This document shows, piece by piece, positions 1 through 64,000 of a DNA stretch of 64,000 bases. Position 1 is the first letter of the stretch. Each line of letters begins with the position of its first letter. Made by a program: the position numbers and the translations under genes. Under the pieces are notes generated by a model. It did not search any database. It saw only the letters and a list, made by a program, of their open reading frames with translations, and was not told the origin of the DNA. The DNA comes from an uncultured Chloroflexia bacterium (GTDB taxonomy: Bacteria > Chloroflexota > Dehalococcoidia > DSTF01 > JALHUB01). Where the stretch lies: positions 1,961,130 through 2,025,129 of the forward strand of contig OY969814.1 of assembly GCA_963703345.1 (NCBI GenBank). Direction: 5' to 3'.

Positions 1-876
1 CACCACGTGCTCGCCCTTCTCCTCGTCGAAGTAGCTAAGCGTCACGCCGCTCTCCTTCGAATGCTGCTGCAGGTCGAAGTCCCGCCGGTTCGCGATGCCC
101 TCCAGCTCCAGCCAGCCCATCGGGAACTGATACTCCACGTCTGAGCACGCCGCCGCGTAGTGCGCCAGGTCTTTCTGCTCGTGCGCCGTCAGACGCAGGT
201 TCTCCGGCCGCATCCCCAGGTCAACGTACCAGCGCAGCCGCTCCTCCATCCAGTACTCGTGCCAGCGCTGCGCCTCCTCCGGCCGCACGAAGAACTCGAT
301 CTCCATCTGCTCGAACTCCCGCGTCCGGAAGACGAAATGGCGCGGGTTCACCTCGTTGCGGAACGACTTCCCGATCTGCGCCATCCCGAACGGCAGCTTC
401 TTGCGGCTGCTCGTCAGCACGTTCTCGAAGTTGACGAACATCCCCTGTGCCGTCTCCGGCCGCAGATAGACGACGCTCGCCTCATCCTCCAGCGGTCCGG
501 CGAACGTCTTGAACAGCAGGTTGAACATGCGCGCCTCGGTGAACTGCCCGACGGCGCCGCAGTTCGGACACCGGTCCTCCTCGATCTCGTCCGCGCGGAA
601 GCGGGCCTGGCAGTTGCGGCAGTCGACCATCGGGTCCGCGAACGTCGCGACGTGTCCGCTTGCCACCCAGACCTGCGGGTGCATCAGGATCGCCGCGTCC
701 ATCCCCACCATGTCCTCGCGCTCCTGGACGTTCGTCCTCCACCAGGCGCGCTTGATGTTGTTCTTCATCTCCACGCCGAGCGGCCCGTAGTCCCACGCGC
801 CGGCCAGGCCGCCGTAGATCTCGCTGCTCTGGAATATGAAGCCGCGCCGCTTGCACAGCGACACGATCTCGTCCAT
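1..876 (-). CDS. glyQS: glycine--tRNA ligase (class II dimeric GlyRS), N-terminal part; the 3' end runs off the window
   Basis: Minus-strand translation begins [34 protein letters not shown]..., the canonical GlyQS N-terminus; the plus-strand ORF 160-1086 is its low-complexity antisense. Confidence 0.85.
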
Positions 877-1072
877 ATCCACGCGATTCTCGGTTTCCGT
901 CACCTTTCGCCTCGCACTCTAGCCTGCCTGTGGGGCAACGCTTGGGGATGCTTGAAAAGTAGCAGCTACGTTCTGGGAATCGCTGTCCGTCTGGCCTTCT
1001 TAGATACGGCCAGGCGGATCGAATCCGCATCGGTTTTTCGACCAGATTCTAGCTTATTCTTGGGTCTTCGGG

Positions 1073-1282
1073 CTAATTCTGCTTGACATGCCAGACGATC
1101 AAGTGGTCGCTCTTGAACTGGGCCACAACCTGCCCTTGGAGAAGAAAGGTAAGCAGAGTCTCGTTACCTCCCAGGGTTTGGCCTTGGACCAAGAGGTTTG
1201 GTCGCTCCCAGCGCCAATCGTCCGCTTGGATTTCGTAATAGTTCCCCGCAGCTTGGTCGGTGAGGACTTCATAGGTGTTCAT
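1073..1282 (-). CDS. small hypothetical protein (69 aa, MNTYEVLTDQAAGNYYEIQADDWRWERPNLLVQGQ...)
   Basis: ORF with a strong SD (AAGGAGG) 6 nt upstream of the internal ATG at 1282; no recognisable family. Confidence 0.4.
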   Translation of the reverse strand: MNTYEVLTDQAAGNYYEIQADDWRWERPNLLVQGQTLGGNETLLTFLLQGQVVAQFKSDHLIVWHVKQN

Positions 1283-1423
1283 CGGGGCCTCCTTGCTCGG
1301 ACGGATATACTGGCCTCGATTATAGCAAACGCTAAGTCGGAGCATTGGCCCGCCCAACATTCTTCCGAAAGTAGAAGAAAGTAGGAGTTTCGACACCGAG
1401 AGTCAAAGACGGGCCAATTCTTC

Positions 1424-1452
1424 TTGACAGCCTTCTTCGGCGGTTGCTACCA
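1424..1452 (+). promoter_or_regulatory. sigma70-like promoter (TTGACA-N18-TACCAT) upstream of the ytxH-like gene
   Basis: TTGACA at 1424-1429 and TACCAT about 18 nt downstream, read directly. Confidence 0.3.
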
Positions 1453-1576
1453 TCATCTTAGGAGAACAAGCAGCACCTCGACGGAGGCGGAGATAACGCG
1501 GGCCGCGACAGCAAGGAAGTCTGTCGGCCGCGTTTCTGTTCTCGACAACACGGCATTATGCTAAGGGGGTGACGTC

Positions 1577-1753
1577 GTGAAGTTCTTCATCGGTTTCCTG
1601 CTCGGCCTGACAGTCGGCGCCTCGATCGGTCTTGCTTTCGCGCCCGAACCCGGCGCACGGACGCGCGCGAAGGTAATGGACCGAATGAGGGAGAAGACCC
1701 AGGGCTCTCCCATGGAAGAGGCCATGGACGAGATGAGGGAGCAGTACCAGTAG
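1577..1753 (+). CDS. YtxH/DUF948-like small membrane-associated protein (GTG start, 58 aa)
   Basis: VKFFIGFLLGLTVGASIGLAFAPEPGARTRAKVMDRMREKTQ... matches the YtxH pattern GxLxGxxxGAxxGLLFAPxxG; SD aagggggtga upstream; absent from the ORF track because it starts with GTG. Confidence 0.55.
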   Translation: MKFFIGFLLGLTVGASIGLAFAPEPGARTRAKVMDRMREKTQGSPMEEAMDEMREQYQ

Positions 1754-1783
1754 CCCCCTCCGCCCTGCTAGGAAGGCAGGACC

Positions 1784-2128
1784 TTGGCCGAAGACCAGCT
1801 CAAGCTGGTGGTCATCATCGCTTCTGATGTCGACGGGGACCGGCTGATCAAACGGCTGGTCCAACGAGGCCACCCCGCGACCAAGATCGGCGGCCTCGGC
1901 GGCTTCCTCCGGCGTGGGAACGCGACGATACTATCCGGTGTGCCGGCCGCCGACGTCGAATCGGTGATCGAAATCGTCCGCGAAGAGTGCCATGCCCGCC
2001 AGGAGTTTGTCCCCGTGCAGACGCTGCCTTTTCTCGGCGAGGGCGTCTCTTTCGCCGACCCGCTGGAAGTGCGCGTCGGGGGGGCTGTCGTTTTCGTCCT
2101 GGCGGTGGAACGGTTCGAGAAGACCTAG
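1784..2128 (+). CDS. darA: cyclic-di-AMP receptor DarA/PstA (PII-like, YaaQ/DUF970)
   Basis: LKLVVIIASDVDGDRLIKRLVQRGHPATKIGGLGGFLRRGNATILSGV...VGGAVVFVLAVERFE aligns along its length with B. subtilis DarA (MKLIVAIVQDQDSNRLL...TGGFLRSGNTTFLIGV...GGATVFVLPVERFEQF); TTG start. Confidence 0.85.
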   Translation: MAEDQLKLVVIIASDVDGDRLIKRLVQRGHPATKIGGLGGFLRRGNATILSGVPAADVESVIEIVREECHARQEFVPVQTLPFLGEGVSFADPLEVRVGGAVVFVLAVERFEKT

Positions 2129-2191
2129 CTTGACACGGCGCAGGGGCGCGGCTTTGTAGCCGACTCGCCACGGGATGGAGACATCGACTGC

Positions 2192-3457
2192 TCAGTGCAG
2201 GGAACGGAACTCGTTCACGAGGTGCGCGTCGAGCTGTGTTCCTGCTGCCCCCGTCATCACCTTCAGAGCGTCCTTCTCGCCGAGCGCCCGCCGGTACGGC
2301 CGGTCAGACGTCAGCGCCACGTACACGTTGGCGACGGCAATGATGCGCGATTCCAGCGGAATGAGGTCGGTCGCGAGCATCTCCGGATAGCCTTTGCCGT
2401 CCGGCCGCTCGTGATGGCCGCCCACCCATTGCGCCGCCTCCTCCATCCCCGACAGGTTCTCCAGGATCAGCCGCGAGTAGCTCGGGTGACGCTGCATGAG
2501 CTGCATCTCCGTCAGCGTCAGGATGTCAGGCTTGCCCATGATGCGCGCCGGCACCGACAGTTGACCGATGTCGTGCAGCAGCGCCGCCAGCCGAATCACC
2601 TGCACGTGCTCCGGCGAAAGTCCGATCGCCTCTGCGAGCTGCCCGGCTATCTCCGAAACGCGCGCCGATTTGGCTTGTGTGAAGCGGCTCTTGGAGTCGA
2701 TGACTTCCGCCAGCCCTTTCGCCAGGCTCATGACCGCTTTCCAGCTCCACTTTCCGTTCTCCTGGCGCTTCGCGCCCAGCAGGGAGCGAGAGAGCTCCTT
2801 GCCGAACAGCCCCAGCCAGAAGTCGTCACTGCGCGAGAGGACCTTCACTTGCTCCACAAGCATTGGGTCGAGCACCATCTCGGAGACGTCTTCCAGCTCG
2901 GCGACTAGATTTCGTCGCGCCACGAGCGAGTTCTGCTCCTCGGCGATCACCGACTCCGCCCAGTCAGCGGTCGCAAGCACTCTCGAAAGAAGCGGGATGT
3001 CGTGCGCCGCGAGTCCCTCCGGATAGCCGCTGCCGTCCCAATTCTCGTGGCCGGAAGCGATCGTCTCGCCGACCGGCGTCGACAGGCCGAGGGCGATCGC
3101 CTTGGCGCCTCCAAGTGACGCGTGCCGGTGGAAAGCGCCGATTATCGCGTCCGGAACAGGAGCCCGGCAGTCGGCGGCGAGCTCCTCCGGCGACTTGCGC
3201 GGTGAGGCGGCAAAGAGCGCGTTCTCGTTGACGCCGATGATGTCGGAAAGCTCCGCCGAGACGACCGGAACGCCCAGGTCGTGAAGCAGGCTGGCATAGT
3301 AGAGGGTAGTCTCGCCAGTATCGGGCAGTTCCAGCGATTGCACCAGCCGGCCAGCGATGTAGCACACACGGCTGGCGTGCCCTATCACCCGGCCCTCAGC
3401 GAGGTCCAGCCCCTCGCTGAATCCCGATATCAGCTCCGCTTTGCTTAGAAGCGGCAG
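2192..3457 (-). CDS. tandem HD-GYP domain phosphodiesterase (two HD-GYP modules); N-terminal start uncertain, somewhere in 3457-3612
   Basis: Two copies of the HD...HHERxDGxGYP signature (HDLGVPVV...GSGYPEGL and HDIGQLSV...HHERPDGKGYPE). The first ~100 residues of the 525-aa ORF are antisense of the MBL gene start/intergenic region and not protein-like; no ATG/GTG/TTG lies near the first domain. Confidence 0.75.
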   Translation of the reverse strand: MPLLSKAELISGFSEGLDLAEGRVIGHASRVCYIAGRLVQSLELPDTGETTLYYASLLHDLGVPVVSAELSDIIGVNENALFAASPRKSPEELAADCRAPVPDAIIGAFHRHASLGGAKAIALGLSTPVGETIASGHENWDGSGYPEGLAAHDIPLLSRVLATADWAESVIAEEQNSLVARRNLVAELEDVSEMVLDPMLVEQVKVLSRSDDFWLGLFGKELSRSLLGAKRQENGKWSWKAVMSLAKGLAEVIDSKSRFTQAKSARVSEIAGQLAEAIGLSPEHVQVIRLAALLHDIGQLSVPARIMGKPDILTLTEMQLMQRHPSYSRLILENLSGMEEAAQWVGGHHERPDGKGYPEMLATDLIPLESRIIAVANVYVALTSDRPYRRALGEKDALKVMTGAAGTQLDAHLVNEFRSLH

Positions 3458-3740
3458 CTGTCCAGGTTCAAAAGCTCCTTCTTGTATGTCCGGGGATCCG
3501 TAAAGCTGTGCCGGGGAGACTCCCTCCTCACCCGCTATGGGTGATCTGTTTCGCGTCAATGTAGACCTCGATGGGTATGTGAAAGAGGAGAAACCGCAGC
3601 CTCTCCCAAGTTGTAATTGTCCCAATCTGAATATCGGCAGACGGCGCGAACAGCGCAGACCAGGGAGTATGTTGAAAGACGCCAAAATCCAACTTGCGCC
3701 GACTTCAGCCCCCGTAGACAATGGCCGAGAGGGAGGCCTC

Positions 3741-4397
3741 ATGATCGTCGAAGCGCTCGTCGTCGGCATGTTTCAGAGCAACTGCTACATCGTCGGCAGC
3801 GAAGAGACCCAGGAAGCGATAATTGTCGACCCGGGCGACGAAGGCCGGCGCATCCTGAAGGCGCTGGAACGGCGAGGCCTCGAAGCGAAGCTCATCGTCG
3901 TCACGCACACGCACATCGACCACGTCGCGGCGCTGGAGGAAGTCAGGGAGGCAACCGGCGCTTCCGTCGCCATGCACCGCGAAGCGTTCGACTCCGCGCA
4001 GCGGGACGCGCCTCTCCTGCGCATGATGCTGGGCAGCGAGCCACGTCCTCTGAGCCCGCCGGACCTCTTCCTGGAGGACGGCGACAAGGTGAAGATAGGC
4101 GATCTGGAGTTCGAAACGTTATTCTGCCCCGGTCACGCCTATGGCCACGTCTGCCTCTACGGGCAGGGAATCGTGCTGACCGGTGATGCTCTCTTCGCCG
4201 GCGGAATCGGGCGCTTTGACCTGCCGGGCGGCGACGGCAGGCTTCTGCTGCGGAGCATCCGCGAGAAGCTCCTCACCTTGCCGGACGAGACGGTCGTTCT
4301 CCCCGGCCACGGCCCGTCGAGTACGATAGGCGAAGAGAAGGCGACCAACCCCTTCTTGCTCTATCCACGCATGTACATGGGCTTCGATCCCGACTAG
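3741..4397 (+). CDS. MBL-fold metallo-hydrolase (glyoxalase II-like)
   Basis: HTHIDH motif and CPGHAYGH; SD gagagggagg before the ATG at 3741. Confidence 0.85.
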   Translation: MIVEALVVGMFQSNCYIVGSEETQEAIIVDPGDEGRRILKALERRGLEAKLIVVTHTHIDHVAALEEVREATGASVAMHREAFDSAQRDAPLLRMMLGSEPRPLSPPDLFLEDGDKVKIGDLEFETLFCPGHAYGHVCLYGQGIVLTGDALFAGGIGRFDLPGGDGRLLLRSIREKLLTLPDETVVLPGHGPSSTIGEEKATNPFLLYPRMYMGFDPD

Positions 4398-4415
4398 GCG
4401 CTGAGCGGGACAAGA

Positions 4416-4452
4416 AGGAAGGCCGGAACGAATCCGGCCTTCCTCGTTCTCT
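4416..4452. terminator. bidirectional stem-loop between the convergent MBL and hppA genes
   Basis: GAAGGAAGGCCGG-aacgaat-CCGGCCTTCCTC, 11-bp GC-rich stem, followed by gttctctcg. Confidence 0.5.
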
Positions 4453-4463
4453 CGTGCCTCTGA

Positions 4464-6716
<2,253 letters not shown>

Positions 6717-6902
6717 GAGTCTGCTCCTTCGCTCTCGAATTGTCGCCCGGTAGGGAGTCGCTCAGCGGTTTGGAGGCTTCCCTCCGACCATGCGAAGTCT
6801 AGCAAAGGGTTCTTTCAATAAGCAACCGAGGATGGCCGTTTCTTGCAACGGATTTCACAAGAGAGTAAGCTCGGGCCCGACGGGGCGCAAACGTAGACTA
6901 GG

Positions 6903-7646
6903 ATGGCCAGAGTGGCAAACGTGCTCGTCATCAGCGCCGACCTGCCGACGCGAGACCTGTTGCGCGCCTGCTTGGTTGAGGATGGGCACCTCGTTGGCGC
7001 CTGCCACGAGCCGGCGGCCGCGCCGCGTCTCTTCGCCACGCTCGCCTTCGACGTACTTTGCCTCGACGTCCATGTCGCAGAAAACAACGTCGACGATCTT
7101 CTGCGCTGGCTGCGGGCAGACGGCGATCATTCGGAGATCCCGGTCCTCTTCGTGCTGCCGCCGAGCCGTCGCTGGTTGCCTGCCGCAATCTCAGCGCAGA
7201 TCCGGCCGGACTTGGACGACAGCCTGACGATGCCGCTGGACGCCGGCCGTCTCAGGGAGAAGGTCCAGCGCCTTCTTTTGCGCCGGCCATCGGCCGCTCA
7301 GCCGCGCGTCCTTCGCCTGCCGCCGCTCGTCCTCGACCGCGACACGCACGATCTCGCATCCGGCGGGAAGGTAGTTAACCTTACACCGACCGAGCACCGT
7401 CTACTTTTATATCTAATGGAGCGGCCGGGAGAGGTCGTGGCGGGCGATGAGCTCTTGGAGACAGTGTGGGGCTTTCATCCCGGCACCGGCTCGGCGTCTG
7501 TCGTCCGAGTGCACGTCGGTAACCTGCGGCGGAAGATGACGAGTCTTGGCCAGGGCCGGCTTCTGGAGACACTCCCGCACCGAGGATATCGTCTGCGTGC
7601 GGAGGACACCAAAAGGTCGGTCCCGGGGGAGACGGCTGACGAATAG
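6903..7646 (+). CDS. OmpR-family winged-helix response regulator with an atypical/degenerate receiver domain
   Basis: C-terminal trans_reg_C (LTPTEHRLLLYLMERPGEVVAGDELLETVWG...RVHVGNLRRKM...GYRL); the receiver lacks the N-terminal acidic pair; no cognate kinase nearby. Confidence 0.7.
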   Translation: MARVANVLVISADLPTRDLLRACLVEDGHLVGACHEPAAAPRLFATLAFDVLCLDVHVAENNVDDLLRWLRADGDHSEIPVLFVLPPSRRWLPAAISAQIRPDLDDSLTMPLDAGRLREKVQRLLLRRPSAAQPRVLRLPPLVLDRDTHDLASGGKVVNLTPTEHRLLLYLMERPGEVVAGDELLETVWGFHPGTGSASVVRVHVGNLRRKMTSLGQGRLLETLPHRGYRLRAEDTKRSVPGETADE

Positions 7647-7655
7647 ACGGCCGTG

Positions 7656-8033
7656 TTAGCCGGCCGCGGCCATTTGGAGTGCTCGTCGCATTGGCGGAAG
7701 CGAGAGCCGCTCAGCGGCAATCTCGCTCAGGTCTTCCGATTGGCGTTCCAGCCACTTTCGCAAGTCGTTCTCGATAATGACTCGTCGGAGTTGGTGCGCC
7801 CGCCACCGCTTCTCTTCGTCCGGCATCGTGAGGGCATGCCACAGTGCCCCCGCGGTACCTTCGATGTCCCTCGGAGCCACGGAGAGGGCTCCTTCCGCCA
7901 GCTCCCGCTGCGAGCCCACTTCTGTCGAGAGGACGACGACGCCGTCGCGGCGGTTGACCAGCGGCCCTTCCTTCGACACCAGGTTCATGCCGTCCGCCAG
8001 CGAATTGACGAGCAGGACGTCGTAGAGGCTCAT
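7656..8033 (-). pseudogene. otsA: trehalose-6-phosphate synthase C-terminal 125-aa segment in the +1 frame (DGMNLVSKEG active-site motif); either otsA is a pseudogene or there is an assembly frameshift
   Basis: ...NNYAQALAE* followed in the +1 frame by MSLYDVLLVNSLADGMNLVSKEG, which continues the E. coli OtsA alignment (…RDGMNLVAKEY…) without a gap; the junction sequence is GAATGAGC. Confidence 0.8.
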
Positions 8034-9310
8034 TCGGCCAGCGCCTGCGCGTAGTTGTTCTCAGCGAACGCCTCGATTGGTTCCCAGTCGCCCTGCCTGA
8101 AGCGCACGTTGATGTCGGATATCCGCTTCCACACGCGGTCGGCGTGACTGCGGAACTCGGCTACGCAGCCGCGCGACGGCACAAGGAAGGCGAGCAGCTT
8201 GACCTGCCCTTTCAGCTCTGGATGGCGCCGGAGCAGTAACTCGAACGCATCGAGACCGCCGAGAATGTTCTTGCTCGGATCCAGGCGGTCCACCCGGACA
8301 ATCGTCTGCCTGGCGACCTGCTGGGAGAGCTGCTTTCGATAGCGGGCGAAGTCGAGTGAGAGCATCTGGCAGCGCAGTCGCTGGGGGTCGACCGATACTG
8401 GATACGCCCGCACGCGCGTGAGTCTGCCGCCTCGCGTGATGGCGCCACCTGACCCGGAAGCGATCACGCCTGGGAGAAAGCGCCGGCACGTCTCGACGAA
8501 ATTCTCCGCCGAGACGTCCGTTTGGAACCCCACGACGTCCGCGCTCAGCAGACTGTCGCAGATGGCCGAGACGATGTCGTAAGGCAGCCTCTCCCAATCC
8601 TCAGGCTTCGGCCAGGGGATGTGGAGGAAATGTTGGAGAATGGCGTCCGGCGCTACCTCGCGCACGTACCCCGGGCACATGTAGAGGTGGTAGTCCTGGA
8701 TCATCACGTAGCACGGCGTCGTCCCGCTCTTTAGCTCCTCCGCCACGCATTTCGCGAAAGCGCGGTTCACCGGCAGATACCCCTCTTCCCAGCTTCGCCG
8801 AATTCGCCCTTCCAGGTCGTGTGTTCGCAGGCTGTCCCAAAGGCCGTGCTGCAGGAACCAGAGGATGGGGTTGCTGAAGACGCCGTAGTGCTGGTGGTAG
8901 GCTTGCCGCGGCAGAACGACGAAGCGCTGATCGCACCGCTGACCGTCGACCTCCACTTGAGACCGCCCTTTGCCGGCCATCCGCCGGTCGCCGTCCGTCA
9001 TGGCGCTGGCAATCCAGACGAAGTCGCCCAGCGGCATCAGCGACGTGAGGGCCGTAGCCACGCCGCCGTTGCCGCCGCAGGCGCGGAGGGCCCCCGACTT
9101 GTCGAAGTTGTATTCCAGCGGGCCGCGATTGCTGGCTAGGATGATGCGATTCGGGTGGCTTGCGGTCGCGAAGGCATCCTTGCCCGCCGCTGTGTCGTCC
9201 AGTTCAGGGCGAATGCTAGTGACTCCCTTCCAGTCGAAACCTCGGCAGCGCTCACGTCCCTGCGACCGCATTGCTGTCAGGCGCATTCTGCTCGCCCGAT
9301 TCGCAGGCAA
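8030..9310 (-). CDS. otsA: trehalose-6-phosphate synthase (GT20), N-terminal 426-aa segment, interrupted
   Basis: ILASNRGPLEY..., VVLPRQAYHQHYGVFSNPILWFLQHGLW, IQDYHLYMCPGYVRE, RVDRLDPSKNILGG are all GT20 OtsA motifs; the reading frame stops at 8030. Confidence 0.85.
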   Translation of the reverse strand: MPANRASRMRLTAMRSQGRERCRGFDWKGVTSIRPELDDTAAGKDAFATASHPNRIILASNRGPLEYNFDKSGALRACGGNGGVATALTSLMPLGDFVWIASAMTDGDRRMAGKGRSQVEVDGQRCDQRFVVLPRQAYHQHYGVFSNPILWFLQHGLWDSLRTHDLEGRIRRSWEEGYLPVNRAFAKCVAEELKSGTTPCYVMIQDYHLYMCPGYVREVAPDAILQHFLHIPWPKPEDWERLPYDIVSAICDSLLSADVVGFQTDVSAENFVETCRRFLPGVIASGSGGAITRGGRLTRVRAYPVSVDPQRLRCQMLSLDFARYRKQLSQQVARQTIVRVDRLDPSKNILGGLDAFELLLRRHPELKGQVKLLAFLVPSRGCVAEFRSHADRVWKRISDINVRFRQGDWEPIEAFAENNYAQALAE

Positions 9311-9454
9311 GATTGCCTGTCGTCCGAGTCTCTGCTGAAAGCCAGAGAATAGGGGTGAACTGGCACCAGCGCCCTCGGGCCACCGATACCCATTTTATTA
9401 TCGGCAGACCGAGGCGATTCTTTAGGGTTTCAACCTCTGTCTTTCGGCAGATTT

Positions 9455-10261
9455 CTAATCGGCCGAACGCAAGAGGACGGCCAATCGCGTGAGGAAAACG
9501 GCGACTTCGCTCGGCCCGGCGAGCATGACATCGGAAGCCTTCGCCAGATCGCTGGGAGCCTCATCGCCGCCAACGCCGATGATCAGGCTTGCCGGGTCCG
9601 GTCGGAGCGCCCGTAGCGCTGTCATCGCATCTATGTCCGTGCGGTCGTCGCCGAGGAAGACGACACTCTCGATGCCGCGCTCCTCCACGAGCGATCCGAC
9701 AACGCTTCCCTTGTCCAGCGGCAGCTTCGGCCGGACCTCGACGACCATCTTGCCTTCGCTCAAGGCGTATCGGCCGGACGCCGCGATTCGATTCAGCGCT
9801 TCGATGATTCTCTTTCGGGCCGTCTCGGGCTCCGGCGCGTTTCGGTAGTGCACGGACAGTATAGTTCCCTTGTCCTCGATGCGCGCGCCTTCGATTTCGC
9901 CGGTGTCCTGCTCCAGCCGCGCGCGCAACTCCCGCGTCTCGTCTGCGAAGGCCGCGGCCTCGTTGCGGTAGCCGTTCTGTTGGTCCCAGCGCTCTTGGCC
10001 GTGGTTGCCCACATACAGCAGCTCGTCCAGCCCGACCATGCGACGAGCGTCTCCCACGGTCCGTCCCGATATGACTGCAACGAGGTCTAGCAGGCGCGAA
10101 AGTCGGCGCAGCGCCTCGCGACTCTCAGGGAACACGATCGCCGCTTCCGGGGAGGATACGATGGGGCTGAGCGTGCCGTCGACGTCGGTGATCAGCGCCG
10201 CCGGACGCGCGTGCAGCAGCCGGGCCGCGACAGCGGCGGTCTTGTCGGGCATGCTCTTCAT
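9455..10261 (-). CDS. otsB: trehalose-6-phosphate phosphatase (HAD superfamily)
   Basis: DVDGTL motif I and GDDRTD motif IV; sits upstream of otsA in the typical otsBA arrangement. Confidence 0.85.
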   Translation of the reverse strand: MKSMPDKTAAVAARLLHARPAALITDVDGTLSPIVSSPEAAIVFPESREALRRLSRLLDLVAVISGRTVGDARRMVGLDELLYVGNHGQERWDQQNGYRNEAAAFADETRELRARLEQDTGEIEGARIEDKGTILSVHYRNAPEPETARKRIIEALNRIAASGRYALSEGKMVVEVRPKLPLDKGSVVGSLVEERGIESVVFLGDDRTDIDAMTALRALRPDPASLIIGVGGDEAPSDLAKASDVMLAGPSEVAVFLTRLAVLLRSAD

Positions 10262-10317
10262 GGCCCTATCATTATCAGTCGCAGCTTCCGGCTGTCAATG
10301 AGCCTTCGGCGGCTGGC

Positions 10318-10346
10318 CTGTCAGTCCGTAATCCATGTTGTATAAT
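10318..10346 (+). promoter_or_regulatory. putative tRNA promoter (ctgtca-N17-TATAAT)
   Basis: TATAAT at 10341-10346, 11 nt before the tRNA 5' end; a TTGACA-like ctgtca lies 17 nt upstream. Confidence 0.4.
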
Positions 10347-10357
10347 TGCCGCTGGAA

Positions 10358-10432
10358 GGGCCCGTAGCTCAGCGGCAGAGCGGCCGGCTCATAACCGGTT
10401 GGTCGCAGGTTCGATCCCTGCCGGGCCCACCA
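10358..10432 (+). tRNA. tRNA-Met (anticodon CAT; G1:C72, so an elongator or Ile2-lysidine type rather than initiator)
   Basis: Hand-folded cloverleaf: acceptor GGGCCCG/CGGGCCC, D arm GCTC-AGCGGCA-GAGC, anticodon stem GCCGG/CCGGT with loop CTCATAA, T arm GCAGG-TTCGATC-CCTGC, discriminator A, encoded CCA. Confidence 0.9.
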
Positions 10433-10474
10433 GGAGCAAACCAAGTCCGCTTCTTCTGGCCCTTCCAACAGCTC

Positions 10475-11065
10475 ATGATCTCGTCCACTTCCTACCTTGA
10501 TCTGGTGCGACGGGTCGTCGCCGCATACGAGCCGCAACGTATCGCGCCGGCGGGCCGGCCGCCGGCTGGCGTGCTCCTCCTCTTGTACGATGCCGCGGGC
10601 AAAACGCATCTGCTCTTCACCAAGCGTACCGAGCTCGTCGAGCACCATAAGGGCGAGATCTGCTTCCCGGGCGGCTCACAAGAAGCGGGCGATGACGACC
10701 TGTACTACACGGCGTTGCGGGAGACGTTCGAGGAGATAGGCATTCTTCCCGAAGACGTCGAGCGCGTCGGCCGGCTCGACGATATCGTGTCGCGCGGCAG
10801 CAACTTCGTCGTGTCGCCGTTCGTCGGCTTCCTGAAAACGGCCGAGCCCTATCACTACCGGCACGCCGACCACGAGGTGGACGAGATCCTAGAGGTGCCG
10901 CTGGCGCATTTACTCGAGCCAGCGAACAGCGGCCAGGAGATGCGCAACCTCGACGGGCAGGATATCGAGATCGTCTTCTACCGCTTCGGCCGGCACGTCA
11001 TCTGGGGCGCCACAGCCCGAATGCTAAGTCAACTCCTGGGCCTGTTGACCGCGGCCAGCGAATAA
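10475..11065 (+). CDS. NUDIX hydrolase, CoA pyrophosphatase (NudL-like)
   Basis: ICFPGGSQEAGDDDLYYTALRETFEEIGI is a Nudix box of the CoA-pyrophosphatase type; the start was moved to the ATG after the tRNA. Confidence 0.8.
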   Translation: MISSTSYLDLVRRVVAAYEPQRIAPAGRPPAGVLLLLYDAAGKTHLLFTKRTELVEHHKGEICFPGGSQEAGDDDLYYTALRETFEEIGILPEDVERVGRLDDIVSRGSNFVVSPFVGFLKTAEPYHYRHADHEVDEILEVPLAHLLEPANSGQEMRNLDGQDIEIVFYRFGRHVIWGATARMLSQLLGLLTAASE

Positions 11066-11067
11066 CA

Positions 11068-12438
11068 TCAATCGGACTGCTCGCCGTCCTTCTTCGCCGT
11101 CTTCCGCAGCCGCTCGTACTCTTCCCAGATGCGTTTCTCCCAGCCCAGCTCGCCCGGCTGATAGTAGCGCCGGCCGCGAAGACGCTCCGGCAGGTGCTCC
11201 TGCTCGACCTGATGCCCCTGGAAGGAGTGCGCGTACTTGTAGTCGCGCCCGTACCCCAGCTCGCGCATGAGGCCGGTGACGGCGTTGCGCAGGTGCAGCG
11301 GCACGGGGTCGTTCCGCATCTCGCGGGCGTCGGCTACGGCGCGACCATAGCCGGTGAGCGCCGAGTTGCTCTTGGGCGCCGTCGCCAGGTAGATCGCGCA
11401 CTCCGCCATCGGCAGGTACCCCTCCGGCATGCCGACGAAGTGGACCGCCTGCTGGCACGCCGTCGCGACGACCAGCGCCTGCGGGTCCGCCAGCCCGACG
11501 TCCTCGGCGGCAAGGATGACCATTCGCCGCACGACGAAGAGCGCGTCCTCGCCCGCCTCGATCATGCGGGCCAGCCAGTAGAGGGCGGCATCGGGGTCGG
11601 AGTCGCGCAGAGACTTGATGAAAGCGGAGATGGTGTCGTAGTGCGCCTCACCGGCCTGATCGTAGAGGTACGTCCGGTGCTGAAGCGCCTCCTCGATGAG
11701 GGCGGCGGTGATTCGCCTGACGCCCTGTTCGTCCGGCGACGCGGCGGCCGCGGCGAGCTCGAGCGCGTTCAGGGCGATGCGTGCGTCGCCGCCGCTGCTT
11801 GCCGCCAGAGTCGCGATTACGTCGTCGTCGATCTCCGGCTTCTCGCGGCCGAGCCCTCGCTCCTCGTCCGCCAGCGCCCGTCGCAGAATCGTCTCCACCT
11901 GTTTCGGCGTCAGCAGGTTCAGCGTGTAGACGCGGCTGCGCGACAGCAACGGCCCGATGACTTCGAACGATGGGTTCTCCGTGGTCGCGCCGATGAGCGT
12001 GACGGTGCCCTCTTCGACGTGCGGGAGGATGACGTCTTGCTGGGCCTTGTTGAAGCGGTGGATCTCGTCGATGAAGAGGATTGTGCGCTGGCCGTAAAGG
12101 GCGCGGCGGTCGCGCGCCTCGGCGACGATGCGACGCAGGTCGCCGACGCCGGCGGTGACGGCGGAGATCGGCTCGAAGTGCGACTTCGTCTGGGCGGAGA
12201 TGATGCGGGCGAGCGTGGTCTTGCCGCTTCCCGGCGGGCCCCAGAAGATCATCGACGGCACCTGGTCGGACTCGATGAGACGCCGGAGCAGCCGGTCTTC
12301 GCCGACGAGGTGCTCCTGGCCCACGAACTCATCGAAGCTGCGCGGCCGCATTCGAGCGGCCAGGGGCGCCTCGCGCTCGCTCTGGGCGCGGGCCCGCTCC
12401 TCGAACATGTCGGGGCGCTTAGGCTTCCTTCGATCCAT
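11068..12438 (-). CDS. rarA: replication-associated recombination protein A (AAA+ ATPase MgsA/RarA)
   Basis: [44 protein letters not shown]...[36 protein letters not shown]. Confidence 0.9.
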
Positions 12439-13078
12439 CTTCGGCGTTCCGTTCAGGGAACCGCTTAACGCCCCACTTCTCCCAGAAAGTCACCTCATCC
12501 ACCGGCAGGCGCCGCGGCGGCCCGAAGCGCCCGAGCGGCCGGCCGACGGGGATAAGCGCCATCGTCTCGATGTCGTCGGGAACGTCCAGGAGCTTCTTAA
12601 CCTCGGCCTCATGCAGTCGATGGAGCGTCGTTATCGTCGTGCCGAGGCCGAGGGCGCGTGCGGCCAGCATGAGGTTCTGAACCGCCGGGAAGATGGAAGA
12701 GCCGGTGACCGACGTCCCGAAGCCCGCCCCCTGTGTCGTGACCATGATGAGCACGGGCGTGTCCGCCAGGTGGTGCGCCAGGTGCTCGGCGGAGCGATAG
12801 GCGCGCCCGAGGCCCTGCGGACCGGAGCCCGGCGGAGGCGCCTCCAGCTTGCCGTAGGTCGCGTCCCAGGCCTGGCGGTAGTACTCGCCGATGCGATGCT
12901 TCGTCTCCGGGTCGCGGATGACGATGAAGTTCCAGGGCTGGCGGTTACCGCCGCTGGGCGCCATCGTCGCGGCTTCGAGGATCGTCCACAGCTCCTCGTC
13001 GGTGACGGGCTCGTCCGAGAAACGGCGCATGGCGCGCAGGGTGCCGATGGCTTCGAAGAGGTCGATTTGCGGTCTCAT
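12419..13078 (-). CDS. nitroreductase family protein
   Basis: MRPQIDLFEAIGTLRAMRRFSDEPVTDEELWTILEAATMAPSGGNRQPWNFIVI is the classic nitroreductase N-terminus; the 3' end overlaps the rarA start by 20 nt. Confidence 0.8.
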   Translation of the reverse strand: MRPQIDLFEAIGTLRAMRRFSDEPVTDEELWTILEAATMAPSGGNRQPWNFIVIRDPETKHRIGEYYRQAWDATYGKLEAPPPGSGPQGLGRAYRSAEHLAHHLADTPVLIMVTTQGAGFGTSVTGSSIFPAVQNLMLAARALGLGTTITTLHRLHEAEVKKLLDVPDDIETMALIPVGRPLGRFGPPRRLPVDEVTFWEKWGVKRFPERNAEDGSKEA

Positions 13079-13136
13079 GGCGTCCCTCCCACCGTCATTG
13101 TAGGCGAGACGGAGGAGCATGACCAGCGGCGCCGGA

Positions 13137-13883
13137 TCAGGAGGTTGGTACGCGTCTTCTGCCCTTCAGCCCCGTCGCCAGCTTCGTCGCGACCTCGCGG
13201 CGAACGCGCGCCGGCAGCTCCGACTCGTGCCGCTCGACGAAGGCTATGACGGCGCCGCGGTCGAACTGGCTGAGGGCGCGCAAAGCCCAGGATAGCGCCT
13301 TTGCCACCATGTCGTCGCGGTCAGACGCGACGAGATCGCAGATCGCCAGCGTGCGCGTGGCCGCCTCGCCCTTCGACTCGCGGCTGAGGGCGACGGTTGA
13401 GACGACGGCGGCGCGTCGCCACCAGCGGTCCGGCGAATGCGCCCAGCGGAGAAACGTCTCGTCGTCCAGCCGGCCTTTCGCCCATGGCGGCCCGCTGATC
13501 GTGCCGGCGAAGGCGTCGACAGAGGCCCAGTTGTCCATGCCGCGTCCCAGCGCTTCGACGCGCTTGACGGTGAGCGCGGCCATGGCACCGCGATGGCGGT
13601 AGATGAGCTCGTAGGCGACCTGGCGGCCTTCGAAGGTGCCGGCGTCGATGACGGCGTCGGCGAGCCGCAGGACGTCTTCGGCGGGCGCATCCCGCAGGCG
13701 CTTCGCGACGTCGCGGACGATGGCGCGGAGGTCGGGCACGGAGACGCCGACGACCTCCAGGGCGGTCGGGAAGTAGGTGACGGCGATGCGCTTTCGCTCC
13801 GGATTGGCGACGGCGCGGAGCCGGGCGTCGATTTCGGCTGTGACGGCGGCGACGTCGATCAACTCAGGGCTAATCCGTCGCAA
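13137..13883 (-). CDS. DNA alkylation repair enzyme (AlkD/AlkC-like HEAT-repeat glycosylase family)
   Basis: All-helical; ...KRIAVTYFPTALEVVGVSVPDLRAIVRDVAKRL...WASVDAFAG...FLRWAHSPDRWWRRAAVV resembles PF08713. Confidence 0.65.
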   Translation of the reverse strand: MRRISPELIDVAAVTAEIDARLRAVANPERKRIAVTYFPTALEVVGVSVPDLRAIVRDVAKRLRDAPAEDVLRLADAVIDAGTFEGRQVAYELIYRHRGAMAALTVKRVEALGRGMDNWASVDAFAGTISGPPWAKGRLDDETFLRWAHSPDRWWRRAAVVSTVALSRESKGEAATRTLAICDLVASDRDDMVAKALSWALRALSQFDRGAVIAFVERHESELPARVRREVATKLATGLKGRRRVPTS

Positions 13884-14047
13884 TCATGAGGTTTGTCGCC
13901 CTGATGACGGCGTGTGTTGCGAGCGCTTATCTTCATGATTCCGCGCCTTCCTGCGCTTTTCCTCAGCTTACCATATCGGCCAGTCGGACTTGACACCTAC
14001 GCCCTCGTGGGGCGACAATCTGGCATCGCTAGCGAATGGAGCGTAGC

Positions 14048-14380
14048 ATGAAAGTGCTCTTCCTTCTCCTGGCGCTGTTCCTGTCGAGCGCGGCGCTGAC
14101 CGCTGCCTGCGGCGGGAATGACCAAGCGGCAGCAACACCCACCCCGACGCAAGCGGCACGAACGCCCCCTCCGATCACGGCTTCGGGCCAGTCGACAGAC
14201 CGCGCCGGTTGCGATCCGTCTTATCCCGACGCGTGTTTGAAGGATGGCATCGGTGACTACGACTGCGCGGGCGGCACGGGTAACGGCCCGAACTACGTCA
14301 AGGGCCCCATTCGCGTGCTGCCGCCCGACCCTTTCCGCCTCGACAGCGACCACAATGGCTGGGGGTGCGAGAGCCACTGA
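14048..14380 (+). CDS. secreted lipoprotein with an Excalibur-like calcium-binding domain
   Basis: Signal peptide plus lipobox (LTAACGG); C-terminal CDPSYPDACLKDGIGDYDCAGGTGNGPNYVKGPIRVLPPDPFRLDSDHNGWGCE has the Excalibur DxDxDGxxCE pattern. Confidence 0.7.
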   Translation: MKVLFLLLALFLSSAALTAACGGNDQAAATPTPTQAARTPPPITASGQSTDRAGCDPSYPDACLKDGIGDYDCAGGTGNGPNYVKGPIRVLPPDPFRLDSDHNGWGCESH

Positions 14381-14420
14381 GCGAAGGCCGCGAGGAATCC
14401 TCTTCGCGCGCGAACCGCGC

Positions 14421-16121
14421 CTAGTCCTCGATGATCACGGTGCCCTGCGAGCCGTCGACGGTGATGATCTGGCCCGTCCTGATGCACTGCGTCGCGGTCT
14501 TGACGCCGACGACCGCCGGCAGGCCGTACTCGCGGGCGACGATGGAGCCGTGCGACAGCGTGCCGCCTATGTCCACGACAAGCCCCGCCACGACGACGAA
14601 TAGCGGCGTCCAGCCGGCGTCGGTCACCGGCGCGACGAGTATCTCCCCGCGTTTGACCTCGACGTTGTCGCGGGGGTCGTGGACGACGCGGGCGGGGCCG
14701 GTCGCGCGCCCCGGCGAGACGGGAAGCCCCCGCAAGACCTGGCCCGGAGTCAACGACGGCGCGGCGCTTAGAGGTCGCGGGCGTCCGGCGAAGGCGTCGG
14801 GCAGAACGACGACCCGGTTTCGCTCCTCCTCCTCGCGGCGGCGACGCACTCTGGTCATGGCTTCCGCCGGGTCGAGCCTTCCCTCCGCCAGGTCGGTAGC
14901 TTCGTCCCAGGTGAGGTAGTAGATGTCGTCGGGCTTCGTCAGGCGCCCGTCGGCGCTGAGGCGTTGGCTGAGCTCGCGCATCAGACGGCGAAAGTGGTCG
15001 TTGGCGCGGATGAGGAGCGACTTCGTGCGCTCCCGCTGCGCCAGGCTGTTGCGGGCGTCGCGGAGGGCCCAGCGAAACGCCCAATGCCTGCGCCTGCCGA
15101 CGCGCCGCACAGCGTCCTTCTCAGCGACCTCGCGTTCGCGGCGCTGGTGTTCCTCCATCGAGTGGGGGTCGGCGGCGGGATCGGCGTTGAGGTAGCTCCT
15201 GATCATCGTGAACACGCAGGGCATGTCGTCCGTCCACGTGGGGCTGGAAAGATCGCCCTCCCTGACAGCGCGATGGCCGTGGCGCCCCAGGAATTCGGCG
15301 AGGCGGGCGCGAAATGGGCCGGCGGCACCTTCGTCGAGGCTGTTCAGCGTGCATTCGATCTCCGCGCCGTCGCCGGAAGCAAACGCATCACATAGCGCCG
15401 GCGAGGACAGGACGAGGCGCGAGAGGTCCCACAGGTCGAAGGCGGGACGGGCGCTCTCGACGCTGCCGGCGCTGCAGAGCGTCGCGTGGAGAGAACCATC
15501 GTCGCCGAGCCAGTCGGCCGTGCGCTGCCGCAGCCGCTCGAAGCTGAGGCCGGCGGACGCGGACGCCATCAAGTGGACGCTGGCATGAGGGGCCGTCTTG
15601 GCGCGCCCGTCGCGGACCGTCGCCGTCAGCTCTTCGAGGGAAAGCTGCGCAAGAGGGCGCAGGCTTTCCTCCGACTCATTCCCCTCGACCACGCGCTGGA
15701 AGCCGCGTATCTCCGCCGGCAATCGAAGCCAGACCCAGAGCACGCGGACGGCGGTGACGCCGCGGCGGAGGCGCTCGACGGGCGAACGGCGGACCGGCGC
15801 TGTTTCGGAGCGCGCGACGCCGAAGTACTGCTCGTCGAGACCGTCGTTGCCGGAGCCTTTGTCCGCCGCTTCTCGCAAGAGCGAGGCGTTGAGGAAGGGA
15901 CGGCCGTAGAAGAGGGCCATAAATGGGTCAGGGTTGCTGATCTTGATGCCGGCGCGTCCGATCATGCGGCGCCAGGCCCGATCCATCACGTCGCTCATGA
16001 GCGACCAGGCGAGCGGCGAAACGGCGCCGGGGAGCACCTCCTGCACGTTCGCGGACGTCCAGACGGTGTCGGGGTGCGCCTGCGTGTCGAACTCGCATTC
16101 GGCCCTGGTGGCTGTGTCCAT
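14421..16121 (-). CDS. PEP-utilizing enzyme family protein (rifampicin-phosphotransferase/PEP-synthase-like central domain plus C-terminal phosphohistidine swivel domain) that lacks the N-terminal ATP-grasp domain
   Basis: N-terminus WTSANVQEVLPGAVSPLAWS corresponds to the start of the central domain of RPH/PpsA-like proteins; C-terminus VAPVTDAGWTPLFVVVAGLVVDIGGTLSHGSIVAREYGLPAVVGV is the PEP-utilizers mobile domain; SD GGAGGG before the ATG at 16121. Confidence 0.7.
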   Translation of the reverse strand: MDTATRAECEFDTQAHPDTVWTSANVQEVLPGAVSPLAWSLMSDVMDRAWRRMIGRAGIKISNPDPFMALFYGRPFLNASLLREAADKGSGNDGLDEQYFGVARSETAPVRRSPVERLRRGVTAVRVLWVWLRLPAEIRGFQRVVEGNESEESLRPLAQLSLEELTATVRDGRAKTAPHASVHLMASASAGLSFERLRQRTADWLGDDGSLHATLCSAGSVESARPAFDLWDLSRLVLSSPALCDAFASGDGAEIECTLNSLDEGAAGPFRARLAEFLGRHGHRAVREGDLSSPTWTDDMPCVFTMIRSYLNADPAADPHSMEEHQRREREVAEKDAVRRVGRRRHWAFRWALRDARNSLAQRERTKSLLIRANDHFRRLMRELSQRLSADGRLTKPDDIYYLTWDEATDLAEGRLDPAEAMTRVRRRREEEERNRVVVLPDAFAGRPRPLSAAPSLTPGQVLRGLPVSPGRATGPARVVHDPRDNVEVKRGEILVAPVTDAGWTPLFVVVAGLVVDIGGTLSHGSIVAREYGLPAVVGVKTATQCIRTGQIITVDGSQGTVIIED

Positions 16122-16144
16122 ACTTCGAGCCCTCCGGCTGTCGT

Positions 16145-18538
16145 TTAGCTCGCCAGATGAACTATTGTGACGCCTTCGCCGCCCTCTTCCCGCGGCGCGA
16201 AATCATAGTCCTTCACCAGCGGGTGCGAGGAGAGCATCTGCCGCACGGCTCGTGCCAGGGTGCCGGTCCCCTTGCCATGGACGATGCGCACCCAGGGCAA
16301 CCGCGCGCGGAAGGCATCGTCGAGGTACTTGTCGAGGTCAGGCAGCGCCTCGTCGACCAGGCGACCGCGCATCTGTATCTCCATCGGCACGGACGGCGGC
16401 GGCGGCGTGACGGGCGCCGTCCCACCGATGACCGGACCGTGCGCCTTGACGCGCTGCACCTTCTCGACTTTCTTCAGCGGCACCTGGCTGTGCAGCGAGC
16501 CCAGCCGGATGGCCACTTCGCCCTTCTCGTCCGGCGGCGACAGCGCTTCGCCGAAGCGGCCCAGCCCGCGCACCCAGACGATGTCGCCGGCCTGTATCTC
16601 TTCCGGCAGCACGAGGTCGCCTCCCTTGCGACGGCGGCGTCTGGGAGACGGAGGCGGCGGCTTCAGCGCCTCGGCCACGGCTTCGGCGGCGGCGACCTTC
16701 TCGGCGGCCGCCTCGGGCTTCTGACGCTCGATGCGACGACCGGCGTGCGCCAGGAGCTGTCGGACTCGAGCGAGCTCTTCCTCCGCCTCGTTGCGGGCGT
16801 TGGCGAGGATCTGCTCGCGCTCCTCTTCGATGGCGTCGAGCTTGTCCTCCAGGCGCAGGCGTATCTCCTCCGCTTCCTTGCGGGCGAGCAGCTCGGCGCG
16901 ACGGGCGTCCTCGGCGGCGGCGCGCTCGCGCTGGATCTCGGCCAGGAGGCTTTCGGCGTGCGCCCGCTCCGGCTCGATGGACGCGCGGGCGGCGGCTATA
17001 ACGTCCTTCGGCAGGCCCAGCCGCTCGGCGATTGCGAGGGCGTTACTGCTGCCGGGCAGGCCGATGGCGATGCGATAGGTCGGCGCCAGCGTCTCCGTGT
17101 CGAACTCGACGGAGGCGTTCATGACGCCGCTGGTGCTGTGCGCGAAGACCTTGAGCTCGCCGTGGTGGGTCGTCGCGACCGTCAGGCAGGCGGTGGCGAG
17201 GACACGTTCGAGGAGGGCGCGGGCCAGCGCGGCGCCTTCGTCGGGGTCGGTGCCAGCGCCGAGCTCGTCGAGGAGCACAAGGCTGTTGGGGCCGGCCCCG
17301 GCGAGGATGCCGATGATGTTCGTCATGTGGCTGCTGAAGGTGGAAAGCGACTGCTCGATACTCTGCTCGTCGCCGATATCGGCGAGGACGGCGTCGAAAA
17401 CGGGCAGGCGGCTGCCGGCGTCGGCGGGCACAGGCAGGCCGGCCTGGGCCATCGCGCTCATCAGCCCGACCGTCTTCAGGGCGACCGTCTTGCCGCCGGT
17501 GTTCGGGCCGGTAATGAGCAGCACGCTGTAGTTGCCACCGACGGAGAGCGAGGTGGGGACGGCCTCGCCGCGGAGCAGCGGATGGCGGGCGTTCACGAGG
17601 TGAAGGGCGTCGGGCGGGCGCGTCAGCCAGGGCTGCGATTCGCCGTCGTAAGGCAGCTCCGTCGCGCCGAGCTCTTCGGCGAGGGCGGCCTTGGCGAAAG
17701 CGAGGTCGAGCTCCGCCAGCGATTCGATGTTGACGCCGATGGCGTGGGCGGAGCGGCCGGCAAGCGCGCTGAGACGGCGGAGAACGCGCTCGACCTCCCG
17801 CTGCTCCTCGGCCTGCGTTTCGCGCCAGGTGTTGCCGAGGTCGACGACCGCGAGGGGCTCGATGAACACGGTGGCGCCGCTCGCCGACACGTCGTGGATG
17901 ATGCCGCGCACCTGGCCGCCGGCTTCGACTTTGATTGGGATGACGTAGCGGCCTTCCCGCAGGGTGATGATGGGCTCCTGGATGGCGGCGCGCATGTCCG
18001 GCGCCGTCAGAAGCTCCTGGAGCTTGGCGTAGAGGCGGTCGTGCACCGTGTGGAGATCGCGGCGGACGATAGCGAGCGCCGGGCTGGCGGCGTCGGCGAT
18101 CTCGGCACGCGGCGTGATGCAGCGATAGATCTCTCCGGCGACTTCGGCGAGGTCGGTGATGCGCTCGGCGATCTCCACGAGGAGCGGCAGCTTGTTCGCG
18201 GGCAGTCCGCCGAGCCGGACCAACGTCTCCTTGAGGCCGCGGCCCGCCGCCAGCGTGCCGGCGACGTCGAGCAGCTCCGACGGCTCGAGGATGCCGCCGA
18301 GGTTCGCCTTGTTGGCAAGCTGTCGCACATCGTGGACGCCGCCGAGGCCGCTGCGGGGCTGCATCTCGCGCAGGCGTCGCGCTTCGGCAGTGAGACGCTG
18401 TCGGCGGACCACCTCGTCGTAGTCCGTGGACGGGCGCAGCGACACGGCGAGGTCGCGGCCGGCGGAGAACGAGGTGTGCTTCGCCAGTCGCGCCAGCACC
18501 TTCTCGAACTCGAGCGTGGCAAGGGTCTTCTCGTCCAT
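16145..18538 (-). CDS. mutS2: endonuclease MutS2 (MutS domain plus C-terminal Smr domain)
   Basis: LITGPNTGGKTVALKTVGL Walker A and DELGAGTDPDEG, with a C-terminal Smr domain (IVHGKGTGTLARAVRQML...). Confidence 0.9.
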   Translation of the reverse strand: MDEKTLATLEFEKVLARLAKHTSFSAGRDLAVSLRPSTDYDEVVRRQRLTAEARRLREMQPRSGLGGVHDVRQLANKANLGGILEPSELLDVAGTLAAGRGLKETLVRLGGLPANKLPLLVEIAERITDLAEVAGEIYRCITPRAEIADAASPALAIVRRDLHTVHDRLYAKLQELLTAPDMRAAIQEPIITLREGRYVIPIKVEAGGQVRGIIHDVSASGATVFIEPLAVVDLGNTWRETQAEEQREVERVLRRLSALAGRSAHAIGVNIESLAELDLAFAKAALAEELGATELPYDGESQPWLTRPPDALHLVNARHPLLRGEAVPTSLSVGGNYSVLLITGPNTGGKTVALKTVGLMSAMAQAGLPVPADAGSRLPVFDAVLADIGDEQSIEQSLSTFSSHMTNIIGILAGAGPNSLVLLDELGAGTDPDEGAALARALLERVLATACLTVATTHHGELKVFAHSTSGVMNASVEFDTETLAPTYRIAIGLPGSSNALAIAERLGLPKDVIAAARASIEPERAHAESLLAEIQRERAAAEDARRAELLARKEAEEIRLRLEDKLDAIEEEREQILANARNEAEEELARVRQLLAHAGRRIERQKPEAAAEKVAAAEAVAEALKPPPPSPRRRRRKGGDLVLPEEIQAGDIVWVRGLGRFGEALSPPDEKGEVAIRLGSLHSQVPLKKVEKVQRVKAHGPVIGGTAPVTPPPPSVPMEIQMRGRLVDEALPDLDKYLDDAFRARLPWVRIVHGKGTGTLARAVRQMLSSHPLVKDYDFAPREEGGEGVTIVHLAS

Positions 18539-18595
18539 GGGAGAGTATTGTAGCAGACTCCGCGGTTCAGCAGAGATGGAGATGCAGAGGAAGGT

Positions 18596-19414
18596 CTAGT
18601 CGAGGGAGAGCCAGATGCGGTAGAGCCGGCGCCGCGGCAGGCCATAGAGTTTTGAGAGCTGCGCCGTCGCGGCCTGGGCGCCCACGCCTTCTTCGCGCAG
18701 CCGCCGCATCTCGGCGATGACCTCCGGCGGGACCGCTTCGTCGGCTGACGCAGCAGGAGCGCTGGCGATGACCAGCGTGAACTCGCCGCGAGGCTCCGCG
18801 AAGTGCCGCAGGGCGTCGGAGACGCGGCCGCGAAACACCTCCTCGTAGAGCTTCGTCAGCTCGCGGCAGACGGCGACGTCGCGGTCACCCAGCGCCTGCT
18901 CGATGTCGGCCAGCGTCTGGCGCAGGCGGTGCGGCGCCTCGAAGGCGACAAGCGTCTCTTCGCGCGCTGCCAGCGACTGGAGCAGGCGTCGACGCTCCGT
19001 TGCCTGACGCGGCAGGAAGCCGAGGTACGTGAACGCGCGGGTCGACAGGCTGGAGACGGCAAGCGCGGTCGTAATCGCCGAGGGGCCAGGCACGGGCACG
19101 ACCGGAATGCCGGCGGCGTAGGCGGCGCGCACAAGGTCCTGCCCGGGGTCGCTTATCGCCGGCATGCCGGCTTCGGAGACGAGCGCAACGTCGCCCTCCA
19201 TCAGCTTCGCGAGGATGACCGATGTTTTCGAGCGCTTGTTGCGGTCGTTGTAGCTGGTCAGCGGCGTGTGGATGTCGTAGTGCGAGAGCAACTTCCGTGT
19301 CGTGCGCGTGTCTTCCGCGGCGATGAGACTCACCTCTCGGAGCGTTCGCAGCGCCCGCAGCGTCACGTCCTCCAGGTTGCCAATCGGCGTCGCGACGAGA
19401 TAGAACGTGCCCAT
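18596..19414 (-). CDS. rsmI: 16S rRNA (cytidine1402-2'-O)-methyltransferase
   Basis: MGTFYLVATPIGNLEDVTLRALRTLREVSLIAAEDTRTTRKLL... Confidence 0.9.
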   Translation of the reverse strand: MGTFYLVATPIGNLEDVTLRALRTLREVSLIAAEDTRTTRKLLSHYDIHTPLTSYNDRNKRSKTSVILAKLMEGDVALVSEAGMPAISDPGQDLVRAAYAAGIPVVPVPGPSAITTALAVSSLSTRAFTYLGFLPRQATERRRLLQSLAAREETLVAFEAPHRLRQTLADIEQALGDRDVAVCRELTKLYEEVFRGRVSDALRHFAEPRGEFTLVIASAPAASADEAVPPEVIAEMRRLREEGVGAQAATAQLSKLYGLPRRRLYRIWLSLD

Positions 19415-19476
19415 TATGTCAAGAGTTGCCCTAACGACTATCTTTTTTCGGAATTATATCAGATCGTCACAGATTC

Positions 19477-19511
19477 GCGTTGACCTCTCCGCCCCCGCTT
19501 GGTATAGTTTC
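19477..19511 (+). promoter_or_regulatory. sigma70-like promoter for the IMPDH-family gene (TTGACC-N17-TATAGT)
   Basis: gcgTTGACCtctccgcccccgcttggTATAGTttc. Confidence 0.4.
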
Positions 19512-19639
19512 ACTATACTCCTCGCAGTTCCCCACGCCGAAGGGAGGGCAGCGCAATGAGGGACGTTGGCTGGCAAGGCGTCCCGGGTCGGGCGTCCGCA
19601 TCCTCGGCGGCGGTCGTCGACGCTGAGCAGCGGGAAGAG

Positions 19640-20779
19640 ATGCGCCTGGCGCCGCCCGGCGCAAAGCAGATGCGCCGCGCTTACGGCTTCGACGAAGTCG
19701 CCATCGTCCCCGGCGACGTCACGATCAACCCGGAGCTCGTCGATATCTCCTTCGCTCTCGGCGATGTCAAGCTGCGACTGCCGTTCCTCGCGGCCGGTAT
19801 GGATGCGGTAGTCGATCCCCGTTCGGCCGCCATCTTCTCGCAGCTCGGTGGGCTTGCCGTCCTCAACGTCGACGGCCTGCAGACGCGCTACCAAGACCCG
19901 GAAGGCGTTCTTCGAGAGATAGCCGCCGCGTCGCAGGAGACCGTGGGCGCGCTTCTCCAGCGAATCTACTCGCAGCCGGTGCGCCTCGACCTCGTCGGCG
20001 AGCGCGTGCGCGCTGTCAAGCGAGAGGGCGCGCTCTGCGCCGTCTCCTGCACGCCGGCGAATGCCAAGCGCTTCGCGCCGGTAGCCGTAGAAGCCGGCGT
20101 GGACGTGTTCGTCGTCCAGTCGACCGTGACGACGGCGCGTCACAGCTCGCGCAGCCTGGAGGGCCTTCGCTTCGAGAAGCTGTGCGAGCAGGTGCCGGTG
20201 CCCGTGATCGTCGGCAACACCGTCAGCTTCGGCCCCTGCAAAGACCTAATGGAGACCGGCATTGCGGCCGTGCTCGTCGGCGTCGGCCCGAGCGTCATCT
20301 GCACCACGCGCGACGTCCTGGGCATCGGCGTGCCGCAGGTGACGGCGATAATCGACTGCGCCGCCGCCCGCGACGCGTACCAGCGGGAAAGCGGCCGCTA
20401 CGTGCCGATAATCGCCGACGGCGGCATCCACACCGGCGGCGACCTGTGCAAGGCGTTCGCTGCCGGCGCGGACGCCGCGATGCTGGGGACGCTTCTGGCT
20501 GTTGCGGAGGAAGCGCCGGGCCGCGGCTACCACTGGGGCATGTCGGCGCCGCACGCGGAGCTGCCACGGGGCAAGCGCGTGCACGTGGGCGTGCGGGCGA
20601 GCCTGGAGAAGATCCTCTACGGGCCGACCTCTCGCAGCGACGGCACGGAGAACCTTGCCGGCGTTCTGCGGACCGCGCTCGGTGTCTGCGGGGCGAGCAA
20701 CGTCCGCGAGTTCCACCAGGCGGAGATGGTGATTGCGCCTTCAATAAAGACTGAAGGGAAGACGATCACTTCGGCCTGA
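19640..20779 (+). CDS. IMP dehydrogenase/GMP reductase family protein without a CBS insert (GuaB3-like)
   Basis: RRAYGFDEVAIVPGDVT..., catalytic-loop region GVGPSVICTTRDVLGIGVPQVTAI, IADGGIHTGGDLCKAFAAGADAAMLG; start chosen at the internal ATG (19640) about 11 aa before RRAYGF. Confidence 0.8.
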   Translation: MRLAPPGAKQMRRAYGFDEVAIVPGDVTINPELVDISFALGDVKLRLPFLAAGMDAVVDPRSAAIFSQLGGLAVLNVDGLQTRYQDPEGVLREIAAASQETVGALLQRIYSQPVRLDLVGERVRAVKREGALCAVSCTPANAKRFAPVAVEAGVDVFVVQSTVTTARHSSRSLEGLRFEKLCEQVPVPVIVGNTVSFGPCKDLMETGIAAVLVGVGPSVICTTRDVLGIGVPQVTAIIDCAAARDAYQRESGRYVPIIADGGIHTGGDLCKAFAAGADAAMLGTLLAVAEEAPGRGYHWGMSAPHAELPRGKRVHVGVRASLEKILYGPTSRSDGTENLAGVLRTALGVCGASNVREFHQAEMVIAPSIKTEGKTITSA

Positions 20780-20813
20780 GGCGACCGCTCCAAACAACTG
20801 CGCGCTGACAGCT

Positions 20814-20900
20814 TGGTGGGCGATGCAGGGCTCGAACCTGCGACCTTCTGGGTGTTAAGCATCTGCGCCTGAGCGCTGTGCAACGGAATCAGCACCCCCG
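20814..20900 (-). other. tRNA-like 3' element: perfect T-arm, 3' acceptor strand and encoded CCA, but no canonical 5' cloverleaf (truncated tRNA, att-site remnant or atypical tRNA)
   Basis: The minus strand reads ...GGTCGCAGGTTCGAGCCCTGCATCGCCCACCA; the ~55 nt upstream (GGGTGCTGATTCCGTTGCACAGCGCTCAGGCGCAGATGCTTAACACCCAGAAG) cannot be hand-folded into a D arm or anticodon arm, and the 5' acceptor complement GGGYGRT is absent (best match GGGTGCT, one mismatch). Confidence 0.5.
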
Positions 20901-21044
20901 AGCGAAAACGCGGAAGTTATCATCTGGAACCTGAGGCTCAAGGCCGGCCTTGTCCGCAAGAAGCCGCGATGGCGCGAAGCCCTGCGTCGCGCGTTTCCCA
21001 TGGAAACCTAGTATCGTGTGACGTCTTTGTTGTTTGGGATGAAG

Positions 21045-22370
21045 CTATTCGACAAGCTTCATGCTTGGCTTTCCGACATCCACGTAGTCGGCGTAGTTGA
21101 TAGTAACCGCGTTGGAGCCGGAGTAGCTGAATGTGTTGACGATTATCTGGAGAGCGCCCAGATTTCCTCCCCCTGACACATTCAACTGGGCGGCAGGCAG
21201 GTAGATGATTCCCGTGGTGGTGTAGCTGGACCCCGCGTACTTCATCTGCGCGTTGCAGCTGCTGGCCTGCCAGAAGAGCATGTTCTTGTAGGCGCCGGAG
21301 GTGGGCGCGCTGAGGGTCAGGGTGCCGGAGCCCTGGATGGCGATAGAACCGCAAGCGCCGTTGTTGTTCTGAGCGTAGGCGTCGTCGATGTTGTAGAAGG
21401 TAACGCCGGTGCCGTGGATGTTAGTCCCGCCGCTATAATCGAATCCGCCGCCGGCAAAGATGTAGACGCCAGAACTGAAGGTGACAGTCCCTACTCCGGT
21501 GATCTTCAGGCCGCCGTAGTATGTTCCGGGCTGAAGCGTGACGGTTTTATCATTAAAGGTTGTAGCTTTGGGGTTTTTGGCAGTCCCGCTGGAAGTACTT
21601 GATGCCGCCACGCAACCGGGGGTCGGTGTGGTGCCGCAAGGAACGGGCGGGGACAAAGATGCGAGCGGGTCGGGCACTTGACCGGGGACAGACTCTGGCG
21701 GGACTGATGTCGTGGCGTTGTTGCTCAGCGACCAAGATCCCGCACTGTAGTAATCAATGTAATCGGCCACAAAGTGACTGCCGCCGCCTTGGGAGCCGGA
21801 AGGCCCGGGGGGCTGGCACTTTGTACCTGATGAGTTGACGATTGCGCCACCGCCGTTGATCGTGAGGGTGCTGTTGCTCGTCTGGTTGTAAGCCGGGCAG
21901 GCAGTCTTGTCGAGGACAACCAAGGCGTAGTTCTTGGGGACGGTGGTGATGCCTGCGACGGCGCGGGCACTGATGGTGAACGTCTTGACCCCCACAACCC
22001 GCATGAACGCTGTTGGCTGCGAGTGAACTATGTCTACTTCCACGTAGTTAGCGTCGCCGGCATGCGTGCCCGAATGAGGCGGGATCGAAACGCTTGTTTC
22101 GTTGGCCGGGTAGCCGTTCTTTTGTGCCCAGCCCGAAGCTGCGCTAATGGCATCTGAGCGGGAGCCGTCGGTTAGCAGAACGCCGGCCCCAGCAAGAGCA
22201 GCAGCATCCGCACCGTTCTGCGTTTGGGTGCGAACGACGAGGACCGTTCCTCCGTCGATAGCCAGGCCTGCGAACCCGATGAGCACCGTCATCATCACGC
22301 CGGCGAGGATGGCAACCTGACCGCCCTGGTTTCGATGAAGCCTCCCCCAGACGCGAGATAGAATGCGCAT
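21045..22370 (-). CDS. tadG: TadG-like Flp-pilus assembly protein (TadE/G N-terminal domain plus long G/S/T/N-rich beta-helix-like region)
   Basis: N-terminus QGGQVAILAGVMMTVLIGFAGLAIDGG is the Tad pilus-assembly pseudopilin-like motif; 441 aa, low complexity rich in Gly/Ser/Thr. Confidence 0.7.
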   Translation of the reverse strand: MRILSRVWGRLHRNQGGQVAILAGVMMTVLIGFAGLAIDGGTVLVVRTQTQNGADAAALAGAGVLLTDGSRSDAISAASGWAQKNGYPANETSVSIPPHSGTHAGDANYVEVDIVHSQPTAFMRVVGVKTFTISARAVAGITTVPKNYALVVLDKTACPAYNQTSNSTLTINGGGAIVNSSGTKCQPPGPSGSQGGGSHFVADYIDYYSAGSWSLSNNATTSVPPESVPGQVPDPLASLSPPVPCGTTPTPGCVAASSTSSGTAKNPKATTFNDKTVTLQPGTYYGGLKITGVGTVTFSSGVYIFAGGGFDYSGGTNIHGTGVTFYNIDDAYAQNNNGACGSIAIQGSGTLTLSAPTSGAYKNMLFWQASSCNAQMKYAGSSYTTTGIIYLPAAQLNVSGGGNLGALQIIVNTFSYSGSNAVTINYADYVDVGKPSMKLVE

Positions 22371-22374
22371 AGTC

Positions 22375-22821
22375 CTACTCCAATCGCATGTCGGATTTTG
22401 ACGATAGGTCGAAATAGCCGGGGAAATTTCCTCCTGAAACGAGGGTAAGAACGCTGGACAAGGGGGTGATCAGGGTATAGCGGTACTGCGCCTGCACTAC
22501 CACTGAGTTGCCGGAAGTGCGACCGTTGGGGAAGGTCACGCTCACGCTCCGCATATCGGCGATGGTCAAGTCTGCGGTCTCGCAGACACGGCTTACGACG
22601 TTGCCCCGGTCAGAGCCGGTGCAGTCGGTCGGGTATGTGCCGGCAGCGTTCCCGACCGCCGCGTAGCGCGCTCCTTCGCGCGCCGCGTTCGTCAACTCGA
22701 CGTAGGATTTGAACCCCATGCTGAAATCGACGATCGCCAGGCAGAGCAGCAACAGAATCGGTGCCACCATGGTGAACTCCACCAGACTTTGGCTCCGCTC
22801 AGATCCAATCCTTCGCAACAT
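22375..22821 (-). CDS. tadE: TadE-like pilus assembly protein
   Basis: SQSLVEFTMVAPILLLLCLAIVDFSMGF is the TadE N-terminal signature; the start was moved to the internal ATG. Confidence 0.7.
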   Translation of the reverse strand: MLRRIGSERSQSLVEFTMVAPILLLLCLAIVDFSMGFKSYVELTNAAREGARYAAVGNAAGTYPTDCTGSDRGNVVSRVCETADLTIADMRSVSVTFPNGRTSGNSVVVQAQYRYTLITPLSSVLTLVSGGNFPGYFDLSSKSDMRLE

Positions 22822-23023
22822 CCTAACGACTCCATGTCTCCCACTCACGTATGCGTTCGCGCCGACGAGCGTTTGCGGCCCGTCCCCGTGAATGCGCAGT
22901 TGCTTCTGTTTTATAATCGACACATATGCGGAAAAACGTTGAAGAATTCCGGAGCGCGCGGATTCAGAGACAGCCGCTGCTATGGGGCTCAGTTGGGGTT
23001 GGGTAGCAGAGGGGATACGCAGC

Positions 23024-23863
23024 TTATGCGTCTACGATGAGGACGCGATCAAGGCCGGCGAAGTCTTTCTTCACCCTCGGGCGTGCCTCCGCAAAGCACT
23101 CCCGCGCGACCGCCAGCAGCCGCTCGCCCTCGTCCCAGGCGATCTCCGCCAGCAGGCGTCCGGCCGGTCGCAGGTGCGGCGGCGCGGCGCGCAGCAGCCG
23201 CTCCAGCACTTCCGTCCCGAGCGGCCCGGCGTCGAGGGCGGCGCGCGGCTCGTGGTCGCGTATCTCCGGCGGCAGCGCTTCCCAGTCAGCCGTCTTTACG
23301 TAAGGGAGATTGGCGACGATGAGCTCGACGGGCTCCGGCACGGGGTCGAGCAGGTCGCCGCGGAGGAGATGGACGCGTTCCGTCAGCCCGTATCGCGCGA
23401 CGTTGCGGGCGGCGAGCGCCAGCGCTGACGCGGAGTCGTCGATGGCGAAGACGACCGCTTGCGGCAGATGCGTTGCCAGCGCTATGGCGATGGCGCCGCA
23501 ACCGGTGCCCACGTCGGCGATGGCGAAGGGGCCATCGGGAGCGAGACGGAGCGCCTTCTCGACCAGGAGCTCGGTCTCGGGACGCGGGATTAGCGCGACG
23601 GGCGTCGTCTCCAGATCGAGGCCGAAGAACTCGCGGTGGCCGACGATGTAAGCGGTCGGCTCATGGGCAAGGCGGCGCTCGACGAGGCGCTGGAAGGCGG
23701 GGAGAGCGCTATCGTCGACGGCGTCGTCGATACGGGCGAAGAGTTGAGCGCGGTCCAGCTCGAGTACGTGTCGCAGGAGGACCTCCGCCTCGAGCGCGGC
23801 TTCTTCGATTCCGGCGTCCTCAAGGCGGCGCCGCGCGGCGTGGAGTGCTTCCGCCGCCGTCAC
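23024..23863 (-). CDS. prmC: release-factor glutamine N5-methyltransferase PrmC/HemK
   Basis: IVGHREFFGLDL, IADVGTGCGAIAIALA, IVANLPYV (NPPY-type motif); GTG start at 23863 overlaps the prfA stop (GTGA); the longer 381-aa ORF has a non-protein-like N-terminus. Confidence 0.85.
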   Translation of the reverse strand: MTAAEALHAARRRLEDAGIEEAALEAEVLLRHVLELDRAQLFARIDDAVDDSALPAFQRLVERRLAHEPTAYIVGHREFFGLDLETTPVALIPRPETELLVEKALRLAPDGPFAIADVGTGCGAIAIALATHLPQAVVFAIDDSASALALAARNVARYGLTERVHLLRGDLLDPVPEPVELIVANLPYVKTADWEALPPEIRDHEPRAALDAGPLGTEVLERLLRAAPPHLRPAGRLLAEIAWDEGERLLAVARECFAEARPRVKKDFAGLDRVLIVDA

Positions 23864-24957
23864 GCCTGCCTGCCGCCAGGCACGGCGAGCTGTTCTTCCA
23901 GCAGGCGCGCCTGCTCGCTGGTGGAGACGGCGTCGATCAGGACATCGAGCTCGCCGTTCAGGATGCCGGGCAGATTGTGCAGCGTCAGGCCGACGCGGTG
24001 GTCGGTGACGCGGTCCTGGGGGAAGTTGTAGGTGCGGATCTTCTCCGCGCGCTCGCCGCTGCCGACCTGAGAGCGCCGCGTCTCCGAGACCTCCTGCGCC
24101 TGACGCTGCTGCTCGTGGTCGAAGAGGCGGGCGCGGAGGACGGCCATGGCGCGAACGCGGTTCTTCCACTGCGAGCGCTCGTCCTGGCAGACGACGACGA
24201 TGCCGGTCGGGACGTGCGTCAGGCGAACGGCGGTAGCGACCTTCTGGACGTTCTGACCGCCGTGGCCGCTGCTGTGGAAGATGTCGATACGGAGGTCGTC
24301 TTCGTTGATGGCGACGTCGACCTCCTCCGCCTCCGGCAGCACCGCGACCGTCGCCGTCGAGGTGTGGATGCGGCCCTGCGCCTCGGTCAGCGGCACGCGC
24401 TGCACGCGATGGACGCCGCTCTCGTATTTCAGGCGCGAGTAGGCGCCTTTGCCTTTGACCTCGAAAATGATCTCCTTCAGGCCGCCGATGCCGCTTTCGC
24501 TGTGCGACATCACTTCCACCTGCCAGCCGTGCGCCTCGGCGTAGCGCGTGTACATGCGGAACAAGTCGGCCGCGAAGAGCGCCGCCTCGTCGCCGCCGGT
24601 GCCGGCGCGAATCTCGACGATAACGCTCTTTTCGTCGCGCGGGTCGGGGGGCAGGAGGGCGCGGCGGAGGTCCGTTTCAAGGGCCTGCTTTCGCTCTGTC
24701 AGGCGCTCCAGCTCCTCGCGGGCCAGCGCTTCCATCTCCGGATCGTGCGCCTCTTCGATGAGGGCGCGGGCTTCGGCGATGCCCTGCTCCGTCTCGCGGT
24801 ACTGACGGTAGAGGGAGACAAGCTCCTCCAGCGACGCGCGCTCTTTGGCGAGCGTTTGGAGTCGCTCGTAATCGGACGTGAGCTCGGGCCGCGACATCTC
24901 GGCGGTCAGCTCTTCGTAGCGGTCGACGAGGGATTGCAGTCGGTTAAGCATAGTCAT
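23860..24957 (-). CDS. prfA: peptide chain release factor 1
   Basis: [23 protein letters not shown] (PxT motif) and [11 protein letters not shown] (GGQ). Confidence 0.95.
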
Positions 24958-25043
24958 CCATTCGCAGAGAAACCCCGATCGCGTCGGGGCTTCCGGGCCG
25001 CCTCAATAATACCACGCGCCAAGGTGTTCCAGACGGGTGGCGG

Positions 25044-26324
25044 TCATACTTGGCCGAGAGCCTTGAGAAGATAAGCCGTAGCCTGTGCCAGGGGCACCTC
25101 GTTCTGCTTGCTATCCTCCATGCTCCGCACCTGCACTACCGGCTCCGGCAGCTCGCCCAGCCCTTCCGCATCGATTATGACGACATACTTTGCCCGCACG
25201 GCGTTTGCGTGCCGCATCTGCGCTTTCAAGCTGCGCCGCGTCGCCACGACTGTGGCCAGTCCTTTCGAACGCAACTGGCGGGCCAGCTTCAAGGCTTCTA
25301 TCTTCGGCTCCGGCGACATGAGAACGTCGCGAGCAATGTAGACGTCCGGCACCGGCTCCAAAGGCGCGGCGGCCAACTGCTGCTTCATGTTCAGAATGAT
25401 GCGCTCGATCCCGGTGGCGAAGCCGATGGCGGGTGTCGGCGGGCCGCCCAGCTCTTCGATGAGAGCATCGTAGCGGCCGCCGGCGCCGATGGTGCTCTGG
25501 GCGCCGCCGCCGCGCGGCTGGATCTCGAAGACGGTGCGCGTGTAGTAGTCGAGGCCGCGCACGAGATGGGGCGTCAGCTCGTAAGGCACGGCGAGGGCGT
25601 CGAGGAAGCGGCGCACGTCGGCGAAGTGCTCCGCGCACTCGTCGCAAAGGTAATCGACGATCGACGGCGCGCCGGCGATGACCGGCTGACAGCTCTCCTG
25701 CTTGCAGTCGAGGAGGCGCAGCGGATTGCGCTCGTAGCGCTCGCGACAGTCGCGGCAGACGGAGGTCAAGTGCGGCTGGTAGTACGCCTTCAGCGCCTCC
25801 AGGTAGCGTGGCCGGCAGTTGCGGTCGCCGATGCTGTTCAGCAGGAGGACGAGGTCGCCCAGGCCGAGGTCGGCGTAGAGGCGCCAGAGCAGCTCGATGA
25901 CCTCGGCGTCGATGGCCGGATCCGCGTCGCCGATCGCCTCAACGCCGAGCTGGCTGTGCTGGCGGCGCCGTCCTGCCTGCGGCCGCTCATAACGGAAGGC
26001 CGGCGACAGGTAGTAGAGGCGGACAGGCTGCGGCAGGTTCTTCATGCCGTGCTGGAGGTAGGCGCGGCAGACGCTGGCGGTCCCTTCCGGCTTGAGGGCC
26101 AGGCGCTCGCCGCTGCGGTCCTCGAAGACGTACATCTCTTTGCGCACCACGTCGGACCCCGCGCCGGCGCCGCGTTCGAAGAGGGCGGCCTCCTCGAAGA
26201 CCGGCGTGTCGATGCGCGTGTAGCCGAAGAGGCGGCAGAAGCGCTCCGACGCCTCGATGGCCTTGCGCCAGTACGGCTGCTCGGGCGGCAGGACGTCGGC
26301 GGTGCCGCGAGGTGCGGTGAACAA
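25044..26324 (-). CDS. hisS: histidine--tRNA ligase
   Basis: MFTAPRGTADVLPPEQPYWRKAIEASERFCRLFGYTRIDTPVFE...LKPEGTASVCRAY; class II aaRS motifs. Confidence 0.9.
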   Translation of the reverse strand: MFTAPRGTADVLPPEQPYWRKAIEASERFCRLFGYTRIDTPVFEEAALFERGAGAGSDVVRKEMYVFEDRSGERLALKPEGTASVCRAYLQHGMKNLPQPVRLYYLSPAFRYERPQAGRRRQHSQLGVEAIGDADPAIDAEVIELLWRLYADLGLGDLVLLLNSIGDRNCRPRYLEALKAYYQPHLTSVCRDCRERYERNPLRLLDCKQESCQPVIAGAPSIVDYLCDECAEHFADVRRFLDALAVPYELTPHLVRGLDYYTRTVFEIQPRGGGAQSTIGAGGRYDALIEELGGPPTPAIGFATGIERIILNMKQQLAAAPLEPVPDVYIARDVLMSPEPKIEALKLARQLRSKGLATVVATRRSLKAQMRHANAVRAKYVVIIDAEGLGELPEPVVQVRSMEDSKQNEVPLAQATAYLLKALGQV

Positions 26325-26451
26325 AGGCTGCTCCTGTCTGTCGGGTCGAAGGTCAGGCCAAGCATAGCGAAGGGGCAGCGGCGTTGTAAAGGCACGTCTC
26401 GATTAGAAGCGTTTGCGCCGGTATGCTACAGTAGATTGCGGGGAGATTCTG

Positions 26452-28674
26452 ATGGTCGCGACAATCGACGAGCTGATCGAGAAGACGCAGTCGTACCTGC
26501 CCGGCGACAGGCCGCAGCTCGTCGAGGACGCGTACCGCTTCGCAGAAGAGTGCCATCGCGGCCAACTGCGAAAGACCGGCGACCCCTACATTACCCATCC
26601 TCTCGACACCGCCGCCACCGTCGCTGAGCTGCAGCTCGACGCGTCAGCGGTCGCGGCGGCGCTGATCCACGACGTGCAGGAGGACTGCGGCGTCTCCAAC
26701 GCGGAGGTCGCCCGGCGCTTCGGACGCGAAGTGGCGCACCTCGTCGACGGCGCGACGAAGCTGGAGAAGATCGCCTGGAAAGCGCCGGAGGGCCCTGTGG
26801 GCGACAGGGCCGCTCAGGCGGAGAACCTGCGCAAGATGTTCCTGGCCATGGCCCGCGACGTACGCGTCGTCATCATCAAGCTGGCAGACCGCCTGAACAA
26901 CATGCGCACCCTCTACGCGCTCTCCCCGGAGAAGCAGCGGCTCGTGGCTCAGGAGACGATGGAGATTTACGCGCCGCTCGCCAGCCGCCTGGGCATCTGG
27001 CAGATCAGTCGAGAGCTGGAGGACCTGTCTTTTCGCTACCTCGACGAGGAACGCTACCGTCAGATCGCCAACCTCCTGGCGTCGAGCCGGGCGGCCCGCG
27101 AGAAGTACATATCTCAGGTCGAGACCATCTTGCGCAAGGAGCTGGACAAGAACGGCATTCACGCCGAGGTGCAGGGCCGCGCCAAGCATCTGTATAGCAT
27201 CAACCAGAAGATGGGGAAGTACGCGACGCAGGGCAAGACGTTCAACGAGATCTACGACCTGCTGGCTCTGCGCGTGCTCGTCGAGACCGAAGCGGACTGT
27301 TATCGGACGCTGGGCGTCGTCCACAACCTCTGGCGGCCGATCCCCGGCCAGTTCGACGACTACATTGCCAACCCCAAAGAAGGCGCCTACCGATCGCTGC
27401 ACACGACTGTCCTCTGTCTGGGCGCGCGGGCGCTGGAGGTGCAGATCCGCACGCACGAGATGCACCGGCTGGCGGAGTACGGCGTCGCGGCGCACTGGCG
27501 CTACAAGGAGGGCGGTAAGCGTGACCTCCGCTTCGAGGAGCGCGTGTCGTGGCTGCGGCAATTGCTGGAATGGCAGCGCGAAATGGCGGCCGCCGACGAC
27601 TTCGTGGAACTGGTCAAGACCGATCTTTTCCAGGACCAGGTCTTCGTGTACACGCCGAAGGGCGAAGTGAAGGACCTGCCGGTCCGCTCTACGCCCATCG
27701 ACTTCGCCTACCGTATTCACACCGACATCGGGCATCGCTGTATCGGCGCGCGCGTCAATGGGCGACTTGTTCCGCTCAACTACCAGCTTCAGAACGGCGA
27801 CATGGTGGAGATTCTGACGAGCAAGGCCCCGCGTGGTCCTTCCCGCGACTGGCTGAACATGGACCTCGGCTACGCCATGACGAGCCACGCGCGGGAGAAG
27901 ATCCGCGGCTGGTTCAAGCTGCAAGAGCGGGCGGCGAACGTGGAGCGCGGCCGCGACCTGGTGCACAAGGAACTGCGGCGCCTGGGGCTCAGCCTGGCGG
28001 ACACGCAGGAGCTGCTGCTGCGCTCGTTCAAGGTCGACGAGATGGACGAGTTACTAGCGGCGCTGGGCTACGGCGGCATCAGCCTTCAGCAGATAGCATC
28101 CAAGCTGGCGCCGCTGGTGCAGCGAGCGGGGGAAGCGGAAGCGCTCGCCGTCGAGGCGCCGCTGAAGCCCGTGCACACCGCCGCCGTGGAGGTGCTGGGC
28201 ACCGGCGACCTCCTGACGCAGCTTGCCCGCTGCTGCAACCCGGTCCCCGGCGATCCCATCATCGGCTACGTGACGCGCAGCCGCGGCGTGACCGTCCACC
28301 GGCGCGACTGCGGCAACGTGCTGCGGGAGGACGAAACGGAGCGCCTCGTCGAGGTCGAATGGGGGCGCAGCGGGCAGTTGTACCCCGTCGCCGTGCGTAT
28401 CGAGGCGTGGGACCGCGTGGGCCTGCTGCGGGACATCGGCAGCATCGTCGCCGAGGAGAAGGTGAACATGGCGGCGGTGCGCACCCAGGAGCACAACGAC
28501 CACACCGTCAGCGTGTTCCTAACGCTGCTTACGGCCGGCGTCGACCAGTTGACGCGGCTGATGAGCAAGCTGGAGGTGGCGCGCGGCGTCTTCTCCGTCG
28601 ACCGGCATGTCGAGGGCAGCGAGCGCCCGGCGAAGAGCGGCACCGCCGGCCACGACGGGGCCGCGAAGCCGTAG
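26452..28674 (+). CDS. relA: bifunctional (p)ppGpp synthetase/hydrolase RelA/SpoT (HD hydrolase, RelA_SpoT synthetase, TGS and ACT domains)
   Basis: HRGQLRKTGDPYITHPLDTA (HD), YRSLHTTV...ALEVQIRTHEMH (synthetase), TPKGEVKDLPVRSTPIDFAY (TGS), C-terminal ACT domain. Confidence 0.95.
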   Translation: MVATIDELIEKTQSYLPGDRPQLVEDAYRFAEECHRGQLRKTGDPYITHPLDTAATVAELQLDASAVAAALIHDVQEDCGVSNAEVARRFGREVAHLVDGATKLEKIAWKAPEGPVGDRAAQAENLRKMFLAMARDVRVVIIKLADRLNNMRTLYALSPEKQRLVAQETMEIYAPLASRLGIWQISRELEDLSFRYLDEERYRQIANLLASSRAAREKYISQVETILRKELDKNGIHAEVQGRAKHLYSINQKMGKYATQGKTFNEIYDLLALRVLVETEADCYRTLGVVHNLWRPIPGQFDDYIANPKEGAYRSLHTTVLCLGARALEVQIRTHEMHRLAEYGVAAHWRYKEGGKRDLRFEERVSWLRQLLEWQREMAAADDFVELVKTDLFQDQVFVYTPKGEVKDLPVRSTPIDFAYRIHTDIGHRCIGARVNGRLVPLNYQLQNGDMVEILTSKAPRGPSRDWLNMDLGYAMTSHAREKIRGWFKLQERAANVERGRDLVHKELRRLGLSLADTQELLLRSFKVDEMDELLAALGYGGISLQQIASKLAPLVQRAGEAEALAVEAPLKPVHTAAVEVLGTGDLLTQLARCCNPVPGDPIIGYVTRSRGVTVHRRDCGNVLREDETERLVEVEWGRSGQLYPVAVRIEAWDRVGLLRDIGSIVAEEKVNMAAVRTQEHNDHTVSVFLTLLTAGVDQLTRLMSKLEVARGVFSVDRHVEGSERPAKSGTAGHDGAAKP

Positions 28675-28765
28675 CTCTCAGCGATAGGCCTGCCTCAGCC
28701 GCTACTCACTCGCATACGGTGCGCCGACACTTGAGAAGCTCCCGCGAAGATGGTAGCTTGGAGTC

Positions 28766-29734
<969 letters not shown>

Positions 29735-29736
29735 TC

Positions 29737-30546
29737 ATGAGCGTGAACGTTGGCGCAGCCTTCAGGCGGCCGGGCGGCATCCAGGCCGTCGCCGATGCGC
29801 TATCTGACATAGAAGCGGTGGCCCAGCGGAACCTGATCACCTATTTCCGGGTGCCGCAGTTGCTCGTCTTCTCGAGCATTCAGCCGGTGATCTTCGTGCT
29901 GCTGTTCCGCTATGCGTTCGGCGGCGCAATTCGAGTTCCGAACGGCAACTACGTCGACTTCCTGTTACCGGGCATCTTCGTCCAGACGACGGTGTTTGGC
30001 GCGATAGGCACGGCGGTCGGCTTGGCCACCGACCTGCAAACCGGTCTGCTGGAACGCTTTCGCTCGCTGCCGATGTCTCGCGCGGCCGTGCTGGCGGGCC
30101 GGACGACGGCCGAGCTGGGCCGAAACGTGTTGGTGCTCGCGCTGATGGTAATCGTGGGGTTAGCGGTGGGCTGGCGGCCTCACACCGACGCGCAGTCGTT
30201 CATCGTCGCGATGGGCCTCGTGCTGCTGTTCGGCTATGTGTTCTCGTGGATATTCGCCGGCGTCGGGCTGCTGACGCGGGACCCGGAGGCGGCGCAGGCG
30301 GCGGCCTTTCCCGTGCTGGCGGTGCTCGTGTTCGCCTCCTCGGCTTTCGTGCCCACGTCAACGATGCCCGGCTGGTTGCGGGTGTACGCGGAGCATCAGC
30401 CGGTGTCGGTCACGATATCGGCGGTGCGGACGCTACTGCTGGGCGGGTCGGCGCTGCCTGACGTGCTGAAGACTCTGGCCTGGATGGCCGGCATTCTCGC
30501 CGTATTCGCGCCGCTCTCCGTATGGCGCTATCAGCGAACGACGTAG
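29737..30546 (+). CDS. ABC-2 family transporter permease
   Basis: 6-TM ABC-2 pattern; start is 3 nt after the ATPase stop. Confidence 0.8.
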   Translation: MSVNVGAAFRRPGGIQAVADALSDIEAVAQRNLITYFRVPQLLVFSSIQPVIFVLLFRYAFGGAIRVPNGNYVDFLLPGIFVQTTVFGAIGTAVGLATDLQTGLLERFRSLPMSRAAVLAGRTTAELGRNVLVLALMVIVGLAVGWRPHTDAQSFIVAMGLVLLFGYVFSWIFAGVGLLTRDPEAAQAAAFPVLAVLVFASSAFVPTSTMPGWLRVYAEHQPVSVTISAVRTLLLGGSALPDVLKTLAWMAGILAVFAPLSVWRYQRTT

Positions 30547-30585
30547 GCGGGCGTCGGCCGCAGGCGCTTCCGAAGGGGGTCGGAA

Positions 30586-30747
30586 ATGAGGAACATCTTC
30601 CTGGTTGCGCTTACCGTGCTGGTGGGGCTGCTGTGGAGCGGGACGATCCACCCGGAGATGAAGTGGACGGCGACGATGTTCGGTCTGGCGCTGTTTTCGC
30701 TGATCGCGAACGAAGGGATCTACGCCCGCCCGCACAAACGCCACTAG
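30586..30747 (+). CDS. small two-TM membrane protein (53 aa), not in the ORF track
   Basis: ATG at 30586 with SD gaagggggt; MRNIFLVALTVLVGLLWSGTIHPEMKWTATMFGLALFSLIANEGIYARPHKRH; directly downstream of the ABC permease. Confidence 0.4.
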   Translation: MRNIFLVALTVLVGLLWSGTIHPEMKWTATMFGLALFSLIANEGIYARPHKRH

Positions 30748-30816
30748 CCACCCTCCTTCTGCCAAGGTGAGGCCGGAAAGAAAGAGTGGTGGCACAAGCC
30801 GCCACGATCGCGGCGA

Positions 30817-31491
30817 TTACTCGATTTTGGCTCCCTTGGTGAGATTGTGGCGCGCGCATAGAATTCGAACGTTGTTCGGTGTGAGGCCCGTGCCGCCTTT
30901 GGAGAAGGGTAATTCGTGATCGAAATGCAACTGGTCTTCTGCGCCGCACATCACGCACCGACCCTTGTCGCGTTTGTAGACAACTTGCTTCACCCATGCG
31001 GGGATAGCCCGACGAAACTGCGCAGACTCGGCTGTCTGCCGGGCCTCGTCTGGCTGATCCGACAGCCGCATGCGGAACTTGAAGACTCTCCGCGCGCCCG
31101 CTCCGGCGTAATCGCAACCGACCAACTCAAACAGACCTTTGTCTGACCAAATCCCAGGGCGAAGCTTCTCGTAGACCCGGACGAGGCACTTTCCCGCGGG
31201 GAAAGAGGCCGCCGCCCTGGCGAACTTCGCGTTTTCCGTCGGGTCGCCGGAAGGAAGAGCCCACGGTTGATCCACAGACTTGGGCTCGATGCCTAGCTGT
31301 CTCTTCTCATCATGGCCTTCATAGAGAAGTTCAGAGCCGTCAAGCGACAACGAGTCTTCATACGGCGCGCCCGGCCGGCGAGACATAAGCACGACGGAAA
31401 CAGCAGGCGGCTCGCGGTAGTACATGCCGCGCTGCAATGACCCCTTCTCCCGAGCGCACATTTCCCAGTAGGTCAGGATCTCGTCGCGCAA
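30817..31491 (-). CDS. SRA(YDG)-like domain + HNH nuclease, a putative modification-dependent (type IV) restriction endonuclease
   Basis: C-terminal HNH (CVMCGAEDQLHFDHELPFSKGG...NVRILCARHNLTKG); N-terminal VVLMSRRPGAPYEDSLSLDGSELLYEGHD resembles the SRA/YDG fold (YEDxxDxG...YxGxG); the start ATG overlaps the uvrA stop. Confidence 0.6.
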   Translation of the reverse strand: MRDEILTYWEMCAREKGSLQRGMYYREPPAVSVVLMSRRPGAPYEDSLSLDGSELLYEGHDEKRQLGIEPKSVDQPWALPSGDPTENAKFARAAASFPAGKCLVRVYEKLRPGIWSDKGLFELVGCDYAGAGARRVFKFRMRLSDQPDEARQTAESAQFRRAIPAWVKQVVYKRDKGRCVMCGAEDQLHFDHELPFSKGGTGLTPNNVRILCARHNLTKGAKIE

Positions 31492-31494
31492 GAT

Positions 31495-34404
<2,910 letters not shown>

Positions 34405-34658
34405 GGCTCCTTTGTCGGGGTAGTTGCGTTCAGTCCGAACGTCTATTTTAGCATTTCGGGAAGAGGGCGAACAACGGATCCCCGTTCATCGTTCGCAGAG
34501 TCGGCTCGTTTGCCATGCGGATCTTCCCCAGCGGCCGTATTCGTCGGTTCCCCTTGACAGGTCACCAGTCGTATGGTACTGTTCCTATGGCTTCAGTTGC
34601 CACTGGCACACTTGCTATGTACCCAGAGCACTGATATCATATTGAAAGAGGCAGGCAA

Positions 34659-35129
34659 ATGGAAAAAGACGAGAACCAGAAGCGCGCGATCGAGATCGCC
34701 GAGGCGGAGGTTAGCTACTGGCGGGAGGAGGTGGTGCGTGCGAAGGAGCGCTCTGAGAAGGAAATCGCACGATACCAGGAGGTCGCCGAGAAGTTCAGAA
34801 CGGCCGCAGAGTTCCTCGGCCTCGTCGAGGAGCGCTACGGAAGGAGTGTGAAGTCAGGGCCCACCCAACTGCCCCCGGGTGCCAAGCTGGGTGAAGCCGC
34901 TCTTGATGTTGTTAGGCAAAAGGGTCGGGCCACGAGGGAGGAGATTGTCGCTGAACTGCGCGCTCGTGGTTTCGAGTTTGGCAGATATCCCGCGCGGCAA
35001 CTGCATTTCGCCCTGCTCAATAGCGACAGGGTGATCAGGGAGCCTAGCGGCGCCTGGCGGTGGAAAGGTGCAGACCAGAAAGAAATGGCGCTGGCCAGCG
35101 AAGGCGCCAGGGAGCCGACGAGAGAATAG
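34659..35129 (+). CDS. hypothetical protein: N-terminal coiled coil, C-terminal possibly winged-helix-like domain
   Basis: MEKDENQKRAIEIAEAEVSYWREEVVRAKERSEKEIARYQEV...GRATREEIVAELRARGFEF...; SD agagg; sits in a locally lower-GC region between uvrA and tRNA-Ser. Confidence 0.5.
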   Translation: MEKDENQKRAIEIAEAEVSYWREEVVRAKERSEKEIARYQEVAEKFRTAAEFLGLVEERYGRSVKSGPTQLPPGAKLGEAALDVVRQKGRATREEIVAELRARGFEFGRYPARQLHFALLNSDRVIREPSGAWRWKGADQKEMALASEGAREPTRE

Positions 35130-35184
35130 AATTTGGGGCAGGCCCGCCAGTCAAAGCTAAGGCCTGCCCCACGAACCTACCGGT

Positions 35185-35273
35185 GCCGGTGTGGTGAAAT
35201 TGGGAAACACAGCCGTCTTGAAAACGGTCGTGGTTTCGACCACTTGGGGGTTCGAGTCCCCCCACCGGCACCA
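35185..35273 (+). tRNA. tRNA-Ser (anticodon TGA), class II tRNA with a long variable arm
   Basis: Acceptor GCCGGTG/CACCGGC, D stem GTG/CAC, anticodon stem GCCGT/ACGGT with loop CTTGAAA, variable arm CGTGGTTTCGACCACTTG, T arm GGGGG-TTCGAGT-CCCCC, encoded CCA. Confidence 0.85.
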
Positions 35274-35405
35274 GATAGCTCTTGCCCCGGGAGAAAGGCC
35301 GCAAGCGCAGCCGCTTCCCGCGTTCCATTCTAATACATCGGTCGATACAGCGTGTCAACACATCCTCCGGGCGCAACGGCCCGGACTGGCCGACTGAAGG
35401 TCATT

Positions 35406-35477
35406 CCTAGAAGGGCTTTGGGAAATCAGGGGGACACCGCCTGAAACCCCCGGAAGAGGGGGAACATCCCCCTCTTC
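35406..35477. repeat. copy A of a ~57-nt intergenic repeat, with a nested 10-bp hairpin GAAGAGGGGG-aacat-CCCCCTCTTC
   Basis: CCTAGAAGGGCTTTGGGAAATCAGGGGGACACCGCCTGAAACCCCCGGAAGAGGGGG is about 75% identical to copy B at 37037-37091. Confidence 0.6.
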
Positions 35478-35498
35478 ACTCCCCTTGCGACGCAGAAG

Positions 35499-36137
35499 TC
35501 AAACGCGGGATTCGAACTCGTCGAGCTTGCGTTCGAGGTCGCGCTGACGGACCGCGAGGGTCAGGTCGCCGCGGGTGCGCTCGAGGATGCCGCGGACGGC
35601 GTCGGCGGTGCGACGGAGGCCGCTGGTTATTGCCTCCGGGTAGTCGAACGTGACGAGAAGGCTGTAGATGTCGTCCATATTGCCGAGGCAAACTTCGCAC
35701 TGGCTGACGTCGCCGGAGCGTAGGGCATCGAGCAGGTGGCGTCGCAGCTCGCCCACCGCTTCGCCGAGGCCGTTCAGATAGGCGCCGTTTTCGACGCCGA
35801 GGTCCTTCGGGCCGGGCAGCGGTCGAGCGGCGATGAGGGCGAGGGTGGTGCAGCCTTCCGCATACTCCTTCTGGGCGTCGTGGACGAAGCCGGCGAAGTA
35901 GATGTCCGGATGGTCGGCGAGGGCGAGGCGGGCGCGCTCGAGGAGCTCGGCCGCCTGGCGCAGGAGCTCTTCGGCGCCGGGGAAGTCGCCGCGGTGGGTA
36001 ACGCGGACGGCGTTGGCGGAATGGCGCAGGGCCTGGCGGCAGGAGGCGAGACCGATCTCGCGGGCGGCGTGCTTGGCCTCGAAGTCTTTTCGAGTGTTCT
36101 CGACGATTGCTTCCAGCTCCTTGCTGCGGTCGTACAT
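35499..36137 (-). CDS. translin-family protein (bacterial translin/TRAX-like)
   Basis: All-helical, 212 aa; ...AAREIGLASCRQALRHSANAVRVTHRGDFPGAEELLRQAAELL...YAEGCTTLALI...NGLGEAVGELRRHLLDALRSGD...LRRTADAVRGILERTRGDLTLA matches the translin pattern (…SRxAIxxLHRG…AEELLxEA…EYxEA…GLxDLxGELRR…LRxKqDvaRglvErTRgdltla). Confidence 0.6.
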   Translation of the reverse strand: MYDRSKELEAIVENTRKDFEAKHAAREIGLASCRQALRHSANAVRVTHRGDFPGAEELLRQAAELLERARLALADHPDIYFAGFVHDAQKEYAEGCTTLALIAARPLPGPKDLGVENGAYLNGLGEAVGELRRHLLDALRSGDVSQCEVCLGNMDDIYSLLVTFDYPEAITSGLRRTADAVRGILERTRGDLTLAVRQRDLERKLDEFESRV

Positions 36138-36153
36138 CGGCTTCTCCTTCAGC

Positions 36154-36489
36154 CTAATCGGTTAGAGGCGGCGGCAGGTCGCCTTCGCGGGCGGCGTCGA
36201 TCATCTTGCGCGTCTGGCCAGGCATCTCTTCGCCCATCTCTTTGAAGCGTCGCTCGACCCAGCGGCCGATCTGGCGCGGGTCGCGGTAGTCTTCGAGGCG
36301 TTTGGGCTCGCTGCCGTACTTGGCGAGGATGGTCTGCTCAGACTTATGGTAAGCGAAGCCGGAGACGGCGCGGGAGAGGTTGGCGCCGCCGCAATGACGG
36401 CAGCTAGCGGCGACTCCGCCGCTGATGGACTTGACGAAGACGCTGGTCAGGCGGCCGCAGTCCTGGCACTTGTATTCGTAGATCGGCAT
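36154..36489 (-). CDS. FmdB-family zinc-ribbon protein, copy 1
   Basis: MPIYEYKCQDCGRLTSVF...CRHCGGANLSRAVS has the CxxC...CxxC Zn ribbon of PF09723; the start was moved to the MPIYEY ATG. Confidence 0.75.
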   Translation of the reverse strand: MPIYEYKCQDCGRLTSVFVKSISGGVAASCRHCGGANLSRAVSGFAYHKSEQTILAKYGSEPKRLEDYRDPRQIGRWVERRFKEMGEEMPGQTRKMIDAAREGDLPPPLTD

Positions 36490-36532
36490 GGTTGAGCCTA
36501 CGTCGCGATTCAGTCCACAGACAATATAGCAG

Positions 36533-36907
36533 TTATTCCTCTTCGAGGGGAAAGGCGCCGCCGTCCTCGTCCTCACCGATGTCGTCGGGCATTTCGCCGG
36601 CTTCCATCCGGTCGATCATCTCTTCGAACTCCGGCTCCACCTCCTCGCCCATCTTCGACTGCACCTTGCGAGCGAAGGCGGCGACGCTGCGCGGGTCGTC
36701 TTCATCGACGCCGGACAGGAGGGAGTCGTCGTCAAGGGAGTCGAGGCGCTGGTCTTCGGTGCGCACGACGGCGAAGCGGGAGACAAGGCGCGTCAGGTCG
36801 TCGGCGCCGCAATTCGGGCAGACGGCAGGCGTCGATGAGCTTATCGAGCGCCGGAAGACGGTGACGCGCTTCTTGCACCGGTTGCAGCGGAATTCGTAGA
36901 TGGGCAT
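36533..36907 (-). CDS. FmdB-family zinc-ribbon protein, copy 2, with an acidic C-terminal tail
   Basis: MPIYEFRCNRCKKRVTVF...CPNCGADDLTRLVS, then a D/E-rich tail; tandem paralog of copy 1. Confidence 0.75.
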   Translation of the reverse strand: MPIYEFRCNRCKKRVTVFRRSISSSTPAVCPNCGADDLTRLVSRFAVVRTEDQRLDSLDDDSLLSGVDEDDPRSVAAFARKVQSKMGEEVEPEFEEMIDRMEAGEMPDDIGEDEDGGAFPLEEE

Positions 36908-37036
36908 TTCTATTCGGCTTTCAGCCAAGCCCGCAAACGGAGTCGATTTCGCCGTATCGCGCAAGCACGCCAACGGCGTCGGTGCTCTCGCCGTAACATC
37001 GGCGATCTATTTCCCACCCGCCCGCCCTAGGAGGGT

Positions 37037-37091
37037 TTCTTGGGAATCAAGGGGACACCCCTTGAACCCTCCTCCAGAGGCGGACCTTCGG
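37037..37091. repeat. copy B of the ~57-nt intergenic repeat (nested hairpins GGAGGGTT...AACCCTCC and CAAGGGG-aca-CCCCTTG)
   Basis: CCTAGGAGGGTTTCTTGGGAATCAAGGGGACACCCCTTGAACCCTCCTCCAGAGGCGG. Confidence 0.6.
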
Positions 37092-37140
37092 CCGGCAAAG
37101 GGGCTTCGCCCTCTGCACTCCCTATTCGGGCAACCATCCG

Positions 37141-37881
37141 TCAAGCCGAGGACAGGCGGCGGCCGACGATCTCCTCGCGGCTGGGGCAGAGGGCCTGGTA
37201 GTCGCAGAAGGCGCAATGCCTGCCCACGTTCGTCTGGTAGTCGCGCTCCGTCACTATTTCGTTGTAGGCGGCGGTCACGGCGGCGACGGCCTCTTCCAGC
37301 TCTCGACGCTGCGGGCTCGTTGACCATGCGGAGCCGTCGTCGAGATAGAGGTACGAGGCGCGGCCTACGGGACGGCCGAGGCCCCTCTCCAGCATCACAG
37401 CATAGATGTGAAGCTGTTGAACGTCGATCTCCTCCGGGCGGCGGCCGGTCTTGTAGTCGATTATGTGAAGTCCGTCGGCATCGTCGTCAACGCGGTCGAT
37501 GCGGCCGAGGAGGGCGAGCTGGGCGCTGATCGGCGTCTCGAGATAGGACTCGAGGAGGAGCGGACGGGCGGCGAGATCGTTGCTGCGGGCGAAGCTGTGG
37601 AGCTGGTTCGTCGCGCGTTCCCGCCAGCGCTCTTCGTCTTCGAGGTCGCTGAAGCCGGAGCGATTCTGCTGCCAGCTTTCGTGAAGGAGGTCGAGGAGTC
37701 GCTCGGGGGTGCGTTCAGCCGGTTCGGGCAGGGAGAAGAAGGCTTTGAGGGCGTTGTGGACGTGGGCGCCCATTGTGTTGTAGGGGGAAGGACGCGTGGG
37801 CAGGCGCTCGACGTACTGGTATCGGTAGCGCCGGCGGCACTGGCGGAAGACGCGGAGGCGGAAGGATGAGAGTTTGAACAT
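37141..37881 (-). CDS. PD-(D/E)XK nuclease, Cas4/RecB-like, with a putative Fe-S cysteine cluster; stand-alone with no CRISPR-cas nearby
   Basis: IIDYKTG (D-ExK core), C-terminal CAFCDYQALC plus an N-terminal Cys, as in Cas4/AddB-type Fe-S nuclease domains. Confidence 0.7.
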   Translation of the reverse strand: MFKLSSFRLRVFRQCRRRYRYQYVERLPTRPSPYNTMGAHVHNALKAFFSLPEPAERTPERLLDLLHESWQQNRSGFSDLEDEERWRERATNQLHSFARSNDLAARPLLLESYLETPISAQLALLGRIDRVDDDADGLHIIDYKTGRRPEEIDVQQLHIYAVMLERGLGRPVGRASYLYLDDGSAWSTSPQRRELEEAVAAVTAAYNEIVTERDYQTNVGRHCAFCDYQALCPSREEIVGRRLSSA

Positions 37882-37882
37882 G

Positions 37883-38278
37883 CTATCGCGTCGGCAGCGC
37901 CGGCAGGTCGTCGGCGCTGAAGGCGTTCTCGATGTGCTCCAGGCGAAGGAGCCGGCCGCCGGGCGTCAGTTCGACGGCGATGACATCGATGCGACGCTCG
38001 GGCGCGGCCTGCGGATGTTGCTGGCAGTAGGCGTCGGCGGCGGCGACCAGGCGGGCGCACTTGAGCGGCGTGACCGATTCGATGGCTGTGCCCATGGCGT
38101 CGCCGCGGCGCGTACGCACTTCGACGAAGACGAGACAGCCGTCGCTCTGCGCGATTATGTCAATTTCGCCCTCACGACAGCGGAAGTTGCGATCGAGGAT
38201 TGCGTAGCCCTTCGCTTCCAGGTGGGCGACGGCGAGTCGCTCGCCGAAGCGGCCGAGTCGGACGCGCTCGTCGCTCAT
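37883..38278 (-). CDS. yraN: YraN family endonuclease (UPF0102)
   Basis: GERLAVAHLEAKGYAILDRNFRCREGEIDIIAQSDGCLVFVEVRTRRG. Confidence 0.85.
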   Translation of the reverse strand: MSDERVRLGRFGERLAVAHLEAKGYAILDRNFRCREGEIDIIAQSDGCLVFVEVRTRRGDAMGTAIESVTPLKCARLVAAADAYCQQHPQAAPERRIDVIAVELTPGGRLLRLEHIENAFSADDLPALPTR

Positions 38279-38913
38279 GCCGGCCTCCCGACGAGGCGTT
38301 CGCGGACGGGGGCGAAGGAGCGCCGGTGAATGGGACAGGGGCCGTGCCTAACCAGCGCTTCGAGGTGCTCGGCGGTGGAGTAGCCCTTGTGATGGCGGAA
38401 GCCGTACTCGGGGTAGAGGGCGTCGTAGAGCAGCATGATGCGGTCGCGGTGGACTTTGGCGACGATCGAAGCGGCGGCGATGGAGAGAGAAAGGGCATCG
38501 CCGTCGATGATCGCGCTCTGGGGGATGCCGACCTCGGGCAGCATGAAAGCGTCGATGAGGGCGTACTCGGCAGGCGGCGTAAGGCCGGCGAGGGCCTCGG
38601 CCATGGCCAGCCGGGCGGCGGGCGCGATGCCCAGGGCGTCGATCCGCTGGGGAACGACGGCGCCGAGACCGACTGCGAGGGCTTTGGCGCGGATCTTCTC
38701 GGCGAGGTCTTCTCGCCTGGCGGCAGGCAGGAGCTTGCTATCGCGAACGTCGGCGAGCCAGGCGAAGCGGGCGCGTGGCGGCAGGATGACCGCGGCGGCG
38801 ACCACGGGACCGGCGAGGGGACCGCGTCCGACCTCGTCGACGCCGGCGATAAGGCGAAGGCCCTGCTTCCAGAGGGGTCGCTCGTAATCGAAGGTCGGGC
38901 GGAGGGCCATCAT
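38275..38913 (-). CDS. rnhB: ribonuclease HII
   Basis: LIAGVDEVGRGPLAGPVVAAAVIL; start taken at MMALRP (38913), with an alternative at 38940 or 39018. Confidence 0.88.
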   Translation of the reverse strand: MMALRPTFDYERPLWKQGLRLIAGVDEVGRGPLAGPVVAAAVILPPRARFAWLADVRDSKLLPAARREDLAEKIRAKALAVGLGAVVPQRIDALGIAPAARLAMAEALAGLTPPAEYALIDAFMLPEVGIPQSAIIDGDALSLSIAAASIVAKVHRDRIMLLYDALYPEYGFRHHKGYSTAEHLEALVRHGPCPIHRRSFAPVRERLVGRPA

Positions 38914-39131
38914 CGCCTCCGGCGGTTCAATGCATACCATTTCTGCAGACGATGGTAGCACGGGCAAAGTCGGGAAGGAAGGGAGGTCTTGCCCACCACG
39001 TCGGCGTAGTGCCGGCAACCGCGCCGCGTGACAGTGGCGTGTTTCAGCCCTCCAGACGCGGGCAGGCTCCGCCCGCTCCTAAGTGGTATCATCGCTGCGA
39101 TCGTGATGATCGAAGCGAAAGGAGAGGATAG

Positions 39132-39323
39132 ATGCCGGTTGTGCGGGTGTCCATGTGGACGGGTCGGACGCATGCGCAGAAGCAGGAGTTGGCACGGGCG
39201 ATCACGGACGCGGTGTGCGCCATTGCGCAGACGACGCCGGAGGCAACGATAATCATCTTCGAGGACGTGGAGCGCAGCAACTGGGCGCAGGCCGGCGCGC
39301 TGGCGTCGGAGGAGCGGAAGTAG
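39132..39323 (+). CDS. 4-oxalocrotonate tautomerase-family protein (63 aa)
   Basis: MPVVRVSMWTGRTHAQKQELARAITDAV... with N-terminal Pro1; SD aaaggagagg. Confidence 0.75.
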   Translation: MPVVRVSMWTGRTHAQKQELARAITDAVCAIAQTTPEATIIIFEDVERSNWAQAGALASEERK

Positions 39324-39482
39324 AGGGTTTGCGAGGATGCGTGGGCCGCGCAGGGCGTCCGATAATCGGTAGTCCCGAGCGGCAGCGCGCGCTTTGCCGA
39401 CGGCGCGTGAATCTACGGCTTCCGGTCGCACAGGGGGTCTGATATAATCTTAGGTGGTAGATAGTCTCTAGTAGGAGTTGGC

Positions 39483-41453
39483 ATGGGCTCTCGCTGGATG
39501 CGCAACACTTTCATATACTTGCTCATCGTCGTCGCCGTAGTGGCGATCGTCTGGTCTTTCCTGGGCAATAAGCCGTCGACCAGCACGTCGGAGGACATCA
39601 GTTGGGTCGTCGCCGAGGTGCAAAGCCAGAGCGTCGACAAAATCGAGGTGTCCGGCGACAACTTGACGATTCACCTTAAGAACGATTCGGCCGTCTACAA
39701 GTCGCGGAAGGAAAGCGGCGTAAGCATCTACGACGTGCTTCACAACGCCGGCGCCAGCAGCGACAACATCCAGGCGACCCAGATAAACGTTACCTCCCCG
39801 AGCAAGTGGGGTAGCTGGCTGCCGTTCCTGATCAACTTCCTACCGTTCATCATCTTCGGCGCCATCCTGATCTTCATGTTGCGTCAGGCCCAGGGCTCGA
39901 ACTCGCAGGCGATGAGCTTCGGGAAGAGCCGCGCCCGCATGTTCACCGGCAACAAGCCGACTGTCACATTCAGCGATGTCGCGGGCGTCGACGAGGCGAA
40001 GGAGGAGTTGCAGGAGGTCGTCGAGTTCCTCAAGTACCCAGAGAAGTTCGCGGCTCTGGGGGCGCGCATTCCGCACGGCGTGCTGCTGGTCGGGCCGCCG
40101 GGTACGGGCAAGACGTTGCTTGGCAAGGCGGTGGCCGGTGAGGCTGGCGTGCCTTTCTTCTCGATAAGCGGCTCCGAGTTCGTGGAGATGTTCGTCGGTG
40201 TCGGCGCGTCGCGCGTGCGCGACCTGTTCGACCAGGCGAAGCGTAATGCGCCCTGCATCGTCTTCGTCGACGAGATCGACGCGGTGGGCAGGCAGCGCGG
40301 CGCGGGCCTCGGCGGCAGCCACGACGAGCGAGAGCAGACGCTGAACCAGATCCTGGTGGAGATGGACGGCTTTGACACGAACACGAATATCATCGTCTTG
40401 GCCGCGACGAACCGGCCGGACATCCTGGACCCGGCGCTCCTGCGTCCGGGGCGGTTCGACCGGCATATGATACTGGACCGGCCGGACATCAAGGGTCGCA
40501 ACGCCATCCTGGACGTGCACGTGCGCGGGAAGCCTCTGGACAAGGACGTGCAGCTCGGCGACCTGGCGCGACAGACGTCCGGCTTCTCAGGGGCGGACCT
40601 GGCGAACCTGGTGAATGAGGCGGCCCTTCTGTCGGCGCGTCGCAACAGGAAGCGACTGGGCATGGCGGAGTTCAATGAGGCGGTGGACCGCGTTATCGCC
40701 GGGCCGGAGCGCAAGAGCCGCGTAATCAGCCCGAAGGAGAAGGAGATCATCGCCTACCATGAGGCGGGACACGCGCTCGTGGCGCGCATGCTGCCCAACG
40801 CGGACCCCGTCTACAAGGTCACGATCGTTTCGCGCGGCATGGCGGGCGGTTTCACGCGCTTCCTGCCGGAAGAGGACCGTCATCTGAAAACACGGTCGCA
40901 GTTCCAGGACACGCTGGCGTCGAGTCTGGGCGGCCACGTGGCGGAGGAGATCGTCCTCGGCGAGATGACGACGGGCCCGCAGAGCGACATCGAGGCGGCG
41001 ACGAAGATCGCCCGGCAGATGGTAATGCAGTGGGGAATGAGCGAACGCCTGGGGCCGCGGACGTTTGGTCGCAAGGAAGAGTTGGTCTTCCTGGGTCGCG
41101 AGATTGCTGAACAGCGCAACTATAGCGAGAAGGTGGCCGAGGAGATCGACGAAGAAGTGCGCCGGATCATCGACCACGCCTACCAAGTGGCGAAGAAGAT
41201 ACTGCTGGAGAATCGCGGCAAGCTGGACCAGATTGCGCGACGCCTGGTGGAGGTGGAGACGCTGGAAAGCGACGAGCTTCAGCGGGTGTTCAATGCGCCT
41301 CTGGACGAGCAGTTCCCGCCGGCGATGGAGCCGGGCAGCGAGGCGCCGAAGGGCGAGAAGCCTAAGGACGAGCCGCAGCCGGAGGGTCAGGAGGGCCAGG
41401 GGAAGCCGGTGACGAAGCCGGGGTTGGCCTGGAGCGAGCACGGCGGCACGTAA
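39483..41453 (+). CDS. ftsH: ATP-dependent zinc metalloprotease FtsH
   Basis: [28 protein letters not shown] (AAA domain), HEAGHAL zinc site, two N-terminal TM segments. Confidence 0.97.
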
Positions 41454-41557
41454 TCGCAACGATCCGACAATAGCGCTATTTCGAGGATGGGCTCCTCCGG
41501 GGGCCTATTCTTTTTGCATCCGACGCGGCCGGACGCGTCTGTCGAAGGGGCGAATAG

Positions 41558-42634
41558 TCAGTTTCGCCACTGGATCCGCTGCCGCGGCGGCGTTTCTCCT
41601 CGGTCGCGGCTGCCGCCGAGTGACAGCACGTCGCGGATGTCCAGCTTCAGAACCCACATCCCGGCCAGGCCGGTGATGGTTATCCAGACGATGGTGAAGA
41701 CGTGGGTTCCGAGCGCGTAACCAGCGGCGAGGGCGCCGTTGACGCCCAGGGCGGTCATGATGCTCTGCAGGGCGACTTCGTAGGGGCCGAGGTTCCAGGG
41801 AGTCAGCGGCAGGGCAACGACGATGTTGGCCGTTATCATGATGACGATGAACTTGTCGAAGGCGATGTCGAGGCCGAAGGCAAGGCCGAAGAGAAAGTAC
41901 ATGACGCTTTCGGCGAGCCAACCGGGGAAGGAAACGGCGATGACCCGAAGGGTGCGTCTCGGCTCGCGCATGGCGGCCAGCCCTTCGAAGAACTCCGGCA
42001 CAGCGCGCCCGATAGCCTGGCGCGTGCCTTCGGTGAACATCCCCAGCCAGGGTTTCTCGGCCAGGTTCTTAGGCGGCGGGACTCGCGAGGCGACGAGCGC
42101 GGCCACGAAGCCGATCGTCGTCGCGACCGCCAGAGCGACCGCCAGGCTGGTCGGAAGGACGGGCACACGCAGGAAGGCGAGCACGACGAGGGTGAGGATG
42201 AGGAAGGTGAAGCCGTCCAGGATCGTCTCGGCCACGACGACGGCACCGACGAGCTCGGCGCGGGGGATGCCGAAGCGCTGCGCCGGCACCTGGATGCGCA
42301 GCACGTCGCCGATGCGGAAGGGCACGGCGTTGTTCGCCATGTTGGAGACGAGGTAGATGCCGAACAGGGAACTGAGGGGCGCTGCCTCCGTCTCGGACAG
42401 CAAGAGCCGCCAGCGATAGGCGTGGATTAGCTTGGAGATTGTGAAGCAGGCCAGGGCCGGCAGGACCCAAACGTAGTGGACGTGTGCGAAGGTGTGGAAG
42501 ACCCTGCCCAGGTTGACCCGCCAGACCAGGATTCCCACGAATACGCCGGTAAGCGCCAGTTGGAACAGGAAGCGACGGCCGAGAAGACGGCGGATCAAGC
42601 CTCTTGCTTTCCTCTCGTCAGTGACCGTGGACAA
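41558..42634 (-). CDS. lysylphosphatidylglycerol-synthase-TM-region/flippase-like membrane protein (UPF0104)
   Basis: Eight TM helices; VFVGILVWRVNLGRVFHTFAHVHYVWVLPALACFTISKLIHAYRWRLLL. Confidence 0.65.
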   Translation of the reverse strand: MSTVTDERKARGLIRRLLGRRFLFQLALTGVFVGILVWRVNLGRVFHTFAHVHYVWVLPALACFTISKLIHAYRWRLLLSETEAAPLSSLFGIYLVSNMANNAVPFRIGDVLRIQVPAQRFGIPRAELVGAVVVAETILDGFTFLILTLVVLAFLRVPVLPTSLAVALAVATTIGFVAALVASRVPPPKNLAEKPWLGMFTEGTRQAIGRAVPEFFEGLAAMREPRRTLRVIAVSFPGWLAESVMYFLFGLAFGLDIAFDKFIVIMITANIVVALPLTPWNLGPYEVALQSIMTALGVNGALAAGYALGTHVFTIVWITITGLAGMWVLKLDIRDVLSLGGSRDRGETPPRQRIQWRN

Positions 42635-42742
42635 GCGACATCGAGCGATGCGTCCAACCGCGTCGCCCGAGGCGCCTCGGTAAGCTCATAGTAGCACAAG
42701 GCTTGATCTGCGCGGACAGCGCAGCGGCCGGGCGAGCGAGGA

Positions 42743-43600
42743 TCAGCCGCCGGCGCCGGCCTCGCGGCGGATCTCCTTCAGGATGTCGAGGTTCTCTTTA
42801 TCCGGGCCCAGGTTGCCGAAGCCGGGCACTTCGAGGATGAAGGGCACGTTGGCAAACGCAGGATGAGCGAAGATGCGCAGGAAGCCGTCGCGGCCGATGT
42901 GCCCCTGGCCGATGTTCTCGTGGCGGTCGCGCACGCCGGCCAGCGGCACCTTGGAGTCGTTGGCGTGGCAGGCGACGAGCTTGTCGAGACCGATCTCGCG
43001 CTCGAACTCGCCGACGGCGGCGGCGAGGCCTTTTTCGTCGGTCAGGTCGTAGCCCATGGCGTAGGCGTGCTGCGTGTCAAGGCAGACCTTCAGGCGCGGG
43101 TCGCCTACTTCGCGGATGATGGCGCCGAGTTCAGCGAAGTGAGCCCCGACGCTTCCGCCCATTCCAGCGCTGTTCTCCAAGATCAGCCAGGACTCGGCGG
43201 GAGTGGCGTCAAGGACGCGTCGCACCGCGGTGGTGACGCGCGGCAGGATGGCTTCGAAGCCGAGGCCCTTATGGCTGCCAGCGTGGACGATGCTGCCTTT
43301 GGCGCCGATGCGGGGGCAGAGCTGGAGGTCGGCGGCGAGGGAGGCGGCGCCGCGCTCGATGGCGACGGGGTCGTCGCTGACGAGGCTGATGAGGTAGATG
43401 GCGTGGAGGAAGACGGGCGCGACGTCCGCGGCGGCGGCTTTCTCGCGGAAGGCGGCGGCTTCTTCATCGCCGATGGCGCGACGCCGCCAGGTCTGAGGCG
43501 CGGCGCCGAATATCTGGATGGTCTCCGCGCCCATGGCCTGAGCGCGGTCAATCGCTTTGTCGAGGCCGCCCTGGGTGGAAACGTGCGCGCCGAGCTTCAT
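42743..43600 (-). CDS. nfo: deoxyribonuclease IV (endonuclease IV, AP endonuclease)
   Basis: MKLGAHVSTQGGLDKAIDRAQAMGAETIQIFG... TIM-barrel AP endonuclease 2 family. Confidence 0.9.
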   Translation of the reverse strand: MKLGAHVSTQGGLDKAIDRAQAMGAETIQIFGAAPQTWRRRAIGDEEAAAFREKAAAADVAPVFLHAIYLISLVSDDPVAIERGAASLAADLQLCPRIGAKGSIVHAGSHKGLGFEAILPRVTTAVRRVLDATPAESWLILENSAGMGGSVGAHFAELGAIIREVGDPRLKVCLDTQHAYAMGYDLTDEKGLAAAVGEFEREIGLDKLVACHANDSKVPLAGVRDRHENIGQGHIGRDGFLRIFAHPAFANVPFILEVPGFGNLGPDKENLDILKEIRREAGAGG

Positions 43601-43667
43601 CCTGTGCCTTCGATTCGCGGTCCGGCCGTTGTCGTGTAACAATCGCTCGGATTGAGGGCAAGAACCC

Positions 43668-43695
43668 TTGACAACTTGGCGCGGCGGACTATAAT
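43668..43695 (+). promoter_or_regulatory. perfect-consensus sigma70 promoter TTGACA-N16-TATAAT
   Basis: cTTGACAacttggcgcggcggacTATAATgagg, read directly. Confidence 0.55.
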
Positions 43696-43701
43696 GAGGT
43701 C

Positions 43702-43780
43702 GCTGGACCCCCTGAGAATGCGTAGCAATCTCAGGCGATAAGCCTCAACGGGTTGCTTTGCAACCCGTTGCGCTATTTCC
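43702..43780 (+). ncRNA. putative ~75-nt small RNA with two hairpins downstream of the consensus promoter, antisense-adjacent to the NYN gene
   Basis: CTGAGA-atgcgtagcaa-TCTCAG (43715-43737) and CAACGGGTTGC-ttt-GCAACCCGTTG (43747-43771), then gcgctatttcc; no ORF. Confidence 0.35.
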
Positions 43781-44303
43781 AGCACCCCTTCAGGAACGTC
43801 TTATCGATTCGAATTGCCTTGTCGGCGACGTCGCGCAGGTGCTGCGACGACCAGGCGTCGCCGAAGAGCGCTACTTCCACGTGCCTGCCGGTATCCTTCA
43901 CCGCCTGGAGAGCGTCGGCGAAGTCATTGTCGCCGCTGACGAGGACGGCTACGTCGTAGAGATTGTGGTAGGCGTGCTGTTGGATGTCGGTGGCGATCTT
44001 TACGTCGATGCCTTTCTCGTAGGCAGGCTCGGTGGGCCAATTGCGATAGACGAGGCGTCCGAGGCGAACTTCCAGGTAGGGAATGCGGCGCATTCGGTTG
44101 AAGAAGGTCTGCTGGTCCTTGTAGCGCTCGGGCTCTTTCGTGTGGTCGACAGGCGCGTTGTAATAGTAGACCCGGATTAGCTGGCGCTTGCCGGCGAGCT
44201 TCTTGGTGAAGGCTTCGAAATCGAGATTGGTGTAGCCGTAGATCGACTTGATGGAGTGGTAGACGTTGCTGCCGTCGATGTAGACCATGACCCGATCGGG
44301 CAT
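43773..44303 (-). CDS. NYN-domain (LabA-like PIN) protein
   Basis: MVYIDGSNVYHS...AVLVSGDNDFADALQAV is the NYN/LabA signature. Confidence 0.7.
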   Translation of the reverse strand: MPDRVMVYIDGSNVYHSIKSIYGYTNLDFEAFTKKLAGKRQLIRVYYYNAPVDHTKEPERYKDQQTFFNRMRRIPYLEVRLGRLVYRNWPTEPAYEKGIDVKIATDIQQHAYHNLYDVAVLVSGDNDFADALQAVKDTGRHVEVALFGDAWSSQHLRDVADKAIRIDKTFLKGCWK

Positions 44304-44405
44304 AAGCTACCTCTGATATAAATCTTCTGATGCTAGTATATGTTAGTCAACATTGGGGCGCCAGCCAGGGCGGGCATCCGCCAAGGGCGTACTCCTACGA
44401 ATCGC

Positions 44406-45092
44406 ATGACTGAGGAGGTCTTGTGCGCGGCGGCGATGAGGCAGGCAAGCCCGTCGAACTTGGCGACGGAGCGAGGCGTCGTTTCGTGCCTGTACCACGA
44501 AGGCAGTCGCGGCGGCGGCGCGGTCGTTTTCGTCGGCGGGACCGACGGCGGATTCGCCGGGCCGGCGAACAGCATCTACGCGACGCTGGCGGACGACCTG
44601 CGCGCGGCTGGGATGAGCTCGCTGCGACTGGACTTTCGCCTGCACACGGCGCCGGGAAACGTCGAAGAAGGGACGCACGACGTTCTGGCCGGCGTTGCCT
44701 TCCTTAAGAGCAAAGGAGCGGGACGAGTCGGGCTCGTCGGACACTCGTTCGGCGGCGCGGTGGTGGTAAACGCGGCGGCGCTGTCGGACGACGTGGACGC
44801 GGTGGTTACGCTGAGCACGCAGACGGCGGGAACGACGCTGGTGGGCCGCATCGCTCCCCGGCCGCTCCTGCTGGTGCACGGCGAGCTGGACACACGTCTG
44901 CCGCCGCGATGCTCGCGCTACGTCTACGAGCGCGCCGGCGAGCCGAAGGAGCTGGTCATCCTGGCCGGCGCGAAGCACAGCCTGCGGCAGCGTCGGGAGG
45001 AGCTGCGGACGTTGCTGCGGGAGTGGCTGATGGCGCGGTTAGGTGCGCAGGAGGACCAAGAAGGGTCCGGGCCGCGCCAGCTCGATCCCTGA
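44406..45092 (+). CDS. alpha/beta hydrolase (dienelactone-hydrolase-like)
   Basis: VGHSFGGAVVV (GxSxG nucleophile elbow); start uncertain (44340, 44406 or 44436). Confidence 0.7.
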   Translation: MTEEVLCAAAMRQASPSNLATERGVVSCLYHEGSRGGGAVVFVGGTDGGFAGPANSIYATLADDLRAAGMSSLRLDFRLHTAPGNVEEGTHDVLAGVAFLKSKGAGRVGLVGHSFGGAVVVNAAALSDDVDAVVTLSTQTAGTTLVGRIAPRPLLLVHGELDTRLPPRCSRYVYERAGEPKELVILAGAKHSLRQRREELRTLLREWLMARLGAQEDQEGSGPRQLDP

Positions 45093-45156
45093 GCGTAGCG
45101 GCGGCCCGGACTATGCGATATGAAGCGTCCGCTAATGCGGTGTATCCCTTTCGTCG

Positions 45157-46335
45157 TTAGCGACTCCTGATGCCGCCGGTGATGGCGCGGGCGATGACGA
45201 GTCGCTGGATCTCGTTGGCGCCCTCGAATATCTGGAATATCTTGGCGTCGCGCATCCACTTCTCCACCGGGAACTCGCTGACGTAGCCGTAGCCGCCGAG
45301 TATCTGCACGGCTTCGACGGTCGCGCGCATGGCGGCATCGGACGGGAAGGCCTTGGCCATGCTGCCTTCGCCGCGAAGGAAGGGGACGTGGGTCCTGCCC
45401 ATCCAGGTCGCGCGCCAGATGAGAAGGCGAGCGGCGTCGAGCTCGATCGCCATGTCGGCGAGCTTGAAAGCGATTCCTTCGTTGGCGGCGAGCGGGCGGC
45501 CGAACTGGATGCGCGTCTTAGAGTAGTCGAGGGCGTATTCGAAGGCGGCGCGACCGACGCCCAGGGCGAAGCAGCCGATCATGGGGCGGGTGCGCTCGAG
45601 GGCGCTCAGTGCGCCGAGAGCGCCGCTGCCGCCTCCGGTACCCGGCGGCGAGCCCGGCGGCGGGCCGAGGCGGTTGCGCGCCGGCACGCGGCAGTCTTCG
45701 AGGATGACGTCGGCGGTCCAGGAGGCGCGGATGCCCATCTTCTTCCAAACGGTGCCCATGGACAGGCCGGGGGTGTCTTTTTCGATCGCGAAAGCGCAAA
45801 GGCCGCCCCACTTCTTGCTCTTGTCCTCGGTGGCGAAAACGACGTGGACGTCGGCGATGCCGCCGTTGGTGATGAAGCGCTTGGTGCCATTGAGAATGTA
45901 GTCGTCACCGTCGCGAACGGCGGTGGTGGAGATGTTGGCGACGTCGGAGCCAGCCTCCGGCTCGGTGAGGCAGTAGGCGCCGAGTCGGAGCTCGGTCTCG
46001 GTGCTCTGGCATTTGGGGACCCATTCGTCTTGCTGCGCATCGGTGCCCATGCCGACGATGGCGGCAAGAGCGAGCCCGCTCGAGGAGATGGACAGGGCAA
46101 CACCGCCGTCGCCCCAGGACAGCTCTTCGGTGATTACGGGCGATACGAGGTGGGAATCGCTCTCGCCGAACATGCCGGAGGACAGGCCAAGGGAGCTTGC
46201 CTTGAGCATTATGTCGCGCGGCACCTCTTCGTGCTCTTCAAAGTAGGCCGCGTTAGGGCGGATTTCTTTGAGCGCGAACTCGTGCGCCAACTGCTGGACC
46301 ATACGTTCTTCTTCGTTGAGACCGAAGTCGGCCAT
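45157..46335 (-). CDS. acyl-CoA dehydrogenase
   Basis: MADFGLNEEERMVQQLAHEFALKEIRPNAAYFEE..., ...GANEIQRLVIARAI; SD GGAGGTG before the ATG at 46335. Confidence 0.9.
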   Translation of the reverse strand: MADFGLNEEERMVQQLAHEFALKEIRPNAAYFEEHEEVPRDIMLKASSLGLSSGMFGESDSHLVSPVITEELSWGDGGVALSISSSGLALAAIVGMGTDAQQDEWVPKCQSTETELRLGAYCLTEPEAGSDVANISTTAVRDGDDYILNGTKRFITNGGIADVHVVFATEDKSKKWGGLCAFAIEKDTPGLSMGTVWKKMGIRASWTADVILEDCRVPARNRLGPPPGSPPGTGGGSGALGALSALERTRPMIGCFALGVGRAAFEYALDYSKTRIQFGRPLAANEGIAFKLADMAIELDAARLLIWRATWMGRTHVPFLRGEGSMAKAFPSDAAMRATVEAVQILGGYGYVSEFPVEKWMRDAKIFQIFEGANEIQRLVIARAITGGIRSR

Positions 46336-46511
46336 GGTTACACCTCCAATCGTTATCCTGGCGAAGCTAGCTGGGGAATCGTAACAAAGGTTCGGTTTGA
46401 AGAATAGGCCCATCTGAGACTCCGGTATTGCGCTGCGCGTATCGAGGGCGAGCGCGGCGATTCCTTGTGCCGGACAGAGAAGCCATTCTATACTCGCGAC
46501 CAGGGTGTCGA

Positions 46512-46952
46512 ATGGAAAGCAACGTTCTGAAGGTGAAGCGTCTCCGCCCGGATGCCCGACTCCCCGAGCGCGCGACGGAGGGCTCCTCCGGCCTCGACCT
46601 CTTCGCCTGCATCGACGGTGATGGGCCGCTCGTGATCGGCAGAAAGCCTGTGCGCGTCGGAACGGGCGTTGCTATCGAGTTCCCGCGCGGCTTCGACGTG
46701 CAGGTGCGGCCGCGCTCCGGACTGGCGACCCGAGGTGTGGGCGTGACGCTGGGGACGATCGACAGCGACTACCGCGGCGAGGTGCTGGTCACGATGTATG
46801 TCTTCGGCGAACGCGAATCGCACGAGATAAGGAACGGCGACCGGATAGCGCAGTTGGTAGTGACGCGCCTGGGGGAGCTGCCGGTGGTCGAGGCGCAGGA
46901 ACTGACCGAGACGGCTCGCGGCACGGGCGGCCACGGGTCGACCGGTCAGTAG
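46512..46952 (+). CDS. dut: dUTP diphosphatase
   Basis: GSSGLDLFA, RSGLATRGVGV, GTIDSDYRGEV. Confidence 0.9.
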   Translation: MESNVLKVKRLRPDARLPERATEGSSGLDLFACIDGDGPLVIGRKPVRVGTGVAIEFPRGFDVQVRPRSGLATRGVGVTLGTIDSDYRGEVLVTMYVFGERESHEIRNGDRIAQLVVTRLGELPVVEAQELTETARGTGGHGSTGQ

Positions 46953-47269
46953 GCACTGCCAGAGGCCTCAAAATCGATTTCTTACGTGTTGTCCGGCCTA
47001 GTCCCGCCACCATGCCCAGGGCGGACAACCCGCGGAGTCGGTCCGTGACGGCCCGGTCGCTGAGAGCGAGGGATTGGCCGCTTGGAGCCCCTCCTGTATT
47101 CAACATTCTGCCCCCAATCGGCCGCATTCTGAATCAGGATTCTCCTCATAGACCCTCCGACAAACCCCTACTTCCGGAGACCCTGCGATTCGACGGTGGC
47201 GGACGAAGGGGAGTTCCTCGCATTCCCCGCGACAGCGCTGAAAGCTTAGAATAGATCCGTAAAGAGATC

Positions 47270-48400
47270 ATGACTGAACCCACGAGACGTCCTCTAACCG
47301 ATGTCGATTTCGACCGGACGCCGTTCACGGTCGCCTGGGAGATTACACGCGCCTGCGCCTACGCCTGCCTCCACTGTCGAGCCGAGGCGCAGCCGAAGCG
47401 TGACCCGCACGAGCTTACGACTGAGGAAGGCTTCCACCTCATCGACGAACTCGTTGAGGTGGGCGGACCGATCCTGATAGTGACCGGCGGCGACCCCATG
47501 ATGCGCCCGGATATGCTCGACCTGGTGCGCTATGCGACGAAAAGCGGCCTGCGCGTCGCGCTGGCGCCGACGGCGACGAAGCTAGTGACGCTGGAGCGGC
47601 TACGAGAGGCGCGGGAGGCCGGCGTCGCGCGCGTTCAGATCAGCCTCGACGGGTCGCGGGCGGAGGTGCAGGACGCCTTCAGGGGCCGGCCCGGCTCGTT
47701 CCAGCGGACGCTGGCGATCCTGGAGGACATTCGGAGCGTCGGCATCTCGCTGCAGATCGGGACGACGGTGAGTCGCTACAACATCGACGATCTGGAGGCG
47801 ATTGCCGGCGTCGTCGCGGAGCACGGCGCTGTGATGTGGAGCCTGTTCTTCCTGGTGCCTACCGGTCGCGGCAGGCGCGAGGACATGGTGTCGCCGGAGG
47901 AGCACGAGCGGGTGTTCAACTGGCTGTACGACTTGTCGAAGACGGCGCCGTTCGACGTGCGGACGACGGCAGCGCAACACTACCGGCGGGTCGTCATCCA
48001 GAGGCGCCGCCGCGAGGAAGCGCCGTCGCCGGGCGGGTTGCTGGTGACGGGCGCCGGCTACAGCTTCGCTGACGGGCTCGGGCAATCGAGCCGCGGCGTG
48101 AACGACGGCAACGGCTTCGCCTTCATCAGCCACACCGGCGACGTCTGCCCGAGCGGCTTTCTGCCGCTGCCCGGCGGGAATGTGCGCGAGCAGTCCTTCG
48201 TCGATATCTACCGCGACTCGCCGCTCTTCCGCGACCTGCGCGACTATAGCAAACTCAAGGGCAAGTGCGGCGTCTGCGATTTCCGCGCCGTCTGCGGCGG
48301 CTCGCGGGCGCGGGCCTTCGCCGTCAGCGGTGACTACCTGGAATCCGACCCCTACTGCGTCTACCAGCCACCATCGGGGGGAGATGCGAATGGCCGTTGA
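47270..48400 (+). CDS. radical SAM/SPASM-domain protein of the NirJ/AhbC/AhbD type (alternative heme or heme d1 biosynthesis)
   Basis: CAYACLHCRAE (CxxxCxxC), C-terminal SPASM cysteines (CPSGFLP...CGVCDFRAVCGG); followed by two siroheme-decarboxylase-like genes. Confidence 0.75.
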   Translation: MTEPTRRPLTDVDFDRTPFTVAWEITRACAYACLHCRAEAQPKRDPHELTTEEGFHLIDELVEVGGPILIVTGGDPMMRPDMLDLVRYATKSGLRVALAPTATKLVTLERLREAREAGVARVQISLDGSRAEVQDAFRGRPGSFQRTLAILEDIRSVGISLQIGTTVSRYNIDDLEAIAGVVAEHGAVMWSLFFLVPTGRGRREDMVSPEEHERVFNWLYDLSKTAPFDVRTTAAQHYRRVVIQRRRREEAPSPGGLLVTGAGYSFADGLGQSSRGVNDGNGFAFISHTGDVCPSGFLPLPGGNVREQSFVDIYRDSPLFRDLRDYSKLKGKCGVCDFRAVCGGSRARAFAVSGDYLESDPYCVYQPPSGGDANGR

Positions 48401-48851
48401 GCTGGACAAGAAGGACAAGCAACTGCTTAACGATCTTCAGAGCGGGCTGCCGCTGTCGTCGCGCCCGTTTCAGGAGGTCGCCGAGAGGCTGGGGCTGAGC
48501 GAAAGCGAGATCGTCCGGCGGCTGCGGCGGTTGCTGGACGAAGGTGCGTTGAGCCGTGTCGGGCCGGTGCTCGACACAATGGCGCTGGGCGGCGCACGGA
48601 CCCTGGGGGCGATGCAGGTGCCACCCGAGCGCCTGGAAGAGGTGGCGGCGTTCGTCAGCAGCTTCGATGCCGTCTCCCACAACTACGAGCGAGAGCATAG
48701 CTTCAACCTGTGGTTCGTGGTGTCGTCGGAGGACCCGGCGGAGGTGCGACGGGTGCTGGCGGAGATTGCGACGAAGACGAAGCTGCCGCTGATGGAGCTG
48801 CCGGCGCTGGCGGAATACTTCGTGGGGGTGCGGTTCCATTTTGATGTCTGA
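48390..48851 (+). CDS. siroheme decarboxylase subunit, AsnC/Lrp-like (AhbA/NirD-L type)
   Basis: LDKKDKQLLNDLQSGLPLSSRPFQEVAERLGLSESEIVRRLRRLLDEGALSRVGPV matches the AhbA/NirDL N-terminus; the ATG overlaps the rSAM stop by 11 nt. Confidence 0.7.
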   Translation: MAVELDKKDKQLLNDLQSGLPLSSRPFQEVAERLGLSESEIVRRLRRLLDEGALSRVGPVLDTMALGGARTLGAMQVPPERLEEVAAFVSSFDAVSHNYEREHSFNLWFVVSSEDPAEVRRVLAEIATKTKLPLMELPALAEYFVGVRFHFDV

Positions 48852-49371
48852 CGATCGGCTGAGCGACGACGAGCGCCGGTTGTTGGTGGCGGTGCAGGAC
48901 GGCCTGCCGCTGGTCGAGCGGCCGTACGCAGCGGTTGCCGAGCGGCTGGCCTGGACGGAAGAGCGCGTCATTGCGCTGCTGTCGTCGCTACTGGAGCGAG
49001 GCGTGGTAAGGCGGATCGCCGCGGTGCCCAATCACTACGCGCTGGGCATAACGGCGAACGGCATGGCGGTCTGGGACGTGCCGGACGAAGAGATCGATGC
49101 CTTCGGTGAGCGGCTGGCGGCGAGAGTCGAGGTGACGCACTGCTATCGACGACTGCGGCGTCCGCCGGAGTGGCCGTACAACCTCTATGCCATGGTGCAC
49201 GGCCGGTCGCGGGAAGAAGTGCTGTCGACGGTGGGTCGAATAGCGTCCGAAGCCGGTCTGGCGGGCTTCCCTTCGGAGATCCTGTTCAGCGTGCGACAGT
49301 TCCGAAAGCGGGGCGCACGCCTTCGCGAGACGTTTCGCGAGAATGCGGAGAAAAGCGGCGATTCTCGTTGA
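48841..49371 (+). CDS. siroheme decarboxylase subunit, second paralog (AhbB/NirG-H type)
   Basis: LSDDERRLLVAVQDGLPLVERPYAAVAERLAWTEERVIALLSSLLERGVVRRIAAV; overlaps the previous gene by 11 nt. Confidence 0.7.
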   Translation: MMSDDRLSDDERRLLVAVQDGLPLVERPYAAVAERLAWTEERVIALLSSLLERGVVRRIAAVPNHYALGITANGMAVWDVPDEEIDAFGERLAARVEVTHCYRRLRRPPEWPYNLYAMVHGRSREEVLSTVGRIASEAGLAGFPSEILFSVRQFRKRGARLRETFRENAEKSGDSR

Positions 49372-49429
49372 CAGGCGCACGGGGCCGCAATAGGATCATA
49401 TCGCAAGATATTCGTTCCGCTGGTCCTTC

Positions 49430-50722
49430 ATGCCACAGGTCAATCTCCTCGAGAAAAGGAGAGGCGTGTACGGCACTCTGGCCCTGACCCCCAAGTCGCT
49501 AAAGGACTACGCGCCGGCAGCCGGCAAGGAGAAGATCGACGAGCTTGTCGAGCTTTCCTCGCCGCTGAAGGGTCTCCGTGTCCTCAATCTGAGCGTCACC
49601 GCCTTCGGCACCGGCCTGGCGGAGTTGCTGCGCTCTTCGGTGCCCCTGTTCTGCGATCTCGGCATCGACTGGCGGTGGCAGGTCGTGCGCGCCGACGAGG
49701 AAGCGACGAAGGTGAACAAGGCGATGTACCGGGCGCTGGCCGGCGGGCGGGCGGAATGGACGCCGGAGATGACGGAGACGTGGCGTCGCTACACGGTGAT
49801 GAACGCCGAGCTTCTGAACGAGGACTTCGACGTCGTCATAGTCCATGACCCGCAGCCGGCGGCTATTCGCTCTTATGTCGACTCGGGCAGGCGAGGCAGG
49901 CGCTGGGTGATGCACTGTCACATCGACCTGTCGGCGGCGCAGGCGGACGTGTGGGAGTTGCTGGAGGGACATCTTCAAGACTACGACTGCTGGGCATTCG
50001 AGGACGAGCAGTTCGCCGGCAAGGCACGGACCATGCCTACCGGCAGGCAAGCGTCGCGGCCCTGCAAGGTTATCGCGCCAGCTATCGACCCGCTGGGGCC
50101 GCGCAACATCCAGCTTTCCGCCGACGCGACCGCCTACATCCTGGGGCACTACGGGATCGACGGCGAACGGCCGCTCGTCGCGCAGGTGGCGCCGATCAAT
50201 GAGGAGAACGATACGTTGGGCGCGCTCGAAGTGTACCGGACGATGCGACGGGAGGTGCCGGACCTGCAGCTCGTCCTTCTGGCGCCGTCGCCGCCGGACG
50301 AATCGGCCTACCCCTATTTCGAGCGGGTGAGAGCGAAGGCGGCGGAGCTCCCGGACGTGCACATCCTTGCCGACCTTAATGATGTCGGCAACGTGGAGGT
50401 CAACGTTGTGCAGAGGGCCTCGTTCGCGGTGATGCAGCGCTCTCTGCAGCGCGGCTTCGGCATCTGGCTGTCGGACGCGCTCTGGAAGGAGACGCCGGTC
50501 GTCGGGGCGCGCATGGGAGGCATTCCGAAGCAGGTGCTGCATGGCCGCACAGGCTATCTTGCCGGCAGCGACGCCGAGTTCGCCGATTGCCTGCTCCGGC
50601 TGATGCGGGAGCCGGCGACGGCGCGCGAACTGGGGATTGCGGCGAGGCGCCATGTGGCCGAGAATTTCTTGGTATGCCGTTTTGTTGCGGATTACCTGTC
50701 TTTGCTGCGGGAGATTAGTTAG
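49430..50722 (+). CDS. GT4 glycosyltransferase, divergent TreT-like paralog
   Basis: Collinear with the downstream TreT (LKGLRVLNLSVTAFGTGLAELL..., WVMHCHIDLS, IAPAIDPLGPRN, ...VVGARMGGIPKQVLHGRTGYL) but much more divergent. Confidence 0.7.
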   Translation: MPQVNLLEKRRGVYGTLALTPKSLKDYAPAAGKEKIDELVELSSPLKGLRVLNLSVTAFGTGLAELLRSSVPLFCDLGIDWRWQVVRADEEATKVNKAMYRALAGGRAEWTPEMTETWRRYTVMNAELLNEDFDVVIVHDPQPAAIRSYVDSGRRGRRWVMHCHIDLSAAQADVWELLEGHLQDYDCWAFEDEQFAGKARTMPTGRQASRPCKVIAPAIDPLGPRNIQLSADATAYILGHYGIDGERPLVAQVAPINEENDTLGALEVYRTMRREVPDLQLVLLAPSPPDESAYPYFERVRAKAAELPDVHILADLNDVGNVEVNVVQRASFAVMQRSLQRGFGIWLSDALWKETPVVGARMGGIPKQVLHGRTGYLAGSDAEFADCLLRLMREPATARELGIAARRHVAENFLVCRFVADYLSLLREIS

Positions 50723-50821
50723 GTAACATTGAATTGGGCGCTTTTGTCGGAGGAGAGGAGGGGCCCCGGTGCGCAAGGCTTTTGAACTGATTGAGATGAC
50801 CCCGAAAGAGCCTATCGGAAA

Positions 50822-52135
50822 ATGTTGAGTTCGATTCCCACAACAGCAAGAACCCTGGAGAGCTATCGCTCCCTGATCGGCGACGAGGAGACTGAGGAGA
50901 TCCGCGAGCTTGCGGAGCCGCTGCGGGGCGCGCGCGTCCTTCACGTCAACTCCACGCCGTTTGGCGGCGGCGTCGCCGAGATACTGAACTCCTTCGTGCC
51001 GCTGATGGCGGACATCGGGATGGCGGCGGAGTGGCAGGTCATCCGCGCGGGCGACGATTTCTTCCGCGTGACGAAGAGCATGCACAACAGCCTTCAGGGG
51101 ATGCTCATCGACTGGACGCCCCAGATGTGGGACCTGTGGCTTCAGTACAATCGCGCCAACGCGGAGATGTTCGACGAGGAGTATGACTTCGTCATCATCC
51201 ACGACCCGCAGCCGGCGCCGATCCTGTCCCTGTTGACGGAGTTGCACGGCAAGCGGCCGCCCGGGAAGTGGGTCTGGCGCTGTCACATCGACCTGACGGA
51301 CGCGCAGGTGCAGGTGTGGGACGTGCTGCGTCCGCACGTCGCGCTTTACGACGCGGCGGTCTTCACGCTGCGCAACTACATCAAGGAGGACCTCAGGGGA
51401 CCGATCCCCTTCTTCATACCGCCGTCGATTGACCCGTTCAGCCCCAAGAACGCGGAGATCCCAGAGGACACGATTGAGGCGATCCTGCGCAACCACGAGC
51501 TGGACCCACAGCGGCCGATCATCGTGCAGGTCTCGCGCTTCGACCCGTGGAAGGACCCGCTGGGGGTCATCGACGTCTACCGGCTGGTGAAGCGCGAGGT
51601 GCCGGAGGTGCAGCTCGTGCTCGTGACGTCGATGGCATACGACGACCCGGAAGGCTGGGCCTGGTATGAGCGCACAGTGCGCCGCGCCGGCGAGGACATG
51701 GACATCAAGGTGCGCACGAACTTGAACGGCGTCGGCAACGTGGAGGTGAACGCCTTCCAGCGAGCGGCGAGCGTGATCATCCAGAAGTCGGTGCGGGAGG
51801 GATTCGGCCTGTCGGTGACGGAGGGGCTGTGGAAGGCGCGGCCGGTGGTCGCCGGCAACGTGGGCGGCATTCCGCTGCAAATCATCGACGGCAAGACGGG
51901 GTACCTCGTGAACACGGTGGAGGAATGCGCGCAGCGCGTGCTGCACCTGCTGCGCAATCCGGCGGAGGCGGAGGAGATGGGGTGTCGCGGCCGCGAGGCG
52001 GTGCGACGCCACTTCCTGACGACACGCAATCTGCGGGACTACCTGCGGATCCTGCGGACGATCTCCGGCATAGGCCCGCTTCAGCGGGACAAGGTGCCCG
52101 TCGGCGTGGACAAGGGGTCGGGCAGGACGAGGTAG
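50822..52135 (+). CDS. treT: trehalose glycosyltransferring synthase TreT (GT4)
   Basis: HVNSTPFGGGVAEILNSFVPLM, WRCHIDLTDAQ, IPPSIDPFSPKN, VQVSRFDPWKDPLGVIDVYRLVKREVPEVQLVLV, DDPEGWAWYERT, NAFQRAASVIIQKSVREGFGLSVTEGLWKARPVV match Thermococcus TreT nearly motif for motif. Confidence 0.85.
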   Translation: MLSSIPTTARTLESYRSLIGDEETEEIRELAEPLRGARVLHVNSTPFGGGVAEILNSFVPLMADIGMAAEWQVIRAGDDFFRVTKSMHNSLQGMLIDWTPQMWDLWLQYNRANAEMFDEEYDFVIIHDPQPAPILSLLTELHGKRPPGKWVWRCHIDLTDAQVQVWDVLRPHVALYDAAVFTLRNYIKEDLRGPIPFFIPPSIDPFSPKNAEIPEDTIEAILRNHELDPQRPIIVQVSRFDPWKDPLGVIDVYRLVKREVPEVQLVLVTSMAYDDPEGWAWYERTVRRAGEDMDIKVRTNLNGVGNVEVNAFQRAASVIIQKSVREGFGLSVTEGLWKARPVVAGNVGGIPLQIIDGKTGYLVNTVEECAQRVLHLLRNPAEAEEMGCRGREAVRRHFLTTRNLRDYLRILRTISGIGPLQRDKVPVGVDKGSGRTR

Positions 52136-52192
52136 AACGGTCCATCAAGACGGCCGCCCTACGCGAAACTGCGTCGGGCAGGCTATAATGTA

Positions 52193-52243
52193 GACAGCCG
52201 CAGGCAGGCCGTAGGACAAGGCCCGGCGGCTGTCTTTCTTTCG
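52193..52243 (+). terminator. rho-independent terminator after treT
   Basis: GACAGCCGC...GCGGCTGTC stem followed by TTTCTTTCG. Confidence 0.5.
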
Positions 52244-52267
52244 CGCGGAGCCAGTAAGGAGGCAGCT

Positions 52268-53710
52268 ATGCGCGATCTCGTTTCCCGCGCGCTCGATACA
52301 GCCAGGCAGCAGGGCGCCACTTACGCCGACGTTCGCGTTGTGGACACGCGCGCGGAGTCGATTACGGTCCGCGGCCCGCATGTCGAGGGGCTGACGGCCG
52401 ATGAAGGCCTCGGCTTCGGCGTGCGTGTGATTGTCGACGGCTACTGGGGATTCGCGGGAAGCCACCGCGTGACGGCAGCCGAGGCGGACCGGGCAGCGGC
52501 GCAGGCGGTGACGATAGCGCGGGCGTCGGCGCGGGCAGGCGGCCCAAGGGCGACAATCGGCCCACCGGAAGTCCACAGCGACAACTATCGCACTCCCTTT
52601 CGCATAGACCCCTTCGCCGTGTCGCTCGACGACAAGATAGCGCTCCTCCTGCGCACGAACGAGGCGATGATGCGGGTGAAGGGCGTCGTGATCGCGGAGT
52701 CGAACGTCTACTACCAGCGGGAGAAGAAGGTCTTTGGCAGCAGCGAGGGGAGCCTCATCGAGCAGGAGCTGCTGGAGACGGGCTGCGGCATCGAGGCGAC
52801 GGCTGTCGACGAGGGCGAAGTGCAGCAGCGGTCCTACCCCAACAGCGTCGGGCGGCACCAGGGCACCGAGGGCTGGGAGTTCGTGGAGCGCTACGACCTG
52901 GCGGGCAACGCGCAGCGGGTCGCGGAAGAGGCGTCGGCGCTGCTGACGGCCAAGCCCTGTCCGGCGGGCGTCATGACCGTAATTCTCGACGGCAGCCAGC
53001 TCGGATTGCAGGTACATGAGAGCTGCGGGCACGCGACGGAGCTGGACCGCGTGCTCGGCACCGAGGCGGCCTACGCGGGCACGAGCTTCCTGACGACCGA
53101 CAAGCTGGGCTCCTTCCGCTATGGCTCGCCGGTGGTGAACCTGACAGCGGACGCGACGATCCCCGGCGGCCTCGGCACGTTCGGCTACGACGACGAGGGC
53201 GTGCCGGCGCAGCGAACGCCGCTGGTGGCAGACGGGCTGTTCGTCGGCTACCTGACGTCGCGGGAGACGGCGGCGGCGATAGGACAGCGGAGCAACGGGG
53301 CGATGCGCGCCTCGGGCTGGAACCGCATTCCGCTGATCCGCATGACGAACGTCAACCTGGAGCCGGGCGATTGGACGCTGGAAGCGCTCATCGCGGACAC
53401 GGATGATGGGATATACATGGAGACGAACCGGAGCTGGAGCATCGACCAGCGACGGCTCAACTTTCAGTTCGGCACAGAGCTGGCGCGCGAGATCAAGAAC
53501 GGCAAGCTGGGCGACCTGGTGAAGAACGCGACCTACACCGGCATCACGCCTCAGTTCTGGGGGAGCTGCGACGCCGTCTGCAACCGCGACCACTGGGTCG
53601 TCTGGGGCACGCCGAACTGCGGCAAGGGGCAGCCGGAGCAGGTGGCGCACACCGGCCACGGGACGTCGCCGGCGCGCTTTCGCAACGTTCAAGTCGGCGT
53701 CTTGAAGTAG
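52268..53710 (+). CDS. tldD: metalloprotease TldD
   Basis: TldD/PmbA fold; HESCGHATELD motif; SD taaggagg. Confidence 0.9.
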   Translation: MRDLVSRALDTARQQGATYADVRVVDTRAESITVRGPHVEGLTADEGLGFGVRVIVDGYWGFAGSHRVTAAEADRAAAQAVTIARASARAGGPRATIGPPEVHSDNYRTPFRIDPFAVSLDDKIALLLRTNEAMMRVKGVVIAESNVYYQREKKVFGSSEGSLIEQELLETGCGIEATAVDEGEVQQRSYPNSVGRHQGTEGWEFVERYDLAGNAQRVAEEASALLTAKPCPAGVMTVILDGSQLGLQVHESCGHATELDRVLGTEAAYAGTSFLTTDKLGSFRYGSPVVNLTADATIPGGLGTFGYDDEGVPAQRTPLVADGLFVGYLTSRETAAAIGQRSNGAMRASGWNRIPLIRMTNVNLEPGDWTLEALIADTDDGIYMETNRSWSIDQRRLNFQFGTELAREIKNGKLGDLVKNATYTGITPQFWGSCDAVCNRDHWVVWGTPNCGKGQPEQVAHTGHGTSPARFRNVQVGVLK

Positions 53711-53731
53711 CCCGGGAAGGCAGAGGATATA

Positions 53732-55069
53732 ATGCTGCCCGACGAGACAGAGCTCAAGAACATCGGCGACCGCCTGCTGGCGATGAGCCGCGCCGACCAG
53801 ACGGAGGTGCTTCTCTTCGCGACGCAGTCGGCGCTCACCCGCTTCGCGAACAGCTACATTCACCAGAACGTCGAGGAGACCGGCGTCGAGGTCAGCGTGC
53901 GCGCCGTCATCGGCAAGAAGATCGGCGTGGCCGGCACGAACATGCTCTCCGACGAGTCGCTGCGGGCGCTGGTGGAGCGGGCGGCGGCGCTGGCGGAGCA
54001 TCAGAAAGAGAACGAGGACTTCCGCTCGCTGCCGGGGCCAGAGCCCGTGCGGCGCATCGACGCCTGGGTCGAGCAGACAGCGGCGTTCTCGCCGGACGAC
54101 CGGGCGGGCGTGGTCGCCGTCATTTGCGACGCGGCCCGGAACGCCGGTGTCACGGCGGCGGGCGCTTTTCGCACGTCGGGCAGCGCCGTCGCGATCGCGA
54201 ACTCGCTGGGCATCTTCGCCTATCACCGCGAGACGAGCGCGGACATCAACACAACGATGATGGCCGACGGCAGCGGCTACGCGGCGCGCATTTCGCTGAA
54301 CGTGGGCGAGATCGACGGCAAGGCGCTGGCGGCGGAGGCCATCGACAAGTGTCTGCGCAGCGCGAACCCCGTTTCGCTGGAGCCCGGCGAGTACGACGTC
54401 ATTCTGGAGGACTACGCGACTTCCGACATCCTGGACTATCTTGCCTACCTCGCGTTCGGGGCGCAGCCGTACCAGGAGAAGCGCAGCTTTATGTCGGGGC
54501 GGCTTGGAGAGCGGGTGGTCGGGGAGAACATATCGATTTGGGACGACGGGCTATCCCCGGAGACGATGCCGATGCCGTTCGACTTCGAGGGCGTGCCGAA
54601 GCGGCGCGTCGAGCTGATTTCGGACGGTGTGGCGAAGGGCGTCGTCTGTGACAGCTACTACGGCGGCAAGGAGGGCAAGCCTTCGACGGGCCACGCGCTG
54701 CCGGCGGGACTGACGTACGGGCCAATGCCGTCGAACCTCTTCCTGAAAGCGGGCGAGGCGACCATCGACGACATGCTGGCGTCGACGGAGCGGGGCATCT
54801 GGGTGAGCCGCTTCTGGTATACGCGGCCGGTGCATCCGCTGAAGCTGATCGTGACGGGCATGACGCGTGACGGCACGTTCCTCATCGAGAAGGGGCGGAT
54901 CACGGCGCCGATCAAGAACCTTCGCTTTACGCAGGGCTACCTGGACGCGCTCAGCCGGGTCGAGATGATCGGGCGGGAAACGCGACTGCAGCAGGGGATG
55001 ATCGGGGTGAGCCGGGTGCCGGCGTTGAAGGTCAAGGGCTGGAACTTCAGCGGCGCCACGGAGTTCTAG
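53732..55069 (+). CDS. pmbA: metalloprotease PmbA/TldE
   Basis: Paralogous TldD/PmbA family protein directly downstream of tldD. Confidence 0.85.
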   Translation: MLPDETELKNIGDRLLAMSRADQTEVLLFATQSALTRFANSYIHQNVEETGVEVSVRAVIGKKIGVAGTNMLSDESLRALVERAAALAEHQKENEDFRSLPGPEPVRRIDAWVEQTAAFSPDDRAGVVAVICDAARNAGVTAAGAFRTSGSAVAIANSLGIFAYHRETSADINTTMMADGSGYAARISLNVGEIDGKALAAEAIDKCLRSANPVSLEPGEYDVILEDYATSDILDYLAYLAFGAQPYQEKRSFMSGRLGERVVGENISIWDDGLSPETMPMPFDFEGVPKRRVELISDGVAKGVVCDSYYGGKEGKPSTGHALPAGLTYGPMPSNLFLKAGEATIDDMLASTERGIWVSRFWYTRPVHPLKLIVTGMTRDGTFLIEKGRITAPIKNLRFTQGYLDALSRVEMIGRETRLQQGMIGVSRVPALKVKGWNFSGATEF

Positions 55070-55280
55070 CGGCTGAAAACGTCTTCTGGACGGCGCCCCA
55101 AACTGCGTGCCGGCAAGACGCTCGTAGGCCAGGCTTTCCAGCCTGGCCGCAAATTCCCGCCGAGACTGGAAAGTCTCGGCTACGGTGGTCTGTCGTAACG
55201 CGGCGTGAATGCGAGGGGGAAACGCCACCGCGGGCTTCAGCCAGCGGCATTACGCCGATAGGCGTTCGAAGAGGGGAAAG

Positions 55281-56162
55281 ATGATCCTGATAACCGGCGG
55301 CACTGGCTTCATTGGGCGGCATCTGGTCGCGCGACTGGCAACCGGCGGCGAGCGCGTGCGCATCGCGGCGCGCGGCGAGCGCAAGGCAGACCTGCCGGAG
55401 GGCGTCGAGCAGGCGCGGGCGGACGTCGTGAGCGGCGAGGGGCTACCGGAGGCTATGGCCGGCGTCGAGAAGGTCGTGAACCTGGTCGGCGTGATCACGG
55501 AGAAGGGCTCGCAGGGCTTCGATGCGGTGATCCGCGGCGGAACGGCGGGCATCGTCGACGAGGCGGAGCGCGCGGGCGTCAAGAAGCTGGTCTATGTCAG
55601 CGCGATCGGCGCCGCGCCGGACCCGAAGTTCCCCTACTGGCACGCGAAGTGGCAGGCGGAGCAGGCGGTGACGGCCAGTCGCCTGAACTACACGATCCTG
55701 CGCCCGTCGCTGGTCTTCGGGCCGGAGGACGATTTCTTCAATCGGCTGGCGCGCCTCATCCGTCGCGTGCCCGTCGTGCCGGTTGCCGGCGACGGCAAGA
55801 CGCGCTTTCAGCCGATATGGGTGGAGGACGTGGTGAGCTGCATCGTCGCCAGTCTCGGCGAAGGGACGCATGACCGCGAGACGCTGGAGATCGGCGGGCC
55901 GGAGTACTTCACCTATGATGAGATAATCGACCTCATCGGCGAGACGCTGGGAGGACGGAAGCGGAAGGCGCACCTCCCGCTCTGGCTGATGCGTCCGGCG
56001 GCGCGCGTCATGCAATCGCTCCTGCCGAATCCGCCGGTGACGACGGACCAGCTCGCGATGCTGTCGAAGGACAACGTGACGGAGCTGGACGCGGTGCGCA
56101 GGGCGTTCGGGTTCGCGCCGAGGTCGCCCCGAGAAGGGCTGGTCGAGCAACTGAGCGGATAA
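55281..56162 (+). CDS. NAD(P)-dependent epimerase/dehydratase-family (atypical SDR, NmrA/complex-I-NDUFA9-like) oxidoreductase
   Basis: MILITGGTGFIGRHLV Rossmann motif; SD gaggggaaag. Confidence 0.8.
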   Translation: MILITGGTGFIGRHLVARLATGGERVRIAARGERKADLPEGVEQARADVVSGEGLPEAMAGVEKVVNLVGVITEKGSQGFDAVIRGGTAGIVDEAERAGVKKLVYVSAIGAAPDPKFPYWHAKWQAEQAVTASRLNYTILRPSLVFGPEDDFFNRLARLIRRVPVVPVAGDGKTRFQPIWVEDVVSCIVASLGEGTHDRETLEIGGPEYFTYDEIIDLIGETLGGRKRKAHLPLWLMRPAARVMQSLLPNPPVTTDQLAMLSKDNVTELDAVRRAFGFAPRSPREGLVEQLSG

Positions 56163-56212
56163 GCGACGGCGTCACTCCCTGGTCGCGATATGCGCACGCC
56201 GGACTGGGAAGG

Positions 56213-56551
56213 TCAGACCTCTTCGCTGAAGAGCTCCACGAAGAGGCGCCGAACGTCCGCCTGAACCGACGCTTCGAACTGGGAGTACAGGGCGAGCACG
56301 CGCTCGCCGACGGGCCTGAGGTGGGTGCTGCCGCCGCCGGCGCCGCCGACTTCGCTTTCGACGAGACGGACGCCGAGGTTTTCTTCGATCTCGCGTATCT
56401 TTCCCCAAGCGCGTCGATAGGAGAGGCCCATGCGTCGCGCGGCTTCAGCGAGCGAGCCGGTCTCGTCGATGTGCTGGAGCAGCCGCACGCGATAGCCGCT
56501 GAGAACGATTGCGCCATCCTTTTCGACCCAGAGCTTTAGCTTCGGTTCCAT
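56213..56551 (-). CDS. ModE-N-terminal-like winged-helix (LysR_N-like) DNA-binding protein
   Basis: LSGYRVRLLQHIDETGSLAEAARRMGLSYRRAWGKIREIEENLGVRLVE. Confidence 0.7.
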   Translation of the reverse strand: MEPKLKLWVEKDGAIVLSGYRVRLLQHIDETGSLAEAARRMGLSYRRAWGKIREIEENLGVRLVESEVGGAGGGSTHLRPVGERVLALYSQFEASVQADVRRLFVELFSEEV

Positions 56552-56832
56552 GGCTTCAGTTTGGCGTGAAGGAAAGGATGGGTCAACGTCCGAAAGGAGG
56601 AACAGCGGCGACTTCAGGCGGCGGTTCGGCCTGGGATGACGCTCGGGAGTGTTAGTGGGCCGTTCGGCAACCCGGACTGCCTGTCCGCCAAAGGTGGAGC
56701 CCCGAACCCACGTCGCTACCAGGAATTCCTTTTACGACTCGCAAACTGGTGCGCCAACGTCGCAGAGGCGCCGCCCGGCGTAGGTGTCGCGGTGTCGTCG
56801 CTCGACACGGGTGAACGACGCGGTCTGATGGG

Positions 56833-57462
56833 CTACCGGCCGACCTTCGTCCTGACTTCGAAGTGCTCGGAAGGCGGACGGTCGCCCGGCGGACGCTGCT
56901 CGGGGAGTGGACTGCCCGCGAGGCCGACGATATGCAGGTCGGAGAGGTCGGTGTAGCGTGGCAAGAGCTTCTGGAGAAGCATGCCGGCGAAGGGGGCGAG
57001 GGCGTTGGCGAGCGTCACGGCGAGGACGACGTTCAGCAGGTTCAGTCGCCCGGTGCCGAGAAGGATGCCGAAGAAGGCGAGTGCGGCGAGCAGCCCGGCG
57101 GTGACGATGGCGGTGACGCAGCGTCGGTGGACGGCGAGACGTCGCTCCCCGGCGCGGAGGCGTCGCAGCCCTTCTTGCGCGGCGAGAAGGATGATGTCCG
57201 GCGGAGCGATGCCGTCGAGGGTGAAACCGCGGTCACGGGAGACGCCGTTCAGGCCGCTGGGGCCAAAGCGCTCTTCGATCACGTTCATGGTGGCGTGCTT
57301 TAGCGCCTCGTTGCGCCGGACAGACTCGTTTGTGAAAAGCGACGCCGCCTGTCGCGGGATGAGGAGGACGCTGGAGAGAGCGCGCACGGTGAACCCGAAG
57401 ACGACGAGCATCAGCAGGAAGACGATGGCGACGAGGAGCAGGGCGAAGAAGAGCAGTATCAT
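56833..57462 (-). CDS. hypothetical membrane protein (N-terminal TM hairpin, cytoplasmic domain, C-terminal TM segments)
   Basis: Hydrophobicity pattern only. Confidence 0.5.
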   Translation of the reverse strand: MILLFFALLLVAIVFLLMLVVFGFTVRALSSVLLIPRQAASLFTNESVRRNEALKHATMNVIEERFGPSGLNGVSRDRGFTLDGIAPPDIILLAAQEGLRRLRAGERRLAVHRRCVTAIVTAGLLAALAFFGILLGTGRLNLLNVVLAVTLANALAPFAGMLLQKLLPRYTDLSDLHIVGLAGSPLPEQRPPGDRPPSEHFEVRTKVGR

Positions 57463-57652
57463 TTTCCCGACCTACCGGAGCGTCCTTCCGCGTGAAGTAT
57501 ACTCCACTCGCCTAAGGATCGCCAGGCGACGCTGATGGGAACATCAGGATTCATCCTGACGGGAGAAGATGCGCGGGCCCCATGCGGTTGCGCATCGGGT
57601 CCCGAGAGCGCGAGCGGTACTTCGCTATGAGCGTCTTCGATTCTTGGCGACA

Positions 57653-57748
57653 CTACTCGCCTTCGGCCAGCTCGCGGGACCACCACTGCCAGCCGAGGTA
57701 CAATCCGCTCAGGACGAGGGACAGTCCGATAACCACTGTGCTCAACAT
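57653..57748 (-). CDS. possible 31-aa single-TM micro-protein (MLSTVVIGLSLVLSGLYLGWQWWSRELAEGE)
   Basis: Strong SD GGAGGAG 6 nt before the ATG; upstream of and co-oriented with the membrane protein. Confidence 0.3.
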   Translation of the reverse strand: MLSTVVIGLSLVLSGLYLGWQWWSRELAEGE

Positions 57749-57934
57749 TCTCTCCTCCAGCATCCAACACATATGTTCTGCAATGACCCGATAATAGAAC
57801 GGGCGTGCTGTCTTGTCAAGGGCCCCGGCCGGTTTTTTCTTGACGGACAACACGACGAGATGCTAGTAATCGATTAGAGGCCGCCATGACGGTGCTCGTC
57901 CCCGGGCAGCGCTCGGGCGGTGGACGGAGGAGCC

Positions 57935-58681
57935 ATGACGCGACAGCCGCCGCTGGAACTGACATTCCTGGGATCGGGTAACGCCTTCGTCCGCGACCGC
58001 TACTGGAGTTCTTTCGTCCTCAACCGTCGCTATCTCTTCGACGCGCCGCCGACGCTGCTGCCGCACCTCCACAAGCTCGGCATCCCGACGCTGGATATCG
58101 CCGCCGTGTTCATCAGCCACTTTCACGCCGACCACTTCTTCGGGCTGCCCTTCCTCTTTCTCGACTACGAGCACGTGACCGCGCGCACCGAGGACCTGAC
58201 AATCGTCGGGCCGGCGGGCACGCAGCGGCTGATGGAGGAGATATCGCAGCTAGGATTTCCGGGGCTGACGCGGGGGAAGCAGCCCTACCGTCGCCTTTAC
58301 GTCGAAGTGGGAGACGGCGGCGAAGGCACGGCGGCGGGCCTTCCGTTCCGGGCCGTCGCCGTCGAGCAGTCGAGCGAGAACTCCCTGGAATGCCTGGGCT
58401 ACAGGGTGAACGCCGGCGGACGCGTACTCAGCTACACGGGCGATACTGTGATGTGCGAGGGCGTGCGGGAGCTTGCGCGCGGCGCCGACGCCCTGGTCAT
58501 CGACTGCTCTTGCTGGCAGGAGCCCTGCGAGCACCACCTCAGCTTCGACGAGATACGTCGCTTCCGCGAGGAGGTGCCGCTCGAGACGACGTTCGTCATC
58601 ACGCACCTCGAGGCGGGCCGGCCGGACATCGACATCGAGGGCATCATCGTCGCGGAGGACTTTGCCACGGTGCGGCTCTAG
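57935..58681 (+). CDS. MBL-fold metallo-hydrolase (RNase Z/ElaC-like or PhnP-like)
   Basis: ISHFHADHFFGLPFL; no signal peptide; 249 aa. Confidence 0.75.
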   Translation: MTRQPPLELTFLGSGNAFVRDRYWSSFVLNRRYLFDAPPTLLPHLHKLGIPTLDIAAVFISHFHADHFFGLPFLFLDYEHVTARTEDLTIVGPAGTQRLMEEISQLGFPGLTRGKQPYRRLYVEVGDGGEGTAAGLPFRAVAVEQSSENSLECLGYRVNAGGRVLSYTGDTVMCEGVRELARGADALVIDCSCWQEPCEHHLSFDEIRRFREEVPLETTFVITHLEAGRPDIDIEGIIVAEDFATVRL

Positions 58682-58855
58682 CGGGCCGGGGAACGTTCGC
58701 GCGCCTTTCCAATGGTTTAGACATTGCAAAGTTTCTAATCTCGATGCGATAATAGATCTGAGCTTCGCGACCGGCAGAGTGGTTGCGGACAAACAGAATT
58801 CATTGTATCTACTCATTATTGTCCCTGGATCTTAGCTAGCCAAAGAGGATGACTT

Positions 58856-60832
58856 ATGGCTGAAAAAACAGCGCAGAAGGCGTTCCCCTACCCTGGAAAC
58901 CCGTCGACCAGCGACGGAACGGGCATGATCGTCTGGGTGGAGACGCACATCAGCCAGGGGGCGTGCGTCTACCCGATTACGCCCTCCAGCGGCATGGGCG
59001 AGGGCTACGCCGACGAGGTGTCGAACGGGCGCAAGAACCTCTGGGACGAGACGCTCGCCCTTGTGGAGCCGGAGTCGGAGCACAGCTCGGCCTCGGCCTG
59101 CGAGGGGTTTGCGGCAGCGGGCGGTCGCGTCACGAACTTCACCTGCGGACAGGGGCTCATCCTCATGAAGGAGGTCCTATATACCATCGCCGGAAAGCGT
59201 CTGCCGGCGGTCTTCAACATCGGCGCACGGGCGCTGACCTCGCAATCGCTGAACATTCACTCCGGCCACGACGACGTCATGGGCGTCGCGGACTGCGGCT
59301 GGGGCATTCTCTTCGCCCGCAACGCGCAGGAGGCCGGCGACCTGGGCCTGATCGCCCGTCGGGCCGCGGAGGACTCGCGAACGCCGTTCTTCAACTGCCA
59401 GGACGGCTTCCTGACGACCCACACCGTCGAGAGCGTGCGGATGCCGGAGCCGGAGCTGATGAAGCGGTTCGTGGGGCCGCCGGCCGACAAGCTGAGCAGC
59501 ATCATCGACCCCTACCATCCGATCATGAGCGGCGTGGTGCAGGACATGGACGTCTACATGGTCGGGAAGATCGGCCAGCGCGATTTCTATGACAAGGTTC
59601 CCGCCGCTCTGCAGGCGGCGATGGACGAGTACTACGAGCTGACGGGGCGTCGCTATGGGATGGTGATGCCTTACCGGCTGGAGGACGCCGAGTACGCGCT
59701 TGTCGGCATGGGCTCGGCGATGGACACGGCGGTCGCCACGGTCGATTACCTGCGCGAGAAGAAGGGACTGCGCGTGGGGCTGCTGACGATAACGGCGTTC
59801 CGGCCTTTCCCCGGCCCGCAGATCGTGGAGGCGCTGAAGCACGTCAAGGCGTTCAGCGTGCTGGAGAAGCTGGACGTGCCGCTGGGACAGTCGAACCCGC
59901 TGGCGGCGGAGGTTAAGGCGTCCTTTGCCGACGCGCTGACCGGTCGCCCGGGGTATCCGCGGATCGAGAAGATGCCCGTCGTCTACGCGGGTTGCGGCGG
60001 CCTGGGCAGTCGCGACGTGCGGCCGGGCCACATCGTCGCCATCTTCGAGAACATGCGCAAGCCGGACGGCAAGCGCTTCTTCACGCTGAACGTCAACCAT
60101 CCGACCGCGCTCCCGCCCGTCGAGGACCCGGACGTGCGCCCCCCAGGCTCGTTCTCAATGCGCGGGCACTCTGTCGGCGGCTACGGATCGATTACGACGA
60201 ACAAGATCATCGCTTCAATATCGTCCGACCTGTTCGGGCTTTACGCGCAGGCTTACCCGCGCTACGGCGCCGAGAAGAAGGGCCTGCCGACGAGCTACTA
60301 CCTGACGCTGGCGAAGGACGTCATCCGGCCGCACTGCGAGACGAAGTTCGTCGAGTTCGTGCCTGTGAACGACGTCAACGCCTTCCGCACCGGCAATCCG
60401 CTCGCCGGCCTGGCGGAGGGCGGCACGATATTCATCCAGACCCCGAAGACGGCGCCGGCGGACGTGTGGGCGGACATTCCGGAGAGCGCGCAGGCGACGA
60501 TACGGGCGAAGAACATCCGCGTCCTGGCGCTGGACACGGCGAAGATCGCGGAGGAGGTGGCGTCCCGGCCGGACCTCGTGCAGCGCATGCAAGGCGTCGC
60601 GCTACTGGGCGTATTCCTACGCTACACGCCCTTCCTCAAGGAGGCGCCGGTCAGCGACACGGAGCTGTTCAAGCGCATCGAGAAGTCGCTGCGGAAGTAC
60701 TTCGGCGGCCGCGGCGAGAGAGTAATTCAGGACAACGTGGAGTGCGTGCGCCGCGGTTTCAGCGAAGTATTCGAGATACCACCTGAGGTGAAGGCGGAAG
60801 CCGCCGGCGGCAAGCCGTCGCGAAAGGCATAA
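58856..60832 (+). CDS. 2-oxoacid (pyruvate):ferredoxin oxidoreductase, alpha-type subunit (PFOR domains I-III fused)
   Basis: GNPSTSDGTGMIVWVETHISQGACVYPITPSSGMGEGYADEVSNGRKNLWDE is the PFOR domain-I signature; CoA-binding/gamma-like region follows. Confidence 0.85.
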   Translation: MAEKTAQKAFPYPGNPSTSDGTGMIVWVETHISQGACVYPITPSSGMGEGYADEVSNGRKNLWDETLALVEPESEHSSASACEGFAAAGGRVTNFTCGQGLILMKEVLYTIAGKRLPAVFNIGARALTSQSLNIHSGHDDVMGVADCGWGILFARNAQEAGDLGLIARRAAEDSRTPFFNCQDGFLTTHTVESVRMPEPELMKRFVGPPADKLSSIIDPYHPIMSGVVQDMDVYMVGKIGQRDFYDKVPAALQAAMDEYYELTGRRYGMVMPYRLEDAEYALVGMGSAMDTAVATVDYLREKKGLRVGLLTITAFRPFPGPQIVEALKHVKAFSVLEKLDVPLGQSNPLAAEVKASFADALTGRPGYPRIEKMPVVYAGCGGLGSRDVRPGHIVAIFENMRKPDGKRFFTLNVNHPTALPPVEDPDVRPPGSFSMRGHSVGGYGSITTNKIIASISSDLFGLYAQAYPRYGAEKKGLPTSYYLTLAKDVIRPHCETKFVEFVPVNDVNAFRTGNPLAGLAEGGTIFIQTPKTAPADVWADIPESAQATIRAKNIRVLALDTAKIAEEVASRPDLVQRMQGVALLGVFLRYTPFLKEAPVSDTELFKRIEKSLRKYFGGRGERVIQDNVECVRRGFSEVFEIPPEVKAEAAGGKPSRKA

Positions 60833-60836
60833 GAGC

Positions 60837-62423
60837 ATGGCTACAGCTTCGAAGAACAAAGACAAGATGACCAAGGACAGCGGCTTCCCGGAGAAGGAGC
60901 AGTTCCTGGAGAAAGTGCTTGGCGCCTATCGCCACGGGCACGGCGCCGACGACCTGCCCTCCGACGCGGAGGCGGCGCGAGCCCTAATCCCGCCCGGAAC
61001 GGCCGCCCTGCGCGACTTCAGCTACATCGCGCCGGAGTTCCCGACCTTCATTACCGAGAATTGCGTCGGCTGCATGGAGTGCGTGACCGCCTGCCCGGAT
61101 ACGGCGATCCTGGCGAAAGTGATCGGCAAGTCGGACATGGAGAAAGAGCTGGCGGCGGTCGGCGACGCGACGGAGCGGACCCGGCTGCGCAAGCGCTTCG
61201 CGGAGACGACGAAGTACGCGGGCGTGTTCGAGAAGCGCGGCGAAGAGGGCGGCATGTTCGGCCTGTTCGTCGACCCAACGAAGTGCAAGGGCTGCGGCGA
61301 GTGCGTCGAGGTATGCGGCACCCACGAGGCGCTGGCGATGGTACGCAAGACGCCGCCGGAGGTCGAGGCCTACAAGCGCGAGGTCGCTTTCATGCGCAAG
61401 CTGCCGGAGACGCCGGCGAAGTACATCAGCGGCAAGGCGCTGGCGGACATGATGCTGGCGGACCGGTCGCTGCTCTACGTCGGCGGCGCGGGCTCCTGCA
61501 TGGGCTGCGGCGAAGCGACGTCAATCCGGATGATGCTGGCGGCGACGGGGTTCGTGCACGGGCCGGAGAACATGGCGATCGTGGCCGCCACCGGCTGCAA
61601 CAGCGTCTACGCCTCCAGCTATCCGTTCAACCCGTACCTTGTGCCCTGGACGAACTCGCTGTTCGAGAACGCGATCTCGGACGCGATGGGCGTGCGGCTG
61701 CGCTGGAACCAGATCGGCTGGCAGGACAAGAAGCTGTGGGCCATCGGCGGCGACGGCGCCATCCTGGACATCGGCTTCGGCGCGCTGTCGCGGCTGCTGG
61801 CGTCGGGGATGGACGTTAACGTGATGATTATGGACACGCAGGTCTACTCGAACACGGGCGGGCAGGCGTCTACGGCGACGTACACGGGGCAGGACGCGGA
61901 GATGGCGCCGTTCGGGTCGGCGGTCTCCGGCAAGCAGGAGCGGCGGAAGGAAGTGGGCATAATCGCGATGATGCACCCGGACATCTACGTGGCGCAGACC
62001 ATCACCTCGGACATCAACCACTTCTATCGCTCGATAATGGGGGCGAACGAGTTCAAGGGGCCGTCGGTGGTGAGCGTGTACTGCACTTGCCAGCCGGAGC
62101 ACCAGGTCGCGGACAACATGTCGTCGAAGCAGTCGCGGCTGGCGAAAGACTCGCGTGCCTTCCCGATCTTCATCTACGACCCACGGCAGGGCGCGAGCAT
62201 ACGAGAGCGCCTGAGCCTTCAGGGGAACCCGAATGTGAAAGAGGACTGGTACATCAACCCGAAGACGGAGGAGCCGCTGGACTTCCTGGCGTTCGCGCGG
62301 ACGGAAGGTCGCTTCGGGAAGCAGTTCGACCGCGAGGGGAATCCAAGCGAGACGCTGCTGGCGACGCAGGCGGACAGGTTGGCTTACTGGCGGCTGCTAC
62401 AGGAGCTTGCGGGAATCAGATAG
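60837..62423 (+). CDS. 2-oxoacid:ferredoxin oxidoreductase beta-type subunit with an N-terminal 2x[4Fe-4S] ferredoxin domain and a TPP-binding domain
   Basis: CVGCMECVTACPDTAI and CKGCGECVEVCG (two Fe-S clusters); GDGAILDIGFGALSRLL (TPP GDG motif). Confidence 0.85.
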   Translation: MATASKNKDKMTKDSGFPEKEQFLEKVLGAYRHGHGADDLPSDAEAARALIPPGTAALRDFSYIAPEFPTFITENCVGCMECVTACPDTAILAKVIGKSDMEKELAAVGDATERTRLRKRFAETTKYAGVFEKRGEEGGMFGLFVDPTKCKGCGECVEVCGTHEALAMVRKTPPEVEAYKREVAFMRKLPETPAKYISGKALADMMLADRSLLYVGGAGSCMGCGEATSIRMMLAATGFVHGPENMAIVAATGCNSVYASSYPFNPYLVPWTNSLFENAISDAMGVRLRWNQIGWQDKKLWAIGGDGAILDIGFGALSRLLASGMDVNVMIMDTQVYSNTGGQASTATYTGQDAEMAPFGSAVSGKQERRKEVGIIAMMHPDIYVAQTITSDINHFYRSIMGANEFKGPSVVSVYCTCQPEHQVADNMSSKQSRLAKDSRAFPIFIYDPRQGASIRERLSLQGNPNVKEDWYINPKTEEPLDFLAFARTEGRFGKQFDREGNPSETLLATQADRLAYWRLLQELAGIR

Positions 62424-62546
62424 GTTATGTAAAATAGACGTGGGGATGTGTCGGTCTGGTTGGTAAACAGCACCCCCTGTCGCAACGGCGCGATTTCCCC
62501 GCCACCAGCATCGCGTCGGAGCACCGGCCAGGCCGCCGTTCTCTTC

Positions 62547-62579
62547 GGGTGCGTCCACAACGGGCGCACCCTTTTTATT
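62547..62579 (+). terminator. rho-independent terminator after the OFOR operon
   Basis: GGGTGCG-tccacaacggg-CGCACCC then TTTTTATT. Confidence 0.65.
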
Positions 62580-62642
62580 GCTCACTTCCACCCCTTAGGT
62601 CAAGCATTTTGGCCCACAATCTTTACAGATTATCGCCGCCGG

Positions 62643-63323
62643 TCACAGACCCAGGGCTGTCAGGACAGCGCGCCAATCGGAGAGGTCCGGGAATAGGAAG
62701 TCTGGGTGAGCCGAGCGTAGGACGTCTTCACCGGTGAAGCCGCTGGCGATAGCAACGGCTATCGCGTTATTCGCGCGGGCGGCTTCGATGTCATAGACAG
62801 TGTCGCCGAAGACGTAGACGGCGCTCTGGCCATCGGCTGCGAGGCGGCGCTTCGCGAGCGCGATTAGGTCGGCGCGCTCCTCGACCTCTTCCCCGAAAGC
62901 GCCTCCGTCGAAGAAGTCCCACAGCCCGAAGTGAGAGAGCTTCATCTCCGCGCCGCGACGGAAGTTGCCGGTCGCCAGGCTGAGTCGAACGTCGGGCCGC
63001 GAATGGAGGGCGGTCAGGAGCTCGCGGACGCCGGGCAGGGCGCGGCCGCCTTCGGCCTCGGACAATGTATGCGCGAGATGGCGGGTGTAGGCGTCGCGGA
63101 AGCGGTCAACGATGCGGGGAAAGTCGGTCGCATCGATGCCGTGTTTGTCGAGGGCGGCGCGCAGGATCGCCGTGTCGATGCGGCCGGCCACTTCGACGCC
63201 GATGAGCCCATTTTGGCGGCCGAAGAGGTCGGCGAAGGCGAGACTCATGGCGCGGACGCCGGCGCCGCCCGTGAGGATGAGCGTGCCGTCGACGTCGAAG
63301 AGCAGGAGCTTGGGTGCTGGCAT
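62643..63323 (-). CDS. HAD-superfamily hydrolase (phosphoglycolate-phosphatase-like)
   Basis: LLLFDVDGTL motif I, ...YVFGDTVYDIEAA motif IV. Confidence 0.8.
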   Translation of the reverse strand: MPAPKLLLFDVDGTLILTGGAGVRAMSLAFADLFGRQNGLIGVEVAGRIDTAILRAALDKHGIDATDFPRIVDRFRDAYTRHLAHTLSEAEGGRALPGVRELLTALHSRPDVRLSLATGNFRRGAEMKLSHFGLWDFFDGGAFGEEVEERADLIALAKRRLAADGQSAVYVFGDTVYDIEAARANNAIAVAIASGFTGEDVLRSAHPDFLFPDLSDWRAVLTALGL

Positions 63324-63436
63324 AGGTTGAAGGGACCGTCCGACCTTCCTCATTGTAGCGCAGGGCCATCAAGGAGGCCAGCGTTGACGCCCTACGGGGG
63401 CGGGTGCGAAACTGGAATTAGGGGAAGTATTCGCGA

Positions 63437-64000
63437 ATGATGGCTCTGCTGGCGATATTCGGTTCGTCGTTCCTGATAAGCCTTTCCGGAGCGCTGATGC
63501 CCGGGCCGCTGTTCACGCTTTCGGTGCGGGAGACGCTACGTCGCGGCTTCTGGGTCGGGCCGCTGCTGGCGACAGGGCACGCGCTGATCGAGCTGGCGCT
63601 GGTCGTCGCGCTGGCGCTGGGGCTGAGCGAGTTCCTGGGCGAAGGCAAAGGGACGGCGGCGATCGCGATGCTGGGCGGGACGTTCCTCATCTGGATGGGC
63701 TACGAGATGCTGCGGACGGCGCCGCGACAGGAGCTGAACCTGCCTGCCACCGGACGCGGTTCCGCGCCTCAGCCGGCGCCGGTGCCGATCCCAATCGAAG
63801 ACCCGCCGTGGAGCGCCGGACGGCCAAGTTATCGACGACGACTCATGGCGGCGATGCGCGGCGTGGATGCTTCGGGCGGCCGAGAAGGCGCGGCGAAGAG
63901 CATCCTGGTGCCGGCGGGTGTGCTGGTGAGCGTCGCGAACCCGTACTGGATCATCTGGTGGGCTACGATCGGGATGGCGTACATCGACAAGTCGCTGGCG
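63437..64000 (+). CDS. LysE/RhtB-family amino-acid exporter; the 3' end runs off the window
   Basis: MMALLAIFGSSFLISLSGALMPGPLFTLSVRETLRRGFWVGPLLATGHALIE is the LysE-family N-terminus (PGP motif). Confidence 0.8.
   Translation, partial: MMALLAIFGSSFLISLSGALMPGPLFTLSVRETLRRGFWVGPLLATGHALIELALVVALALGLSEFLGEGKGTAAIAMLGGTFLIWMGYEMLRTAPRQELNLPATGRGSAPQPAPVPIPIEDPPWSAGRPSYRRRLMAAMRGVDASGGREGAAKSILVPAGVLVSVANPYWIIWWATIGMAYIDKSLA

Follow-up and report, generated by a model that had tools for sequence, protein, structure and literature searches.

The window analysed here, a stretch of 64,000 nucleotides, carries between a guaB3-type gene and prmC a block of ~2.25 kb that contains a 68-nt leader joined directly to 48 nt copied from the 3′ part of a tRNA-Val gene (together designated E; 116/117 nt, positions 20929..20814 of the minus strand), a TadG-like gene, and a TadE-like gene (Table 1). 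The block is flanked by the gene for a GuaB3-type IMPDH and, at its opposite end, by those for PrmC, RF-1, and HisS, with RsmI-like and MutS2 proteins also encoded nearby, which agrees with the original prediction that the tad pair is wedged between housekeeping genes.

Table 1. Features of the guaB3–prmC region of the window.
Feature	Position	Strand	Remarks
guaB3-type IMPDH-related gene	19556..20779	+	host flank; Pfam IMPDH 5.4e-51
Gap from guaB3 stop codon to CCA end of scar	20780..20813	.	34 nt
tRNA-Val(UAC) 3′ copy, 48 nt	20814..20861	-	identity block, core of att site
Non-tRNA leader of E, 68 nt	20862..20929	-	element-side arm of att junction; CCAGATGATAACTTCCGCGTTTTCGCTCGGGGGTGCTGATTCCGTTGCACAGCGCTCAGGCGCAGATGC
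Subfamily-specific extension of element end	20930..20973	-	upstream of leader
TadG-like gene, 441 aa	21045..22370	-	PF13400 (9.1e-11), PF09977, DUF7305
TadE-like gene	22375..22923	-	PF07811 (1.4e-13), residues 45-86
Non-coding stretch, far border of inserted block	22924..23038	.	abuts prmC 3′ end

How might this block have arisen? The GuaB3 protein of the window is 94–98% identical to the proteins of relatives in which the guaB3–prmC arrangement is uninterrupted. In the closest relatives (L104, L107, and L108), the gap between the two genes is only 107–190 nt, contains a common hairpin, and lacks tadE, tadG, and E. The block consisting of E, tadG, and tadE is therefore an insertion. Homology with L105 and L106 stops at 20789–20791; the first ~10–12 nt of the gap behind guaB3 still resemble the relatives, and the remaining ~22 nt are unlike the flanks that follow the CCA in other loci. 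Homology to the relatives restarts at 23039. Neither border of the insertion could be matched to an att-like sequence or placed to the nucleotide, the intergenic sequence of the relatives being unrelated to that of the window. The non-coding stretch at the far border contains no att-like sequence, tRNA half, or P′-arm motif, and a permissive Rfam search of 22880–23080 returned nothing tRNA-like. At 22987–22996 of the plus strand, 10 nt match the D arm of tRNA-Val, no more than expected by chance (E = 3.2). We considered and rejected an inversion that would have parted the tRNA halves and placed the 5′ half at 22975–23020 (plus strand), because this match was its sole support and Rfam was negative.

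The two proteins that the original prediction had named as neighbours of the tRNA fragment were confirmed as TadG-like and TadE-like by their Pfam domains (Table 1). The longest open reading frame of the TadE-like gene encodes 182 aa from a GTG codon; judging from its translation, the protein probably begins at the ATG codon at 22821 and is 148 aa long. Homologues of TadG at 48–62% identity are single genes in unrelated neighbourhoods, where neither conserved synteny nor an adjoining tRNA fragment was found. Among the immediate neighbours of the pair there is no flp pilin, prepilin peptidase, CpaB/C/E/F, or TadB/C, and the window contains no paralogues of the pair. The tadG and tadE genes are probably recently acquired cargo of the inserted block, outside any pilus locus. 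E-bounded units elsewhere yielded no homologue of TadG or TadE, and co-insertion is therefore the one observation that links the pair to E as cargo.

The tRNA-Val copy and its leader

The 32-mer GGTCGCAGGTTCGAGCCCTGCATCGCCCACCA, at 20845..20814 of the minus strand, constitutes a perfect T arm, 3′ acceptor strand, and CCA, and it lies exactly where the original prediction had placed these structures. It occurs once in the 64-kb window even when up to three mismatches are allowed (chance expectation 0). The copied tRNA segment had been described as 32 nt long; its presence was confirmed, but the copy is really 48 nt long and reaches back to the anticodon loop. It spans this loop from the first base, the 3′ strand of the anticodon stem, the variable loop, the T arm, the 3′ acceptor strand, the discriminator, and the CCA. 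The search for the parent tRNA led to tRNA-Val(UAC) in other Chloroflexota genomes. The 32-mer is found exactly in tRNA-Val(TAC) genes of Chloroflexota, including that of the close relative OY970386.1, and it forms the 3′ end of this gene in most of 56 genome loci. Over 42–48 nt, the window segment is 96–100% identical to genuine tRNA-Val(TAC) genes (L009, L010, L018, L028, and others).

When E is aligned with tRNA-Val genes, identity starts at loop position 32, that is, from the first base of the loop (TTTACAC), whereas the two diverge in the 5′ strand of the stem, where E has GATGC and the tRNA has TCTGG. The 7-nt loop of the core reads TTAACAC in the window versus TTTACAC in the family, and the T-to-A change at 20856 is rare, being shared by only two of 61 other E copies. 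Approximately 70 copies of E, 85–100% identical, are present in other Chloroflexota genomes and metagenomes. Window positions 20813–20929 match at 85–95% in L012, L013, L016, L018, L023, L028, L031, and L044, and over 116 nt the window copy shares 94.8% identity with the family consensus. The leader is nearly invariant among 62 aligned copies from nine genome loci and 39 metagenome contigs, the latter retrieved with a leader-only pattern that matched no viral contig. A genuine tRNA-Val(TAC) gene lies upstream of E in 20 of these 39 contigs and in eight of the nine genome loci, E being always downstream of it and in the same orientation. Beyond the leader, homology of the window to L023 (3027–3185) extends to 20973, with 84% identity over 160 nt, and stretches resembling this extension also occur in the L070 and L103 copies.

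An integrative element and its probable scar

A whole element of this family was found in L067, a metagenome contig, where 4.5 kb are arranged in the order tRNA-Val, XerD-like tyrosine integrase, Rep_trans initiator, and E. The integrase (PF00589, 7.3e-27, with SAM-like domains) and the initiator (Rep_trans, 1.8e-20) both lie between tRNA-Val and E. The integrase is short (302 aa) and has no arm-binding domain; its nearest solved structure is XerD (6.7e-26), with IntI4 only a distant match (1.9e-9), and relatives of it are encoded in L081, L082, and L095. No phage structural genes were found in these elements. A comparison of L067 with L088, L094, and L073, which represent sites without the element, revealed a 4.5-kb insertion flanked by a 48-nt direct repeat. 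Positions 1–132 of the reverse complement of L067 match L088 435–566 at 97.7%, positions 4609–4730 match L088 508–629 at 99.2%, and the overlap of the two matches in L088 is the 48-nt repeat. Because the insertion is bounded by this repeat, E represents an attR-type junction with a predicted crossover at the anticodon loop. To judge from the alignments, the start of the identity block at a symmetric tRNA loop corresponds to the anticodon-loop sublocation, one of the classes of Williams (2002) that PMC8371274 summarises. Fragments of tRNA genes that serve as attR sites, with the anticodon loop as the overlap region, have been described (PMC9897764, PMC8371274). The original prediction had read the truncated tRNA copy as an att scar of a tRNA-targeting element, and the distal junction of L067 with its matching site in L088 bears this out. 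As an annotation, the fragment is an att scar rather than an RNA gene.

We conclude, with a probability of roughly 85%, that 20929..20814 of the minus strand represents an isolated attR-type junction, probably inert, left by a family of small integrative elements that target tRNA-Val(UAC) in Chloroflexota. By analogy with classical tyrosine recombinases acting at tRNA genes, strand exchange would take place within the 7-nt anticodon loop; the 3′ tRNA half supplied by the element would restore the gene, and the displaced 3′ half of the host would stay behind the element arm. The tadE and tadG genes would have arrived as cargo together with the E end of an element, and the piece may have reached its non-tRNA site by illegitimate or secondary-site recombination. 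The window contains an arm–core–3′-half junction at a non-tRNA site, unlike the remains of a simple secondary-site integration, and a translocation step must be assumed. The window copy would now be a fossil, neither encoding an RNA nor undergoing recombination.

The surroundings of E were searched for the remainder of such an element. Neither ARAGORN, Rfam, nor the 32-mer search located a tRNA-Val gene (attL) in the 64-kb window, and because this partner is missing within 64 kb, the arrangement does not form a bounded element. The parent tRNA-Val gene of this genome lies beyond the window. A tblastn search of the window with four family integrases gave no match below E = 0.29, as anticipated by the original prediction, which had seen no integrase and had proposed a decayed remnant; the window also contains no Rep homologue. 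The tRNA-Met gene at 10358 was considered as the start of a Met–Val pair like that of the relatives and was rejected, because a Nudix-like open reading frame comes next and no tRNA-Val follows.

Could the fragment instead belong to a functional RNA? A non-canonical tRNA, a piece of a tmRNA, or another tRNA-like structured RNA ending in CCA would suit the perfect T arm, 3′ acceptor strand, discriminator, and encoded CCA, as well as the very strong conservation of the leader, in which GGGUGCU could pair by eye with AUCGCCC at six of seven positions. However, ARAGORN detected only tRNA-Met (10358–10432) and tRNA-Ser (35185–35273) and no tmRNA in the whole window, Rfam at gathering thresholds detected the same two genes, and permissive Rfam searches (E up to 10) of 20650–21300 and 20790–20935 detected no tRNA. 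The best related Rfam match, a partial one to the beta_tmRNA acceptor piece that covers the T arm and acceptor only, scored 9.1 bits against a gathering score of 84. By both programs, the 5′ acceptor strand, D arm, and anticodon stem of a canonical cloverleaf are absent at the fragment, and stretches of 234 nt and 84 nt folded no better than shuffled sequences (z = -0.73 and -0.28), in agreement with the original observation that the upstream nucleotides form no cloverleaf. In 59 copies of E, RNAalifold found only an invariant 4-bp helix of -1.1 kcal/mol and no covariation; the putative acceptor pairing was rejected for the same lack of covariation and because it is broken in the divergent L017 copy. 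A standard or two-piece tmRNA was likewise rejected, given the ARAGORN and Rfam results and the 34 nt between the CCA and guaB3, which leave no room for a coding piece; the coding piece of a permuted tmRNA would need to overlap guaB3. A tRNA split by a group I intron found no support either, since no 5′ half (GGGCGAT...) lies within 230 nt and Rfam returned nothing. The 3′ half is conserved because it is derived from tRNA-Val, and we consider the RNA alternative that the original prediction had put forward to be extremely unlikely.

Decay of a resident tRNA-Val gene in place, with loss of its 5′ half and no mobile element involved, would explain the presence of 48 nt of tRNA-Val and the weak similarity that continues to ~20881 in some alignments. 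This process is scarcely credible, however, because what precedes the anticodon loop is not a degraded tRNA but the conserved leader common to ~70 copies, and the guaB3–prmC gap of close relatives is free of tRNA genes. An assembly artefact, in which a repeat that this genome's tRNA-Val array also contained would have led to a chimeric join, might be suspected, in that E is a repeat and that L001, an independent short-read contig with an identical tadG, breaks inside the leader at 20901. Nevertheless, L001 confirms 20901–22425 at 100%, including the junction between tadG and the leader (the join of E to guaB3 lies outside L001), the window belongs to a 2.28-Mb contig, and the window E has private substitutions and is therefore a distinct copy; such a chimera is highly improbable.

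Integrase-free units in related genomes

The scar in the window is of an ordinary kind; the integrase-free gene arrays formed by its element family in related genomes are unusual. Among 51 intervals between consecutive co-oriented att-type sites in the relatives (a count that leaves out three tRNA-Ile sites), 50 are units without an integrase flanked by family att sites and one contains an integrase; the unit in the window has only one att-type site. The intervals have a median length of ~1.3 kb, and their contents are varied accessory genes, one or two per interval and on either strand. Units without an integrase retain the leader as well as the ~80-nt P′ arm, and one SRPBCC unit, together with its E, was found in both L016 and L076 (85% identity). 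These observations would fit a model in which E is the recombination site of integrase-free cassettes, resembling integron attC sites or CIMEs (cis-mobilizable elements), on which an Xer-like integrase acts in trans, with tadE-tadG-E being one such cassette at a secondary site. The model extends the attR-type explanation without contradicting it, and we regard it as tentative and on balance unlikely. Short metagenome contigs are biased against intervals of 4.5 kb, the left border of the common SRPBCC unit is variable relative to the preceding CCA, which fits decay as well as mobilization, and integrase remnants within the arrays of L101 and L044 point to deletion of once-complete elements. Furthermore, no circular or excised form was observed, and the second att site is missing for the window copy. 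If the model were nevertheless correct, tRNA-Val(UAC), probably located just after an rRNA operon and tRNA-Met, might anchor an integron-like platform in a clade of Chloroflexota, a proposal that we consider equally doubtful. Each short integrase-free cassette would combine one or two genes, accessory or defensive, with a split att site of ~200 nt (P′ arm, tRNA 3′ half, and 68-nt leader), a XerD-like integrase from the rare autonomous 4.5-kb elements would capture and reshuffle the cassettes in trans, and tadE-tadG-E would be an escaped cassette.

Returning to the family of tRNA-Val elements to which we assign the scar, how does it compare with known systems? Like other tRNA-targeting integrative elements, it generates a direct repeat of the 3′ part of the tRNA from the anticodon loop to the 3′ end, its tyrosine integrase adjoins the intact tRNA in the complete element (L067), the tRNA gene is restored after insertion, and the family accumulates in tandem at one tRNA gene. 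Unlike them, the window copy is detached from both the tRNA-Val gene and the integrase, the family integrase is of the short XerD-like form described above, and the element-side arm is unusually conserved (85–100% across species). CIMEs and accretion arrays, such as those of ICESt3/CIME in Streptococcus thermophilus, comprise att-flanked units without recombination genes, in tandem with autonomous elements or replacing them. E-family units are also att-flanked, lack recombination genes, and occupy the same target as autonomous elements, but they are much smaller, with one or two genes, and far outnumber the autonomous elements (50 to 1 in the sample), and their mobilization is putative.

Integron arrays share with the E arrays the co-oriented short, mostly single-gene units, the ~120-nt repeat between them, the fixed anchor site, and a content of diverse accessory and defence genes. 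In contrast to integrons, the anchor of the E arrays is a tRNA gene rather than attI, genes occur in both orientations, the recombinase is XerD-like and encoded inside the element rather than beside the array, and E has no imperfect palindrome of the attC type. An attC-like symmetry in E was rejected because the 4-bp helix was the only one found by RNAalifold and no R''/R' core pair was visible by eye. IMEX elements at dif (the CTX-phi, RS1, and TLC arrays) are small, encode a Rep_trans-type (RstA-like) initiator, and integrate in tandem by Xer-type recombination, and some functions are missing from their satellites. The E-family elements are likewise small, tandem, and equipped with a Rep_trans-type initiator and Xer-type recombination; they differ in carrying their own Xer-like integrase, in targeting a tRNA gene instead of dif, and in having no detected phage structural genes.

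For annotation, the gain is that the fragment can be described as an att scar and the tad pair as probable acquired cargo. In uncultured Chloroflexota, this highly conserved junction of 117 nt marks places beside tRNA-Val that are hot spots for accessory and defence genes (CBASS, SIR2, SRPBCC, and binding proteins). Many of the arrays terminate at one and the same host sequence, AGACCACCCTGCACGG..., which corresponds to the 3′ end of a PBP_6 gene. If the units are mobilized in trans, cassettes would accumulate by a second route besides integrons, one anchored at a tRNA gene, and the integrase would be a compact XerD-like enzyme whose tRNA target is defined. Three features had formed no part of the original prediction: the conserved 68-nt leader, the start of the identity block at the anticodon loop, and, in relatives, the arrays of mostly integrase-free cassettes.

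The tRNA-like fragment and its parent tRNA

What is the tRNA-like sequence that abuts the tad genes? Reading of the minus strand confirmed the T stem-loop, 3′ acceptor strand, discriminator A and CCA of the original prediction (GGTCGCAGGTTCGAGCCCTGCATCGCCCACCA), a 32-mer found once in the window at up to three mismatches, none being expected by chance. An exact-match scan with it, over one genome per species, returned 56 loci, many in Chloroflexota and Dehalococcoidia; in most it formed the 3′ end of tRNA-Val(TAC), and in a few loci of other phyla that of tRNA-Val(CAC) or tRNA-Lys(CTT). The match to tRNA-Val genes extends over 48 nt (20861..20814) at ~96%, from the anticodon loop to the CCA. 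The tRNA-Lys(CTT) genes ending in the exact 32-mer belong to Reyranella, Nitrospiraceae and Hyphomicrobiales, and two alphaproteobacterial contigs carry it as a solitary fragment with no tRNA.

A non-canonical tRNA or another tRNA-like RNA had been offered as an alternative to an att scar. ARAGORN and Rfam (gathering thresholds) called only tRNA-Met and tRNA-Ser genes in the window, and neither a tRNA nor a tmRNA was found at the fragment by ARAGORN, in agreement with Rfam. Permissive Rfam scans likewise gave no tRNA around the site, the sole clan-related match being a partial beta_tmRNA acceptor piece (9.1 bits against a gathering score of 84). The 234-nt and 84-nt stretches ending at the CCA did not exceed shuffled sequences in folding stability (z = −0.73 and −0.28), and RNAalifold detected no consensus structure or covariation in 59 copies of the repeat that contains the fragment (E, below). 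The alternative thus gained no support, and a tRNA-like RNA gene was rejected; the lack of structure in E favours a role of its leader at the DNA level.

Repeat E as an attR-type junction

Window positions 20813-20929 have 85-95% matches in eight Chloroflexota genome loci, often repeated within a locus and near genuine tRNA-Val genes; a ninth copy (L017) is more divergent (76%) and has no tRNA-Val nearby. In this repeat, E, a 68-nt non-tRNA leader (consensus CCAGATGATAACTTCCGCGTTTTCGCTCAGGGGTGCTGAATCTGATGCACAGCGCTCAGGCTCAGATGC) is joined to the 48-nt tRNA-Val segment. Identity with tRNA-Val starts at base 1 of the anticodon loop (TTTACAC); in the 5′ anticodon-stem strand, E has GATGC and tRNA-Val TCTGG. 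Across 62 aligned copies, most leader columns are at least 90% conserved; the window copy, 94.8% identical to the consensus, deviates from highly conserved columns at 20885, 20866 and 20856, the last in the anticodon loop (TTAACAC). A leader-only pattern matched 39 metagenome contigs, 20 of which have a co-oriented tRNA-Val(TAC) upstream of E, and no viral contigs.

A bulk Pfam scan of the ORFs of the E loci yielded four tyrosine integrases and three Rep_trans proteins. One contig, L067, has a complete unit: tRNA-Val is followed by a conserved stretch of ~80 nt, the gene of a 302-aa integrase (PF00589 and SAM-like domains; nearest solved structure XerD, 6.7e-26), two further ORFs, Rep_trans, a small beta-flower protein and finally E. 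Sites lacking an L067-type unit occur in L088, L094 and L073. L067rc 1-132 corresponds to L088 435-566 (97.7%) and L067rc 4609-4730 to L088 508-629 (99.2%), and the two matches overlap in L088 across the 48-nt block. The L067 unit is a site-specific insertion of ~4.5 kb with a 48-nt direct repeat at both ends. This pattern agrees with classical integration by tyrosine recombinases, which use the 7-nt anticodon loop as their overlap region and leave a restored tRNA gene (PMC8371274), the tRNA-like remnants being attR sites (PMC9897764). E, the distal junction of L067, is an attR-type junction. The proposed att scar of a tRNA-targeting element therefore stands: rather than an RNA gene, the fragment is an orphaned attR-type junction from a family of integrative elements specific for tRNA-Val. 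Many arrays end at a common host flank (AGACCACCCTGCACGG..., the 3′ end of a periplasmic-binding-protein gene), and therefore everything from tRNA-Val to this flank is inserted material.

This kind of feature is well known. A literature search found no description of a Chloroflexota tRNA-Val family with a conserved leader, XerD-like integrase, Rep_trans and integrase-poor arrays, which hints that the family may not have been described so far.

Some E copies carry a GC-rich hairpin of 20-45 nt (e.g., CCTGCCTGCCGGTAGGCAGG) inserted into the T-arm region; its recurrence across different genomes suggests a subfamily and not random decay. L090 has what looks like a junction that was truncated or rearranged: a partial leader-like sequence begins 19 nt past the CCA end of an authentic tRNA-Val gene and stops within the anticodon-loop region.

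Coordinates of the features (window or comparison loci)
Feature	Locus	Position
32-mer (−)	window	20845..20814
tRNA-Met	window	10358-10432
tRNA-Ser	window	35185-35273
Palindrome	window	21039-21062
Longest prmC ORF (−)	window	23024-24169
prfA	window	23860-24957
Exact 32-mer, tRNA-Lys(CTT) or solitary	L011	426-457
Same	L041	2126-2157
Same	L034, L047, L050	
E with T-arm hairpin	L013	2925-3140, 4866-5077, 1382-1590
Same	L018	6623-6833, 7405-7616
Same	L076	8125-8336
Same	L103	10174-10385
Same	L031, L044, L070, L079, L081, L098, L101	
Leader-like sequence	L090	2016-2116
IS1595-family element	L105	9230-11459
Unrelated filler	L106	9232-9712
TadG-like proteins	L002-L008	~6001-7300
CBASS-like pair	L103	5119-7022
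SIR2_2-domain protein	L076	7034-8122
tRNA order	L009	850-924, 4205-4452
Same	L018	1338-5197
Same	L094	149-4418
Leaderless fragment	L023	3902-3924
Same	L044	1164-1188
Same	L085	3895-3924
Same	L096	835-865
Same	L016	3691-3729
Same	L038	5226-5260
Same	L039	2858-2902, 3957-3991
94-nt 'tRNA-Gly' call	L022	7524-7617
79-nt second 'tRNA-Val' call	L039	2824-2902

The guaB3–prmC gap

Syntenic loci were found via proteins 94-98% identical to the window GuaB3. In three of them (L104, L107 and L108), guaB3 and prmC are convergent, 107-190 nt apart, with a common hairpin (CTGAGGGTTGAAACCCTCAG) and no tadE, tadG or E in the gap; in L104, a complete genome (OY970386.1), the E array sits at the tRNA-Val locus, far from guaB3. 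In L105, an IS1595-family element interrupts this terminator-like hairpin, with 8 bp of target sequence duplicated (GTTGAAAC), and L106 has an unrelated filler of ~480 nt. The gap is a recurrent insertion spot. In the window, the tad pair lies, as predicted, between housekeeping genes (GuaB3-type IMPDH on one side, PrmC, RF-1 and HisS on the other). Because homology to the relatives ends at 20779-20791 and restarts at 23039, the ~2.25 kb comprising E, tadG and tadE represents a genome-specific insertion or replacement. An independent short-read contig (L001) is 100% identical over 20901-22425 and stops within the leader, as would be expected at a repeat.

The 64-kb window contains no integrase or Rep homologue, consistent with the absence of an integrase first noted beside the fragment, and no second E or tRNA-Val; the far border (22924-23038) has no att-like sequence. 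The fragment most likely arrived with tadE-tadG as a piece of a tRNA-Val element or array. A junction of arm, core and 3′ half at a non-tRNA site needs a further step outside the canonical route. Since the window junction lacks a partner site and an integrase, and one base of its core has changed, it is probably inert.

The domain content of the tad pair agrees with the prediction: the 441-aa TadG-like protein has Tad, Tad_C and DUF7305 domains, and its partner a TadE domain. In the loci examined, this TadG subfamily consists of stand-alone single genes in unrelated neighbourhoods, and no homologue examined lies inside an E-bounded unit. The TadG-like proteins of L002-L008 are 48-62% identical to that of the window, with no tad locus around them. 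A palindrome with an 8-bp stem (ATGAAGCT...AGCTTCAT) spans the tadG stop codon and is the only terminator-like call within 20700-23150; it was called on the strand opposite to tadG (plus), and the minus-strand form lacks a T run. The longest prmC ORF (381 aa) overlaps prfA by ~300 nt and PrmC has 280 aa in relatives, so translation probably begins inside the ORF, near 23866.

Arrays at tRNA-Val in relatives

We counted 51 intervals between consecutive att-type sites, leaving out three tRNA-Ile intervals; all are co-oriented, with a median of ~1.3 kb in a sample biased against long intervals by short contigs. Only the L067 interval has an integrase and Rep. The others hold one or two genes each, diverse in kind and lying in either orientation, which encode DUF3303, DUF1330, SRPBCC, hemerythrin, binding protein, aminotransferase IV, adenylate cyclase, PMT_2 glycosyltransferase, MarR and LuxR-PAS regulators, SIR2_2, a CBASS pair (SMODS and patatin) and IS3 transposase. 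Defence-type genes occur in units adjoining tRNA-Val, namely a CBASS-like pair (SMODS cyclase and patatin) and a SIR2_2-domain protein.

Two explanations fit the arrays. They could be decay products of once-complete elements, or integrase-free units that, like CIMEs or integron cassettes, might be mobilized in trans. Short integrase remnants are seen in the arrays; the ~80-nt stretch past the CCA is retained in integrase-free units and shares the motifs TTCCAGAT and ATAACTTCC with the leader; an SRPBCC unit with its E is found in both L016 and L076; and excised forms were not seen.

The tRNA-Val gene of relatives comes after tRNA-Met, and a tRNA-Ile/tRNA-Ala pair lies ~3.3 kb upstream, so the arrays probably sit directly after an rRNA operon. 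The E loci also contain leaderless tRNA-Val 3′ fragments of 23-45 nt (approximately T loop to CCA), which suggest that other element families, with a crossover at the T loop or 3′ end, use tRNA-Val. Two ARAGORN calls ending in the 32-mer, a 'tRNA-Gly' in L022 and a second 'tRNA-Val' in L039, probably represent att fragments mistaken for tRNA genes; as L022 and L025 adjoin, the L022 fragment lies ~14.7 kb from the real tRNA-Val.

What the first reader, a model, noticed from the sequence alone, without database searches (positions are those of the whole stretch)
30817..31495. SRA(YDG)-HNH putative type IV restriction nuclease translationally coupled to uvrA
The 224-aa ORF has an unmistakable C-terminal HNH motif (CVMCGAEDQLHFDHELPFSKGG...NVRILCARHNLTKG). 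Its N-terminal domain (...VVLMSRRPGAPYEDSLSLDGSELLYEGHD...) resembles the YDG/SRA modified-cytosine-binding fold, as in TagI and ScoMcrA-type modification-dependent endonucleases.

Its ATG (31491-31489) overlaps the uvrA stop (31495-31497) by one base, so it would be co-transcribed with excision repair. Coupling a DNA-damage sensor with a modification-dependent nuclease is unusual. It could be a defense island nested in a repair operon or a repair-associated accessory nuclease.
Basis: partly seen in the sequence, partly recalled or inferred. Interest (0 to 1): 0.55.

Follow-up and report, generated by a model that had tools for sequence, protein, structure and literature searches.

The report
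Compact SRA-HNH nuclease behind uvrA
A small gene sitting 3 bases after the DNA-repair gene uvrA encodes a nuclease whose front half has the fold that recognises methylated cytosine, so it is most likely an unannotated member of the known class of restriction enzymes that cut modified foreign DNA. Its attachment to uvrA is inherited within one Chloroflexota lineage and is not a general repair feature.

Summary
The ORF is real: 30817-31491 on the minus strand, 224 aa.

Two details are wrong. The start codon is TTG, not ATG. It lies 3 nt after the uvrA stop, with no overlap, and a GGAGG Shine-Dalgarno-like sequence sits inside the uvrA 3' end.

An AlphaFold model (pLDDT 81) matches only SRA domains at the top of the lists:
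- Foldseek: E = 1e-6.

So the SRA-HNH reading holds. The family is large, with about 600 clusters at 50% identity and at least 322 species across bacteria and archaea. Pfam and PADLOC recognise only its HNH part, and it has no detectable sequence similarity to TagI.

Outside Chloroflexota it sits among defence genes. These include N4/N6-methylase restriction-modification cassettes, DUF2075 helicases and inverted-repeat-bounded mobile cassettes. No C5-methylase lies nearby. This fits a modification-dependent (type IV) restriction enzyme.

The uvrA pairing, with a 2-3 nt spacer, is conserved in 11 related loci. It is absent from 66 other uvrA loci.

Verdict: a new member of a known kind. A repair role is unsupported but not excluded.

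The parts
34636..34665 (-). Promoter-like site upstream of uvrA; candidate promoter of the two-gene uvrA/SRA-HNH transcription unit
   Evidence: Consensus scan, 9 of 12 hexamer matches. This is weak evidence. No promoter-like site was found between it and the SRA-HNH start.
31495..34404 (-). uvrA, 969 aa, canonical class I UvrA (stop TAG at 31497-31495)
   Evidence: ORF list. Pfam UvrA_inter E = 7e-37, UvrA_DNA-bind E = 5e-36, two ABC_tran stretches.
31500..31506 (-). Shine-Dalgarno-like GGAGGGG inside the last codons of uvrA, 8 nt before the TTG start
   Evidence: Read directly from the sequence. Purine-rich equivalents occur at the same place in relatives L002, L010, L008, L012 and L013.
31492..31494 (-). 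3-nt spacer (ATC) between the uvrA stop and the SRA-HNH start; no overlap
   Evidence: Sequence. Spacers of 2-3 nt occur in L010, L002, L006, L008, L012 and L013.
30817..31491 (-). SRA-HNH gene, 224 aa, TTG start at 31491-31489, stop TAA at 30819-30817
   Evidence: 2644 homologues. Purifying selection.
31057..31491 (-). N-terminal SRA-fold domain (residues about 1-145). The putative flipped-base pocket residues Y44, D46 and Y57-E58-G59-H60-D61 are invariant across the family.
31003..31056 (-). Variable, predicted-disordered linker (residues about 146-163)
   Evidence: pLDDT 39 for residues 151-160. This is the least conserved stretch of the alignment and contains indels.
30820..31002 (-). C-terminal HNH (beta-beta-alpha-Me) nuclease domain (residues about 164-224). 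Zinc ligands are C179, C182, C212 and H215. Catalytic residues are D191-H192, N207 and N216.
30789..30805 (-). Terminator-like hairpin 12 nt after the SRA-HNH stop, marking the end of the transcription unit; the next gene is convergent
   Evidence: Consensus scan. The ABC-2 permease gene 29737..30546 is on the + strand.

Best explanation
The gene encodes a compact SRA-HNH endonuclease of the modification-dependent (type IV) restriction kind.

Proposed mechanism:
1. The N-terminal SRA domain binds duplex DNA and flips a modified cytosine (most likely 5-methyl- or 5-hydroxymethyl-cytosine) into a pocket. The pocket is lined by the invariant Y44 and Y57, with an invariant carboxylate (D46).
2. 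A flexible linker of about 18 residues tethers a zinc-stabilised HNH domain (C179/C182/C212/H215; D191-H192...N207...N216).
3. The HNH domain nicks or cuts DNA at a short distance from the modified base, probably as a dimer as in TagI.
4. The host's own DNA is spared because it lacks the recognised modification.

In this Chloroflexota lineage the gene was captured at the 3' end of uvrA. It is co-transcribed with uvrA. It is probably translated at a low level by ribosomes that finish uvrA, given the 3-nt spacer, the SD-like run inside uvrA, the weak TTG start and the atypically low GC3.

Shown here: the ORF, the fold, the conserved catalytic and pocket-candidate residues, the family's distribution, its defence and mobile contexts, and the operon anatomy.

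Inferred: which base is recognised, cleavage activity, dimerisation, co-transcription, and the biological role.
For: Fold:
- The AF2 model has mean pLDDT 81.
- Foldseek agrees independently: SUVH5 SRA E = 1.4e-6, ScoMcrA E = 6e-6.

Sequence:
- 5 of 44 family members hit Pfam SAD_SRA, best E = 8.7e-5. All 44 hit HNH.
- Y44, D46, Y57EGHD61, Q75, N87, Y107EK109, W115 and the HNH/zinc residues are at least 97% conserved across 85 sequences from many phyla.

Context in other taxa:
- The immediate neighbours of 70 non-uvrA loci include 7 SLFN-g3/DUF2075 helicases, 3 MvaI/BcnI REases and 2 BsaWI REases. They also match PADLOC models PDC-S41, Nhi, AbiO, DRT, bSEFIR and mREase_IV.
- Every adjacent DNA methylase found is of the N6/N4 type.
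- No M.HhaI-like C5 methylase occurs in the window or in the 89 loci held at the time of that search.

Mobility:
- There is 96.6% DNA identity over a 2.45-kb MTase-REase-SRA-HNH cassette between an archaeal MAG and a gammaproteobacterial MAG. The same inverted repeats of about 80 nt bound cassettes in three phyla.

uvrA linkage:
- Only one fixed residue difference (position 141) separates the Chloroflexota clade that holds the uvrA-linked copies from the rest of the family, so the biochemistry is probably the same.
- A survey starting from uvrA found 0 of 66 other uvrA loci carrying the gene.

Published biochemistry of the same architecture:
- TagI and ScoA3IV cut 5mC/5hmC DNA (PMC6212794, PMC4333417, PMC6765204).
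Against: - No biochemical datum exists for any member of this family.
- The window protein itself gets no SAD_SRA hit.
- A family profile finds no SRA protein in the PDB by sequence.
- hhalign against a UHRF1 SRA sequence is not significant (E = 0.34). The pocket assignment therefore rests on sequence register and conservation, not on an inspected superposition.
- The Tyr-Tyr spacing is 13 residues, against 12 in TagI and UHRF1. The conserved Asp is at +2 rather than +3, so the specificity may differ.
- The gene has been inherited alongside uvrA down to about 70% UvrA identity, diverging only slightly faster. Such stability is unusual for a restriction gene.
- The family was not found in viral contigs. 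Full-length copies were not found in sequenced phages or plasmids.
Confidence: 0.68

Rival explanations
1. Repair-associated nuclease. In this lineage the SRA domain flips a damaged or mispaired base, such as deaminated or oxidised cytosine, or a crosslinked base. The HNH domain nicks beside it and works with UvrA in excision repair. Co-translation with UvrA would therefore reflect a shared pathway.
For: - The stop, 2-3 nt, start junction with uvrA is conserved in 7 loci, and the pairing in 11 loci.
- The pair persists although the flanking genes differ between subclades.
- The protein's divergence tracks UvrA's: 88/90, 83/89, 79/73 and 64/72% identity.
- SRA domains are base-flippers, and HNH enzymes are often nickases (PMC6212794, PMC6765204).
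Against: - The family is mostly found away from uvrA, in defence and mobile contexts.
- The Chloroflexota clade that holds the uvrA-linked copies differs from the rest of the family at only one fixed position, and not in the pocket.
- Members nested inside the uvrA-linked clade (L014, L015, L003, L018) sit elsewhere.
- 0 of 66 other uvrA loci at 61-79% identity have it.
- Its GC3 stays 11-30 points below that of uvrA in every lineage, like a foreign or deliberately under-expressed gene.
Confidence: 0.08
2. Same architecture, different ligand. It is a modification-dependent nuclease whose SRA pocket reads something other than 5mC/5hmC. Candidates are a hypermodified pyrimidine, glucosylated 5hmC or another phage base.
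For:
- The Tyr-Tyr spacing is one residue longer, and the Asp is shifted (TagI residues from PMC6212794).
- SRA enzymes differ in which cytosine adducts they accept (PMC6212794, PMC6765204).
- The tight linkage to N4/N6-methylase R-M cassettes shows only that those particular marks are tolerated.
Against: - All characterised SRA nucleases read C5-modified cytosine.
- The best structural matches are 5mC readers.
- No direct evidence points to another ligand.
Confidence: 0.15
3. Selfish HNH element. It is a free-standing homing-type or addiction-type nuclease that inserts just downstream of conserved housekeeping genes and persists by hitch-hiking, with no benefit to the host.
For: - It is repeatedly found a few bases after the stop of housekeeping genes: uvrA, ddl (4 loci, 5-nt gap) and ornithine carbamoyltransferase.
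- Its GC is lower than that of its flanks in 86 of 89 loci.
- Near-identical copies occur across phyla.
Against: - A conserved base-flipping reader domain is not a feature of homing endonucleases.
- It is absent from phage, plasmid and viral collections.
- No intron or intein context is present.
- Strong purifying selection over deep divergence argues for host benefit.
- The mobile copies travel inside inverted-repeat-bounded defence cassettes, not alone.
Confidence: 0.05

Closest known systems
TagI / ScoA3IV (Sco5333) / TbiR51I: the characterised SRA-HNH family of type IV restriction endonucleases
   Same: - Same two-domain order, N-terminal SRA then C-terminal HNH.
- Flexible interdomain linker.
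- CxxC zinc motif in the HNH domain.
- No cognate C5-methylase nearby.
   Different: - No detectable sequence similarity: a family profile against PDB sequences does not find TagI at E <= 10.
- Shorter, at 224 aa against 285 aa for TagI.
- The acidic residue precedes the catalytic His (D191-H192), whereas TagI has Ala there and uses a downstream Asp (PMC6212794).
- The last zinc ligand is His here and Asp in TagI.
- The taxonomic range is much wider than the 'mostly Actino- and Proteobacteria' reported for ScoA3IV homologues (PMC6765204).
- No activity data exist.
ScoMcrA (SBD-SRA-HNH, phosphorothioate- and 5hmC-dependent)
   Different: ScoMcrA has an extra sulphur-binding domain and is about 530 aa. 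Nothing equivalent is present here.
MspJI / LpnPI / AspBHI (SRA fused to a PD-(D/E)XK nuclease)
   Different: The catalytic domain is of another fold. These enzymes are tetrameric.
Eukaryotic SRA/YDG domains (UHRF1, SUVH4/5/6)
   Same: - The sequence landmarks share the same register: Y...Y.G, DQ, VRV, G-aromatic.
   Different: - They are readers only, with no nuclease.
- The 'YDG' triplet is replaced by D117-K118-G119 (SDKGLF).
- Sequence similarity is statistically insignificant.
EVE-HNH (VcaM4I/TspA15I) and EcoKMcrA
   Same: A modified-cytosine reader fused to an HNH domain, with type IV logic.

Membership tests
SRA-HNH modification-dependent (type IV) restriction endonucleases | N-terminal domain with the SRA (SET and RING associated / YDG) fold | tested here: met
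   [not shown]
SRA-HNH modification-dependent (type IV) restriction endonucleases | Sequence-level membership in Pfam SAD_SRA (PF02182) | tested here: inconclusive
   The window protein has no hit at E <= 1. 5 of 44 close homologues hit SAD_SRA, best E = 8.7e-5.
SRA-HNH modification-dependent (type IV) restriction endonucleases | Flipped-base pocket with two aromatic walls and a carboxylate that reads the cytosine Watson-Crick edge (TagI Y55/D58/Y67; UHRF1 Y466/D469/Y478) | tested here: inconclusive
   Y44, D46 and Y57 are invariant in 85 sequences and fall in the matching sequence register. However, the spacing differs by one residue, the hhalign match is not significant, and the model coordinates could not be superposed and inspected.
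SRA-HNH modification-dependent (type IV) restriction endonucleases | C-terminal HNH beta-beta-alpha-Me domain with the catalytic His, Asn residues and a structural zinc site | tested here: met
   Pfam HNH E = 7.5e-5, above the cut-off. C179, C182, D191, H192, N207 and N216 are invariant in 44 sequences, and C212 is nearly so. H215 is invariant in those 44 but does not reach the 90% list across 85 sequences.
SRA-HNH modification-dependent (type IV) restriction endonucleases | Cleavage stimulated by 5mC/5hmC in the substrate | not testable with these tools
   Needs in vitro digestion, or transformation and phage assays.
SRA-HNH modification-dependent (type IV) restriction endonucleases | No cognate C5-cytosine methyltransferase encoded alongside | tested here: met
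The adjacent methylases in R-M-linked loci are of the N6_N4_Mtase type. Whole genomes were not searched.
TagI/ScoA3IV sequence family specifically | Detectable sequence homology to TagI or ScoA3IV | tested here: not met
   A profile of 44 family members against all PDB sequences, which include TagI (6ghs) and ScoMcrA (5zmm), gives no SRA-protein hit at E <= 10.
Type II restriction-modification system | Nuclease paired with a cognate DNA methyltransferase in the same locus | tested here: not met
   None of the window genes scanned next to it (uvrA, the ABC transporter genes and the genes upstream of uvrA) matches a DNA methylase family. In R-M-linked loci a separate, recognisable type II REase (MvaI/BcnI or BsaWI) already pairs with the methylase.
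Nucleotide-excision-repair accessory gene | Co-occurrence with uvrA across taxa, beyond one lineage | tested here: not met
   The linkage occurs in 11 loci of one Chloroflexota clade. It is found in 0 of 66 independent uvrA loci. Most family members lie elsewhere.
Free-standing HNH homing endonuclease | Phage, intron or intein context, with spread into cognate empty sites | tested here: not met
   No family member in IMG/VR contigs. In GenBank phages and PLSDB plasmids only the HNH part matches.

The most novel reading that the evidence does not exclude
In this Chloroflexota lineage a mobile type IV-like SRA-HNH nuclease has been domesticated into the uvrA operon. It is made in fixed, low stoichiometry with UvrA by translational coupling. 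It acts on the cell's own DNA, flipping and nicking at modified or damaged cytosines and handing them to excision repair. Alternatively, UvrABC repairs the collateral nicks it causes. Either way this would be a functional link between restriction-type base readers and nucleotide excision repair, kept for as long as UvrA itself has diverged to about 70% identity.
Probability: 0.08. Interest if true: 0.7.

Novelty: new member of a known kind. Interest (0 to 1): 0.38.

Why it matters
- The work adds a large family to the SRA-HNH modification-dependent nucleases. It comprises about 600 clusters at 50% identity and is found in bacteria (including candidate phyla radiation (CPR) lineages) and in archaea. 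Pfam, NCBIfam and PADLOC see only its HNH part, and the screened databases call it 'hypothetical' or simply 'HNH endonuclease'.
- At 224-231 aa, these compact enzymes are candidates for new epigenetic tools that cut 5mC/5hmC DNA, and defence-system catalogues should include them.
- The uvrA attachment is a clean example of a defence gene borrowing a housekeeping operon for low, constitutive expression and then being kept for a long time. That bears on how 'accessory' such genes really are.
- It does not by itself reveal a new mechanism.

Tried and rejected
1. Sequence searches of the protein and of a 44-member profile against PDB sequences found only weak HNH or spurious hits and no SRA protein.
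I use it only as a lead.
3. NCBIfam and PADLOC match only the HNH part: IscB, Cas9d and REase_II.
4. IMG/VR viral contigs hold no relative. GenBank phages and PLSDB plasmids match only the HNH part.
5. The AFDB50 fold library was not available.
6. The look-up of the exact protein returned only a 1-kb contig and not the 2.28-Mb source contig. The host genome could therefore not be checked for methyltransferases or for uvrB/uvrC. The cluster look-up gave no names or accessions.
7. I considered a Vsr-like role, meaning T:G repair next to C5 methylases. I rejected it because every adjacent methylase found is of the N6/N4 type and no C5 methylase lies nearby.
8. I considered that uvrA might be a UvrA2-type paralogue. 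I rejected this because the UvrB-interaction and insertion DNA-binding domains are both present.
9. The literature search for SRA domain + HNH + uvrA found nothing relevant.

Full report
**Observation**

The minus strand carries a 224-aa ORF at 30817..31491. The sequence around the junction reads ...GGA GGG GTG TAG ATC TTG CGC GAC....
- uvrA ends with TAG at 31497-31495.
- Three bases (ATC) follow.
- The ORF then starts with TTG at 31491-31489.

The rest of the description is right. This covers the length, the HNH stretch (residues 179-220), the N-terminal stretch (residues 33-61) and the identity of the upstream gene. That upstream gene is a canonical 969-aa UvrA with the UvrB-interaction and insertion DNA-binding domains.

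Homologues support the TTG start. They begin at the same position with (M/L/V)RDEILTYWE and are nearly all 220-231 aa. A GGAGGGG run at 31506-31500, inside the last uvrA codons, is placed like a Shine-Dalgarno sequence.

The consensus scan found three things (this is weak evidence):
- a terminator-like hairpin 12 nt after the stop (30805-30789);
- a promoter-like site upstream of uvrA (34665-34636);
- no promoter-like site between that one and the ORF.

The anatomy is that of a two-gene unit, uvrA then the nuclease gene. It faces a convergent ABC-transporter operon.

**Is it a real gene?**

Yes.
- 2644 database proteins match at E <= 1e-3, and the best 120 are 64-100% identical over the full length.
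- Against five relatives, codons that differ only synonymously outnumber amino-acid-changing codons: 59/25, 65/35, 85/40, 104/46 and 97/56.

**What the protein is**

Pfam recognises only the C-terminal HNH domain (PF01844, E = 7.5e-5). NCBIfam and PADLOC also match only that part.

The catalytic and structural residues expected of a beta-beta-alpha-Me nuclease are present. They are invariant or nearly so in the 44-sequence alignment:
- a CxxC pair (C179, C182) plus C212 and H215 for zinc;
- D191-H192, N207 and N216 for catalysis.

All but H215 also reach the 97% conservation threshold across 85 sequences.

The N-terminal 150 residues are even better conserved than the HNH part, yet they have no family assignment.

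An AlphaFold2 model built on the 44-sequence alignment is confident. Mean pLDDT is 81, with 71-93 across residues 1-150 and a disordered linker at 151-160.

- ScoMcrA (10.4), MspJI (9.5), then AbaSI, AspBHI, SauUSI and PvuRts1I.

At the sequence level, 5 of the 44 family members reach Pfam SAD_SRA (best E = 8.7e-5). The window protein does not.

**Pocket**

Published structures put the flipped cytosine between two tyrosines, with a carboxylate reading its Watson-Crick edge. These are TagI Y55/D58/Y67 (PMC6212794) and UHRF1 Y466/D469/Y478 (UHRF1 numbering from memory).

The family has invariant Y44, D46 and Y57, followed by an invariant E58-G59-H60-D61. It also has the further SRA landmarks D74-Q75, N87, V104-R105-V106 and G119-L-F.

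That comparison is not statistically significant (E = 0.34). In addition, the Tyr-Tyr spacing is one residue longer and the Asp sits at +2 rather than +3.

I treat the pocket as likely present but its ligand as unproven.

**How the family is distributed**

- The N-terminal domain alone finds 597 representatives of 50%-identity clusters at E <= 1e-3. Almost all are about 220-240 aa, so the architecture is fixed.
- In one genome per GTDB species, 322 stretches encode a relative. The best 80 come from Chloroflexota, Patescibacteria/CPR, Omnitrophota, Acidobacteriota, Gamma- and Deltaproteobacteria, Bacteroidota, Ignavibacteriae and archaeal MAGs. They are still 46-52% identical to the query over the full length.
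- None was found in IMG/VR. In GenBank phages and PLSDB plasmids only the HNH part matches.

**Genomic context outside the uvrA clade**

I called ORFs in the loci and clustered and scanned the neighbours immediately beside the gene. Among 139 flanking proteins of 70 loci:
- 7 are Schlafen-group-3/DUF2075 helicase proteins. Their PADLOC matches are PDC-S41, Nhi and AbiO.
- 3 are MvaI/BcnI restriction endonucleases and 2 are BsaWI restriction endonucleases.
- Others match type II methylases, DRT reverse transcriptases, bSEFIR, a type IV methyl-directed REase, and the PDC-S14, PDC-S63, PDC-M45C and mad proteins.
- The rest are housekeeping genes, such as ddl in four Syntrophaceae/deltaproteobacterial loci and ornithine carbamoyltransferase.

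In the restriction-modification loci the order is methylase, REase, SRA-HNH, with 1-3 nt between genes. The methylases are all of the N6_N4 type.

This is what is expected if the nuclease attacks C5-modified cytosine. It can live beside N4/N6 methylation but not beside C5 methylation. The published survey of PUA-superfamily nucleases likewise found that they rarely sit near DNA methylases (PMC6765204).

**Mobility**

- The three-gene cassette is 96.6% identical at the DNA level over 2452 bp between a Thermoplasmatota MAG (L049) and a gammaproteobacterial MAG (L070).
- The SRA-HNH gene plus about 150 bp downstream is 90-99% identical in a Patescibacteria MAG (L074) and another gammaproteobacterial contig (L058), beside different genes.
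- The same composite inverted repeats of about 80 nt bound the cassette in L070, L074 and L049.

The family therefore moves between phyla inside inverted-repeat-bounded defence cassettes.

**The uvrA link**

uvrA lies directly upstream in 11 loci besides the window: L002, L006, L007, L008, L010, L011, L012, L013, L019, L020 and L021. All are Chloroflexota/Dehalococcoidia.

- The junction is stop, 2-3 nt, then TTG or ATG in L010, L002, L006, L008, L012 and L013. Purine-rich runs lie just before it.
- Identity of the nuclease to the window copy tracks identity of UvrA. The pairs are 88/90, 83/89, 82/90, 79/73, 64/72, 63/72 and about 60/64-70%.
- The pair persists although the outer flanks differ between subclades.

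The pair was therefore formed once, early in this lineage, and has been inherited vertically under purifying selection.

The linkage is not universal.
- In a neighbour-joining tree, L014, L015, L003 and L018 nest within or beside the uvrA-linked group but sit in other contexts, such as DUF488 and DUF1786 genes and a small-molecule methyltransferase.
- A survey that started from the UvrA C-terminus retrieved 80 metagenomic uvrA loci at 61-80% identity. None of the 66 with at least 800 nt of downstream sequence carries the gene.

Only one position (141, M versus L) is a fixed difference between the Chloroflexota clade that contains the uvrA-linked copies and the rest of the family. There is thus no sign of a change of function.

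**An oddity**

The gene's GC3 is 0.70 against 0.89 for uvrA in the window. In the eight uvrA-linked relatives compared it is 0.61-0.71 against 0.79-0.95. Family-wide, the gene is GC-poorer than its flanks in 86 of 89 loci.

Synonymous sites are heavily diverged between these relatives, so this looks like a maintained property rather than a recent import. It may reflect selection for poor codons and low expression of a dangerous nuclease. That would fit the weak TTG start seen in 5 of the 8 tightly spaced uvrA junctions, window included. This is an inference and remains unexplained.

**Interpretation**

The best-supported reading (about 0.68) is a type IV, modification-dependent SRA-HNH restriction endonuclease of a sequence family not previously linked to TagI/ScoA3IV. 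In this lineage it is lodged at the end of the uvrA transcript and is probably translated by coupling.

Rival readings:
- Same mechanism but a different modified base (about 0.15). The pocket differs in detail.
- A genuine repair partner of UvrA (about 0.08). Only the conserved synteny favours it.
- A selfish HNH element (about 0.05).

**Comparison with what is known**

SRA-HNH enzymes are an established kind (PMC4333417, PMC6212794, PMC6765204, PMC7461809). This protein meets two defining features, the SRA fold and the HNH active site. It also shows the expected lack of a nearby C5 methylase, within the limits noted above.

It fails the test of sequence homology to TagI. Its modification dependence cannot be tested here.

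It is therefore a new member, and a separate sequence family, of a known kind rather than a new kind.

The literature search found no report of an SRA-HNH gene coupled to uvrA. By the evidence above, that coupling is a lineage-specific matter of gene order and expression, not a new pathway.

**Verdict**

- Interest is moderate to low (0.38).
- The most novel reading not excluded is a domesticated base-flipping nuclease working with excision repair (probability about 0.08).

Noticed in passing
L070:3296-7357; L074:2066-5822; L049:742-3267: The same composite inverted repeats of about 80 nt flank cassettes that end with the SRA-HNH gene but carry different cargo. L049 and L070 carry an N6_N4 methylase plus an MvaI/BcnI REase. 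L074 carries a 930-aa SMC/AAA ATPase. The cassettes are 90-97% identical in DNA between an archaeal MAG, Gammaproteobacteria and Patescibacteria. No transposase lies inside. This looks like a non-autonomous, inverted-repeat-bounded carrier of defence genes that crosses domains, or else a binning artefact.
   Followed up: partly
L070:5686-7269: A TIR/SEFIR-domain gene (5774-7228) is inserted immediately after the SRA-HNH stop. It is flanked by a 46-nt direct duplication (5686-5731 and 7224-7269, 93% identical). This looks like a secondary insertion of another defence gene into the cassette.
   Followed up: partly
window 30817-31491 versus 31495-34404, and loci L002, L006, L010, L012, L013, L019-L021: GC3 of the SRA-HNH gene is 11-30 points lower than that of the co-inherited uvrA in every lineage (0.70 versus 0.89 in the window). 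Family-wide, the gene is GC-poorer than its flanks in 86 of 89 loci. This is a maintained compositional anomaly with no tested explanation.
   Followed up: partly
L032, L038, L042, L045, L047, L065, L082 (gene directly upstream of the SRA-HNH homologue): Seven loci from Omnitrophota, Gammaproteobacteria and unclassified bacteria have a Schlafen-group-3/DUF2075 helicase protein of up to 802 aa immediately upstream on the same strand. The one scanned individually (L032) also has a C-terminal Peptidase_S24-like domain. The gap or overlap is small. This is possibly a two-gene helicase plus SRA-HNH defence system.
   Followed up: no
L041, L048, L053, L056: In four Syntrophaceae/deltaproteobacterial loci the homologue sits directly after the D-Ala-D-Ala ligase gene (ddl), within about 5 nt in three loci and overlapping it by a few bases in the fourth. 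This is a second case of the nuclease gene being attached to the 3' end of a housekeeping gene.
   Followed up: no
window 34424-35499: Relative to the syntenic loci L002 and L006, the window has an extra segment between uvrA and the conserved 212-aa gene (35499-36137). The segment holds a 156-aa plus-strand ORF with no Pfam match (34659-35129) and tRNA-Ser(TGA) at 35185-35273.
   Followed up: no
window 35499-37881 (minus strand): A conserved block lies upstream of uvrA and is shared with L002 and L006. It consists of a PD-(D/E)XK/Cas4-like nuclease (37141-37881), two Zn_ribbon_8 proteins (36154-36973) and an unannotated 212-aa protein. In the relatives, RNase HII and a UPF0102/NERD protein precede it. 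This is a nucleic-acid-processing neighbourhood of unknown purpose.
   Followed up: no
L001:12096-12626 (= L018:9102-9311): A second, shorter HNH protein (176 aa) lies 3.4 kb from the SRA-HNH homologue in this Chloroflexota contig. It is 45% identical to the HNH part of the query.
   Followed up: no

Follow-up and report, generated by a model that had tools for sequence, protein, structure and literature searches.

The window, the whole 64-kb stretch of DNA that was analysed, contains a tRNA-Ser(TGA) gene next to a run of minus-strand genes, in the spacers of which lie two structured repeats, copy A and copy B. The repeats were scored with CM R1, a covariance model for which 50 copies from other genomes had been used. 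The features are as follows.

31495-34404, minus strand: uvrA
34659-35129, plus strand: orphan 156-aa open reading frame (ORF156), lineage-specific, GC3 0.71
35185-35273, plus strand: tRNA-Ser(TGA), by ARAGORN and Rfam, convergent with the operon
35406-35485, minus strand: repeat copy A (CM R1 69.6 bits, E=2e-16, model positions 7-85)
35426-35445, minus strand: hairpin 2 of copy A, TTCAGGCGG-TGT-CCCCCTGA, one G·G mismatch in the stem
35499-36137, minus strand: gene for a TRAX-like protein (translin superfamily, predicted C3PO-type nuclease), 212 aa, GC3 0.85
36154-36489, minus strand: fmdB1, FmdB-family zinc-ribbon protein, 111 aa (MPIYEY...; Zn_ribbon_8 5e-12, TIGR02605 6.5e-14)
36533-36907, minus strand: fmdB2, FmdB-family zinc-ribbon protein, 124 aa (MPIYEF...; Zn_ribbon_8 1.9e-13, TIGR02605 3.8e-15)
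36984-37127, minus strand: repeat copy B (CM R1 80.7 bits, E=2.9e-19, model positions 1-127)
37013-37027, minus strand: canonical G-quadruplex motif GGGCGGGCGGGTGGG in copy B
37047-37066, minus strand: hairpin 2 of copy B, TTCAAGGGG-TGT-CCCCTTGA, the family's most conserved core
37141-37881, minus strand: stand-alone Cas4/RecB-like PD-(D/E)XK nuclease, 246 aa (PDDEXK_1 2.2e-37)
37883-38278, minus strand: yraN (UPF0102; Pfam UPF0102 1.6e-29, NF009154 4.5e-41)
38275-39018, minus strand: rnhB (RNase HII), given as the longest reading frame with an uncertain start codon; RNase_HII has the same position in relatives

The gene content agrees with a first-pass annotation of this DNA, which had named the tRNA beside the block, a translin-family protein, two FmdB zinc-ribbon genes and a Cas4/RecB-like nuclease followed by yraN and rnhB. 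The 212-aa protein matches Archaeoglobus TRAX (AfTRAX, PDB 3zc1) over its full length with E=7.5e-27 and falls into the NCBIfam family PRK14562 (7e-83). Its residues E91-x2-E94...E126-x3-E130 fit the catalytic pattern of NeC3PO, in which the catalytic residues are E82/E85/D117/E121 (PMC5100593). AfTRAX and NeC3PO (5jr9) are single-subunit C3PO (TRAX-like) nucleases of archaea and Chloroflexi; the four acidic catalytic positions are kept in the 212-aa protein, the third as Glu in place of Asp. The earlier statement that bacteria rarely have translin homologs does not apply to this lineage: a protein search found >6000 TRAX/translin homologs, and homologs in Chloroflexi have been published previously (PMC5100593). 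In the translation of the PD-(D/E)XK protein the cysteines C15, C222, C225 and C231 form a Cas4-type pattern, C-X206-C-X2-C-X5-C. The protein is recognized by Cas_Cas4 (1.3e-5) and by the PADLOC model for Cas4 (4.9e-15); its score of 50.9 bits against TIGR00372 is under the cut-off of 65.

A comparison of gene order showed that rnhB-yraN-PDDEXK-fmdB-fmdB-TRAX(-uvrA) is an operon shared by at least 8 related Dehalococcoidia genomes (synteny is kept in L001, L002, L005, L123-L127 and L065). In relatives uvrA follows TRAX directly on the same strand, and no tRNA occupies the TRAX|uvrA slot of L001, L002 or L005. The operon spacers of L125 and L126 are 7-19 nt long, and the elements are absent from the operon in these two genomes. 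The operon is compact and vertically inherited, and the repeats sit in its spacers. ORF156 has no Pfam, NCBIfam or PADLOC match and is absent from the syntenic relatives; among 5.8 billion proteins its homologs are itself and one 68% relative. ORF156 and the tRNA-Ser form a lineage-specific unit of their own in the TRAX|uvrA slot, the content of which is variable. The lower local GC that had been assigned to the whole segment is marginal (0.61 vs 0.653) and holds for the uvrA-ORF156 spacer, ORF156 and the tRNA; it does not extend to TRAX, fmdB1 and fmdB2, whose GC3 of 0.84-0.85 is like that of core genes.

The two structured repeats of the first-pass annotation are both real, but their dimensions had to be revised. 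A degenerate 25-nt core matches only 35421-35445 and 37042-37066 (0 expected from shuffles), and CM R1, run with filters off, gives exactly two matches in the window, copies A and B. The extents of these matches give lengths of 144 nt for copy B and 80 nt for copy A, not ~57 nt, and the minus, gene-sense strand is taken as the functional one. Copy B, in the PDDEXK|fmdB2 spacer, is full-length: its three-way junction is followed by the G-quadruplex tract and the tail. It has an extra insert of ~29 nt inside or after hairpin 1. Its GGGCGGGCGGGTGGG is the sole motif of the type G3N1 x4 in the 64-kb window (0.01 expected), and the quadruplex is present in the minimum free energy structure of G4-aware ViennaRNA. 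Copy A is the three-way-junction module alone and lies just past the TRAX stop codon; its homology to the family stops at CTAGG, ahead of the G4 tract, and ~28 other copies stop at the same endpoint. As the annotation had observed, no U-tract follows either copy.

The two copies had been described as ~75% identical; we measured 62%, and they belong to different subfamilies. Copy A is 84% identical to a copy in L085 and 82% to the one at the same site in L001; at the site of copy B, the identity to the copies of L002, L127, L010 and L065 is 84-90%. The two copies of the window are independent members of a family and not each other's closest relatives. Across 5 genomes the element upstream of fmdB2 is 84-90% identical, while the third codon positions of fmdB2 itself reach just 60-73%. 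Instead of function, the cause of this high identity between species could be concerted evolution or a recent spread.

Searches in relatives bore out the alternative offered in the annotation, a structured RNA or REP-like family. Among species-representative genomes, an exact 20-nt core matched at least 117 stretches, mostly from MAGs of Dehalococcoidia or Chloroflexota; one MAG, N6_292, has at least 49 exact-core copies, and its contigs often end at copies. CM R1 found 136 matches at E<=1e-6 in 550 kb from ~25 Chloroflexota MAGs. Nearly all copies (116/121) are intergenic, and the 142 flanking ORFs represent 221 Pfam families of housekeeping character. The spacers that hold elements differ between genomes, with a patchy presence or absence at orthologous spacers. 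Some copies follow Fer4 genes, others precede genes or lie between divergent genes, and copies also occur head to tail in same-strand tandem arrays. The family has no Rfam match, and no published description was found in the literature. These data show a high-copy, strand-specific, structured intergenic repeat family of Dehalococcoidia and other Chloroflexota, which apparently has been undescribed so far.

The elements are 80-140 nt long. Module 1 (~80 nt) has a sharp 5' end, GGGGGAGT, directly upstream of which the information content falls to ~0; its outer stem P1 encloses hairpin 1 and a P3/hairpin 2 arm, which gives the three-way junction. The optional module 2 begins ~18 nt further on with a GGGNGGGNGGGNGGG tract, followed exactly 13 nt past the tract by ATGTT and then by a GC-rich tail. 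The 3' end is modular; it can be this G4/tail module, none, or an alternative module. The fold is well supported by covariation: 94.1% of the cells are paired vs 90.0% in shuffles (0/500 shuffles reach the observed value), and there are 62 double-change cells vs 23 expected. One position of hairpin 1 is GC in 28 copies, CG in 12 and UA in 6, and an inner stem position of hairpin 2 is G-C in 25 and A-U in 25 of the 50 copies, with zero mismatches. Further hairpin variants occur, e.g. TCTGGGGG..CCCCCAGA, and hairpin 2 is likewise present in other repeat families and phyla. The strict G3N1 motif is found in 66/137 copies at a fixed distance, with the loop bases alone varying; at least 86 of the 90 G3N1 motifs in 689 kb fall inside elements.

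The pairing cells include 148 G·U but only 14 A·C, and therefore it is the gene-sense strand that folds. At loci with called genes, each of the 12 copies has the same orientation as one or more adjacent genes, and in co-directional spacers, where gene calls are heuristic, 23 copies are sense vs 7 antisense. Every copy is on one strand in 23/27 multi-copy loci; inverted pairs are rare (4/31 loci). The sense strand of the element is also the C-rich strand in 50/68 loci (p=1e-4; local GC skew), and the GC skew in the window is not coding-driven, being independent of gene strand. Orientation is thus confounded with local strand composition, so that a DNA-level or replication-linked bias could explain it. 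Covariation and G·T tolerance would fit the folding of single-stranded DNA equally well. By the heuristic gene calls, about one fifth of the copies in co-directional spacers appear antisense.

Several known repeats resemble this family. The REP/BIME elements of Enterobacteria and Pseudomonas are RAYT-associated. They are often co-transcribed, being located at 3' ends or between cistrons, and are thought to stabilise upstream mRNA or to attenuate read-through (PMC3733652). Like REP, BIME and REPINs, the repeats described here are high-copy, extragenic, GC-rich imperfect palindromes with compensatory change, and both occur in clustered and modular arrangements. They differ in that the unit here forms a three-way junction and measures 80-140 nt, whereas REP is a single hairpin of 20-40 nt; copies are mostly direct and not inverted, have no GTAG or CGTC tag, flank no RAYT gene that we could find, and contain a conserved G-quadruplex tract. 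BOX of Streptococcus pneumoniae, ERIC, RUP and the Correia/CREE MITEs are modular intergenic repeats of ~100-200 nt without an encoded transposase. They share with our repeats size, modularity, stable predicted RNA structure, intergenic location and high copy number, but they have no sequence relationship to them and lack the strand-specific G·U pairing and the fixed G4 module; Correia, ERIC and RUP also have inverted terminal repeats, which were not found here. TRIT of Mycobacterium tuberculosis is a conserved, repeated terminator-like motif without canonical features. Like the repeats here, it is GC-rich and structured, follows genes and belongs to an organism of high GC content; the repeats here differ in having no U-tract and in that copies are also placed ahead of genes, between divergent genes and in tandem arrays. 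The Neisseria pilE G4 (G3TG3TTG3TG3) is a single-copy recombination initiator. Both quadruplexes are canonical, three-tetrad, short-loop and strand-specific, and in both the G-tracts are conserved and the loop bases free to vary, but the one here is a module of a multi-copy repeat, always ~18 nt past the hairpin junction. Finally, genes of TIRYT, a RAYT-like tyrosine transposase, are flanked by TIRs with the motif GGGGWSAS that are reported to form moderately abundant repeat families, as dimers or clusters (Di Nocera et al. 2013, PMC3733652). Read in antisense, hairpin 2 has a loop and stem, GGGGACAC, that fit this motif, a lead of 8 nt only, but no TIRYT gene is seen beside any copy among the 142 flanking ORFs.

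The first-pass annotation had favoured a small integrated cassette, or an island for defence or nucleic-acid processing, at tRNA-Ser and framed by the direct repeats, which would then be att-like. The nearby tRNA, the three genes between two direct repeats and the nuclease-type genes (TRAX, Cas4-like) suggested it, but it is already contradicted and we give it almost no credence: block and neighbours, including TRAX-fmdB-fmdB, are syntenic in at least 8 relatives without a tRNA there, codon usage is native, no integrase is detected at the locus (Pfam, NCBIfam), and PADLOC has no defence-model match besides the Cas4-like protein. The tRNA lies outside both repeats, and its 3' end has no duplicate in the window. 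An att-bounded cassette was rejected, with repeats 62% alike, of different subfamilies and found beside hundreds of unrelated genes. A generic dispersed repeat plus conserved synteny, which the annotation had set against its own proposal, is essentially what we find. It is also very improbable that the element is a gene-specific cis-regulatory leader (riboswitch or attenuator) of FmdB genes. In the window and in L002, L127, L010 and L065, fmdB2 and/or fmdB1 is preceded by an element at a distance of ~160 nt, and the copy at the fmdB2-upstream site is highly conserved; yet the element accompanies >200 other gene families, follows TRAX and Fer4 genes, is absent at the orthologous FmdB genes of L125, L126, L123, L005 and L001, and has no Rfam match. 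Independently transcribed, trans-acting sRNA genes with their own promoters would account for the strongly conserved structure and sequence and for the sharp 5' boundary. We consider them improbable, since nothing is conserved where a promoter is expected, a U-tract terminator is absent, the modular 3' end varies, and copies lie head to tail and within tight operons.

A purely DNA-level, selfish, non-autonomous transposable repeat without an RNA role is less improbable than these, but we still think it rather unlikely. Here the hairpins would fold in single-stranded DNA and be recognised by a trans-acting HUH/Y1 transposase (RAYT/TIRYT- or IS200/IS605-like), and the G4 tract and strand bias would be features of DNA and replication. 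Patchy presence at orthologous spacers, same-strand tandem arrays, the correlation with GC skew, compensatory change that keeps structure as in REPINs, the fit of hairpin 2 to the motif reported in TIRYT-flanking repeats (PMC3733652), and the sharing of hairpin 2 with other families and phyla are all in its favour. Conversely, no transposase is among the commonest families of the 142 flanking ORFs and no linked or other mobilising enzyme was found; inverted terminal repeats, a conserved 5' target, a target-site duplication and a GTAG/CGTC tag were not found either, and inverted pairs are rare. Moreover, provided that the leading strand has its usual G-richness, the strand that folds would lie on the leading-strand template, opposite to the prediction for transposition of the IS200/IS605 type.

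We conclude from sequence comparison that the elements are probably co-transcribed, REP/BIME-like mobile RNA-structure repeats in the spacers of a native operon. They would spread as non-autonomous elements by means of a trans-acting activity and be transcribed with their neighbours in sense orientation. Acting as RNA, the very stable junction and the G-quadruplex may block 3'-to-5' decay and/or partly attenuate read-through. As with REP/BIME, BOX and similar repeats, this would uncouple the expression of neighbouring cistrons.

The two repeats of the window, copy A and copy B, lie in a block of minus-strand genes next to uvrA. The bit scores given for the repeat copies refer to CM R1, a covariance model that was built from 50 repeat copies of other genomes.

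Genes and repeat copies of the block (coordinates within the window)
31495-34404, minus: uvrA
34659-35129, plus: ORF156 (156 aa), convergent with the block
35185-35273, plus: tRNA-Ser(TGA), convergent with the block
35406-35485, minus: repeat copy A, CM R1 model positions 7-85, 69.6 bits; starts 13 nt past the TRAX stop codon
35499-36137, minus: TRAX/translin-like gene, 212 aa, match to 3zc1
36154-36489, minus: fmdB1, FmdB/Zn_ribbon_8
36533-36907, minus: fmdB2, FmdB/Zn_ribbon_8
between fmdB2 and the nuclease gene, minus: spacer of 233 nt, contains repeat copy B
36984-37127, minus: repeat copy B, CM R1 model positions 1-127, 80.7 bits
37141-37881, minus: PD-(D/E)XK/Cas4-like nuclease, 246 aa, PDDEXK_1 2e-37
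37883-38278, minus: yraN
38275-39018, minus: rnhB

Judged by its sequence, the 212-aa protein belongs to the Translin/TRAX (C3PO) superfamily. It matches Archaeoglobus fulgidus TRAX (3zc1) over residues 12-195 (E=7.5e-27) and keeps the acidic pattern E91-x2-E94...E126-x3-E130, with Glu for Asp at the third position; the catalytic residues of Nanoarchaeum C3PO (NeC3PO) are E82/E85/D117/E121 (PMC5100593). The protein has more than 6000 homologs, many of them labelled Dehalococcoidia, and single translin-superfamily genes in Chloroflexi are already on record (PMC5100593). Both small proteins are assigned to the FmdB / CxxC_CxxC_SSSS zinc ribbons by their N-terminal MPxYEY...CxxC...CxxC domain, which scores 51.7 and 55.7 bits with TIGR02605 (cut-off 31.3). 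A weak match to the Rfam family Atu_L1, a Rhizobiales 'sRNA', at 36847-36956 on the minus strand (26.8 bits versus 60, E=0.001) overlaps the ribosome-binding site and first codons of fmdB2; it probably reflects an FmdB-like ORF start within that Rfam family and not an RNA here. The 246-aa protein is placed in the PD-(D/E)XK fold class and carries a four-cysteine signature (C15...C222-x2-C225-x5-C231). A role as the Cas4 of CRISPR adaptation was rejected: the score with the Cas4 equivalog TIGR00372 is below the cut-off (50.9 versus 65 bits), the gene is adjoined by yraN and fmdB in every relative compared, and the Rfam scan found no CRISPR repeat family in the window.

The first-pass annotation had read this block as a cassette or defence module at tRNA-Ser, framed by the repeats. 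Comparison with loci from other, mostly Chloroflexota genomes (numbered L001-L127) speaks against this. The contexts of TRAX homologs at 90, 85, 79, 74, 70 and 68% identity have the order (ftsH, tautomerase) / rnhB-yraN-PDDEXK-fmdB-fmdB-TRAX-uvrA, and the block is kept in L001, L002, L005, L123-L127 and L065. One lineage is without the PDDEXK gene and uvrA, yet it retains yraN-fmdB-fmdB-TRAX. In L125 and L126 the operon genes are 7-19 nt apart and no repeat is found in the operon. In relatives, nothing or unrelated genes lie between TRAX and uvrA; in L001, L002 and L005 this slot holds no tRNA, and fmdB-fmdB-TRAX is present all the same. GC3 of TRAX, fmdB1, fmdB2 and the nuclease gene is 0.83-0.85, like that of uvrA and yraN (core neighbours 0.83-0.89). 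Pfam and NCBIfam scans of all ORFs between 30.8 and 38.3 kb detected no integrase or recombinase, and the 3' end of the tRNA is not duplicated, its 3' 26-mer having a single match in the window with up to 3 mismatches allowed. PADLOC, searched for defence systems, matched nothing but the Cas4-like protein. Because of this synteny, the native GC3, the missing integrase, the unduplicated tRNA 3' end and the lack of any further defence match, both an att-flanked island, which would have a variable block and tRNA-derived repeats, and a defence module were rejected. We conclude that Dehalococcoidia have a conserved operon for nucleic-acid metabolism in which fmdB-fmdB-TRAX adjoins rnhB-yraN-PDDEXK and uvrA, and a false 'island/defence' call is thereby removed from the annotation.

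The lower GC reported for the segment holds as a marginal dip in the uvrA-ORF156 spacer, in ORF156 and in the tRNA, and not elsewhere. ORF156 has a GC3 of 0.71, and among 5.8 billion proteins its homologs were itself and one 68% relative only. It is preceded by a sigma70-like promoter (34612-34640) and has a GC hairpin past its stop codon; together with tRNA-Ser it fills the slot that in relatives has other genes or none. Just downstream of uvrA, a 224-aa ORF (30817-31491, minus strand) contains a C-terminal HNH nuclease domain (Pfam HNH 7.5e-5), with weak matches to IscB-HNH and type II REase. Its GC3 is 0.70 versus 0.83-0.89 in its neighbours, and it looks like a later acquisition.

The existence of two related repeats was confirmed: a degenerate 25-nt core occurs in the window at just the two reported sites, with 0 expected in shuffles. 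Their extents of ~57 nt had been underestimated, as can be seen from the CM R1 coordinates, and with filters off the model found no further match in the 64-kb window. Copies A and B lie 133 nt and ~1.7 kb from tRNA-Ser and share only 62% of positions. Copy A shares 84% identity with a copy in N6_292, a fragmented MAG, and 82% with the same-site copy in L001; the best matches of copy B are the same-site copies in L065, L002 and L010. Since each is closer to copies in other genomes, A and B are independent family members and not the products of one integration.

The same operon carries elements at several positions in relatives: after TRAX in L001, L005 and N6_292/L065 (three in tandem), between PDDEXK and fmdB2 in L002, L127, L010 and L065, between fmdB2 and fmdB1 in L002, L127 and L065, and upstream of rnhB in L127. 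Elements at other places occur in L005 (at 18888) and L125 (at 10392). The 5.4-kb N6_292 contig L065 has an orthologous fmdB-fmdB-TRAX operon (TRAX 74% identical) with six copies on the gene strand, namely one ahead of each fmdB, three in tandem behind TRAX and one further on.

Species-representative genomes, searched for exact matches to the 20-nt core of hairpin 2, gave at least 117 stretches; among the matches listed, most come from ~25 Dehalococcoidia/Chloroflexota MAGs. N6_292 alone has at least 49 exact-core copies across 35 contigs, and many of these contigs terminate within a copy. In 550 kb of the collected loci CM R1 gave 136 matches (E<=1e-6), of which ~98 cover the whole model, ~28 stop at model positions 77-94 like copy A, and eight are cut by contig ends. 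A composition-based ORF heuristic placed 116 of 121 copies in intergenic sequence. The 142 flanking ORFs were assigned to 221 Pfam families, which belong to ordinary metabolism and housekeeping, and no transposase is among the 25 commonest of these families. A phage or plasmid origin was rejected: the core had no match in IMG/VR, and the consensus had none in phage records and two marginal Paracoccus matches in plasmids. The window repeats are thus two independent members of a dispersed, strand-specific, structured intergenic family, inserted into a native operon; the structured-RNA or REP-like family that the first-pass annotation had offered as its alternative was the correct reading.

The sense strand of the element is the minus strand of the window. 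Its 5' boundary is sharp, with information content going from ~0 to near maximum at GGGGGAGT, while the 3' side decays gradually past ...CCCACGCGCAC, for a total of ~140 nt. Module 1 is a three-way junction of ~80 nt. Its P1 stem pairs the 5' G-run with a C/U-run directly ahead of the G tract; hairpin 1 (GYNCAGAGGGG-loop-CCCCUCUGNRC) follows P1, and the junction is completed by P3 (GGG/CCC) and hairpin 2 (UUCARGGGG-UGU-CCCCYUGA). In 50 distinct copies 94.1% of the paired cells are complementary, versus 90.0% in shuffles, and none of 500 shuffles reaches the observed value. Double changes were seen in 62 cells versus 23 expected in these copies, and pairing falls to 49-70% when the partners are slid. 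One compensatory pair of hairpin 1 is GC in 28 copies, CG in 12 and UA in 6; a second is GC in 35 and AU in 12. A pair of hairpin 2 is split evenly between GC and AU (25 each) with zero mismatches, though the search pattern permitted one, and the covariation is extended by variants such as UCUGGGGG-UGU-CCCCCAGA. G·U cells are frequent (148) and A·C cells rare (14), and pairing is found in ~94% of cells on the sense strand versus ~83% on the complement, which argues that the gene-sense strand is the folding strand.

Module 2, which is optional, consists of a G tract, an ATGTT motif and a tail. The strict tract GGGNGGGNGGGNGGG (G3N1G3N1G3N1G3) is present in 66 of 137 copies, 14-20 nt (mode 18) past hairpin 2. 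Its loop letters alone vary: loop 1 is mostly C/T (one A), loop 2 C/T/A and loop 3 T/C. At least 86 of the 90 strict G4 motifs in 689 kb of loci lie within elements, and copy B holds the single strict motif of the window (0.01 expected). With its conserved tracts and variable loops this is a canonical G-quadruplex motif, (G3+N1-7)x4, and it is predicted to fold; with G4-aware energy parameters a quadruplex appears in 51 of 52 MFE structures. ATGTT stands exactly 13 nt past the G4 tract in 56 of 61 copies. A hidden small ORF at this motif was rejected: ORFs from it range from 4 to 175 aa with no conserved peptide, so ATGTT is not a conserved coding start.

Individual copies depart from this plan. 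Copy B has an additional insert of ~29 nt in or after hairpin 1, and the homology of copy A to a full-length L001 copy ends at CTAGG, which is the junction of modules 1 and 2. Other copies have different 3' modules, one of which contains a sigma70-like TTACAG-N17-TATCAT. In some variants (L014 at ~1095-1135; also L032, L107, L054 and L068) this conserved promoter module, CTCCCTTACAGA-N-CTGCTATCAT, comes after the element and is aimed at the downstream gene. A second tiny palindrome, (A)GCCTGCCCGCC-N4-GGCGGG(CAGG), is inserted at varied positions within copies of the main element as a nested REP-like family (L024, L042, L080, L088, L105 and L026, from MAGs N6_292, PFL39 and SPRUCE 355). In the Baikal-deep-G110 subfamily (L040, L041, L092) a second hairpin (GTGAGGGGACACCCCTCAC) lies inverted ~60 nt behind module 1, so that a REPIN-like inverted pair results, bounded by GGCAGGG...CCCTGCC.

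Hairpin 2 with a 5' G-run also recurs elsewhere: Clostridia MAGs carry it in unrelated repeat families, and several phyla have it as singletons. The Clostridia MAGs Lapin-004_bin86 and Lapin-021_bin14 have a different, AT-richer repeat family that shares hairpin 2 exactly and reads ...TTTACCGACAACACGGGGTTT-TTCAAGGGGTGTCCCCTTGA-ACGCGCCTTTTGGTACTTTTCCCCGCG... (L007, L034, L056, L060, L071, L074, L076, L098, L111, L119, L122). GGGGGWT-TTCAGGGGGTGTCCCCCTGA is also found as a singleton in Lachnospiraceae, Oscillospiraceae, Spirochaetaceae, Brevinema and a Methanobacteriota MAG; in Chloroflexota BS517 (L103) this sequence appears, judged from its flanks, between groES and groEL.

The element has its copy number, extragenic location and RNA-structure potential in common with REPs, MITEs and intrinsic terminators, but it lacks the features that define each of them. 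High copy number and extragenic location fit the REP/BIME elements that are mobilised by RAYT; however, these are defined as palindromes of 20-40 nt with a GTAG or CGTC tag, whereas the element is 80-140 nt long, starts with GGGGGAGT and has no tag. REPIN-like inverted pairs are rare and mainly found in a Baikal subfamily. A MITE was rejected, as the two ends, 5' GGGGGAGTGCAG and 3' ...CCCACGCGCAC, are not complementary, so that inverted terminal repeats are lacking, and the element fades out gradually on its 3' side. No conserved upstream target was found at the 5' side, and filled and empty orthologous spacers, compared for target-site duplications, had diverged beyond alignment. An intrinsic (Rho-independent) terminator was also rejected: hairpin 2 is followed by UUCCC, neither window copy is followed by a U-tract, as had been noted from the sequence, and no terminator-like sites were reported at copies A and B. 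At gathering threshold Rfam 15 (4227 models) gave tRNAs only in the whole window, and E-value scans of the region, L002 and 7 loci gave nothing significant. The best sub-threshold matches reached 15-20 bits; Clostridiales-2, which needs 58.6, was rejected, its weak recurring matches not being reproduced on consensus-like copies. A search of the literature, with incomplete coverage, found no published description for Dehalococcoidia/Chloroflexi repeats, G-quadruplex repeats or the core strings. The element therefore belongs to a known kind, the bacterial dispersed structured intergenic repeats, as an apparently undescribed family. Among such repeats it stands out by its conserved canonical G-quadruplex module and by the recurrence of hairpin 2 elsewhere.

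In loci with called genes, each of the 12 copies would receive sense transcription from one neighbour or more. When genes are called heuristically, the copies in co-directional spacers divide into 23 sense and 7 antisense, and 42 of 59 downstream genes have the orientation of the copy. All copies are on one strand in 23 of 27 multi-copy loci, and both orientations were recorded in 4 of 31. In 50 of 68 loci, moreover, the G-rich sense strand is the one that is locally C-rich (p=1e-4; high-GC loci L006-L122), so that transcription and replication biases are confounded. The coincidence hints at a replication-strand asymmetry of the G4-bearing strand, confounded with gene orientation. Plus- and minus-strand genes of the window show the same skew (0.072 versus 0.057), which is therefore not driven by coding. 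Plus-strand GC skew flips at ~10-12 kb of the window, being negative before ~11 kb and positive after, with the cumulative minimum there; the switch adjoins a tRNA-Met (10358-10432) and an MgsA/RarA-like gene (11068-12438), and no dnaA was seen near it.

At the site upstream of fmdB2, the window element shares 84-90% identity with its counterparts in four other species-level genomes. For the adjoining fmdB2 gene, identity is 81-94% over codon positions 1+2 but only 60-73% at position 3. The element is as conserved as the first and second codon positions of neighbouring genes. Its identity indicates purifying selection, concerted evolution or recent spread.

The elements are probably co-transcribed with their neighbours. 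The junction and G-quadruplex would then block mRNA decay or partly attenuate transcription between cistrons, a role that has been proposed for REP/BIME, BOX and similar repeats, and the elements probably spread as non-autonomous ones. A bolder and rather unlikely reading is that they are more than selfish DNA and constitute a new functional class of structured RNA, in which a three-way junction is immediately followed by a parallel G-quadruplex, with purifying selection at orthologous operon spacers across Dehalococcoidia species and tens to hundreds of sense copies per genome. If they are functional RNAs, there could be a dedicated RNA-processing or RNA-binding partner, for which the TRAX/C3PO homologue, a G-rich-RNA-binding protein typical of the phylum, is a candidate.

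The main rival is a selfish element at the DNA level only, on whose single-stranded form a trans-acting HUH/Y1 enzyme would act. A lead in this direction is the antisense of hairpin 2, GGGGACAC, which fits the motif GGGGWSAS reported for repeats flanking RAYT-like 'TIRYT' genes (PMC3733652); however, the commonest families of the 142 flanking ORFs include no gene of the TIRYT type, and inverted pairs are rare. Independent sRNA genes are less likely, given that no conserved promoter precedes the sharp 5' end. A leader specific to FmdB, which the copies ahead of the fmdB genes would suit, is also less likely, since the element adjoins hundreds of other genes.

RNA G-quadruplexes are reported to be depleted in bacterial transcriptomes, and if the family is indeed a functional RNA class, these bacteria would clearly depart from that rule. 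The repeat family is apparently undescribed and very well conserved, and it belongs to a class that is little studied and mostly uncultured. CM R1 is a ready marker for the family, which also accounts for assembly breaks in Dehalococcoidia MAGs. The combination of a covarying junction with a canonical G4 whose loop bases are free is an unusual architecture for bacterial dispersed repeats, and the recurrence of the core hairpin in other repeat families and phyla is an unusual feature of the family. If the elements are transcribed, they would provide a natural system for asking what RNA G-quadruplexes do in bacteria; if they act at the DNA level, they would represent a new non-autonomous mobile element.

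Follow-up and report, generated by a model that had tools for sequence, protein, structure and literature searches.

A predicted small RNA gene of the window (the whole 64-kb stretch of DNA analysed here) belongs to a new RNA family that is uncatalogued in Rfam and, judging from its conservation, is probably the dedicated partner, and possibly the RNA antitoxin, of the NYN nuclease encoded beside it. The promoter and two-hairpin element of this family was found next to an NYN gene in about 45 distinct loci, in Chloroflexota, Coatesbacteria, Aminicenantes and three methanogen-related archaeal lineages, and the remaining neighbours of these loci all vary. The initial annotation had put forward a consensus promoter driving an independent small-RNA gene tied to NYN, and had named conservation in relatives and a covariance-model search of Rfam as checks. 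The former bore the proposal out, in that promoter, hairpins and adjacency to NYN are kept in dozens of loci and the stems covary; the latter was run and matched no family.

The predicted RNA gene and its promoter

The RNA gene occupies a gap of 172 bp (about 170 bp had been reported) between the start of an endonuclease IV-type gene (nfo; AP_endonuc_2; likely start 43600, ATG at 43600-43598) and the stop codon of the NYN gene (43773-43775), both of which are on the minus strand. The perfect sigma70 consensus noted earlier on the plus strand, with its 16-nt spacer, was confirmed: the 12/12 match at 43668-43695 is the sole exact TTGACA-N15-19-TATAAT in the window, and any such match was found in 0 of 100 dinucleotide shuffles. 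The RNA is predicted to start at about 43701-43702, because this lies at the usual 6-7 nt from the -10 box and at the 5′ edge of the covariance-model match (Table 1). Of the 22 convergent genome loci examined for it, 21 have a TTGAC(A/C/T) box at an equal distance from the RNA. The predicted transcript does reach the NYN stop codon, as had been suggested, and overlaps the gene there by about 4 nt; so short an overlap, together with the position of the RNA upstream of NYN and on its strand in most lineages, speaks against the cis-antisense role that had been offered for it.

The region upstream of NYN itself (44304-44350, minus strand) is AT-rich, with a local GC content of 52% compared with about 67% around it. 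It contains a TTGACT box at 44350-44345 (minus strand), without a convincing -10 box at the right spacing.

Table 1. Features of the RNA-NYN locus, in window coordinates
Feature	Position	Strand	Remark
-35 box TTGACA	43668-43673	+	box of the RNA gene; c directly 5′
-10 box TATAAT	43690-43695	+	16-nt spacer from the -35 box
Predicted NYN-associated small RNA, ~76 nt, two ~35-nt units	43701-43776	+	match of covariance model R1
Unit 1 C-tract CCCCC	43708-43712	+	columns nearly invariant in alignments A2 and A5
Hairpin 1, CCUGAGA-A-UGC / GUA / GCA-A-UCUCAGG	43711-43735	+	covariation of helix 1
Single-stranded linker and start of unit 2 (CGAUAAGCCU)	43736-43745	+	conserved columns in A5
Hairpin 2, 11-bp perfect stem, UUGC/GCAA top, UUU loop	43746-43770	+	covariation of helix 3
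NYN nuclease gene (PF01936, COG1432/LabA-like), 176 aa	43773-44303	-	convergent with the RNA gene

Structure and covariation of the RNA

The RNA is made of units of about 35 nt, in each of which a C-rich single-stranded tract, often anti-Shine-Dalgarno-like (e.g., CCUCCCC), precedes a hairpin whose UUGC/GCAA top is conserved; two units are present per RNA, and sometimes three (L019, L102 and L126). Both hairpins of the earlier description were recovered. The CTGAGA/TCTCAG core of hairpin 1 (43713-43718 and 43730-43735) is extended by CC/GG, so that the last two C of the unit 1 C-tract pair with the GG at 43734-43735, and an inner UGC/GCA stem follows beyond an A.A mismatch. Hairpin 2 (CAACGGGTTGC-TTT-GCAACCCGTTG in the DNA, CAACGGGUUGC-UUU-GCAACCCGUUG in the RNA) is perfect over 11 bp and ends 2 nt short of the NYN stop codon. 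It is likely the terminator of the RNA, and, being palindromic, it doubles as the 3′ hairpin of the NYN mRNA in convergent loci; the U-tract that follows it in the window is weak (CGCUAUUUC), and a terminator scan made no call there.

The window RNA matches covariance model R1 with 83.6 bits (E = 8e-21), and the 84-nt stretch 43702-43785 folds with -43.3 kcal/mol compared with -21.4 ± 3.1 for shuffles (z = -7.0). An outer stem in the single-sequence fold (GCUGGA/UCCAGC) was rejected as probably lying outside the RNA, since its 3′ half uses NYN codons (C-W-K) and it is not retained in relatives. The two units of the window are identical at 17 of 35 positions, which is no better than shuffles (z = -0.9). 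L027, L028 and L113 have near-identical units in direct repeat, with an identity of 28-30/35, and the repeats of L113 were called by TRF with a period of 35, 2.0 copies and 85% matches.

Covariation was followed in two alignments. In A2, a MAFFT alignment of 18 sequences in which 22 pairs were assessed, compensatory double changes were seen in 12 of the 22 pairs and 93.4% of the cells were paired, compared with 29-43% when the 3′ partners were slid. In A5, which contains 33 sequences from all lineages and leans towards the structure because it was fitted to model R1, such changes were seen in 19 of the 22 pairs, and 95.5% of the cells were paired compared with 30-47% in the slid controls. Within A5, 8 of the 9 pairs of helix 1 had changed on both sides (93.5% of cells paired) and 10 of the 11 pairs of helix 3 had compensatory changes (97.8%). 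Conservation at the level of sequence is found in the C-tract before each hairpin, in an A-U in each single-stranded stretch, including the linker, where A5 keeps the pattern A-U-N-A ... CC, and in the top four base pairs of both hairpins (UUGC...GCAA). A small ORF (MRSNLRR on the plus strand, or a 62-aa ORF on the minus strand) was considered as a substitute for the RNA and ruled out by the stem covariation and by frame-breaking indels in the loop of hairpin 1, which amount to +5 to +8 nt in L002 and L011. The element thus shows compensatory substitutions without a conserved reading frame, the mark of a structured RNA.

A palindromic hairpin that abuts a stop codon might be taken for a mere bidirectional terminator of NYN that happens to lie next to a promoter-like sequence, with no RNA product. 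This explanation is excluded: promoter, hairpin 1, linker and C-tracts are all conserved with covariation across phyla, the 12/12 promoter match had no counterpart among the shuffles, and the element also occurs upstream of NYN, where termination of NYN is impossible.

Searched at the gathering score, Rfam 15 reported two tRNAs in the whole window and nothing at the RNA locus; at E ≤ 10 the RNA region gave a chance match to chrB-a (14 bits against a 44-bit threshold), and eight relatives matched no Rfam family. A tRNA/tmRNA scan found nothing at the RNA locus, and neither an NYN-associated RNA nor a type III system built on NYN turned up in full-text literature searches.

Linkage to NYN and its two layouts

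A genome scan with the NYN protein gave 29 loci, most of them in Dehalococcoidia/Chloroflexota MAGs, which places the window in that group, the others being from Aminicenantes (one), Deltaproteobacteria (one), an unclassified bacterium (one) and Coatesbacteria (two). Down to about 55% NYN identity, the same arrangement follows the NYN stop in all of these loci except L012, L013 and L024, the last of which has a cut contig. In order, it comprises a TTGACA box, a -10 box 15-19 nt beyond it, the C-tract, hairpin 1, a GG-YR-A-U-N-A...CC linker, hairpin 2 and a U-rich tail. Every locus with an NYN at least 87% identical has the RNA adjoining it, and nfo as well. The RNA also lies beside NYN in more than 20 more distant lineages without nfo, the hydrolase or other neighbours seen in the window, which are confined to these closest relatives; nfo, which the initial annotation had used to frame the locus, is therefore of no further relevance. 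Elsewhere among the convergent loci the neighbours change and the RNA remains a few nucleotides from the NYN stop.

When about 0.7 Mb was searched on both strands with model R1, all forward-strand matches with E < 1e-6 fell 0-45 nt from an end of NYN, except in L001 and L022, which have small duplications between NYN and the RNA, and none lay away from any NYN gene. Weaker opposite-strand matches at the RNA sites arise because the hairpins are palindromic. The duplications (L001:585-857 and L022:4529-4625, among the closest relatives, both with an NYN 98% identical) are one or two extra units of 100-145 bp between the NYN stop and the RNA terminator. At its end each unit repeats the final nine NYN codons and the stop codon, and within it lie a GGGTTGAAACCC hairpin and a TTGACC box. 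The units could have arisen by tandem duplication of the RNA gene and the 3′ end of NYN, or be att-like duplications.

In the window the RNA gene is convergent with NYN, with its own promoter and a terminator that abuts the NYN stop codon. In distant lineages the RNA instead precedes NYN by 10-45 nt on the same strand. This upstream layout was found in L023 (Aminicenantes), L027, L028 and L029 (the latter two Coatesbacteria), L098, L101, L107 and L113-L125, among which are Methanophagales (L116-118), Methanoregula (L119-121) and a third archaeal group (L122-125), and in the IMG/VR contigs L127-129. The bacterial RNAs of this layout are preceded by a TTGACA-17-TATAAT-like promoter, the archaeal ones by a TATA-like box about 30 nt before the RNA. 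Hairpin 2 with its U-tract was called terminator-like in all three upstream-layout loci scanned (L113, L098 and L027), 10-30 nt before the NYN start, and in the bacterial loci the terminator is followed by the Shine-Dalgarno sequence and start codon of NYN, with no space for a second promoter.

Among 80 metagenome loci found with the NYN alignment, the RNA was present in 12, a low count because 58 of the RNA-less loci belong to one derived Dehalococcoidia clade that the scan oversampled. In a neighbour-joining tree of 103 NYN proteins, the deep-branching lineages have the upstream layout in 10 of 10 cases (L101 was confirmed with filters off) and most other Chloroflexota branches have the convergent one. 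The linkage of RNA and NYN is on these grounds most simply read as ancestral; the RNA gene would then have been inverted once, in Chloroflexota, and its adjacency to NYN lost a few times, at the large Dehalococcoidia clade, at L104-L109, at L012 and at L013/L033. Within about 3 kb of NYN, the RNA is absent from the 58-locus clade, a smaller clade, L012, L013 and L033; there, either NYN is tolerated without a linked RNA or the RNA is elsewhere in the genome. In the loci read from the 58-locus clade (L036-L095), NYN has a conserved promoter of its own (TCGCAATTT...TATAAT), and a radical-SAM gene (MGWDE...IALIYPNSYYVGMS) follows on the same strand, usually 10-40 nt past the NYN stop.

An RNA that comes 10-45 nt before the NYN start, with no space for a second promoter in the deep-branching lineages, could also be NYN's own operator or substrate. 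Binding or cleavage of the hairpins would then set the NYN level, like in the RNase E and RNase III leaders; the upstream layout would act in cis on read-through transcripts, and the window copy would be a decoy or the shared 3′ hairpin of the NYN mRNA. The sequence-conserved hairpin tops, which suggest a protein recognition site, are consistent with such a role, and so are the use of hairpin 2 as the 3′ end of the NYN mRNA in convergent loci and the inheritance of NYN in Dehalococcoidia, which looks vertical. A cis leader, however, fails to explain why a full consensus promoter was kept after the inversion in more than 25 convergent lineages, and a strong terminator before NYN and a duplicated unit are superfluous for a simple operator. 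We consider this explanation unlikely, if by no means negligible.

The NYN nuclease

The protein encoded by the window gene matches Pfam PF01936 with 96.2 bits (gathering cut-off 24.2, E = 3.3e-27), and its acidic residues D10, D100, D125 and D127 are invariant among 103 homologues, so that the nuclease active site is intact. A look-up of the exact protein sequence in the assembly index gave no entry. The subfamily carries the signature IDGSN.YH ... YYYNAPVD ... SGDxDF ... C-terminal GCW(K/R). NYN proteins from loci without the RNA keep all the acidic active-site residues and differ at D53 (mostly G) and S123 (mostly A). Across a class, NYN proteins are 55-65% identical, a degree of conservation that looks more like that of a housekeeping gene than that of a selfish toxin. 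The Coatesbacteria-type proteins (L027, L028 and L113) have a zinc-ribbon-like CPEC...CPKC insertion between window residues 91 and 92, which is missing from the Chloroflexota and archaeal ones.

The ToxN, CptN and TenpN families were not matched by NYN, for which Pfam, NCBIfam and PADLOC gave only NYN/HEC-09. The PADLOC profile HEC-09 (PDLC04163), which has no curated cut-off, matches the window protein over positions 2-179 of 203 with 74.8 bits (E = 1.7e-21), and the NYN proteins score 75-85 bits with it over nearly the whole length.

Genomic context

The neighbours in the window (endonuclease IV, an alpha/beta hydrolase, an LPG-synthase-like protein and an acyl-CoA dehydrogenase) do not form a defence island. 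In Coatesbacteria (CP070755.1; L028:1923-5937 and L029), RNA and NYN stand between an N6_Mtase ORF and a Type_ISP_C ORF, in two copies about 0.4 Mb apart on one chromosome; the cassette is placed as if it had been inserted into a single restriction-modification gene. The cassette comes after a Type ISP-like gene in an archaeon (L122), and lies within the pyruvate:ferredoxin oxidoreductase (POR) operon in L113-115.

Distant NYN genes (about 28% identical) are also carried by small enterobacterial plasmids, pKFu019_3 of E. coli (L110:1290-1458) and pKp_Goe_641-3 of Klebsiella (L111:1270-1497). They are preceded by short direct repeats (two GAGCTACGGCTC-like copies and two copies of GCGATTAAGTTACGC, respectively) and by a strong terminator abutting the NYN start, with a divergent HTH gene alongside. 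Model R1 gave weak matches of at most 14 bits at these plasmid loci, which share the order RNA-terminator-NYN with a different upstream repeat RNA.

Proposed function

The reading that we favour, with slightly less than even confidence, is by analogy with known systems that the RNA is a partner or inhibitor of the NYN RNase in the manner of a type III RNA antitoxin. A structured RNA of about 75 nt, predicted to be independently transcribed and strongly expressed, is co-inherited with one subfamily of NYN (PIN-like) ribonucleases in Bacteria and Archaea. Each of its units, in which a hairpin with a UUGC/GCAA top comes after a single-stranded A/U-then-C-rich tract, would serve as a binding or substrate-mimic site for NYN, and the RNA, if abundant, would keep NYN bound in a ribonucleoprotein, inactive or redirected, much as the RNA antitoxin does in a type III toxin-antitoxin or abortive-infection module. 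In the presumed ancestral layout, one promoter would drive the RNA, the terminator would stop most transcripts and read-through would supply NYN. In the Chloroflexota lineage of the window, the RNA gene would have been inverted with its consensus promoter kept, and its terminator hairpin would now be shared tail-to-tail with NYN. That the pair survived this inversion together with the consensus promoter of the RNA, the repeated unit design and the sequence-conserved hairpin tops all suggest that the RNA is recognised by a protein and works in trans, on NYN or together with it; the presumably abundant repeat RNA, the terminator-limited nuclease and the cassette-like distribution are what suggest the type III analogy.

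Several observations count against this partner or antitoxin role. The window RNA gene converges with NYN instead of preceding it, its units have diverged and its U-tract is weak. The main evidence against a strict toxin-antitoxin pair is the large clade without a linked RNA, which argues against an obligatory cis-linked antitoxin, together with the housekeeping-like conservation of NYN. NYN is, moreover, unrelated to ToxN-type toxins, and the HEC-09 prototype did not protect against phages in the single test that has been published. The original suggestion of an RNA antitoxin or regulator of NYN accordingly stands in part, supported by the type III layout of many relatives and weakened by the large clade in which the RNA is missing within 3 kb.

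The nearly invariant C-tract ahead of each hairpin invites a comparison with trans-acting base-pairing sRNAs of the RsaE/RoxS manner, in which C-rich tracts occlude the ribosome-binding sites of the targets; NYN would then degrade the duplexes or process the sRNA. In several upstream-layout lineages the single-stranded tract reads ACCUCCCC or GAUCACCUCCCC, an anti-Shine-Dalgarno-like sequence, and an own promoter and terminator are typical of stand-alone sRNAs. Pairing with the translation-initiation region of NYN nevertheless stayed at the level of shuffled sequences in 16 convergent loci (z from -1.3 to +0.8), two of the C residues in the first tract form pairs at the hairpin base, and the conserved UUGC/GCAA tops would have no role in seed pairing. 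As no Rfam sRNA family was matched and a tight linkage to one gene across two domains of life would be unusual for a global sRNA, this explanation appears quite unlikely.

The same tracts bear on the idea that the RNA forms part of an NYN ribonucleoprotein, as a structural or targeting subunit; it could, for instance, mimic the 3′ end of 16S rRNA (helix 45 followed by GGAUCACCUCC). Such an RNA would regulate a nuclease acting on small-subunit rRNA or guide NYN to its targets. The order hairpin, GG, (U)AAUAACCUCCCC in L027, L028 and L113, and GAUCACCUCCCC at the 5′ end of the L113 RNA, do resemble the 16S rRNA end. The resemblance is short, though, and weaker in the window (GACCCCC and AAGCCUC), and simpler explanations exist for C-rich tracts. 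A role of bacterial NYN proteins in tRNA/rRNA processing, which would suit this idea, has been proposed from gene neighbourhoods in a 2017 classification of the PIN superfamily (PMC5499597). We hold such a subunit to be very improbable.

If NYN does have a dedicated RNA partner, several consequences would follow. NYN/COG1432 nucleases are very common in prokaryotes, and the 2017 classification lists their function as unknown, with an RNA partner going unmentioned in its available part (PMC5499597). A covarying RNA shared from methanogen relatives to Chloroflexota would offer the first concrete handle on what one NYN subfamily recognises, and a ready ligand or substrate for NYN biochemistry. 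It adds a family that is absent from Rfam, and suggests that an upstream and a convergent placement of the RNA relative to the nuclease gene are both workable for one RNA-protein pair, and that the logic of type III-like RNA antitoxins may extend beyond ToxN-type toxins.

Comparison with known systems

With the LabA-like NYN proteins (PF01936, COG1432; PDB 2qip) the window protein shares the domain and the acidic active-site residues. With sRNAs of the RsaE/RoxS type the RNA shares its short, stand-alone nature, repeated unpaired C-rich motifs, hairpins and a terminator. It differs from them in its conserved stem tops, in its strict linkage to one nuclease gene, and in giving neither an Rfam match nor a pairing signal with the ribosome-binding site of NYN.

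HEC-09 has been described as an NYN protein embedded in Hma defence systems, and its prototype gave no defence against the phages tested; in the available part of the preprint it is a single protein gene and an RNA is unmentioned (bioRxiv 10.1101/2024.01.29.577857). The present family resembles it in that two relatives (L028/L029 and L122) lie in or beside Type ISP/MmeI-like methylase genes. It differs in that the prototype, WP_005744958.1 of Pseudomonas amygdali, comes from another NYN subfamily (YVDGFN...), and the window gene is not embedded in an Hma or other multi-gene defence system.

Type III toxin-antitoxin systems are defined by the succession of promoter, repeats, terminator and toxin (PMC5086642). 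The window pair differs from them in its RNA gene, which is inverted and has a promoter of its own instead of lying in tandem upstream on the strand of the toxin, and in its nuclease, which is NYN/PIN-like and not ToxN-like. The units number merely two or three and are often diverged from each other, and many NYN orthologues have no linked RNA. The units of ToxI form pseudoknots, whereas those of the NYN-associated RNA are simple hairpins with a conserved top. In type III systems the toxic endoribonuclease cuts its repeat RNA into units, by which it is then bound and inhibited; on the side of NYN, the trait that can be matched to this is the intact set of acidic residues. The window pair is outside the ToxIN, CptIN and TenpIN families, because the nuclease fold differs and because the orientation and the unit similarity in the window depart from the type III definition. 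The likeness to these three families lies in the combination of an RNA of repeated units of about 35 nt (36 nt in ToxI) with an endoribonuclease gene, in the behaviour of the RNA-NYN pair as a cassette that enters unrelated or defence-gene contexts, and in the deep-branching relatives, in which a single promoter, repeats, a Rho-independent terminator and the nuclease gene follow one another; the repeat array itself is present in relatives, as tandem repeats in L113 and in the upstream, same-strand position. A bolder proposal, which we judge somewhat unlikely, is that NYN and its two-unit RNA form a new and ancient class of RNA-protein toxin-antitoxin or defence system that is spread across Bacteria and Archaea, in effect a fourth family of type III in which the toxin is PIN-like. 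The RNA units would mimic the natural substrate of the nuclease, for which the 16S rRNA 3′ end with its anti-Shine-Dalgarno sequence is a possibility. If this were true, the published HEC-09 candidate would call for a second look that takes in any RNA encoded upstream of it.
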